A stretch of DNA of 44,470 nucleotides from Octopus bimaculoides (taxonomy: Eukaryota): NCBI RefSeq assembly GCF_001194135.2, contig NC_068992.1, positions 33,125,382 through 33,169,851 of the forward strand, given 5' to 3'. Shown one piece after another: positions 1 to 44,470 of this stretch. Below the pieces are notes generated by a model. The model saw only the letters and a list, made by a program, of their open reading frames with translations. It made no database searches and was not told the DNA's origin. Within the stretch, counting starts at the first letter, position 1. The number at the start of each line of letters is the position of its first letter. Position numbers and translations under genes: made by a program.

Positions 1-3
1 ATA

Positions 4-34
<31 letters not shown>

Positions 35-51
35 TAAAGTTAGATAAGGTT

Positions 52-119
52 GGTTTATGGGATTACAAAAGGTTTCATGCATATAAAGGACTTATGGGAT
101 ATCATCAGATCCCAAAGTC
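52..119 (-). ncRNA. Type I hammerhead ribozyme (stem II decayed)
   Basis: Minus strand reads GACTTTGGGAT-CTGATGA-(25 nt)-GAAA-C CTTTT G-TA-ATCCCATAAACC. Core is intact, cleavage triplet GUA, stem I GGGAT/ATCCC. Stem II pairs poorly. Confidence 0.7.
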
Positions 120-309
120 TATTGGCTAAAGACCTCTCTAGAGTATGGAGGAAGAAAGGACTCCATTACTCCATGTCAACAGAAGGAATTGTCTCTGCTT
201 GGCTATCAATTGCTGATGTCAACAAAGGGGATTGTATCCCTTTGGCTCTCAATCGCTGTTGGCCCTGTTCCAATGAACCCATGGGTTCCAATAGGCTAGC
301 AGGAATTAC

Positions 310-610
310 CTGAAATGTAAGCACAGTCTGAAGACCTCCATTCTGAAGTTCAAGATGTTCCTTGGGTCAAGGAATCTTTTAAGGTCCTCACCCATTCTGC
401 TATGCATAATTTGCAATGATTGGTCCCTTTAATGTAGGGGCCTGGAGTTTCTAGGATTCTCCATGATATGAAATCCCATTGTCTATCAGCTGCCATACAT
501 AGCTGGCTAATGATGCAACGAATCTCCTTTCTGGCATTCTGAAGGAGGATCTGTGGTTGGGGAGGCAATGTTTGAATGAGTTCCAGAAACAGCTAGTGTA
601 TTTCCATGGA
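310..610 (-). pseudogene. Degenerate GIY-YIG endonuclease C-terminal part of a Penelope-like element
   Basis: Frameshifted peptides KYTSCFWNSFKHCLPNHRSSFRMPERRFVASLASYVWQLIDNGISYH and SWRILETPGPYIKGTNHCKLCIAE resemble the PLE endonuclease tail. They are paralleled by SLAKHVWHLKEK...INWTILEKATPY...CNLRLTEK at 37215-37415. Confidence 0.75.
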
Positions 611-820
611 CAGGTGTTGGCAGTGGTGTGTCTGTTGGTGTTGGTGTCACTACCACCACTGTTGCTGGAACTGGCACTGTTGGTGCTGTCGCTGCTGGTG
701 CTGGCATCATTGAAGGTGGTGATGGTGTTGGTGCAGGTGTTGGTAAAGATGCCACTGTTGTTGTTGACATTGAATAATGGACTCCTGTTCTCCTCCATTA
801 CTAGAGAGGCCTTTAGCCAA

Positions 821-896
821 CAGGTTTGGGATCTGATGATACACCATAAAGCTAAACCCTTTATGGATGTGAAACCTAAGATAATCCCATAAACTG
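821..896 (+). ncRNA. Type I hammerhead ribozyme (stem III mismatch)
   Basis: CAGGTTTGGGAT-CTGATGA(833-839)-T-ACACCATAAAG ctaaacc CTTTATGGATGT-GAAA(871-874)-CCTAAG-ATA-ATCCCATAAACTG. Stems I and II are long; C875 faces A881 in stem III. Confidence 0.75.
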
Positions 897-1019
897 GCCT
901 TATCTAACTTTAATATATACTGCTCTATAATTTAGATTGTGCTTCTTCTTTTCAGATTCATGTTTACGGACGATCCCATATATATATATATATATATANN
1001 NNNNNNNNNNNNNNNATAT

Positions 1020-1459
1020 ATGAGTAACATAAAATAAAAAAATCCACTTTAAATGACACTACCAATGAGTGAAAATACATAACACATGAGAGAAAAGTAC
1101 AGGACAAAAAAAAAACAAGGAAGATAAAGAATAAAAAGTTTAGAATGGTATAACAATGCACTATAAAACAAAAAATGGACTATATACCTGTTGTAACTTG
1201 GTTATCTATAGTCCGATGATATTTCGGAATTACAATCCCTTCTTCAGATCTTATTTGCTGGAGTCTCTGCTAAGATAACTCCTCGTCAGTTGTCGGACTG
1301 TTTATTACTCCCTATTTCATGCATGCATGTATGAAAGGAATGAACAGAGGTAAGTTAGGTAGTAAGGACTAGAATTATATGAGAAACCTCTCTAGTTCCA
1401 GTGTATGATAACATTTGCAGATTCCATGCAGCAAATCTGAAGGTGATAATAAGGGTATC
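1020..1459. mobile_element. Penelope-like pLTR/leader fragment (HHR on minus strand, leader-like sequence on plus strand)
   Basis: Minimal HHR at 1215-1250. The 17-mer GTGATAATAAGGGTATC (1443-1459) is identical to the start of the PLE at 35735-35751. Confidence 0.55.
1215..1250 (-). ncRNA. Minimal type I hammerhead ribozyme
   Basis: Minus strand reads GAT-CTGAAGA-A-GGGAT TGTA ATTCC-GAAA-TA-TC-ATC. It has a 3-bp stem I, a 5-bp stem II and a loopless palindromic stem III (AUAU), as in PLE minimal HHRs. Confidence 0.7.
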
Positions 1460-2153
1460 TATCTAAAAAAAAACATTAAAAAAATCCAAACAGAAAATGG
1501 AGGTGGTGTGAACTTCAGAAGCCCTATCACAAAACACTATCAAAAGCAATAACTCTAAAAATACCAACACATGTTCAACAAGTTACTTTAGTTTCTAAAA
1601 ACAGTAACAATAATTTTAAAAAAATGGTAATGAAAGGCTCATGTATTAATTTTTACAACCAGACTTAAGAATCAGATAGCTGAGTGCAATCTGTCAGAGA
1701 GACACACCATGCTGACTCCACTCTGTCAAGTTCCTTAGATCTCATTTATAATCAGGTTCTTTACACTAAGGGGTTGAACGTACAATTTTCTGTAACTCAG
1801 ACTGTCTCATGGTTCCACGCAGACTGCTTTTGCTGTAGACAATCTCTCAATTTAGTGGATTTAACTTTCCAATAAAAGAATTGATTTCTGTTCACCACTA
1901 CTAAGTGAACTGAGGCAATGAAGAATTCTGTGTTCTGCTCAGAAATAGAACATGAGTACTTAAATTGAATTCTTGATACATTAGCTGATTCATCTTTGAT
2001 TAATCTTTTGGGATATTTGTATCAAAAACTGAAATCTATAACTTTCTTCAGATGCTCTCACACAAGACAATGTTTTTTTAAACACAATCTCTGCATTCTC
2101 ACATTAGCAGCAATCACTTTGGAAAGCAATCATAAAAATGATATTCATTAAGA

Positions 2154-2429
2154 TTTTAATTCTTTCAAATGCAATTGGTATCTGAAAAACATTGCATTTT
2201 TTTTTCACAACCTGAATAATATTTGTATAATTGGTTTCCTCTATATGCATTTGTCATACAACTGGTAGCACAATAAAATGTCTGGCAAGAAATTTGACCT
2301 GAGGCCATGAGTTAATACAGAAACAGTTACAACATGAAAGATATATTAGCCATTGAAAGACACAGAAACTTAACTTCACTTAAACAGTGAGGCAAGACTG
2401 TGGGTCAGTATGGGCCAGTATATACAAGC

Positions 2430-2472
<43 letters not shown>

Positions 2473-3316
2473 TTTTATATTAATTAACATTTTAATTCTT
2501 TCAAATGCCCTTTGTATCTGAAAACATTACTGATTTTTTGTTTACAACCTGAATAATATTCGTGTAACTGGTTTCCTCTACATGCATTTGTTATAGAACT
2601 GGTAGCACAATAAAGTGTAGACAGACCACACTGTAAAATAGCAAATGATAGAAAGTGCATCCAGCCAGAAAAAGCAAGTATACATGCATATACAACAAAA
2701 ATGGCTGATGCTATGAGTACCAGTTGATGAAGGTTGTGACAAGTGGTAAGATGATATGAAATCTGTTCAACTAATACTACCATAGAAAATATATAAAATG
2801 GTAACTAGTGACATATTACTTCTAATTGTCAATGAATTACATACACACAATTACACACATATACACTCCAAGCACACATGCAAACATCCACACACAGAAG
2901 CTGTCTAATTGAAATATATTTTAGGAAAAATAGAAGAAACTTTGATATATCATTGCTAAACAGGTATTAACATTTTCTCTTTTTGTTGAACATGTAATTA
3001 ATTGATTTACAGCACAGGAACATAAAATATTTACTCAACATAAAGCATTTAATTACCTTCAAGTTGGTAATGTATTGTTGATAAGAGTTGAAAATTATGT
3101 CAAATTGGCTGTTTATAAATGATTAATTAATTTTAGAATTATCTATGTCTGGCAAGTGATTTGATCTGAGACCATGAGTTAATACTGAAACAGTTACAGC
3201 ATGGAAGATATATTAGCCATTAAAAAAGATACAAAAACTGTTCACTTTACTTAAACATTTTTTGATTTGGTGAGACAAGGTTGTGTGCCAGTATATATAG
3301 GCCAAGTGTGTGTGTA
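2154..3316 (+). repeat. Old local duplication of a ~290-bp unit; second copy split by 530 bp
   Basis: 2154-2277 matches 2490-2614, and 2278-2440 matches 3145-3316. Both copies end in (TG)n. Confidence 0.8.
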
Positions 3317-3320
3317 TATA

Positions 3321-4497
3321 TTGGATCATCCTATAAACAATGAAGTTTTTTCAATTGCATGAACTAAAAGTTGGAGGGGGACAAGTTAAACTACATGCAT
3401 CAACTTGCCATAAAAGCAGGTAATAATTTTACCTTGCCCTTATTATTAGTGCAAGTTTTGAAGAGTGCAGTTTGATTTTAACAGTTATTTTTTTCAAAGC
3501 TATAGTGGAAATGACAAAGGAGCATATTTGGCATATTTTGCTTTATGAGTTCAATAAAGGCAACAACGCAATGGAAAGTATGAGGAATATTAATGCAGTA
3601 TATGGGAATTGGTCAATAAATGCAAGCCAGTGTCAACGGTGGTTTCAGAAATTCTGAGCTGGAAACTACAGCCTAGAAGATGAGGCTCATCCTGGAAGAT
3701 CTGTAGAGCTCAACAAAGACGTCCTAGTGGAACAAAATCCCATTGGAACCAGCAGAGAAGCTTGGATTTGGTCATTCAACCATTTATCAACAACTGTATG
3801 CCATCAAAAAAGTCAGCAAGTTGGGTCAATGTGTTCTTCACAAACTTTCCAAATCTAATCTCACACAGAGAGTGAATATGTGTTCTTCTTTGTTGTCACA
3901 TCTCATGAATGAACCATTTTTGGACCGAATAGTAACTGGTGACAAGAAATGGGTTCTCTATAAAAATGTCAAGCACCGCAGACAGTGGGTATGGAAAGGA
4001 GAAACACAGCATCTCAGTCTACAGGGGGTCTTCACCCATGTAAGGTGTGGTTATTTGTTTGGTGGGATATAAAATGTTTAGTCCACTTTGAACTTTTAAA
4101 GCCAAACCAAGCGATAACAAAGGAGATCTACTGTGAGTAGTTAGAAGAAAAACAACTATCTTTGGTTTCAAGACAAAAGGTGTTCTATCAGGATAATGCT
4201 TGACCACATACAGTGAGGATAACATTCCAAAGGGTAGAGCAAATTGAAGGGGAAACGATGCCCCACTCATCATATTCACCAGACATTGCCCCATCTGATT
4301 ATCATTTATTCTGCAGTCTTCAAAATCATTTGGATGAAAAAATATGAATTCTGTAGATGAGATCAGAACAGTACTGGAGGAGTACTTTTCATCACGGAAT
4401 TTTGGAAGAGGGGCCTTGAAGGTCTACTGGATAAATGGAAGAGCATTGTAGAAAATGAAAAAGAGAGTATATTTTAAATTTAAAAAGTACTTTGTTT
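3321..4497 (+). mobile_element. Degenerate mariner transposon (Mos1/Hsmar1-like DD34D), right TIR missing
   Basis: Motifs KEHIWHILLYEFNKG, FLDRIVTGDKKWVLYKN, QDNA and YSPDIAPSDYHLF. The 5' end follows a TA. Multiple stops and frameshifts. Confidence 0.9.
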
Positions 4498-6199
4498 AAG
4501 ATATATAAGCACCGGTACAGCTAGACAATAACCAAAATAACAATATAGAAAACAAAAATTATATTTAAGCCTATATATAGAGGCCCACTGACTTGCTTTT
4601 AAAACAGTTGCAGTGGAACTGCATCAGTGACCAGGTAGCAGTTAGTGTGACAAAACTTTTGTCTCCAAATAATAAGTGTTTAACTGAAGTTAGCATTTGT
4701 GTGCTTTTAAATGGCTAATATGTTTTCCATGCTATAATTGCTTATAATCAATTATTTTACAAGTGCTAATATAATTACTAAATAGTTAATTCTTATATTG
4801 AATCTTTATTATAGCATAAGACCTGTTATTGAACAAGAGTGTCATAATCATCAACCAAATCATTTAAAGTATGTTTTTCATGCTGATGTGGGTTGAACAG
4901 TTTGAGGGAATTCAATTAACTGAATGGTTGCATCATACTCCAATTACTGAATTGGCATGGTTTCTATAGGGACTAACCTTTGTTTCTTGAATCAAGTGTG
5001 TAAAATAGATTTATGTATTTGTATATGTTTTTCCAACCATGGAGAAATAGAAAATTTCTTTCTCTGAGAAATTTGAAATTAAAACTAAGAAATATGAATG
5101 AAATACAGTAATGTATTTATTTTGATGTTCTATTTTTGTCTTATTTTTAACATTGATTACTAACTTAGGCACAAGTCCAAGTTGTGTGAACAAGAAAGTG
5201 AAATGTTTGATTAGCTATAATTTGTAGCTGGGTCCCTGTGAAATATTCTCATTTATTACGGGGATATAAGCAAAGTCTGAAGAGTAAAAGTTATTGTTCT
5301 CCAGGCCATTGTCTTTTTATAAAGTGAAGTGATTTTTTTTCTGTTGTGGTCCAACTTTGTGTCAAAGATTTCACTTCTCCAGATCTTAAGCTTACTTTAC
5401 AGGTCTTTCACAGATTTTATATTAATACAACTTTTAATTAAAGTGTGATAGGGTTGAATTACAGAACTGGTAGAGTAAATGTCACCATATGTGATCTTTG
5501 TTGAATTCTCTGTGAGACTGATTATAACTATCTTTCCCCCCAGGGTCAATTTAGTCTGCTTTAACCAGTCTGGTTCTGATAGAGAAAATCAATATCACTG
5601 ATAATTGATTTTACTTTTGTCATATAGTTTAATTAATTTTAATTCTGTTTCTTTGTGCAGATACATTTTTGTTATGTAAATTATATTCACCTCTAATGTA
5701 GGGGTTTAGTTATTGTAAAGTAAAATGCATACATCAAAGAGCTTAACATTAATCTTACTATCAGTTTGAATCTCTATAGAATATTCATTTAGTAAACAAG
5801 AATTTTTCTCATAGAGTACTACAGGGCTCTATTTTTCAACCAGTTGTCTTTCTAATATTCATTAGTTACTTATATGTTGCTCTAAATGATGTATTAGGCA
5901 TTGATTTGATAAACGATATGTAATATCAATGCATCATTTATAATTATATGTAATAGAACTAATAACAATTAATAATAGAACTAATTACAACTAAAATACT
6001 TTATAGAACAGAGTATATGTTACTTTATCACGAGCAGGAAACAATTCTTTGCTATTAGTTATTGAAATGTTGATCTTACTTTGTAAAAATATTAGATATA
6101 TTGGACTTGTAAATGATGAGAGCCTGGATTAGAATGCACATAATGACAGAGCGACAAGCAACTTAATTTCACAGATATATATTTGAAAGAGCTATTCTG

Positions 6200-7150
6200 G
6201 ATGCACAGGCGAGAAAGTAGCTGGATAACAGTAACCAGCAAAGTAGGACATGAAAATCACTTGCATAAACAACGTTGTAGTACAAGGAGGTGTCATCTCC
6301 AATGACTGAAGTACAAGTATCATCACTAACTGTTACTAAGCCAAAAGAGATGCTCTAGAAAGAAACAACTGTAGATGTACCCAGTTAATGGCCTAATTAT
6401 GAAAATAACCTATTTGTAAAAGAATTATGTTAAATGAGATGCAGACTGGGTTTGTATCAGAACAGGGAACTGCCAAGACTTTGTTCATTGTGAGACTATT
6501 TCAGGACAGTTCAAGAAATGAGTTCCTTCAAATACTTGGAAAGCATCCAAGACGTATTTGATAGATTCTGTTACCAAAGTGACTTAATTAGCAGTGGAGG
6601 TTAGTATTTTGAAAGCATAGAACTCAGAGTAAGAATTGATTGATATAATCTCAGAGAGCTATTACTGCAATGGACAGCAAAATGATTCTATCTCTAGGGG
6701 ACAGGCTGATAGTATGATGCCTTTGTATGAAGTGTAACATGGCATGGTAGTAAAATACGAGAAAGTGAATCTGGATGATGTGCAAAAGCTAGAAAAAACA
6801 TGAAGTGAGCATATTCCCCTGGAAGTGTTCTGAGTGACACACTTCAAAGAAGCTGAGAGAAAAATTGGGCACAGGTGAATCATTAGAACAGTGCAGGAGA
6901 GAAGGCTATGAAAATCTGATTATATATTGAATATAAAGGATGACAGCAGTATAAAGAAATACCAAGTGATACAAAGGGAAGGAAAACAAAGACCAAGAAA
7001 GACATGGGAAGAAGTGGTAAAAGGTTATCTCATGAGGTTGTACTGCATAAAGAGGTGACTAAGGATGAACAAAAGTAGCAAGACACTGTGCAAGAAAAGT
7101 TCCATCCAACCCAATCAAGCAAGGAAAATGATGATGATAATATTGATGAT
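6200..7150 (+). mobile_element. Heavily decayed RTE LINE fragment (same family as 14.1-15.9 kb)
   Basis: VVQGGVISND*STSIITNCY*AKRDALERNNCR matches VIHEGVIPNDWCSSTIVNCYKGKGDALDTNNYR. It ends in a CCAACCC...(GAT)n-like tail. Confidence 0.7.
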
Positions 7151-7752
7151 AACAACCATCAGGCATCATTGATTTACAATGCACAAAATTCCTTAACGAA
7201 CTGTTGACATGTCATGAGTTAAAGAAAAGTCATTATAAATGTGATTTATGCTTTGTTCCACTCACTCATGTCTTTACTCCATGCAAATGTGGAAACACAG
7301 TCAGCCATCAAATTGTATTTAACAGAATATTTTCTCTTTCAAAAAACACCTTAGGAATATTTCATCTTTTGTTATCTTTCATAAAACACAACCTTTCATA
7401 ATTTGAGAATTTAAATATTCCTTTATCTTTTATAATGTCAAAATATGTTGCTCTGCACATACTTACCAATCCGGAGGCTTCTTTAAGAAAAACAAAAATT
7501 CTTATAATTCAAGACACATTAACAAATGAATATTTATCTTTCCACATTCAGGTTTAATCTCTACAGGAAAATATTTTTAATTAACTTGTATTGAAGTAGG
7601 ATATTCCTTCAAATTTGTTTAATCAAGCATAAATTTTTCCAGTATTCCATAGCTGACAAGGTGAGTCAAGAAAAGAACTCATATGCAGTTGCTCAACCTA
7701 TTAGAAATAGCAACTATATTACCTCAAAATACAACCTACCATTTTAAAAATG

Positions 7753-7828
7753 TACATCTAGTTACAGAAATATACGTCTAGTTACAGAAATATACATCTA
7801 GTTACAGAAATATACATCTAGTTACAGA
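7753..7828. repeat. 20-bp tandem repeat, ~3.8 copies
   Basis: TACATCTAGTTACAGAAATA repeated with period 20. Confidence 0.95.
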
Positions 7829-8300
7829 TAAACAAAAAAAACAGTGGTTATGGCAACAAAGTCTTCGACCAAAATACATCTGCTTAGTCAGGACTAACTT
7901 TGGCTACACAACAGCAAACACAATAAAAACGAAATTATAGCTTGATGGCTAAAATTCTAATTTAAATGATATATTAACCAAAGGGAACATTAGGTTATTC
8001 AATTAGTTTCACATCATCAATGGATATCTTTATTATCTATAATATATTAATTACACTAAAGGTATAATAATTTGCGCTTTACGTAACTTTTGTGATTGAT
8101 TATTTGTAATTTTGACTTATTGTAGTCATAATTCATTTTAATGATGAATGATTAGTTTTAATTAACAACTGTTAAAGTCTCAGTTTCAAAATGAAATATA
8201 ACCTAATCTTTCTTCTGGTGTTTGATTATCAGTCATATTATAAATGAATGTGTGTGTGTATGTGAAAGGGTGCTTCATATAAACATACACACACACACAT

Positions 8301-8372
<72 letters not shown>

Positions 8373-8384
8373 TGTATGTAGTAA

Positions 8385-8620
8385 GTATATCTTTTATTTG
8401 TTTCAGTCATTTGTGACTCTGACCATGCTGGAGCACTTCCTTGAAGAGATTTAGTTGAACAAACTGACCTTGGCACTTATTTTTTAAAGCCCGGTACTTA
8501 CTCTATCAGTCTTTTTTGCCAAACCACTAAATTATGGGAAAGTAAACATATCAATACTGGTTGTTGAGCAATGGTAGGGTACAAACAGAGACACAAAAAG
8601 ACATGCAGATATTGATATAT
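8385..8620 (-). mobile_element. SINE family A, 3' half
   Basis: Reverse complement of the 3' half of the SINE at 28922-29645. Confidence 0.8.
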
Positions 8621-8630
8621 ACATATGCAT

Positions 8631-8659
<29 letters not shown>

Positions 8660-8663
<4 letters not shown>

Positions 8664-11600
8664 CATGATGATGGCCATCCACTCGTGACCGAGGAAGACC
8701 ATTGCCGACCTTCAGGAACATTGTGCGCTCTAGGAGTAACTTATATTTTGCATTTGCAGATCCACAACTGCAAACATTGCAGATTAAGCTTTCCCCATTC
8801 ACTATTTGAGCCGTGCACATTAAATTTTTCATGCTGGATACGTGCTCTCTCAAAAGTGTCGATCCCCTCCTTAACCTGCTTCCTCCATCCATGGCGATGA
8901 CAGGCATTGTTCTCCCAGTCAGTGTCCTTCATATCACAAGCCTTTAATGAGGACTTGACACAGTCCTTAAAGCGCNNNNNNNNNNTCACAAGCCTTTAAT
9001 GAGGACTTGACACAGTCCTTAAAGCGCAGCCTTGGTTTCTGCCGGAGTCTCCTTCCGTTCACAAGTTCTCCATATAGCATCTGCTTAGGAATCCTGCTAT
9101 CCTTCATTCTAATAAGGTGTCCAGTCCAATGTAACCGCTGCTTGTGCACCATCGCCTGAATACTCAAGATATCAGCTGTCCTCAGGATCTGTGTGTCAGG
9201 AATTTTTGAGGTCCAGCCAACATTGAGAATGTGCCTGAGACATCTCTGATGAAAACGTTCAAGAACCCTTACCTGACGTTTGTACAGAGTCCATGTTTCA
9301 CACGAGTAGAGGAGCGATGTTAGTACACAAGCACGGTACACAGCAACTTTTTTTTGCCCTGCTATGCCATGCTGGGACCAGACACGAGACTGAAGAGACC
9401 GGAAGGAATTAGTTGCTCTCTGCAACCTAAANNNNNNNNNNNNNNNNNNNNNNNNNNNNNNNNNNNNNNNNNNNNNNNNNNNNNNNNNNNNNNNNNNNNN
9501 NNNNNNNNNNNNNNNNNNNNNNNNNNNNNNNNNNNNNNNNNNNNNNNNNNNNNNNNNNNNNNNNNNNNNNNNNNNNNNNNNNNNNNNNNNNNNNNNNNNN
9601 NNNNNNNNNNNNNNNNNNNNNNNNNNNNNNNNNNNNNNNNNNNNNNNNNNNNNNNNNNNNNNNNNNNNNNNNNNNNNNNNNNNNNNNNNNNNNNNNNNNN
9701 NNNNNNNNNNNNNNNNNNNNNNNNNNNNNNNNNNNNNNNNNNNNNNNNNNNNNNNNNNNNNNNNNNNNNNNNNNNNNNNNNNNNNNNNNNNNNNNNNNNN
9801 NNNNNNNNNNNNNNNNNNNNNNNNNNNNNNNNNNNNNNNNNNNNNNNNNNNNNNNNNNNNNNNNNNNNNNNNNNNNNNNNNNNNNNNNNNNNNNNNNNNN
9901 NNNNNNNNNNNNNNNNNNNNNNNNNNNNNNNNNNNNNNNNNNNNNNNNNNNNNNNNNNNNNNNNNNNNNNNNNNNNNNNGTAAGAAGAATATTTGCCAGA
10001 ACCTTGCCAGCAGCTGATAATAGAGCAATACCTCTGTAGTTACCACACATTGTTCTGGCTCCTTTTCCTTTATATAGAGGAAGAATAATTGCATCCTTCC
10101 AGTCCTTAGGGATTGCACCATCCCTCCAAACTGCACTAATAAGTTCATGAAGGGACTGTGTGATGTAATTACCACCAAATCGCAAGACCTCAGCACAAAT
10201 TCCATCCTTTCCAGGTGCCCTACCAAGATTCAATTTACTTAATGATGTCATTACTTCATCTTCTGAGGGCGAAGAGTCTAAGGAGCCAATGATAGGTCTT
10301 TGTTACATAGTATCAATTACAGTTTCATCCACAACTGACTCAAGGTTTAGGAGTTCAGAGAAGTATTCGATCCAGCGACCTGTGATTTCTGTTGATTTAG
10401 TAAACAGGGTGTAAGATTCCTTGGAAAGCAAAGGAGCTGATGTGGAGCTCTTAGGTCCATAAGCTTGAATCATAAGATGGTAAAGCTTCTTGCTGTCATT
10501 TGCATCAGCAGCAGCCTGAACATCACGAGCAAGATCTTCCTACCAAGTGTTCTGCATCTTCCTGAGAGATTGCTGCAGTAGTGATTTTACACTGCTATAG
10601 TAAGCAAGTACTAGATTTTACTGCACAACAGAAAGTCCTCTGTGTAGCAATACATTGTGGGCATGGCGCTTTAGCACCAATAGTCACTGAACTTCAGCAT
10701 CATTCTCGTCAAACCAGTCTCTGTGTCTGGCAGTAACATATTCCAGGGTTTTGGCTGCACATTGTAGAACCTGGTCTCGAAAATCCTCCGATGCTGCAGC
10801 AGTTTCAATGCTGGACAAGCGAGTCTGAAGTTCTTTCCTAACCACAACATCATATACCTTGTGGACATTTACACGGCGAGGAATGCTGACTGGTCCTCTT
10901 CTCTCTTTTACTCTAATTACCATTCGGAACTTTGCTCGCACCAGACTGTCCATCATTCCGATCCATGGAAGGACTTGACATTACAAATGTCATAAATGTC
11001 GCACTTGCAGATGATGACATAATCCAGCAAGTGCCAAACTTTGGACCTTGGATGCATCCATGTTGTTGCGTGATCACCTTTGTGCATAAAATGAGTGCTT
11101 GCAATGTAAAGTCCATGTTCTTTGCAAAGCTCCAGTAGCATGAGACCATTGCTATTCATTTTCCCTACTTCAAAACGTCCTAGAGAGTTCCATGTTTACC
11201 AGTCTGTTCCAGTTCGGGCATTAAAATCCCCCAGTAGAATGACTTTATCAGAATTGGGGATTTTCCTAAGTATGGCTCTCAGCTGGGTATAAAACATTGT
11301 TTTATCTTCATCACAGCTAGTCAAAGTAGGTGCATAGGCACTTATTAGAGTAGCAAACTGCTTACCTTTCAAGTGCAACTGTAGCATCATTATACGTTCA
11401 TTTATAGGAACAGGGAGCTCTTCCAACTTCTTAAGGATATCAGATCGGACAGCAAAACCAACACCAACCTCTCTGCACTCCTCCTTCTGCCTTCCTTTCC
11501 AAAAAAAAGTGTATCCACCTCCTACTTCCTCAAGCTAACCATCACCTTCTATACGAGTCTCTGAGAGTGCAGCTATATCAATTTTATAATGGTTCAGCTC

Positions 11601-11753
11601 ACGAGCAACAAGTGCAGTGCGTATTTCAGGCCTACAATCACTCTTGTTGTCCAACAGAGTGCACACATTCCAACATGAAATGTTTAAGTTTCGTCTAGAT
11701 TTTATAAATAAAAGGCTCTTTGTCTTTCGAGCGCAGGATGAACATCCGTCAGT
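8660..11753 (-). mobile_element. Near full-length RTE (BovB-like) LINE: APE endonuclease + RT, disrupted
   Basis: EN motifs ISCWNV, IDIAALSETR, LISAYAPT, ILLGDFNAR, TWMHPRSKVWHLLDYVI. RT region KAPGKDGI...IPKDWKDAIILPLYKGKG...NYRGIALLS, LLYSCETWT, LERFHQRCLRHIL. (CAT)n 3' tail near 8665. Frameshifts, stops and N-gaps are present. Confidence 0.95.
9432..9979. other. Assembly gap (others: 999-1015, 8976-8985, 11754-12688, 22342-22441, 25276-25940, 29130-29407, 37887-38320)
   Basis: Runs of N. Confidence 1.
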
Positions 11754-12688
11754 NNNNNNNNNNNNNNNNNNNNNNNNNNNNNNNNNNNNNNNNNNNNNNN
11801 NNNNNNNNNNNNNNNNNNNNNNNNNNNNNNNNNNNNNNNNNNNNNNNNNNNNNNNNNNNNNNNNNNNNNNNNNNNNNNNNNNNNNNNNNNNNNNNNNNNN
11901 NNNNNNNNNNNNNNNNNNNNNNNNNNNNNNNNNNNNNNNNNNNNNNNNNNNNNNNNNNNNNNNNNNNNNNNNNNNNNNNNNNNNNNNNNNNNNNNNNNNN
12001 NNNNNNNNNNNNNNNNNNNNNNNNNNNNNNNNNNNNNNNNNNNNNNNNNNNNNNNNNNNNNNNNNNNNNNNNNNNNNNNNNNNNNNNNNNNNNNNNNNNN
12101 NNNNNNNNNNNNNNNNNNNNNNNNNNNNNNNNNNNNNNNNNNNNNNNNNNNNNNNNNNNNNNNNNNNNNNNNNNNNNNNNNNNNNNNNNNNNNNNNNNNN
12201 NNNNNNNNNNNNNNNNNNNNNNNNNNNNNNNNNNNNNNNNNNNNNNNNNNNNNNNNNNNNNNNNNNNNNNNNNNNNNNNNNNNNNNNNNNNNNNNNNNNN
12301 NNNNNNNNNNNNNNNNNNNNNNNNNNNNNNNNNNNNNNNNNNNNNNNNNNNNNNNNNNNNNNNNNNNNNNNNNNNNNNNNNNNNNNNNNNNNNNNNNNNN
12401 NNNNNNNNNNNNNNNNNNNNNNNNNNNNNNNNNNNNNNNNNNNNNNNNNNNNNNNNNNNNNNNNNNNNNNNNNNNNNNNNNNNNNNNNNNNNNNNNNNNN
12501 NNNNNNNNNNNNNNNNNNNNNNNNNNNNNNNNNNNNNNNNNNNNNNNNNNNNNNNNNNNNNNNNNNNNNNNNNNNNNNNNNNNNNNNNNNNNNNNNNNNN
12601 NNNNNNNNNNNNNNNNNNNNNNNNNNNNNNNNNNNNNNNNNNNNNNNNNNNNNNNNNNNNNNNNNNNNNNNNNNNNNNNNNNNNNNNN

Positions 12689-12743
<55 letters not shown>

Positions 12744-13170
12744 ATGTATATGTATATGTATATGTAACTTATATGCTGTAGCAGAAGCAAAATGTAACTT
12801 ATATACTGTAGTAGAGGCAACATGTTCTTTGTCTATCTCCATAACTTCTTGGAGATTTTAGGTATAATTATACTAATGTGTCCATCTGTTCTAATTTAAT
12901 TAAATTCTATGTCTTTGTGCAGCTGAGGATTGCTCTGCATTTTAAATTGATGTAATGACTGCATTATTCAATTAAATGGAGTTGCATGAAACAATTGTAC
13001 TGCATTACCTCTGAATATCCTTGTTGCTTATTTTGATTTTAATCACCTTACTTTGAAATTGTATGGATAATACGTACTAAATTCTGGTGCCTCAACTTAC
13101 GTACCATATTCATCTGAATCTAAATTTGTGCTGAACTCATCTACCATACCCAAAGTATATATATATATAC

Positions 13171-13171
<1 letters not shown>

Positions 13172-13235
<64 letters not shown>

Positions 13236-13250
13236 GATAGATAGATAGAT
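13172..13250. repeat. (GATA)n microsatellite within a compound TA/TACA array
   Basis: Direct reading of the sequence. Confidence 0.95.
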
Positions 13251-14102
13251 ACATGCATACATACATACATTCATATATATACATACATACATACATACAT
13301 GCATACATTTATATACATACATATATACATACATTTATATATATATATATATATATATTTATATACAAATGACTACTATTGCAGATTGTTCATTCATACA
13401 TACCAAGAGAAATTTAACCTTTTCAGATCTTGTTCATTGAATAATTCAATAAGCACATGGACAGTTTGTGGGTTGTGAGTACAGTTTTGAAATAGCACAG
13501 AATTCAGCATGGAACTTTGCAATTTCTATTTTACATCAATCATGCCAAGTTTAAATAAATGTTTGTCAGAAGGTACATAAGCATTTACATGTTTGACTAA
13601 GTCAATTAAAATGTGTGTTGCTGAAATCATTCTTGAAACGATGTTCATATGCTAATGTTTTTATATGTTTTAGATATGTTCATATTTTTATAGTCGATAT
13701 GTTTACAAGCCAATAATTGGCAGCAGCAAATGGAAAACAGAATAGAAAATGCGTTAGAAGTTGTTTTTTTTTGCAAGACTATGTCAAATGAGAATGTGAA
13801 AGGAGTTAGCTCTTTCATGACTGCCAATTATGTTTATGAGAGTTCATGATGGGGAAGAGATATACTTCTGCTTAAATAAAAGCAAAACAAAAAAATGTTT
13901 CCTAGCTTAAAATCTATGATTGATATAATGGCTAAGATAAAATGTGCAACAAGTGTTATCTTGGATATTAACATGTCTTAACATATCTGGAAACTGGGCA
14001 ATGTCATATTTAAAGGTATTAAAATGTGCCTCGTCATTTTCATGTTTATCTAGAGCACACACAGAGCATGCATACGTACATATGTTTGTATATATACATA
14101 TA

Positions 14103-15936
14103 ACAACTTCAAGATCAGGGCTAAATGGATGCCCAGAAGTAGACCAGCTTGGAGGAGAAGGGTCTGGAAGCTTAAAGATCCTGCAAATGAACAGAGATTT
14201 AGAGACATATTACTTGAAGCCTTCGACAAAATAGAAGGGGATATAGCTTCACTTAATGTGGAAGACAACTGGAGGTTTCTATGGGACAACCTGCTGAGGG
14301 CCACTGACCCGATCTGTGGATGGTGCAATGTCCCCTCACTACCCAAAATAAAGTAGTGGTGGAACAATGTTGTTGACAGGGCTATTAGACAAAAGAAACA
14401 GGTTTGGAAGGACTGGAAGAACAGTGGTAGCAGGGAATTGTATCAGACTGCTAGAAGGGAAGCTAGGAGACAGGTTTATTTAGCCAGAGGGGAAGCAGAT
14501 AAGATTAAATTTGCCAATGTTCTGCACCGTGAGGATCAAAGACTTGAGGTATTTCATGTTGCAAGACAGTGTGTGAAAAGAATCATGATGTCGTAGGAGA
14601 GAAATGTATCTGCATGGATGATGGCTCATTTGCACTAAACGAGGCAGCAAAGAGAGAGGTTTGGAGACGCCACTATGAAAGGTTGCTTTATAAAAACAAT
14701 GGATAGGAGAAAGAGCGTTGGCCGAATGTCAACCCAACAGAGGGACCAGCTATTCTAATTGACAGTACCTTGGTAGATAAAGCAATCAAGAGGATGAAGA
14801 CAGGGAAAGCCGCCCGGACCATCAGGAATCACTGCAGAGATGCTCAAAATATCTGATAGTGTTGGCAATAGCCTAGTCACCCATAGAGTTAATCAAGTGA
14901 TACACGAAGGAGTCATACCCAATGACTGGTGTAGCAGCACCATAGTCAACTGCTACAAAGGTAAAGGTGACGCTTTAGACACAAATAATTACAGAGGTAT
15001 CAAGCTTTTGGATCAGGTAATGAAAGTCACAGAGAGGGTCATAGCCCAACTAATTAGGGAGAGAATCAGCTTAGATGAGATGCAGTTTGGGTTCATGCCA
15101 GGGAAAAGCCCCACTGATGCTATATTTCTGGTAAGACAGCTGCGGGAGAATATACCTAGCTAAAGATAAACCTCTGTACCTGGTTTTTGTTGACATGGAG
15201 AAAGCCTTTGATAGGGTCCCCCGATCCCTTATCTGGTGGTCAATGAGGAAACTAAGGATAAATGAATGGTTAGTGAGAGCTTTGTGAGCCATGTACAGGG
15301 ATGCCTTCAGTAAGGTGACGGTTGGCAACAAGTACAGTGAAGAATTCCGGGTAGAGGTAAGGATCCACCAAGGTTCAGTCCTCAGCCCCCTCCTATTTAT
15401 CATAGTCCTTCAGGCAATAACAGAGGAATTCAAGACAGGATGCCCCTGGGAGTTCCTCTATGCTGATGACCTTGCTCTAATTGCTGAGTCACTATCAGAA
15501 CTAGAGGAGAAGTTTCAGGTGTGAAAGCAAGGATTAGAATCGAAGGGCCTTATTGTCAACCTAGCTAAAACCAAAGTCCTAATAAGTAGAAAGGCAGACA
15601 AACTACAAACCCCTTCAGATATATGGCCCTGCTCAATCTGTAGAAAAGACATAGGTAGAAACTCTATAAGATGTACCCAGTGTAAGCTATGGACACATAA
15701 GAGGTGCAACAATATCAAAGGAAGGCTAACTTGCAAGATAGTTTTTGTAAGTGGCAGATGCTCAGGAGTAATAAACTCTGAAAATGTGCAGAGAACAACA
15801 TCTTCCACATTCCAGGGAGAAAAACTAGAGGTAGTTGATAGCTTCTGCTACCTAGGTAACCAAGTCAGTAGCGGGGGAGGGTGCGCTGAAAGTGTAGCTG
15901 CTAGAATAAGAATAGCCTGGGCAAAGTTCAGAGAGC
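14103..15936 (+). mobile_element. RTE LINE RT fragment (second family), truncated at both ends
   Basis: Motifs KGKGDALDTNNYRGIKLL, QFGFMPGKS, DMEKAFDRV, HQGSVLSPLLF, LYADDL, VDSFCYLG; several stops and frameshifts. Confidence 0.95.
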
Positions 15937-16570
15937 TTGCGAAGACCTCTTGAGGCAAGTGAAATCGAAATCGAAATTGAACCAAATTCAACGACTGGCA
16001 CCCATGCCAACCTTCCTTCATTGGACACTAAGCTCTGCTTGCGAAGACCTGTTGGGGCAAAGTGAAATCGTAACTGAACCAAATTCGGTGACTGGCACCT
16101 GTGCCAGTGGAGTGCTAACAGCACCATCTGAGTGGGATCACTGCCAGAGTAGCGGTCTGTCTTCCGTGCTGGTGGCACATAAAAAGCACCATTTGAGTGT
16201 GATCATTGCTAGAGTCATTTTACTATCACTTGTGGGGCGGTGGCATGTGAACAAAACATTCAAGCGAGGTTGTTGCCAGTGCTGCTGGACTGACTTTTTT
16301 TTCAGGTGGCATGTAAAAACACTATTTGAGCGTGGCAGTTGCCTGTATTGCCAGACTCGCCCTCGTACCGGTGGCACTTTTAAGCACCCACCACACTCTC
16401 GGAGTGGTTGGCATTAAGAAGGGCATCCAGCTGTAAAAACCATACGAGATCAGATTGGAGCCTGGTACAGCCATCTGGTTCACCAGTCTTCAGTCAAATC
16501 GTCCAACCCATGCTAGCATGGAAAGCGGATGTTAAATGATGATGATGATGACGACGATGATGATGACGAC
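15935..16570 (+). mobile_element. Composite SINE-like repeat with internal tandem units and an RTE-type tail
   Basis: GCTTGCGAAGACCT...GACTGGCACC block duplicated at 15935 and 16037. Repeated GGTGGCA(C/T)...AAAAGCACCATTTGAG units. Tail GGAAGGGCATCCAGCTGTA...CCAACCCATGCTAGCATGGAAAGCGG(A)...(GAT)n. Confidence 0.75.
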
Positions 16571-17499
16571 ATATATATGTATGTTAATATGTATGTTTGG
16601 ATGGATGGATGGTGTGTTGGATGGATGGATGATTAAAATATAAGAAATTTTTAACAGAACCACAAGAAATGAATATTTTTCTATTTAACTTAAGGAACAT
16701 TTTCTGGTACATCTAGATGTTTCTACAATTTCCTGCTTCTTTAGTCAGTACACAATGAAGGAAATTATAATGAAGCCATACTATAACTTGCTGCTGGCTA
16801 TGATGCATAGAATACAAAGTGTTTGAAATGTAAAAAGGAAAGTGAGTAAACATTTACAATTAAAGCATTTTGTCTTACAGAGATAGTGCAAATACCACAA
16901 GTGTGCTCCATGAAGACATATAAGGTAGAGAACTAAATACCTATGTGTGGTACAAATGATAACAAGACATGAATTTTACAAGATACAGTTTAACTAAACA
17001 TTGAATTTATTCACTGACAGTGAACCAAGAATGCACTTATATGCAAAATATACTTGTGCACATGTGTGTGTGTGTGTGCTTTTATTCTATCTGCTAGAGA
17101 TAACAATGGACTGCTACTGTGTTGATAGCGCTTGTTGCAGTAGAAACAGAGATCCAAAGCTGCTGTCTTATATCTAGACAGACTTTCATTTCCTTAATAG
17201 CATGTCAATTTTGGAGAATACTTTTTATTATTCAGATTATCTTGCTTTATCATCTAAAGTTGGTCCCAGTTGCCGCTAATTGATGGTTATACCATCCATT
17301 GAAGTATAGACGAGATAAATATAAAGAAAGAATATCTCTTGTAGAGTATTTAATATACCCTTATTCATCTTTGTTGTTCAAAAACATGTCAATAGTCATT
17401 CCGAGGGAAAGAAAATAGTTTATATTGAATAAAGGGATCCAGGTGTATGCATAATGTGCATACACATGTCTCAGTTGTCTGCATACACATTATGTTTTC

Positions 17500-18720
17500 A
17501 GAAATTCGATCATGTCATAGTTGAGTGGTTCTTCTCAAGCACTACTATTACCAATCGTCTCAGTCTTTTTTCATCTCCTCTATGAAGTTCAAAATCCTGT
17601 GAACATCCTTCACCATCTCATCATGTGTATTGCTTGGTTTCCCTTTTCCAAGGGTTCTCTCTTCTGTCAACAATCAACAATTCTATATAACTATCATCAC
17701 GCATACACATCAAATGTCCAAACTAATGCAATCTTTTCTCTTGCATATTAGATGTGATTCCACTTATGCTCAGTTTTTTCTCAACCCATTTGTACTTTGT
17801 TGTTCGTGCACAGTGATGTTACACATCCACCAGAGCATGCCTGCTTTATGTATTTTTCTCTGTGCAGGTTCTCTGCATGCAAGATCCATGTTTCACTACC
17901 ATGCAACATTTGCAGTTCATATACCAGGTATCATACAGTCTGCTTTTCACTTTGAGAGAGAAACCTTTTGTTGCCATCAGAAGTAATTTCCAGAGTTTTC
18001 TGTAGCCTGTTCTTACTCTGGCCATGGTATTTTCAAAACATCCTTCACCACTGCAACTTAGGTCACCAAATAAACAAAATATTTACTATCATTATGGATC
18101 CTTCTAAGTGATTGTAGCATCTATTTCCTGTGTACACTTAGTGTTTACTACACTATATATGTCACATACAAACTTTGCTTTCTTTGTTAGCTTGCCCATG
18201 ATTTTACTGTACTTTTTGTGTTTCCATAGTTTGCATCAACCAAACTGCATTAAATGTGTACCAACTTCTTTTCAACATATCAAGTAAAGCCTTTTTAAGG
18301 ATGATAGCAGGATTCTGTCTGTTTTCCTTCATTGCTAAGTTAACTTTGAAGCCTTTTGATTCCATATTTTCTTCCCATACCAGAAATTACTTTCCTAAAC
18401 CTATTACAAATACAAAAACGAAACCATCAGCAAATAGAACTTCCTATGGATATCCAGTTTTTAACATATCAGCTACAAGTTGAAGGATTATGATAAATAG
18501 AAGGGAACTGGATACAGCTCACTGGTAGATCCTTATTTTACACTAAATTGTTGATGCATTCACTAACTGTCCCCAAGATGAAAGCACTCCTGTATACAAC
18601 TTGTATGGCTCTTATAAGTATTGGTCAATTCTCAGCTTCTTCAGACTTTACCAGATCATTGAATGAGGGACTGTTGAAGATTTCCTCTTGTCAGTGATTG
18701 CTAAATACAGCAGCTTACTC
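17500..18720 (-). mobile_element. Decayed RTE LINE RT fragment (second family)
   Basis: Minus strand LFIIILQLVADMLKTGYP*EVLFADG...MESKGFKVNLA matches LFIIVLQAITEEFKTGCPWEFLYADD...LESKGLIVNLA at 15.4-15.6 kb. Confidence 0.7.
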
Positions 18721-19043
18721 TTAACTTTGTACTTTTTCTACATATATTTCTCTTGTACAAACACACACATATTTGTATGTCTCCAAATATATTCAAGCAT
18801 TTTGATAATTTTCAAGCTGACAAACAAGGTATCATTCCTGTACCGGTAGTGGGGAGGTCATTATTCTTTTTCTCTCACTCAGTGTCTCCATTTGACTGTG
18901 GAAGAAATCAGCTATGATCAGATCAGCACAGGAATGGGGTTTGCCAGCTCTAAGACTGCCCAAGACAAGGTGTATGACACAATGGCACCCTCATGACACT
19001 AAAAGGATTTGAATGGGACAAGGCATAAAATACAGTATATTTG

Positions 19044-19379
19044 TGTTATGTCATGGGTTTGAATATCTCATTGCTAATAATGCTATGATGATGTTGGGGT
19101 TTACAGATTTAGTGCAGGAATAGTATTACCCAAATAAATATTTGGATATGGTTATCTAAAATAACTTTTCACAGAATTAATATGCTCACACATAACATGC
19201 TCTGTACTATGCCAAACATAGATACGATATCAGACTAACAGAGTAATCCAATATGAACGATCAACGTTGCTCACTGCCTGCTATCAACTGCTGACAGTTC
19301 AGTTTCTTTATTTTCTTGAAATGTGTCAGTCCACTTTTGGTCATGTAGGAGGGGGGGTGTTCAGGATTTTTCCACAGCA
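19044..19379 (-). repeat. 3' LTR of Gypsy element
   Basis: TGTTATG...CACAGCA; aligns with 20533-20857. Confidence 0.9.
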
Positions 19380-19472
19380 TCTCCCCTTTTTTGAGAATCA
19401 GACTCCCTTTTAGAGAATTAAATTCTGTCCAGAGTTTTAATATTTCTTACACTTAGAGTTTAATTCCAGGGT

Positions 19473-20521
19473 TCATTTCCTTATTCTGTTACTTGAATGT
19501 GTAGTTTCAATTTGTTTGGGTGTTGGTACCTCAAATGTGTCGTTCAATACTTTCATGGGGATTTCATCTCCCATGACCATTTCTGCCATACATCTTTTTT
19601 TAAGTTGGTTTATATGTCTTTTATGTTTTAAATTTTTTCCTTTTACCAAGAATAATATTTTTGCACCATGAAGTATATTTACCACCTAAGTGTAGTTGAC
19701 CCATAGGGGACGATGCTACTGTGCTGCTACTGTTTACATCTCACTCACAGGCTTGTTATTGAATATTTTTGCAATTGTTTAATTACTACACTATCCTCCC
19801 AGCTTTCTTTACCATGTCTATACAATTTTTTAAAAAACCCCAAAACCTGTCACGTATCTTGAAGGATTTTGAAGTATATTTGTTGTTAGGCATTTTTCTT
19901 CTTTTACTCAGTGTCAACTTATCAAAGACGGATCTGATTTTTCTAGCAAAATTAATTCCGCAAGTGACATTCCAGATGGATTATTTGGATTAGATGTTTC
20001 TAGGTACACTCTTAGAAATTGTTGGAAGTGTTAGGTCATCCATTGCTTCATTGTTCACCTTTTTTTAAAGCCTTCTTAAAAGTGTTAACAAAACACTCTG
20101 CCTGTCCATTTGACCTAGGATGATACTGTGGAGTGGCCACATGTTCAATAAAAAACCTTTTACAAAATTCTTTAAACTCATCTAAAGTGAACTGAGTTCC
20201 ATTATCAGACACAATGGTGTCTAGAATACCATATCTAGTGAACATTACCCGTAAAAATTTTACTGTAACCACAGATGTTGGCTTTTCACACATATGTGCT
20301 TCAGGCCACTTTGAAAAACTGTCCACCACAACAAGATAATATGAACCCTTAAGTGCCCCTGCATAATCAACATACAGTCTGGACCATAGAATATGTTTTG
20401 GCCATTTTGTGGTAGGTGATTTTGCTGCTAGCTCACAACCTCTACATGCTTTCACTAGTTCTTCAATGTCATTGTCTATTCTTGGCCAGTACACTTAACT
20501 TCTTATTAACGATCTCATCCT
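19473..20521 (-). pseudogene. Gypsy integrase remnant (part of the H2C2 zinc domain, rve core, C-terminal tail)
   Basis: RMRSLIRS*VYWPRIDNDIEELVKACRGC, WSRLYVDYAG, LVVVDSFSKWPE, IVSDNGTQF, PQYHPRSNGQAE, HKRHINQLKKR. Confidence 0.9.
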
Positions 20522-20532
20522 CATTACCAAAA

Positions 20533-20857
20533 TGTTATGTTGTGGGTGTGAATATCTTATTGCCATAATGTTATGATGACGTTGGGATGTGCAGATTTGG
20601 TGTAGGAATAGTATTACCCAAATAAATATTTGGATATGGTTATCTAGAATAATCTTTTGCAGAATTAATATGTTCACATAGAACATGCTTTGTACTATGC
20701 CAAACAGATACAATATCTAAGGAATAATCCAATATGAACGATAAATGCTGTCAGCTGTCAACTGTCAACTGCTGAGAGCTCACACAGTTTCTTTATTTAT
20801 TGAAATGTGCCAATCCACTTTTGGTCACGTGGGAATAGTCAGGATCCTGCCACAACA
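20533..20857 (-). repeat. 5' LTR of Gypsy element
   Basis: TGTTATG...CACAACA; aligns with 19044-19379. Confidence 0.9.
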
Positions 20858-21144
20858 ATTGGAAAAGTGTGTGTGTGTGTGTGTGTCTATGTACTCACAC
20901 ACACACATGCTCACATGCGTATATAGTTGCCCTCATTTTACTTGTCTTACACAATGCTTGGTTTGAAGAGATTTACTCAGGCATAGGTTTGGTTTTGGTT
21001 GATTCAGAAAAATACTTCATTTAATTATTCCTATTTTGATTTTCCTTTTCCTTTCATTTTACTTCCATCTCTCTTTTACGAGAGCAAGATGTACCATACA
21101 CTAAAGTGGCATTTCAGTTAGGTTCATCGCCCTCCTAATTTTAA

Positions 21145-21362
21145 TGTTCATTTTAACAAGATTGCATGGGTCAGATGAAGTTTATTGAGACAGATTTTCT
21201 TTCACTGGATGCCTTTCTTTTTGCCAACACTCACCTAATTCCAAGTAAGGTAATATTTTTCCATGGTCAGGCATGTTCTTGCAGACAGTTGAAAATGAAT
21301 GATACTGTTTGTACAACGGTGACAATTATTTACAAACATCTTTCAATGTCAAGGGAAGACGC
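21145..21362 (-). mobile_element. SINE-like repeat with RTE-type tail variant
   Basis: Contains ACTGGATGCCTTTC...GCCAAC, similar to the reverse complement of the GTTGGC..GAAGGGCATCCAG tail motif found elsewhere in the window. Confidence 0.5.
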
Positions 21363-21639
21363 CCATCTTTTTCAATCTATCTATCCATATACTTTCCTAC
21401 ATTCAATCATTGTGGAAATAGAACCCAAATGACTTGTCCAGTTAAAACTACAGCAATCCATAGGTGTTATATTTTCCTTTCAACAAACTGTGTGGTAATA
21501 GGAGTAAATTAAGTTAATGACTCATATTTTAATGATTTCCCATCCCCAAATTTGTTTTACTCTATAATTAAATTTTCAATACTGCTTATCTAAATATTTT
21601 TGAAGCTCACTGGGGGTCACTAATTACTAAGAGTGTATA

Positions 21640-22766
21640 TGCAGTGAGTGAGTACATAAGGAGTGAGTGTGTATGGAATGAGTGCATATGGAATGAGTGT
21701 GTATGGAGCTAGTGAATGCGTATGGAGTGAGTGTCTATAGAGTGAGAAAGCGCATATGGAGTGACTAAGTGTGTATGGAGTAAGTGAGTGCATATGGGGT
21801 GAGTGTAAATGGAGTTAGTGACTGCATATGCAGTAAGTGCGTATGGAGTAAGTGAGTGCATATAGACTGAGTGTGCATGAAGCAAGTGAGTGTATATGGG
21901 GTGAGAGACTGCGCATGGAGTGAGTGCATATGGAGTGCCTGAGTGCATATGGAGCAAGTGAGTTTGTAAGGAGTGAGTGTATATGGAGTGAGTGTGTGCA
22001 TTTAGCATGTGTGTGTAAGAAGATAGTGAGTTCATATGGAGTGAGTGAGTGTGTATAGTGTAAGTGAGTGCATATGGAGTGAGTGAGTGAATGCATATGC
22101 AGTGAGTTTGTATAAAAAATGAGAGCATATGAAGTGCGTGTGTATGTAGTGAGTACATATGGAGTGACTGCATATGGAGTAAGTGCATATGGAGTGAGTG
22201 CATATGAAGTGAGTGTATTTAGAGTGAGTGCACATGGAGTGAGTGGGTGCATATGGAGTGTGTTTGGAGTGAGTGAATGTGTATTGAGTCAGTACGTATG
22301 AAGTAAGTGAGTGCATATAGAGTGAGTGTGTATGCAGTGAANNNNNNNNNNNNNNNNNNNNNNNNNNNNNNNNNNNNNNNNNNNNNNNNNNNNNNNNNNN
22401 NNNNNNNNNNNNNNNNNNNNNNNNNNNNNNNNNNNNNNNNNTATGGAGTGAGTGTATATGGAGTTAGTGAATACATATGGATTGAGTGCATGCATATGTT
22501 GTGAGTGCATATGCATGAGTGTGTAGTGAGTGAGTGAGTGTTTATGGAGTGAGTGAGTGTTTATGGAGTGAGTGAGTGGATATGGAGTGAGTGAGTGGAT
22601 ATAGAGTGAGTGAGTGTTTATGGAGTGAGTGAGTGGATATGGAGTGAGTGAGTGGATATGGAGTGAGTGAGTGGATATGGAGTGAGTGAGTGGATATGGA
22701 GTGAGTGAGTGTTTATGGAGTGAGTGAGTGAGTGTGCATATGAAGTGTTTCTGGAGTGAGTGCATA
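21640..22766. repeat. Imperfect GAGT-based minisatellite (15-bp and 19-bp units)
   Basis: GGAGTGAGTGCATAT-type units on the left and TGGAGTGAGTGAGTGGATA units on the right; includes a 100-N gap. Confidence 0.9.
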
Positions 22767-23499
22767 TGACATTAGTGATTATGCATTGCTTACTAGCTAG
22801 CTAGATATAGACATGGATGTATGTATAAATATGTATCTATGTCTTTTTTTGCATATATGTATAGATAATGCTGGTTTCTGCATTTTTGCATGTATATATG
22901 TGTATGCATTTATACAGTGTGAATGTGTAAAAATAGCATATTGTATTTATTTTACTAAAAGTAATTTTACTTGATAAAGAATTCCTGCAACAGCCAAAAG
23001 CATATAATTCTGTATTATTACTAAATACTGTGTTTCTTCTATAGTTGTACTAAAATTCATTTTGTCTTGTATTATCAATAAAGTTGCAATTAATGACATT
23101 ACAGATTAACTTACAATTCTATGTTGACAAGATGCACACTCTGCTATCTCTCATTATCTAAGAACATCTGATAAAGGTACCTTTTCTCTGAAACAGATAC
23201 TGGGCAATGTTATTGAGAGAGTCGTCTGGAATATATTATTTGCAAACCCTCTTCTACATTATCTCAATGTATACAAAATTTGACAGAATCATTTTGGATT
23301 TGAAAAGAATTGCTTGGTAGCTACCTGATCTATATCTCCTGTAATTTAACCAATCAATTTTAATTTTCAGTGCTTGCATTGTGCCATGTTATTTGAAACA
23401 TATATAAGCTAAATAAATTGTAAATAATATATATTCATTCGTTATATTTTCTTATTTATACATATATCTATATAAATACATGTGCACATGCACACATGC

Positions 23500-23670
23500 A
23501 AGTGCATGCACATGCACACACAGACACACACACATATACTGAGTTTCTTTTAATTTCCATGAACCAAATCCACTCACATGGTCAGAGCTACAATAGAAGA
23601 CATTTTCCCAGATTCCATACAGTAGAACTAAACTCAGGACCATGTAGTTGGGAAACAGATTTCTTAATGT
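23500..23670 (-). mobile_element. SINE family A, decayed head
   Basis: Reverse complement of the 28922-29070 head (CCAAATCCACTCAC, TAGAAGACA, GGACCATGT.GTTGG). Confidence 0.65.
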
Positions 23671-24199
23671 AATGAGAAGAATTGATAAAATTATCTTCCT
23701 AGTCAACTGGAGTGCAAATAAAGAAACTCAAGGATGACTGGTAAAAATATTCAAAAATAGATTTCATTAAAACTTTGCCCCTGAAGCTGTAAATCATACA
23801 AAAGAAAATAGTATTGAAGTCTAAATTTTGTACTAATTGATAATGTTCTATCGTCTCCTTTTTGATTTTGAATATCCAAATGGTAATGTTCCGCTTTTAC
23901 CATTCTATACTACACTGCTTATTCACGCTTTAGATGAAAGTTAATTTATAACTTTAGCATTATGTTCCAATAAAAAATATTGGATAATATAGAAGAAAGT
24001 TAGTTTACTGTTTGAGAGTTATGGGAAATATTTAGTATGCTTAATTGAGCACTATTACAATGTGTGACATTAGAAAAACCATGTATGTTGGAATACCATT
24101 AGTTGTGAATTCTAGTGATGTTGAAGCAAAAACATATCTAAAAATAGATAGTTAATTTCAATAGGACATGAAGGATTGGATGTTTAAGGTGTGGAAAAT

Positions 24200-24429
24200 T
24201 TAACCCCTTAGCATTTAAATGGGCCACATCTTGCCCAAATATTTAACCTGTTTTATGTTCAACCAGCCAGATCTGGCCTTTGACACTTACCTTACGATGT
24301 CAATCTAAAAATAAACAATTACATCGTCAAAATCTGACACTGGCTACAAGATAATGGATGATTACTTCAAAACAATATGAATAAATAAGCATTACATTTG
24401 TGAGAATAATCTGAATGCTGAAGGGTTAA
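24200..24429. mobile_element. piggyBac-type MITE with TTAA target duplication
   Basis: TTAA|CCCCTTAGCATT ... AATGCTGAAGGG|TTAA. TIRs match at 10 of 12 positions; non-coding 222-bp body. Confidence 0.85.
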
Positions 24430-26002
24430 GGAATTTTTTGTAAAAGATTTAATTGATATAATTACCCAAATTTCAAATGAGGAAAACAAGTCTATTGAGG
24501 ATAAAACAAATCTCTGATTGCTGCAAGAATTTCAAAAGAATTCTAGAAATTCATTTCATTAAAAATGGTCTTAATATGGAACACAGTTTAGAATTTCAAA
24601 GGTACAGCAAAAATATTTACTCTGATCTGAGAATAATTACGCAGCCTCAAATTACAGATTTCCTGAGACAGCTGGCTATATTTAACACAGAAGAGATTAA
24701 AAATAGTGTTTTTTTTAATTAGTTTTGATAAATTAATTAAAAGAAAGGAAAAAAAGATATTTTCAGTATCTTCAAATGAAAACAACAATCCAGTCAACAA
24801 GTTGAACGCAGCATGCAAAGACCATAAGTAAAATCTGGTTTCAATCACTGGTCTCTAATCATGCTGGCATATTACCTGCTTATTTATTTCACTTGGTACT
24901 ATTTTATCAACTCTCTTTGTTGAAGTGCTAATTTGAAGAAGTTAAAGTAAAATTATGCAAACAACAATGGTTCTTATACCAGTATAACCATAAACCTTCA
25001 CATAAACATGTTTTCAATGATTTTATCTTTAATCCCCATTTCTTTGAGAAATTGCTTAAATTTCATGTTTTCCTTTAATTTATTTTATGAAAAATATATT
25101 TCTCTCCATTCACATGATTTTGATTTGCAAAGTGTCTTGTGCAACCAATTTTCTGTATAAATGTGTGTGGAGAGAGAGAAAGAGAGACAGGGGGAGAGAG
25201 AGAAAGAGAGAGAGGGGGAGATGGAGAGAGACTTTGTGTGGTGGGGGAGTGTGTGTGTGTGTGTGTGTGTGTGTGNNNNNNNNNNNNNNNNNNNNNNNNN
25301 NNNNNNNNNNNNNNNNNNNNNNNNNNNNNNNNNNNNNNNNNNNNNNNNNNNNNNNNNNNNNNNNNNNNNNNNNNNNNNNNNNNNNNNNNNNNNNNNNNNN
25401 NNNNNNNNNNNNNNNNNNNNNNNNNNNNNNNNNNNNNNNNNNNNNNNNNNNNNNNNNNNNNNNNNNNNNNNNNNNNNNNNNNNNNNNNNNNNNNNNNNNN
25501 NNNNNNNNNNNNNNNNNNNNNNNNNNNNNNNNNNNNNNNNNNNNNNNNNNNNNNNNNNNNNNNNNNNNNNNNNNNNNNNNNNNNNNNNNNNNNNNNNNNN
25601 NNNNNNNNNNNNNNNNNNNNNNNNNNNNNNNNNNNNNNNNNNNNNNNNNNNNNNNNNNNNNNNNNNNNNNNNNNNNNNNNNNNNNNNNNNNNNNNNNNNN
25701 NNNNNNNNNNNNNNNNNNNNNNNNNNNNNNNNNNNNNNNNNNNNNNNNNNNNNNNNNNNNNNNNNNNNNNNNNNNNNNNNNNNNNNNNNNNNNNNNNNNN
25801 NNNNNNNNNNNNNNNNNNNNNNNNNNNNNNNNNNNNNNNNNNNNNNNNNNNNNNNNNNNNNNNNNNNNNNNNNNNNNNNNNNNNNNNNNNNNNNNNNNNN
25901 NNNNNNNNNNNNNNNNNNNNNNNNNNNNNNNNNNNNNNNNNATATTTATATATATATATATATGTATATACACACATGCACACACACACACACACACCCA
26001 TG

Positions 26003-26152
26003 TGTGGTTGGCGTTAGGAAGGGCATCCAGCTGTAGAAACTCTGCCAAATCAGACTGGAGCCTGGTGTTGCCATCCGGTTTCACCAGTCCTCAGTCAAAT
26101 CGTCCAACCCATGCTAGCATGGAAAGCGGACGTTAAACGATGATGATGATGA
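26003..26152 (+). mobile_element. RTE-type SINE/LINE 3' tail
   Basis: GTTGGCGTTAGGAAGGGCATCCAGCTGTAGAAAC...CCAACCCATGCTAGCATGGAAAGCGGACGTTAAAC(GAT)n; the 5' part is lost in the N-gap. Confidence 0.85.
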
Positions 26153-26654
26153 TATATATATATATACATATGTATGTATGTATATAATAGGTAAGTACGA
26201 TCCAGGCATCCAGGTGTAGGAAGTTAGTAAGCTTCAAGCATGTGTGCACCTAGTACAGATGATGAAAGATGGCCAATATACAATATAATTAGTTTACTAA
26301 CACTGTAAGTTACACACTTTGTCCCATATTGAAATCACAGGAAATTTTGATAAGCTGACAATCACCATTCAACTTGCAGTTTAGTAACTAAAGTTGCTAA
26401 AAATGCAAATTAAAAATGAAAATGTAAGGAATGGAACAGGTTAAAATATTGACTATGATCATTTCATAGTTATGATAATGTTAGCTTCATAAGTTTTAAC
26501 ATACATAGAACCTGCTTAGCTAATAATCATGTCCTATTACCTACAGGTTGTTTACATTGCTACATTGAGATGAACACGAAAAGAGTACATTACAAGTTAT
26601 GTAGCAAACGATTATTGTCCATGTTTTCACTTGGTCCATTCCATATATTCTTGG

Positions 26655-27455
26655 ATCATCATCATCAGCATCATCATCATCATCATTTAACATCTGTGTC
26701 CATGCTGGCATGGGATGGATGTTTTGATGAGGGCTGGTAAGCTGAGGGGCTGCACCAGACTTCAGCCTGATTTAGCATGGTTTCTATGGCTAGATGCCCT
26801 TCCTAATGCCAACCACACTGAAAATGTAATGGATGCTTTTACATGCCACCTGCATGGATGCCATTTGTGTGACACCAGTATCTGCCATGACTATGATTTC
26901 ACTTGGCTTGACAATTCTTCTCAAGCAGAGCATATTGTCAAAGGTCTTGGTCTTTTGGCATTGCCTCCTTTAGGTCCAATATTCGAAAGGTGTGTTTTAC
27001 ATGCCACTGGCATTGGCCACATTGCCTCCGTGAGGCCCAATGCTCAAAAGGTGCTTTTTATGTGCCACAGGCATGAGTGCCAATTACGTGACACCAGTAT
27101 TAGCCATGACTATGATTTCACTTCGCTTGATGGGTCTTCTCAAGCACGACATATCGCCAAAGGTCTCGTTCACTAATCAGTGCCTTCATAAGGCCCAACG
27201 TTCAAAGATCAAGCTGCACCACTTTGTCCCATGTCTTCCTGAGTCTACCTCTACCAGAGTTAGAGTTCGGCACTTCTTTACACAGTTGTCCTCATTCATA
27301 TGCATCACATGACCATGTTAGTGCAGTTGTCTCTTTTACGCAAAACATCTGATACCTCTTATGCCCAACTTTTCTCTCAAGAGGCTTACACTGTCATACA
27401 TGCACATTGACATTGGACATCCAGCGAAGCATGTTAGCTTTATTCCTTTCAAATA
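26655..27455 (-). mobile_element. 5'-truncated RTE LINE: ORF C-terminus plus repetitive 3'UTR and tail
   Basis: LREKLGIRGIRC and GRGRLRKTWDKVV at 27.2-27.45 kb. Duplicated ~85-bp UTR unit (GTGACACCAGTAT...AAAGGTCT). (CAT)n tail at ~26655-26686. Confidence 0.8.
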
Positions 27456-27485
27456 TACATATAACATACATACATACATACATAC

Positions 27486-27486
<1 letters not shown>

Positions 27487-27561
<75 letters not shown>
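27487..27561. repeat. Long (TA)n microsatellite
   Basis: Direct reading; one of many TA, TG, CA, TATG and CTAT arrays (e.g. 1-33, 2434-2470, 8280-8371, 39047-39100, 40905-41046, 41995-42093, 42836-42866). Confidence 0.95.
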
Positions 27562-27567
<6 letters not shown>

Positions 27568-27754
27568 AATAGGACGCGTACGTACAAACGGCCACCTCTG
27601 AGCGCTCGTCTGATCGAATTGGCGGTGGCAGCCTATTCAGCTACTCCTTTTTCTCGTTGATCTCGCTCTCTTGTGTGGCGACGGCGGCGGGCGTCGTCGT
27701 GGCGTTCCGCGAAGTGTACCCCTGCTCGCTGCTCGATAACGAAGACGACAACAA
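27562..27754 (+). other. Putative rDNA 5' external transcribed spacer fragment
   Basis: GC- and CpG-rich island contiguous with the exact 5' start of 18S rRNA. ETS identity is inferred from position only. Confidence 0.7.
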
Positions 27755-27818
27755 TACCTGGTTGATCCTGCCAGTAGTCATATGCTTGTCTCAAATCTTA
27801 AGCCATGCAAGTGTAAGT
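27755..27818 (+). pseudogene. 18S rRNA 5'-end fragment (64 nt, orphan copy)
   Basis: TACCTGGTTGATCCTGCCAGTAGTCATATGCTTGTCTCAAAtcTTAAGCCATGCAaGTgTAAGT matches the universal eukaryotic 18S start, then breaks into microsatellite. Confidence 0.95.
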
Positions 27819-27854
27819 ATATGTATGCATATATGCATATGTATATGTATGTAT

Positions 27855-28120
27855 GAAAGTGTGTGGCCTAGTGGTTCAGCTGTTGCACTCGTGATCGCTA
27901 AATCATGGGTTCAATTCTCTGACTGGCTAGCAATTTATGTTCTTGTACAAAACAATTCATTTCCCATTGCTCCAGTCCCCTTTCGATCAGGGAAGAATGT
28001 TGGCCTGCTCACCTAGCCAGCAGGTGGTGTCATTTGAAGGCTAAAATAATGCAAAAGCGCATATTGACGAAGGATGTGTAACATCTAACAGCCTGGTCAG
28101 TCTCATGATCACATGATATA
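27855..28120 (+). mobile_element. tRNA-derived SINE (family C)
   Basis: Pol III A box TGGCCTAGTGG (27864-27874) and B box GGGTTCAATTC (27907-27917); no tRNA 3' arm. Confidence 0.75.
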
Positions 28121-28921
28121 CATATGTATATATTATCATCATCATATAATATCTGCTTTCCAGGCTCAAATTGTTTGTTTTCGCATGGTTTCTAAGGTAG
28201 GATGCCCTTCCTAACAGAGTGTACTGGGTGTTTTTTTTATGGCGTCAACACAGGTTTTATATGACACCAGCACGTATATATCTGTGCATTTAAGTATGCA
28301 CATATATGTGTATACTTACATGCATACAGACATACATGTATGTGAGTGTTGTGTGTGTGTGCATGTCTGTTTTGTTACAATTGCAGTAAATATGTATTCT
28401 GTATATGTTGTAGAGTTCTGTTATCCATCAATAGCTGTTACTTCAAATAGTAAGAGATTCTAAAATAGTCATTTGTTTTGTCAGAATTAGCAGTCAAATT
28501 GAACTTGTGCCCTACTGATTTAAAATGGAAGAACATATTAAATAATGTAATTCAGAAAACCAAATCTGTTATCACAGATGAAAATTCTTTGATCGTATGT
28601 CTGCTTCTCCAGAGTTCACATAAGACTACACTACTACAACAACAACAACAGCAACTACTTTCAGATGGTTTTGCTTTTCACCATGACTGCAATCCAATTT
28701 TAAAAGGTAGAATTCAAGTTATGCCTTTTAGAATTGATCAAAGGGAAATGAAAATATATATATAAATGCTTACAGTACTCTTCCTAGATTTTGATTTTGG
28801 GAAAATTCATTAGTGTTCATAAAATTGACTTCTCTGGACATCAGTGTGTGCATGTGTATGTGTATGTGTGTGTGAATGTGTGTGTGTGTGTGTGTGTGCG
28901 TATGTGTTTGTGTGTGTGTGT

Positions 28922-29081
28922 AGGAGTGGCTATTTGGTGAGTAGTTTGCTTACCAACCACATGGTTCCAAGTTCAGTCCCACAGCATAGCACTTTGGCAA
29001 GGTGTCTTCTACTATAGCCTTGGGCTAACCAAGTGAGTGGATTTGGTAGATGGAAACTGAAAGAGGACTGTCATATATCTA

Positions 29082-29129
<48 letters not shown>

Positions 29130-29407
29130 NNNNNNNNNNNNNNNNNNNNNNNNNNNNNNNNNNNNNNNNNNNNNNNNNNNNNNNNNNNNNNNNNNNNNNN
29201 NNNNNNNNNNNNNNNNNNNNNNNNNNNNNNNNNNNNNNNNNNNNNNNNNNNNNNNNNNNNNNNNNNNNNNNNNNNNNNNNNNNNNNNNNNNNNNNNNNNN
29301 NNNNNNNNNNNNNNNNNNNNNNNNNNNNNNNNNNNNNNNNNNNNNNNNNNNNNNNNNNNNNNNNNNNNNNNNNNNNNNNNNNNNNNNNNNNNNNNNNNNN
29401 NNNNNNN

Positions 29408-29442
<35 letters not shown>

Positions 29443-29645
29443 TATTTATATGTTTATTTGTTTGTCCGCCCACCATTGCTTGACAACCAATGTTGGTGTG
29501 TTTATGTCCCTGCAATTTAGTGGTTTGGCAAAAGAGACTGATAGAATAAGTACTACAAGTCCTGGGTTCGATTTGTTCGACTAAAGGCGGTGCTCCAGCA
29601 TGGCTGCAGTCAAATGACTGAAACAAATAAAAGAATAAAAGAATA
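28922..29645 (+). mobile_element. SINE family A, full structure with central microsatellite
   Basis: tRNA-like head (GGAGTGGCT..TGGT...GTTCAGTCCC), central TA/TG array and gap, 3' half ending GACTGAAAC(AAATAAAAG)n. Confidence 0.85.
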
Positions 29646-30199
29646 TATAAATATAAGATCCAAGGATCGGGGTGTAGGAAGAAAGCTAGTTTCAAGCTAT
29701 CTGTAGTAAATAGAAAAAACAGCTTTCAGAGACAATAGTGGTTTATTGAGATGGAAAGTTGTGGATTTTTTGTTATCAAATATGAATAACTGAAAAAGGT
29801 TCTTTTTATATATCATTGTAGGTGACCAGGTTTGCAGGGTATGCAAATAATAATACAAGAGTTATGGAACAGAGACAAGAAGATGTATAGGGCTATGTCC
29901 CTCTCAAATCCAGTTAGGCACAAACAAAAAAAAAAAACAGAAAGAATTAATACAAACAGCAACAACAATGAATTTTTTGAAATTCCTTTCCCCACCCCCT
30001 TAGAAATATGTTTTGCAGCAAATCTCTATATACTCAGAATGTACAGTATCGGAAAGGTATTTGTTGGAAATGTTTTTAAAATATATCCATTTTTCTGGAA
30101 ATCATGGGGGAAAAGAGTCAAGCAGGGCGCACTTTTGTAGGAATGTCCATAGTCTTATAAAAGACAATTGGTGTCTGTCTGTAACAACATCCCCATAAC

Positions 30200-30348
30200 T
30201 TTGCAGTTCAGCATTAGAGACTGATAGAATAAGTATTATGCTTAAAAAATAAGTCCTGGTCTCGATTTGTTTGATTTAAATCCGTTCAAGGTGGTATTCC
30301 AGCATAGCTACAGTCAAATAACTGAAACAAGTAAAAGAATAAAAGAAT
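30200..30348 (+). mobile_element. SINE family A, 3' fragment
   Basis: GAGACTGATAGAATAAGTA...CAGTCAAATAACTGAAACAAGTAAAAGAATAAAAGAATA. Confidence 0.75.
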
Positions 30349-30413
30349 ATAGCTGTTTTTAGTTTTGCTTCTGCACACACGTACTTCTGTATGTCTTTCA
30401 ACAAATAGACAAG

Positions 30414-30444
<31 letters not shown>

Positions 30445-31739
30445 AATCTTATTTCCTTATCAAATATTCTGTTACTAATATTCACTAAGAAAGTCAATCT
30501 AAATATTATTTGCACAATTTTTGAAGTTATGTGCTTGATTTAGAAACATTTTTATCTGGCAATGTAGCAAGGGCTTTGAACTAGTATTTTATTAAAGTAC
30601 AAATATATATTTCTTTTTTGCTAGATTAAAGTGTTTTATCAAATTACCACTTTTGTTCTTTTGTTCTCAAAAATTTCTTGCACCCTGTGTAGGTTGATTA
30701 CTTATTTTCAGCACATTAGCTGTCATGTCCAGGGCAACACGAATAAGAGGGTGAACAGAAGAGTGCATTATGATGAAGAATGTAGTAGGGTCGGGAGAAA
30801 GTGAGATTATGGTGAAGTGACTGATGTGATAAGGTTGGAAATGAGAGAAAAATTGAAGAGACATTGATAAAAGAATAGATGTAAAAAAGTAATGGCAAAC
30901 TATAATAGTTGTGGGGAATGTGACAGGGAGAGTAATACTAGTTACATGTTTGGAAATAAGAGGGAGAGAGATTGTAGCATAGTTGTAGCAATGAATGATT
31001 GCAAGAGAGAAAATAATGTTAGTCAATAACAACTTACCAGCAACCAATTTTACATCTGTGTATTACATACGTATGTGTGAGAGAGTTTATTTCTTTGCCT
31101 TCTCTCATCTGTTAGCTGTGACCATGGTATCTATATCAAAATTGTTCACTAATAAGACTCAAACCATGCATCAATATATTGCTGAACCACTTTGTTATTA
31201 ATTTGTATAATATATTACTTCTGTTGTGCAGTTTCCCATTTAAAAATATATATTGCATTTTCATTCTTTTTTATTCTCTCTGTGTCTACTGAATTTTAGT
31301 TGCTAGGCAAGGTACAATTGAATAATAATGTCTCTTCTGCAAGTGCCAGATATCAGACATCCCACAACGATTGGATAAACGTCAACTTCCATTTATTTAC
31401 ATCGTATTTATTACAGATAATGAGTGGTATTGCTCAGCATATCAGAATATTGTGAAGAAAAGTACTCAACAGCAATTACTTGAATTTATGAAATATATAT
31501 GATGACTGTGGTCTCTAATGCTGCATTGTCTGCATAATATTCAGATTTCCAGCAGTGAATATGTGTGTTGTTCGTACTATTAGACAGAAAGAAAGAATGA
31601 GAAAAATATACCATTATGTACATATTACGATGAATTTGGAGTGGTAAATTATTGCATCTTATGCACTTAAACTTTCTACATATAGTCTGTAATTAGTTCC
31701 CTTGAATTATTACTTATTTCAATCTATGACTCATTTCCT

Positions 31740-31880
31740 GTGCTCATGCTGCTTCATCAACCAAGAAGGAGTTCTTTGCCTTGAAGGACAATAATTGATA
31801 TCACTCTGGGATCAAATACCTGGCAGAAAGGTGGCTTCAGACAGTGCAACATGATGACCTCTCTTTTGAATGCTAGGCAG
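31740..31880 (+). mobile_element. mariner transposase C-terminal remnant
   Basis: KKEFFALKDNN*YHSGIKYLAERWLQTVQHDDLSFE resembles the mariner FY..GI..LPERW..V..DG.YFE tail. Confidence 0.6.
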
Positions 31881-33534
31881 CTTTTGTGGTAACTTGAATA
31901 AATCAAATTATTGCAAAACATTTGACATAATATAATATTTATATGTCTCAAGCCTCTAGAATCTTACAAGTACTGGGACATCTAATAATTCTGAAATGTA
32001 ACTAGTGTCATCACTGTCCAATTCAATAAGTTGATTCACTTGTCCTTCTGGACTAGAATTACTCATAAACGCTAACTATATCTTTCTCTTCAAGTGTGGG
32101 TTACAATTTTAAGTAAACATTTGTGGCTCACTGAATTAAGTATGTTAACTCTCCCTTAACTAAATATTTTTCATGTACAATGCACTCCTGGCTAATTTTT
32201 TTCAGTCATTCCTTCTAATATAATAATCGACATCAAAAAAAGGAAAAACTTTCATTGAAAAGCCAACTGTAGTAATTGGAGAACAATAAAACATAGTCAG
32301 TAAAACAAAATGAATTTGTTCAAGTTAAACAATAAAAGAAAGCAAATGAAAATTGAGGTTATTTGGAAGACAAAATATTTACAGGAAATTATAAGTGGGA
32401 TTCCAGTATAGTCTAAGCCATAATGTCTGAAGTCAAATATGTACTATGATCTTGTATATCTAAGTACATAAACAGTAACATAATCTACATCTCTCTCTTC
32501 ATTTCAAATATATATATATATATATACGTATATATTCTCCAAAGGATGTTCATAGACAAACATACGTAAAGCATTTTATAAATTTATAAATATGTATAAT
32601 ATGCATAATATGTATACATATATTTGTATATGTGTATGTGTTTTGTTGTTATTATTTGAATTCTTCCTACTAAGAGTAGCTGGTTTTTAACAAGGAAATT
32701 AAACTCCATCCCAAGAGTTTCAAAAGCAACAATCATACATGTTGCATAATTCAGTGTTCCACTTATAGATTTTATTTGTAATCTTGTGTTAGGTGGTCAC
32801 TTTCTTAGCCTGATATTTCTAGCCTTTCCTGATTTTCCCTTGAACATTTACTAACATAACCAAGTGTTCTAATTATTATCAATATAAATGTGAATTTATA
32901 ACCAGAGTATTGGAGCTGCAGGGTTTGAAGTATTTATCTAAAACTATTCTATTTCTTGCTGAGGTTGGAAAAAAATGTTCAGGGATACTGACCTTTATGA
33001 CTGTGCATGGTTTTTATTTCCTTTACCAAATACCCATATCAAGCATGTACTTAGAAGAAATTTTGATGAGAATGTTTCATCAATATTCCTTCTGTAGATA
33101 TGTATGAATGTATGTATTCAATAACAGGTGCATTGTCTATAATATAGCCCAAGGCAACCTTTACAATGGATATCATTTTACAGTTTTAACAATTACATCA
33201 TGCTACATTACAAGATAATCTTATGATAACATTCATGGTACATCTGCTGATCATATGTGTAATGCCTTCTACCAGAGAGCAACATAATCATCATTTATTT
33301 TAGGGGTTTAAGAGCATCATTGTCTCATTTGTTTACTAGATATTTTACAATAGTCTCTAGTTCTTGGATTGTAAAAGCATAACCTTCAAAATGTGATGTG
33401 ATGCAATAGTCATAAGTAGACGGGAGGCTATACTTCCTGTTAACAGTATCATCCTCCCTAAGTTTGTTGGAATCATTACCTTTCTGTGTTATGCAGTGTT
33501 TAACTTCTATATCTTTATTGATGTATTGTAGCCC

Positions 33535-33700
33535 ATCATCATCATCAATATTTAATGCCTGTTTTCCATGCTGGCATGGGTTGGAAGGTTTGACAGGGGC
33601 TGCACCAGGTCCCATAGTCTGCTTGAATTTTCAGCTGAATGCCCTTCCAGATGTCAACCACTTTACAGAGTGAACTGGGTTCTTTTACATGGCATCGTCA
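33535..33700 (-). mobile_element. RTE-type SINE tail
   Basis: (CAT)n-TTTAATGCCTGTTTTCCATGCTGGCATGGGTTGGA...GAATGCCCTTCC. Confidence 0.7.
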
Positions 33701-33753
33701 TCATCATCAGTCCTTTTTAGGTGACATCAGCAATTCTGAATTCACATGAAATG

Positions 33754-34266
33754 TCATAAAAATGAGTACTTCTTAGAGAATTCCCAATCTAACAGCAAGA
33801 GTTTATTAACTTCTGCTTTGAGCAATTGATTGATGTATTGTTTTTGCTGCTGTTGTTCACCAGGTATTGATTGAGTGCTGCACATGTCACTAAAAGTCTC
33901 TTCACTTATCCAAAGCCCCTTTGTCCCACTTTCTTTTTTTGAGATAAAGTTTGCCAAAATTACTGCTTCTGTGGAAGTTTGTAGATGATGTTGGTTTTAG
34001 TGTCTTTGGGATAGATTTCCTCTATAGACCAAACAAATTTCCCAAATGATTTTGTCAGTACTGTTACTGCAAATACATCGTAGAATATTGTCTTGTAATA
34101 TGAAGGAAACTGTGACTGCTTTAACTTTTGAGTTTGGTATGGTATTCTGACATGATTTACTTTCGTCAGTACCTTGATATTTGCAGCTCATTTTGTTTGG
34201 AATAGGGAAAATAGAAAGACAATTATATGAAGTCTTGGGTTTTTGGAAATAGATTTCCATGATCAA
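33754..34266 (-). pseudogene. Probable decayed RTE LINE EN-RT linker
   Basis: One frame of ~170 codons with a single internal TAA (33999-33997). KGLWISEETF...QYINQLLKAEVNKLL resembles the RTE linker pattern K..WISEETW...Y..L..EV.R.L. Confidence 0.4.
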
Positions 34267-34466
34267 ATGTCAATAATAGACATTGGTTGAAATTTCATTC
34301 CTATACCAGCAGTAAATTTTATTACTATAACCTGCTGTAAGTCAGCAATGCAATTGTTGCTAGAATACATCCACAAAAACCATGGGTAATATCAATGTTT
34401 ATTACTGTTGTAGACCCTAACAATTAACTAGTGAAATTTCCCTACAAGATGAGTGGATTTATTGAT

Positions 34467-34712
34467 GAAGGCATGGCTGTGTGGTAAGAAGTTTACCCCA
34501 CCCCACCACATGGTGCCAGGTTCAGTCTCATTGCATTGTACCTTGGGAGTGGCTTTAGTAGTCAGAAACTGAAAGAAGCTCCTTATATGTATGTACATAC
34601 GTGTGTATGTGTCTTTATGTCTGTGTTTGTTCCTGACCACCATTTGGCAGCTGATGCTCATGTCTTTGTAACTTAATGATTTGGCCTAATGACTAAAACA
34701 AGTAAAAGATAA
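34467..34712 (+). mobile_element. SINE family A, internally deleted
   Basis: GGCATGGCTGTGTGGTAAG...CCACATGGT.CCAGGTTCAGTC head and GACTAAAACAAGTAAAAGA tail. Confidence 0.75.
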
Positions 34713-35004
34713 AAGATTACTAGCAAAATAAACAGAAGCACAGATTAGCTACATATGTGAAAATTGGAGAATAGTTCTTTGTGAGATTTTCAATGGCAGC
34801 AACTAAGGCAATTGGTACTTTTGTCAACTGCAAAAACACTGCAGGGACTTCAGCAACAATGAGTGGAGGATAACAGAATTGAATGCATTCCTGTAATCAA
34901 GCTATACTCCCACAAGGCTTGTTTCCTTACTTCATACAGTTCAGCTTTAGATTAAAATTTTCTCAGAGCATTCCTACAGTCTCTACTTTCTAACTGCTGG
35001 CTCA

Positions 35005-35172
35005 TCATCATCATTGTTTAACATCTGCTTTTCATGCTGGCATGGATTGGACAGTTTGACTGAGGACTGGCAAGCTGGGAGGCTGCATCAGGATCCAATC
35101 TGATCTGGCAAGGTTTCTACAGCTGGATACCTTTCCTAACGCCAACCATTCCAAGAGTGTAGTGGGTGCTTT
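35005..35172 (-). mobile_element. RTE-type SINE tail
   Basis: Reverse complement of the 26003-26152 tail. Confidence 0.8.
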
Positions 35173-35364
35173 AGTGTAGATGAGCACTACATTGTATAGT
35201 GCACTTCATAGAAAGTTGTGTTGTATGCCATATACTAGCAAAGCAGGAGTAAACCTGTTCATATATCCCAACTATCATAACTAATGATTTCATGCATCAC
35301 ACTGTGGTTATGAACATTATTCTGTGTATTCCCATTTTCAGACTGTGATACGGTTAGATGTACC

Positions 35365-35685
35365 TTTTATCTTTTACTTGTTTCATTCATTTGACAGTGG
35401 CCATGCCAGGCTGCTGCTTTGAGGAATTTTAATCTAAAAGATTGCCCTCGGGACATATTTTTTCCAATTCTAGTACTTATTATTCTACACTTTCCTTTGC
35501 TGAACCACTAAGTTACAGGGATATGAACACACCAACACCAATTATCAAGTGGTGGTAGGGGGCAAAGACACACACACATATATACAAGGCTTTGATTGGC
35601 CTGAAACTATAGTAGAAGACACTTGCCCAAGGTGCCACACAGTAGAACTGAACTTGGAACCATGTTGTTGGGAAGCAACACTTAC
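35365..35685 (-). mobile_element. SINE family A
   Basis: Reverse complement of both head and tail of 28922-29645. Confidence 0.8.
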
Positions 35686-35730
35686 ATCTATGTTTAGTAT
35701 TAATAACAAATTTACTTTGAATATAATATA

Positions 35731-37500
35731 AACTGTGATAATAAGGGTATCAGCTTCAGTCTAGTAAAGCTTTGCTTTCTTACGATCTCTTGCATACATC
35801 CTTTTGTGGCTGGCACGTGGTGCAATATGCCCCAGATTATATTATGCAAGAAGTAAACAGGGAGTAAGGGGCTGAAAAATTTTGTTGTTCAGTAGAAACC
35901 CCAAAGGTAGACTAATCAACCTAGCTAAAACAGAAATAGGCATTATTAGCAAAAATATTTTAGATTCTATTTTAAACAAGCTAAATAGAGAATTAAATTT
36001 ATGGATTTGGGGAAATAGTAAGTCAGTTATAGATTGGTTCAAGGGAATTAGCCATAAATGTAACTTCAAATTTACACAGTTCAATATTGTCCATTTTTAC
36101 CCATCAATATTCAGGCCTTTACTTCTTAAAGCATTAGACTTCACCAAGCAACACGTTACCATCAACAGCTTGGATATAGATATTATCTTGCAAGCAATGA
36201 AATCCCTCATTTTTTACGATGATTCCACCTGGATCAAAAAGAATGAGGATACTTTATTCGTTGTGCTGATGGAGGCATAAGATGGGGCAGAGTTATGTAT
36301 GCTTATAGGAGCTTATATTTTGCATAACCTGCATCTGGAATTCCCTTTTATGGATACAGGATTATACAGGGTTGACGGTCTTATAGTCACCCATAATATG
36401 AACGGCCATGAGAAGTTAGACTTAGGGAGAAACTTATTGTTTTCGTCCAAAGAATTGGCTTACAGATAATGATAAATACTAACCTGAAAAATGTAGATTT
36501 TTTTTAGATATTAACTTAAATTTGCAATTAGATAAATTTAACCCTACCGTAAGCCTAATGAAAAACTTTATTAGATTAACAAAGAATTAAATCATCCACC
36601 CGTACTATTTAAAAATTTAGTGAGTAATATAGGAAGGCACTTATCAATCCATATCTTCAGATGAGTTAGCATTTCAAAATGTTGTGTCATATTATAATAA
36701 TGCATTAAGGAACAGCAGATTCTCAGAGAAGATCCAGTATGGTCAAAGCACTACTAGCAATAATAGAACATGTAGAACTAGAACTAAGAAAATGCTATGG
36801 TTTAATCTGGCATTTAACACTGCAATAAAAACTCATATAGGTAGAGAATTCTTGAAACTAGTTTCTAGGCACTTTCAAGAAAACCATAAACTCTATAGAA
36901 TGTTTAATAGAAGAGCATTAAAGATTAGCTATTCTTGTCACAAGAGCTTCACCTCTTTAATCAACTAGCAGAACACAAAAACTATTAGAAGCAACCACAG
37001 TGCCCAAAATTACAAGAAGAATTGCAATTGTAATGACCAAAGTTGCTGTCTGCTAGGAGGAAATTGTCTTGAGAAAGGAAGTGTTTATAGAGCTAAGGTG
37101 CAAATAGAAGGCTCACAAGAATATGAAATGTATACAGGAGCTTCAGAAAATTCCTTTAAAACTAGATTTTATTCCCACTGAAATTCATCTTGATGCCCCA
37201 AAAATAGGACAGCAATGAGTCTTGCCAAACATGTCTGGCATTTGAAAGAAAAGGATACTCATCCTTTCAATATTAACTGGACGATCTTGGAGAAAGCTAC
37301 ACCATATCAATATGGAGCATATAGACGCCCGGTGAGGTGTAATTTGCGCCTGACTGAAAAGTTCTTCATCCCGTTCCAGGATAAATATGCATTGAACCAA
37401 AGACAAGAGCTTTGAATTCCTGTAGACATGCTGCAAGGTATAAAATATTGAGTGATCAAATACCGTATGGATAATATTTCACTTTTGCATCTGAATTTGG
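35731..37500 (+). mobile_element. Penelope-like retroelement, RT + C-terminal GIY-YIG endonuclease, degenerate
   Basis: RLINLAKTEIG, FTQFNIVHFYPSI, DGAELC, GLYRVDGL (YRDD catalytic motif mutated, 36365-36379), NHPP, WFN, CNC..CL...SVYRAKV...MYTG, SLAKHVWHLK. A T-rich 3' flank extends toward ~38.9 kb. Confidence 0.92.
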
Positions 37501-39046
37501 CTTTTCCACCTGAAAACAAGCATCATTTTGTATAATATTCATTGTACATTCATCACCTTTACATTTTACATTTTTCAACTTTCAACAAAACCTTCAACTG
37601 TTTACAAGTTTAAATTAAAATTTTGCCTGGGTCGTTTTCAAATTTAAATTTTAAATTTATAGTTTTTAAAAAATTATATTTTTTTTCATATTTACAATGC
37701 AATTAATTATATTACATTGATTTTTTGCACCATTTTCTTATTTTCATATTCAATACACCATACAATTTTTAATATTTTTGTATGTGTATATATGTATATA
37801 TGCATGTATTAATGTTTGTATGTTTAGTGTTTACATGTATGTACATATTTTTTTTTGTGTATATGTTTAAGTAAATGTTAGTATGTNNNNNNNNNNNNNN
37901 NNNNNNNNNNNNNNNNNNNNNNNNNNNNNNNNNNNNNNNNNNNNNNNNNNNNNNNNNNNNNNNNNNNNNNNNNNNNNNNNNNNNNNNNNNNNNNNNNNNN
38001 NNNNNNNNNNNNNNNNNNNNNNNNNNNNNNNNNNNNNNNNNNNNNNNNNNNNNNNNNNNNNNNNNNNNNNNNNNNNNNNNNNNNNNNNNNNNNNNNNNNN
38101 NNNNNNNNNNNNNNNNNNNNNNNNNNNNNNNNNNNNNNNNNNNNNNNNNNNNNNNNNNNNNNNNNNNNNNNNNNNNNNNNNNNNNNNNNNNNNNNNNNNN
38201 NNNNNNNNNNNNNNNNNNNNNNNNNNNNNNNNNNNNNNNNNNNNNNNNNNNNNNNNNNNNNNNNNNNNNNNNNNNNNNNNNNNNNNNNNNNNNNNNNNNN
38301 NNNNNNNNNNNNNNNNNNNNATTTATTATTTTTGATTTCTTTTCTTTTTCTTTTACTTTTTCTAACTTGCAACATCATAGTTGTGCATTTAGAATATATG
38401 CACAGAGACGTATGATGTGTATATATATGTATGTAGATACCTATATATACATTAGTATATATATTTACTTTTATATTTTGTTTGTACATGTTTGTATATA
38501 TGTATATATGCATGTATTAATGTTTGTATGTTTAGTGTTTACATGTATGTACATATTTTTTTTTGTGTATATGTTTAAGTAAATGTTAGTATGTGTTAGT
38601 ATGTGTGTATATTTTTATGTTGTTTAGATCTTTGTAAGTGAATATTTTATTATAAACAAACATATTTTTAATTAAATTTATTTTACCATTAATTAATTTA
38701 CTTTGGGTATACATGTTATTTCCTTCTAGCTAAAGCTAATTTTTGATTTAATGTTTTCTTTGATTTTAAATAATACGATTTTTAAATTGTAATTTTAATT
38801 TTATGTACATCACTAGTTCTTAAAAAGACCGTTAGTTGAAAGGACCAATCAAACAAAACAATTTCAAATGTGTATCTGTCAATGAAAATTGTATATTTAT
38901 ACATATAACCTTAATTTTTTGTTCCATTCTCAACCAAAACTGTCTGGTGAACAGGAACGTGAATCTCTGAGTAACAGCTTTTTTGTGATATTTTTGTGAT
39001 GATTTTATGATGATTTTCCAGCTTTAATAATAAAGTATGTAGATAT

Positions 39047-39103
<57 letters not shown>

Positions 39104-39224
39104 ATTCTCACATCAACAATAGACTGTATCTCTGTGTCAAATTTTCACCAGGAGCCTCAAGTAACATTCTTTACTTTAATTATATGCATATACACACACA
39201 CACATGAATGCATGCCTGTGTATG

Positions 39225-39375
39225 TGTGACAGGATTCTTTTAGTTTCTGCCAAATACACTCATAAAGATTTAATCAGCCCAAAGCTATAGTAAAAAAACA
39301 CTTGCCTAAGGTACTACACAGTGAGACTGAACATGTGACCATAGGACTGATAAGTAAGCTTCTCAACCACATATC
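39225..39375 (-). mobile_element. SINE family A, decayed head
   Basis: GCTATAGTA...CACTTGCCTAAGGT...GAGACTGAAC, the reverse complement of the head. Confidence 0.65.
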
Positions 39376-40005
39376 TACACACATACACACACACACATGC
39401 ATGCACAGAATAAGATAGCAATGTGAATATAAAGATTCCTCCCTGACTCTGTGTATCTCTGTCTCTCTTACCATGCTTCTGTCCGTTTGTCTCTATATTT
39501 TCATCTGTTTATGTACATACATTCTTATTAATTTCAAACAGATGAACATACACACTTAAGACACATAGTGAGTCCAAGTAATCGTTGCAAAATATATTTT
39601 CAGTTTAACCTCTATTTCCTAGTAGCAGTAGTTAATATGACTCTCAAAAGCAGAGAAATATCTAAAATATATCAACTGAACAAAATCCTATTTCTTTTAT
39701 ATCTCTCATGAACTTTGAGCATTTAATATTCACTGTACATTATGTTGTTGAATTTTACAGTATGTTATTAACACTGACATGTCTTTAGGCCATCTGTTGT
39801 ACATTGAGATAAATGTGGAATTTTCTAGGCTACAAAATTCTTAGATCTCTCTCCAAGTTCTAGAGAAATAATTTACTGAAATATTCCAGTTACAATATTT
39901 GTATTATGCTATCCTACATCTTACTTTGGAACCTTCAAAATATGAGTAAAAACTTAATGTGTGCTCATGTATATATGTATGTATGCATGTTTGTATGAAT
40001 GCATG

Positions 40006-40036
<31 letters not shown>

Positions 40037-40990
40037 TGTATGTATCATCATCATCATCATCATCACATAATCATTTAATATCTGTCTATGTATGAATTCA
40101 TATATGTAGGTATATATCATCCTCCTTTATCTCCTCCTCATCCCCATCACCATTCTCAACATCCTCCACACCATCCTCATATATAAATTCCATTTATGCA
40201 TCCTCCTCCTTGTTCACCTCTTTTCCCTCCTCTTCAATGTCCATCATTCATACTGGTATGAGAGGGGTGGTTTGACAGGAATTGTAGGTAGTGGGTGGGT
40301 AGTAGTTGAAAGAGTGAATGAGAGGGTGAAAGAGTGAATGAGAGGGTGAAAGGTAGAAAATGGGTGACAGGGTTAATATTATGAAGAACAGGTACTGACG
40401 GTTGATGAACAGTGAAGGCAGTAAAGAGTAGGGAGACAATTGTAGAAATTGGGTAAAGTTAATGTGTGGATTTTGTGTATAATAGACAAGCGGTGCCTGT
40501 GAATAAAGATAAATATGATTTGGGGAAGGTGTGGAGAGTAGGAGATAATGGGAAATGCTCAAAAGGAGATTAAGAGTAGCAGAATAGTAATAATGGTACA
40601 GTAGATAGGGAAAGGATGAGAGGAGATGAAACAGAGAGTGAGAGATATGAAGCTTGTTGAGGATGATCAATATAAAATGTGGGTGCAGGGAACAATATTA
40701 TGAATGAGAAATGAGTAACAAGTGAAATGGTTCCAGGTAAAAAGAAAGATAACTGATATCAAGGAAAAACTGGGAAAGCATGCAATTCCATACAACTATA
40801 ATTACAACTGAATACTGAAAGTAGAGAGATAACAGGTGGTGGGGATGTCTTGAGATGGGAAATCAGACTGATTGCTTCAGTGGGGCATATGGATGTGTGT
40901 ATGTGTACATGTGTGTGTGTTGTGTTTGTGTGTTTGTGTGGGTAGTTGGGCATATGGATGTGTGTGTGTGTGTGTGTGTGTGCGTGTATG

Positions 40991-41048
<58 letters not shown>

Positions 41049-41439
41049 CTTTTAACACAATGCTACTATCAATTTCATATGTTGAAAGCATGCCAGGCAG
41101 TATTTTAAAACATATTTGATGACCTAGCACAATCTTCAGGCACTGCCCACATGACATAACAAACTAAAAATAGGATGATAGAATGAGGGAAAAGGTGAGA
41201 AAGATGTAAATATAAAAGGTAGAAGGTTGAAAAACCGGAAAGCATAAAGGAAAACAGAAGGAAGCAAAGTGCGTCTGAGTGGGAGTTAGAGTTATTTCCC
41301 CTTAGACAGTAAAATATAAGGCTGAAAAATAGTGGCTTAGAGTCAACGACACAGTTGTTCCATCTTGAGAGGGTGGCACTTCCCATACATAACTGGCCAA
41401 TTTAGTAGCCTTACTTTTGCCTCTGTGTCGGATAGGAAA

Positions 41440-41600
41440 ATATGTGATTAGCATTGTGATTTTTTAACCTTGCAACCCTTTGCAATCCTTCAACAGATGA
41501 AGAGGGACTTAGAGGCAGCATTGCCTGGAAAGCCACCTATTACCATGTCTGCAATCTCACGAGGTCTAGATGGAATGTTGATAACTATGAAGTTGGCCGA
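41440..41600 (+). mobile_element. Possible Tc1/IS630-like transposase N-terminal remnant
   Basis: LQQMKRDLEAALPGKPPITMSAISRGLDGMLITMK recalls the second helix-turn-helix of Tc1/IS630-like transposases; recognition is by eye only. Confidence 0.35.
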
Positions 41601-41996
41601 TTTTGAGTGCTCGAAGTGTTAAATAGATTGCTCGGAAACAAATTTGAAAGCTCGAAAAGATACTTCCTCATATTCTGACTAATTTGAATGCTCTCAACAG
41701 ACATTTTGATTTGAATGATGTAAATGCTAAATTCTTTGACTGAGTGCGGAATTGAATGACCGAAAAACGAATTTGAAAGACTAACTTCATGTTGCTAACA
41801 TTTTTCACGACTTTGAATGACTCGATTATCAAACTGGAAGACAAACGTACGAAAATGACTGCAAAAAACCTATACTACACTTTTCACGGAAAACAGGGGT
41901 GGGTGGAACACTCAGAAATCCCCACCACAACCTCAGTGGGGGTGGGGTGAACTGCATATCCTAGTTTTCTAGTTACCCTTCACCACTGATATCTAC

Positions 41997-42052
<56 letters not shown>

Positions 42053-42062
42053 ATCTATATAT

Positions 42063-42092
<30 letters not shown>

Positions 42093-42097
<5 letters not shown>

Positions 42098-42442
42098 AAA
42101 TCTCTGAACGAGGTATTAACAGTAACTGCACGACAAGGTGAAGTATATTTGCCACTTAAATGTGGCTGACCCCTAAGGGTGGATGTTACTGTTGCTTTTA
42201 GCCCCAGGAGAACATCTCCTCCAGCTGGCTATTGACACACATCTGTGTCCTGTCTGTATTTGCAAAGGGAAGTCATCCTTCTCATCTTGATCTGCGATAT
42301 GTACGGACTCAAGTTTCTGGGTATTTACCCGTCCTCAGCATACGACAATCACCGACCTTCGATGCGAAAAATGTTCCAATACAAATACGTATATCTTTTT
42401 CCAGTGAAATTATTCACTGATCTCGAAAAAGTGAAAACAAGC
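42093..42442 (-). mobile_element. 350-bp HHR-bearing non-coding monomer (retrozyme/pLTR-like), copy 1
   Basis: Exactly one monomer length, inverted and circularly permuted relative to 42458-42835; abuts (TA)n on the left. Confidence 0.8.
42300..42344 (-). ncRNA. Minimal type I hammerhead ribozyme (copy 1)
   Basis: Minus strand reads CGTATG-CTGAGGA-C GGGT AAAT ACCC A-GAAA-CTTGAG-TC-CGTACA. Confidence 0.75.
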
Positions 42443-42457
42443 CACCTTTAAGTGGCA

Positions 42458-42833
42458 ACATTTAAGTGGCAAATATACTTCACCTTGTCGTGCAGTTAGT
42501 GTTAATACCTCGTTCAGAGATTTAACATTGCTTGTTTTCACTTTTTTGAGATTAATGAATAATTTCACTGGAAAAAGATATATGTATTCGCATCGGGATA
42601 TCTTTCACATCGAAGGTCGGCGATTGTCGTACGCTGAGGACGGGTAAATACCCAGAAACTCGAGTCCGTATGTATTGCAGATGAAGATGGGAAGGATGAC
42701 ATCCCTTTGCAAATACAGACAGGACACAGATGTGTGTCAATAGACAGCTGGAGGAGATGTTCTCCCGGGGCTAAAAGCAACAGTAACATCCACCCTTAGG
42801 GGTCAGCCACATTTAAGTGGCAAATATACTTCA

Positions 42834-42835
<2 letters not shown>
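42458..42835 (+). mobile_element. 351-bp HHR-bearing monomer plus 27-bp terminal direct repeat, copy 2
   Basis: ACATTTAAGTGGCAAATATACTTCACC occurs at 42458-42484 and 42809-42835; abuts (TA)n on the right. Confidence 0.8.
42628..42672 (+). ncRNA. Minimal type I hammerhead ribozyme (copy 2)
   Basis: CGTACG-CTGAGGA-C GGGT AAAT ACCC A-GAAA-CTCGAG-TC-CGTATG. 6-bp stem I, palindromic stem III ACTCGAGT, GUC triplet, predicted cut after 42666. Confidence 0.85.
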
Positions 42836-42875
<40 letters not shown>

Positions 42876-42933
42876 TACAAACATACATACATACATATAT
42901 AGATATGTGTGTGTGTGTGTGTGTGCGTACACA

Positions 42934-44223
42934 CGAGGGGTGTTCATTAAAGATTTCTCCTGACCCACTTCTGGTTATTGCAGGAAACACAACTTGTACA
43001 GGTATAATTATACATGTCTCTACATATCACATGTACATTTCAAATTTCCACTGGTATTCATTTGTCTTTTATGGCTGCCGAAGTGGACTAAAGTGTTATA
43101 ATGAGGCAGTTGAATGCAGATCAGTGATCAGGTTCTTACACTTGAAATGTCGTACACCAAAAGAAACTTTTAATGAAATGAAAGAAGTTTATGGTGGCTA
43201 TGCACCATCATACGATGTAGTCAAGCCCTGGCGTCACCAGTTCAGATGTTGTTGGACATCGATGGAAGCTTCTCCTATTCTTGGATGACCACATTCTGCC
43301 ATTGATAACAGTACCTTCCATAAAGTGGAAGCTGCCAATTTGGAGGATTGCTACATAACTATTCAGCAGCTAGCCTAAGAAGAGAAGATAAATGTAGAGT
43401 CCATGGAAAAATCATTCACGACCATTTGCACATGCAGAAGTTGTCTGTACAATGGATTCCCTGGATGCTCACACCTTTTCAGAAGCAGGAATGAGTCAAT
43501 TTCTCTAAGGCACTTTTGGCAATGTTCCAAGAAAACAAGGAAGACTTTTATGGCAGACTTATCAAATAGGATGAAACATGGGTTCATAACTATTTTTCTG
43601 AGACTAAAGCCCACTTGAAGCAATAGATGCATGATAACTCACCACCTCTGAAGAAGGCTCATGTCCAACCTTCAGCAGGCAAGGTGATGTTCACTCTCTT
43701 TCGGGACCAGTATGGATTAGTGATGATGGATTTTCTGGCAAAGGTACCACATTAACAGGGCATATTATGCTTCTCTGCTGCAGAAATTGCAGGATGCCAT
43801 CAAAATAGAGAGGCATGGCATGCTGACCAAAGGAGTCCGCCTCCTCCAAGACAACACCACAATTTACAATGTACATGTTCCCCAGATGAAAGTACACTCC
43901 GGAAGCTATGAAATACATCCTCCTCCCCCTTACTCTCCCAACCTCGTACCATCTGACTTCCACCTCTTTCCAACCATGAAGTCTTTTTTGAAGGGGAAGC
44001 ACTTTCAGACAATGATGAACTTATTTCCAGAGTAAAGTCTTCGCTCCCGACACAACCTACCAACTCCTATGGATGAGGTCTTCACAACTGCACAAAGCAA
44101 TGGGAGAAATGTGTCACCATTGGTGGTGGGTATGTAGAGAAGGACTAATATATATTTTCCAAGTTTTGTTTATCTCAGTACTTGGGAAGTGAGTCAGAGC
44201 AAATCTTTAATGAACATTCTGCA
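42934..44223 (+). mobile_element. Full-length (~1.29 kb) degenerate mariner, irritans-like
   Basis: TIR core TGTTCATTAAAGATTT..C.TGAC.CACTT at both ends. Motifs WIPWML, DETWVH, LLQDN, YSPNLVPSDFHLF; stops and frameshifts. Confidence 0.92.
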
Positions 44224-44231
44224 TATCTATC

Positions 44232-44272
<41 letters not shown>

Positions 44273-44470
44273 GCAAACACCCTAATCTACACATTATAAA
44301 CAAAAAAACATGAACAAAATAAATATTTCTCTGATCAGACCTTTAGACGTAGGAACACCAGATCATTTTCAAAACCTCAACAAAGATTACCTACAAAAAA
44401 CGGGGGAAAAAAACCGGCCTAGAACCAGAAACAATACCAGACCATCCTCTCAGATCACTAAAACCAATAC

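What the first reader, a model, noticed from the sequence alone, without database searches (positions are those of the whole stretch)
42093..42835. Circularly permuted, head-to-head pair of a ~350-nt hammerhead-ribozyme monomer: candidate octopus retrozyme copied from a circular RNA
Seen: define A=42093-42136, B=42137-42163 and C=42164-42442. The locus reads A-B-C | junction | rcB-rcA-rcC-rcB. Copy 1 is exactly one monomer (350 bp). Copy 2 is one monomer (351 bp) plus a 27-bp terminal redundancy and starts at a different point of the same circle. Each copy carries an HHR, neither has a credible ORF, and neither end coincides with the HHR cleavage site. Established: metazoan non-LTR retrozymes and PLE pLTRs are short HHR-bearing repeats, and retrozymes give circular RNAs. 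Inference: variable start points plus slightly-more-than-one-round length are expected from reverse transcription around a circular RNA, probably by a Penelope RT in trans. I cannot tell whether this family is already catalogued.
Basis: partly seen in the sequence, partly recalled or inferred. Interest (0 to 1): 0.85.

Follow-up and report, generated by a model that had tools for sequence, protein, structure and literature searches.

The report
Ribozyme-carrying Penelope-type retroelement insertion, octopus
This is one old insertion of a short, non-coding, hammerhead-ribozyme-carrying retroelement that was pasted into a TA microsatellite in the two-armed, head-to-head way typical of Penelope-like elements; it is a new example of a known kind, and nothing in it requires a circular RNA.

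Summary
Window 42093-42836 holds two diverged (about 93% identical), head-to-head, circularly permuted copies of a ~350-nt non-coding unit. Both copies keep an intact type-I hammerhead core.

I recovered two more loci of related families from Octopus bimaculoides chromosomes (L004, L006). Both have the same architecture as the window locus:
- The two arms meet at their 5' ends, and their sense 3' ends face outward.
- One arm always ends at ...CTT(C/T)AC(C/T)T.
- The other arm always ends 39-44 nt further on, at ...GAGATTTAA.AT.
- The 5' ends vary from locus to locus.
- Two of the three loci lie in (TA)n. The third is flanked by a ~13-bp target-site duplication, which shows that the arm pair is a single insertion.

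Two fixed reverse-transcription start sites 30-40 nt apart (the "tail"), extension of both target strands, partial tandems and (TA)n targeting are the published hallmarks of Penelope-like element (PLE) integration. The "permutation" therefore comes from two fixed start sites on a repeated template, not from scattered start points on a circle.

A PLE enzyme acting in trans is well supported. A circular RNA template is neither needed nor excluded. The element is best called a non-autonomous PLE derivative, that is, an animal "retrozyme". It is a new member of a known kind and of modest interest.

The parts
41990..42094 (.). Left half of the target microsatellite: (TATC)n running into (TA)n, abutting the outer (3') end of arm 1
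   Evidence: TRF rows 41989-42094 and 41990-42052. Pure (TA)n run at 42065-42094. Sequence read directly.
42093..42442 (-). Its sense strand is the - strand. It spans exactly one unit (profile positions 1-346). Its 3' end at 42093/42094 faces the left (TA)n and its 5' end lies at the centre.
   Evidence: nhmmer profile hit 42442-42094 (-), hmm 1-346, E = 5e-103.
42093..42136 (-). This is the stretch between the inner and outer 3' termini, and it occurs as a terminal extension only on arm 1.
   Evidence: Alignment of the arm ends from three loci. The matching tails in L004 and L006 are 40 and 39 nt.
42292..42352 (-). Hammerhead-like motif of arm 1. The core is intact, loop 3 reads CUUGAG, and C17 lies at 42306.
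   Evidence: Descriptor scan and fold. No Rfam hit even when only 91 nt are searched.
42443..42454 (.). Centre junction where the two 5' ends meet. It contains a 14-nt slip duplication of the GCCAC...GTGGC hairpin region (42445-42472). No TA repeats lie between the arms.
   Evidence: Direct-repeat family D2. Sequence read directly.
42455..42836 (+). Its sense strand is the + strand. It spans 1.08 units: profile 274-346 followed by 1-304. Its 3' end at 42836 faces the right (TA)n and carries no tail.
   Evidence: nhmmer hits 42455-42527 (hmm 274-346) and 42530-42836 (hmm 1-304). Also.
42455..42485 (+). The 31-nt terminal redundancy of arm 2, which is the end of the preceding unit. Its twin lies at 42806-42836 (1 mismatch).
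   Evidence: Direct-repeat family D3.
42620..42682 (+). Hammerhead-like motif of arm 2. Helix I has 5 bp, an internal loop (UGU on the 5' strand, a single U on the 3' strand) and 6 bp, followed by the CUGAGGA box. Helix II has a C.A mismatch at its base, then either 3 G-C bp with a UAAAUA loop or, if U-A also pairs, 4 bp with an AAAU loop. The GAAA box follows. Helix III has 2 bp and a UCGA loop. Predicted cleavage is after C at 42666.
   Evidence: Rfam Hammerhead_1 scores 17.9 bits (gathering score 34), full-length alignment 42628-42672. Fold.
42836..42906 (.). Right half of the target microsatellite: (TA)n running into (CA)n and mixed repeats
   Evidence: TRF row 42836-42906. Pure (TA)n run at 42836-42867.

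Best explanation
The locus is a single, old, complex insertion of a ~350-nt non-coding retroelement that carries a type-I hammerhead motif. It is a non-autonomous derivative of Penelope-like elements, the class called animal non-LTR retrozymes. A PLE reverse transcriptase/GIY-YIG endonuclease supplied in trans installed it.

Proposed mechanism:
1. The enzyme nicked both strands of a (TA)n microsatellite.
2. Each 3'-OH primed reverse transcription on element RNA. One primer started at the inner site (...ACUUCACCU) and the other at the outer site 43-44 nt downstream (...GAGAUUUAACAU).
3. Each cDNA ran towards the RNA's 5' end for about one unit. The template was longer than one unit or was re-entered, which explains the 31-nt overlap in arm 2.
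4. The two 5' ends were joined in the middle.

The result is two arms with their 3' ends outward and a phase offset equal to the 'tail'. This reads as a circular permutation.

Shown: the architecture, the two fixed 3' termini, the variable 5' ends, the single-event nature, the microsatellite target and the absence of coding capacity.

Inferred: the identity of the enzyme, the dual priming and the topology of the template.

The locus itself has only one sense ribozyme per strand, so it cannot release unit-length RNA by double self-cleavage. It is an end product of transposition, not a source of circles.
For: (1) Same architecture in three independent loci. These are the window, L004 (O. bimaculoides CM046618.1) and L006 (CM046612.1). 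In each, the arms are head-to-head with their sense 3' ends outward.

(2) Fixed 3' ends and variable 5' ends. In profile coordinates:
- Window: inverted arm 1-346; direct arm 274-346 then 1-304.
- L004: inverted arm 179-346; direct arm 26-346 then 12-307.
- L006: inverted arm 266-346; direct arm 170-306.
Every locus therefore has one arm ending at 346 and one ending at 304-307, with 5' ends that differ.

(3) A single event. L006 is flanked by CATTTTTGAACTAT on one side and CATGTTGAACTAT on the other, a target-site duplication of about 13 bp. No TA repeats lie between the arms in the window.

(4) Microsatellite target. Both ends of the window locus and of the L004 locus abut (TA)n. Pure (TA)>=8 runs cover only 1.1% of the window.

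(5) Published PLE properties match each of these features.
- PLE insertions form partial tandems, carry an adjacent inverted 5'-truncated copy, have a 30-40 bp tail at one end, and prefer (TA)n (PMC8557442).
- Purified Poseidon PLE nicks and extends both target strands.
- It starts reverse transcription at two adjacent internal RNA sites. [quoted passage not shown]
- It uses unprocessed RNA as substrate (PMC11167929).

(6) The element is non-autonomous. The unit has no ORF. No PLE coding sequence lies within 3.7 kb to the left or 1.6 kb to the right. The tandem period in L004 is only 336-348 bp.

(7) Retrozyme-like RNA features. GC content is 42%. The circular fold has z = -3.7 and -5.8 in sense, with about 63% of bases paired. 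The hammerhead core is intact in both arms.

(8) Possible partners. Hydra-clade-like PLE relics are frequent in the same DNA, with at least 6 fragments in about 197 kb. According to PMC8557442, this clade targets (TA)n and carries hammerheads.
Against: - Only three loci (plus one decayed fragment) could be examined. L004 and L006 belong to related families, only 70-78% identical to the window unit over its 3' half, not to the same family.
- No autonomous PLE sharing the unit's 3' end was found. The 3' flanks of the Hydra-like relics show no similarity to the unit.
- The hammerhead scores below Rfam's threshold and has a C.A mismatch at the base of helix II, so its activity is unproven.
- The L004 copies have a decayed core (UUGAUGA), and the L006 arms are truncated before the motif.
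- The differences between the arms are unevenly spread: 20 of the 24 lie in one half of the unit. A single event followed by neutral decay does not obviously predict this.
- Substitutions show no significant structure-preserving bias.
Confidence: 0.75

Rival explanations
1. The cDNAs were made by reverse transcription around a covalently closed, ribozyme-processed circular RNA (rolling-circle reverse transcription). This would give a once-round arm and a slightly-more-than-once-round arm.
For: - Arm 1 is exactly one unit long (profile 1-346) and arm 2 is 1.08 units.
- Arms longer than one unit, including 1.75 units in L004, need a repeated or circular template.
- The unit RNA is predicted to be highly self-paired when folded as a circle.
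- Circular RNA as the transposition intermediate is the published model for animal retrozymes (PMC7229834; the 2026 preprint 10.64898/2026.07.22.740005).
Against: - The start points are not variable. They are the same two sites in all three loci.
- Arm lengths in L004 and L006 (about 0.2, 0.4, 0.5 and 1.75 units) show no preference for one round.
- In vitro, a PLE uses unprocessed linear RNA, and hammerhead cleavage is dispensable (PMC11167929).
- A linear read-through transcript of a tandem source, or a template jump, gives the same DNA.
- No scar or end lies at the cleavage site, so the sequence does not discriminate between the models.
Confidence: 0.2
2. The locus is an ordinary pseudo-LTR fragment of an autonomous Penelope-like element, not an independent non-coding element.
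For: - PLE pLTRs carry hammerheads and form tandem and inverted structures (PMC8557442).
- Hydra-clade-like PLE relics lie 4.7 kb upstream in the window (35876-37412). In L004 one lies 1.3 kb from the related locus, at 3326-4633.
Against: - None of the three loci is contiguous with PLE coding sequence.
- The repeat period is 336-351 bp, so a full repeat unit holds no ORF.
- The 3' flanks of the PLE relics show no similarity to the unit.
- The PLE relics are frequent enough (about 1 per 33 kb) that their proximity is expected by chance.
Confidence: 0.04
3. The head-to-head pair arose secondarily, either from two independent insertions into the same microsatellite or from inversion within a tandem satellite array.
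For: - The arms are 7% diverged and their differences are unevenly distributed.
- (TA)n is a reusable target.
Against: - No TA repeats separate the arms.
- An inversion with one breakpoint in the flank would place microsatellite sequence between the arms.
- The same arrangement, with the same tail / no-tail asymmetry, recurs in L004 and L006. In L006 a single target-site duplication brackets both arms.
Confidence: 0.04
4. The locus is an assembly artefact of a gap-rich scaffold, or a Pol III SINE mobilised by a LINE.
For: - The window has eight N-gaps, and complex PLE insertions are known to trouble assemblies (PMC8557442).
- Octopus genomes are rich in SINEs (PMC13282606).
Against: - The arms differ at 24 sites, so the pair is not a collapsed or duplicated read.
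- The architecture recurs in the chromosome-level assembly GCA_001194135.2.
- There is no tRNA-like head and no poly(A) or LINE-type tail. The inverted partner and the tail are not SINE features.
Confidence: 0.02

Closest known systems
Animal non-LTR retrozymes (Cervera & de la Pena 2020, PMC7229834; Li, Clavereau & Pollet 2026 preprint 10.64898/2026.07.22.740005)
   Same: - The unit is about 350 nt, non-coding and low in GC (42%).
- It carries a type-I hammerhead with a 2-bp helix III capped by a tetraloop, as described for invertebrate retrozymes.
- The RNA is predicted to be highly self-paired.
- Partial tandems occur.
- A link to PLEs has been proposed for this class.
   Different: - This locus is not a tandem array with two or more ribozymes in one orientation, so it cannot itself release circles.
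- It is a head-to-head pair.
- Expression and circularity are untested.
- The hammerhead has a C.A mismatch at the base of helix II and scores below Rfam's threshold.
- I found no report of this class in cephalopods.
Penelope-like element insertion architecture: pLTR partial tandem, inverted 5'-truncated copy and 30-40 bp tail (Craig et al. 2021, PMC8557442; Frangieh et al. 2024, PMC11167929)
   Same: - An inverted arm lies next to a direct partial tandem.
- 5' truncation is variable.
- The 39-44-nt tail occurs on one arm only.
- There are two fixed reverse-transcription start sites.
- Two of three loci lie in (TA)n, and the third has a target-site duplication of about 13 bp.
- A hammerhead motif is present.
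   Different: - There is no RT/GIY-YIG ORF. The whole unit is 350 nt, against 2.5-4 kb for autonomous PLEs.
- The autonomous partner is unidentified.
Non-autonomous Chlamys PLE derivatives such as MRC1 of Chlamydomonas (PMC8557442)
   Same: [quoted passage not shown]
   Different: - They are in a different kingdom and a different PLE clade.
- They have no hammerhead.
- They share 3'-end similarity with known autonomous families, which could not be shown here.
L1 twin priming (recalled from memory; not checked here)
   Same: Both target-site 3' ends prime cDNA synthesis, which gives an inverted segment joined 5'-to-5' with a direct segment inside one target-site duplication.
   Different: The L1 arms copy adjacent parts of a linear, non-repeated RNA, and one arm starts at the poly(A). 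Here both arms start at defined internal sites of a repeated unit.

Membership tests
Hammerhead ribozyme, type I (Rfam RF00163) | Conserved core: the CUGANGA box, the GAAA box, the A15.1-U16.1 pair and a cleavable NUH triplet | tested here: met
   CUGAGGA ... GAAA ... GUC is present and identical in both arms.
Hammerhead ribozyme, type I (Rfam RF00163) | Three helices around the core, with helix I open | tested here: inconclusive
   - Helix I: 6 bp, an internal loop, then 5 bp.
- Helix III: 2 bp and a tetraloop.
- Helix II: 3-4 bp, but with a C.A mismatch where G10.1-C11.1 is usual.
- All five arm-to-arm substitutions in helix I keep pairing. Over the whole fold there is no significant structure-preserving bias.
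Hammerhead ribozyme, type I (Rfam RF00163) | Covariance-model score at or above the curated gathering threshold (34 bits) | tested here: not met
   No hit at window or 1.1-kb scale. Arm 2 scores 17.9 bits, E = 0.03, when only 91 nt are searched. Arm 1 gives no hit.
Hammerhead ribozyme, type I (Rfam RF00163) | Self-cleavage at the predicted site | not testable with these tools
   This needs in vitro transcription of the unit.
Animal non-LTR retrozyme | Short (150-450 bp), non-coding, low-GC unit without LTR, PBS or PPT | tested here: met
   The unit is 350-351 nt with 42% GC, and the longest open frame is 76-84 codons.
Animal non-LTR retrozyme | Head-to-tail tandem repeats, each unit carrying a type-I hammerhead | tested here: inconclusive
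   The window has only 1.08 units in one orientation, with one hammerhead per orientation. The related L004 locus has 1.75 units holding two decayed hammerhead relics.
Animal non-LTR retrozyme | Expressed as unit-length linear and circular RNA | not testable with these tools
   No octopus transcriptome was reachable. Exact-ORF and translated searches found nothing.
Animal non-LTR retrozyme | Highly self-paired unit RNA | tested here: met
   The circular minimum-free-energy fold has z = -3.7 and -5.8 in sense and -3.1 and -3.2 in antisense, with about 63% of bases paired.
PLE-type insertion (non-autonomous PLE derivative) | An inverted 5'-truncated copy adjacent to a direct copy or partial tandem, with 3' ends outward | tested here: met
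   Seen in 3 of 3 loci.
PLE-type insertion (non-autonomous PLE derivative) | A 30-40 bp 'tail' at one end, i.e. two adjacent fixed reverse-transcription start sites | tested here: met
   The tails are 43-44, 40 and 39 nt long. In all three loci one arm ends at profile position 346 and the other at 304-307.
PLE-type insertion (non-autonomous PLE derivative) | Microsatellite (TA)n target bias, with a target-site duplication of variable length where it can be discerned | tested here: met
   The window and L004 loci lie in (TA)n. L006 has a target-site duplication of about 13 bp.
PLE-type insertion (non-autonomous PLE derivative) | Sequence similarity of the 3' end to an autonomous PLE of the same genome | tested here: inconclusive
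   There is no similarity to the 3' flanks of five Hydra-like PLE relics. These relics are decayed, and no octopus PLE library was available.
Autonomous Penelope-like element | An ORF encoding a telomerase-like RT and a GIY-YIG endonuclease within the element | tested here: not met
   The unit has no ORF, and the flanking frames give no RT or GIY-YIG hits.
SINE (Pol III head, LINE-dependent tail) | A tRNA/5S/7SL-derived head and a poly(A) or LINE-like 3' tail | tested here: not met
   ARAGORN finds no tRNA-like sequence. The 3' ends are ...CACCU and ...UUAACAU, with no A-tail.

The most novel reading that the evidence does not exclude
In all three loci one arm starts at the inner site and the other at the outer site; no locus has two arms of the same type. 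If this holds genome-wide, a single PLE ribonucleoprotein would use its two adjacent start sites in a coordinated way, one for each nicked target strand. These start sites are so far known only from an in vitro study of a lizard Poseidon element. The template could be one repeated or circular RNA. These very short non-coding passengers would then serve as a natural, high-copy read-out of the still poorly understood PLE integration mechanism, including whether circles are used as templates.
Probability: 0.2. Interest if true: 0.55.

Novelty: new member of a known kind. Interest (0 to 1): 0.3.

Why it matters
Animal retrozymes have been linked to Penelope-like elements mainly through co-distribution and pLTR similarity in vertebrates. 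This locus and its two relatives add independent structural evidence from a mollusc. The ribozyme-bearing short repeat carries the integration scars that are specific to PLE enzymes: the tail, dual-strand priming and the (TA)n target. That supports PLE-dependent mobilisation.

The result also carries a caution. Permuted or slightly-longer-than-unit copies of such repeats are not in themselves evidence for a circular RNA template.

Practically, the family seems abundant in octopus. Outside the window there were 2 related loci in about 153 kb, but this is a very rough figure. The family is probably hidden among 'unclassified SINE' or unknown repeats.

Tried and rejected
- Rfam at the gathering threshold on the whole window and at E <= 10 on 1.1 kb gave no hammerhead. 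It gave only sub-threshold miRNA-like hits caused by the long inverted repeat and the microsatellites. I dismissed these as generic hairpin matches.
- Searches for further copies failed by several routes: an exact ORF look-up, a translated frame against the protein database, two metagenome scans and one viral scan with conserved DNA patterns, and an exact look-up of the neighbouring integrase ORF.
- What worked was fetching octopus genomic DNA around annotated homologues of that integrase and searching it with BLAST and nhmmer. No copies were found in L005 or L007-L010.
- I tested whether the arm-to-arm substitutions preserve RNA structure. They do not differ from random placement (7 pairs broken against 7.5-8 expected). 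There is therefore no evidence for selection, or for two selected source RNAs.
- I tested whether the unit is the 3' end of the Hydra-like PLE relics. There is no similarity.
- A snap-back or hairpin-primed palindrome is rejected because the arms are not mirror-symmetric about the centre.
- A simple inversion and two independent hits are rejected on geometry and on the L006 target-site duplication.
- The Pfam, PDB-sequence and Rfam checks on the Hydra-like element were uninformative. Its assignment rests on the motifs described in PMC8557442.
Full report
**1.

The repeat finder reports two inverted pairs: 42136-42451 / 42521-42836 (316 nt, 92%) and 42093-42166 / 42455-42528 (74 nt, 97%). BLAST of copy 2 against the window gives E = 1e-130 and 2e-31 for these pairs, and the pairwise alignment agrees.

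- Arm 1 is 350 nt.
- Arm 2 is one 351-nt unit plus a terminal redundancy that I measure as 31 nt with one mismatch.
- The arms differ at 24 positions: 19 transitions, 4 transversions and 1 indel. Ten are CpG-linked.
- There is no credible ORF. The longest open frames are 76 to 84 codons.
- Both outer ends abut (TA)n.

**2. The hammerhead**

Rfam finds nothing at window scale or in a 1.1-kb search. When only 91 nt around the motif are searched, arm 2 gives a full-length alignment to Hammerhead_1 at 17.9 bits, about half the gathering score. Arm 1 gives nothing.

My own descriptor required the CUGANGA and GAAA boxes, a cleavable UH dinucleotide (position 16.1 = U, position 17 not G) and three helices. 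It hits only these two sites plus one chance-like site. Shuffled windows give 0.11 hits on average, and 165 kb of other loci give none.

The anatomy of the motif, read 5' to 3', is as follows.
- Helix I has 5 bp, an internal loop (UGU on the 5' strand opposite a single U on the 3' strand) and 6 bp.
- The core box reads CUGAGGA.
- Helix II reads C-GGG-UAAAUA-CCC-A. It has the usual 4+6+4 layout, but a C.A mismatch sits where G10.1-C11.1 is normally found.
- The GAAA box follows.
- Helix III has 2 bp and a tetraloop. The six nucleotides between A15.1 and U16.1 read CUCGAG, a palindrome, in arm 2 and CUUGAG in arm 1.
- Cleavage is predicted after GUC, between 42666 and 42667.

A 2-bp helix III capped by a tetraloop is described as typical of invertebrate retrozyme hammerheads. 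A mismatch at the base of helix II occurs in the (weakly) active axolotl motif (PMC7229834). From memory, the 5 bp / 3-nt bulge / 6 bp helix I and the xAAAUA loop 2 resemble the Schistosoma and newt type-I motif. That resemblance is a lead, not a test.

My judgement is that the motif very probably descends from a real hammerhead. Whether these two copies still cleave is open.

**3. The RNA**

Folded as a circle, the unit is much more stable than dinucleotide shuffles. The z-scores are -3.7 and -5.8 in sense and about -3.1 in antisense. GC content is 42% and about 63% of bases are paired. This fits the description of retrozyme RNAs.

A fair test is to take the structure from one arm and ask whether the other arm's substitutions keep the pairs. 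By that test the substitutions between the arms do not preserve structure beyond chance. Nothing therefore shows selection acting since the arms separated.

**4. Surroundings and organism**

- The right flank is a Mos1-type mariner relic.
- The 3.7 kb to the left holds no recognisable coding sequence.
- At 35876-37412 (+) lies a decayed, 5'-truncated element whose homologues are P0001 to P0010 (33-35% identity). Two intact homologues, P0001 and P0004, have the DKT and RWK/RWR motifs. The CxCX5C linker and the C-terminal GIY-YIG domain without the CCHH cysteines are seen in both the homologues and the window relic. These traits define the Hydra clade of PLEs (PMC8557442, section 11).
- One homologue contig shows the PLE partial tandem with a period of about 2580 bp. 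Another has a hammerhead-like motif just after the ORF.
- The best named homologues of the window's Ty3/gypsy integrase ORF are from Octopus bimaculoides and O. sinensis, at 56-67% identity. An octopus origin is therefore plausible, though not proven.

**5. The decisive step: more copies**

Direct searches failed. I therefore fetched about 153 kb of octopus chromosome sequence around annotated integrase homologues and searched it with the unit. Two further loci of related families appeared, 70-78% identical over the 3' half of the unit.

- L004 has (TA)n, then an inverted arm of about 165 nt, then a direct arm of 1.75 tandem units with a period of 336-348 bp, then TA-rich sequence.
- L006 has an inverted arm of about 80 nt next to a direct arm of about 138 nt. 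It does not lie in a microsatellite. It is bracketed by CATTTTTGAACTAT and CATGTTGAACTAT, a target-site duplication of about 13 bp. The arm pair is therefore one insertion event.

| Locus | Inverted arm (profile positions) | Direct arm (profile positions) |
|---|---|---|
| Window | 1-346 | 274-346, then 1-304 |
| L004 | 179-346 | 26-346, then 12-307 |
| L006 | 266-346 | 170-306 |

(the alignment of the arm ends is.)

All three inverted arms end at ...GAGATTTAA.AT. All three direct arms end 39-44 nt earlier, at ...CTT(C/T)AC(C/T).. . The 5' ends in the centre differ from locus to locus.

**6. What this means**

This set of features matches the published hallmarks of Penelope-like element integration.
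- PLE insertions are 5'-truncated and form partial tandems. They often carry an inverted 5'-truncated copy at the 5' side, have a 30-40 bp 'tail' at one end, and prefer microsatellites. (TA)n is the preferred target of the Naiad and Hydra clades (PMC8557442).
- A purified Poseidon PLE nicks and extends both target strands.
- It starts reverse transcription at two adjacent internal sites of the RNA. The tail is the sequence between those two start sites.
- It does not need hammerhead cleavage and uses unprocessed RNA (PMC11167929).

Both nicked strands priming on element RNA yields two arms with their sense 3' ends outward and their 5' ends meeting in the middle. Using the inner site for one arm and the outer site for the other gives a phase offset of one tail length. 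A template that repeats lets an arm run past one unit.

**7. Verdict on the interpretation**

The specific argument for a circular template does not survive.
- The start points are fixed, not variable.
- The near-one-round lengths are a feature of this locus only.
The alternative criterion, adjacency to PLE coding sequence, is not met.

A circle is still possible. An arm longer than one unit needs a circle, a multimeric read-through transcript or a template jump, and the DNA product is the same in all three cases.

The locus has only one sense ribozyme per strand, so it cannot produce unit-length RNA by double cleavage. It is an end product of transposition.

**8. Alternatives considered**

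- Snap-back palindrome: rejected because the arms are not mirror images about the centre.
- Inversion within a satellite array, or two independent insertions: rejected because no microsatellite sequence lies between the arms, the same asymmetric structure recurs, and a single target-site duplication flanks the L006 pair.
- Ordinary pLTR of a neighbouring PLE: not supported. No locus is contiguous with a PLE ORF, the repeat period is about 350 bp, and the flanks of the PLE relics do not resemble the unit. Hydra-like relics are frequent, about one per 33 kb, so their nearness is unremarkable. They remain the most attractive candidate partners.
- SINE: rejected because there is no tRNA-like head and no A-tail.
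- Assembly artefact: rejected because of the 24 differences between the arms and the recurrence in a chromosome-level assembly.

**9. Age, abundance and loose ends**

If the arms were identical at insertion, about 3.4% change per arm suggests an age of roughly 10 million years. This uses the rough calibration quoted for O. vulgaris repeats (PMC13282606) and is an inference only.

Two related loci in about 153 kb outside the window hint at thousands to tens of thousands of copies, with a very wide margin.

Three points remain unexplained.
- Twenty of the 24 differences between the arms fall in one half of the unit. CpG density accounts for about half of them.
- Every locus pairs one tailed arm with one untailed arm. 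This has a chance of 1 in 8 if the arms choose their start sites independently and with equal probability.
- Window arm 1 is exactly one unit long.

**10. Novelty**

The kind of element is known: animal retrozymes and non-autonomous PLE derivatives. I found no report of it in cephalopods. The combination of a retrozyme-like unit with the PLE tail signature is a useful but incremental addition.

Noticed in passing
window 35876-37412 (+); also window 294-618 (-): These are decayed relics of Hydra-clade-like Penelope elements. [quoted passage not shown] Homologues P0001 and P0004 show the DKT and RWK/RWR motifs. The copy at 294-618 ends in the (TA)n at 1-34. Similar relics occur in L004 (3326-4633 -), L005 (16279-16726 +) and L010 (5803-7048 - and 7605-7763 +, a head-to-head pair).
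   Followed up: partly
window 19529-19722 (-): A decayed, related copy of the hammerhead-bearing unit (profile 248-301, then 140-205). One piece ends at the same inner 3' terminus. It lies just downstream of the Ty3/gypsy integrase ORF at 20048-20494. A possible tail-bearing partner on the + strand at 19719-19750 is only weakly supported (E = 0.06).
   Followed up: partly
window 42093-42836: The differences between the two arms are unevenly spread. Twenty of the 24 lie in the first 172 nt of the unit (the half that holds the ribozyme) and only 4 in the other 179 nt. CpG density explains about half of this.
   Followed up: partly
window 42445-42472: There is a 14-nt slip duplication (CCTTTAAGTGGCAA / CATTTAAGTGGCAA) at the centre junction, within the GCCAC...GTGGC hairpin that precedes the inner 3' terminus. 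L004 has a comparable small duplication (TGAAAACTAT, twice) at its own centre junction.
   Followed up: no
window 43080-44150 (+): A Mos1-type mariner transposase relic (an HTH_48 hit and weak DDE hits) lies immediately to the right of the locus.
   Followed up: partly
window 37773-37886 and 38490-38600: Nearly the same sequence lies on both sides of the N-gap at 37887-38320. This suggests a collapsed tandem or an assembly problem at the 3' side of the Hydra-like PLE relic.
   Followed up: no
window 21631-22730: A large degenerate minisatellite of 15/19/34-nt units (GAGTGAGTGCATATGGAGT and variants), interrupted by a 100-nt gap.
   Followed up: no
window 8967-10251 (-), 14840-15163 (+): LINE-type reverse-transcriptase fragments. 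One is interrupted by assembly gaps.
   Followed up: no
L001 2268-2341 (+): A hammerhead-like motif (CUGAUGA, an 11-bp helix II, GAAAC, and a palindromic helix III CAAAUUUG) lies about 80 nt downstream of the 705-aa Hydra-like PLE ORF in a Logan contig. Rfam did not report it.
   Followed up: partly
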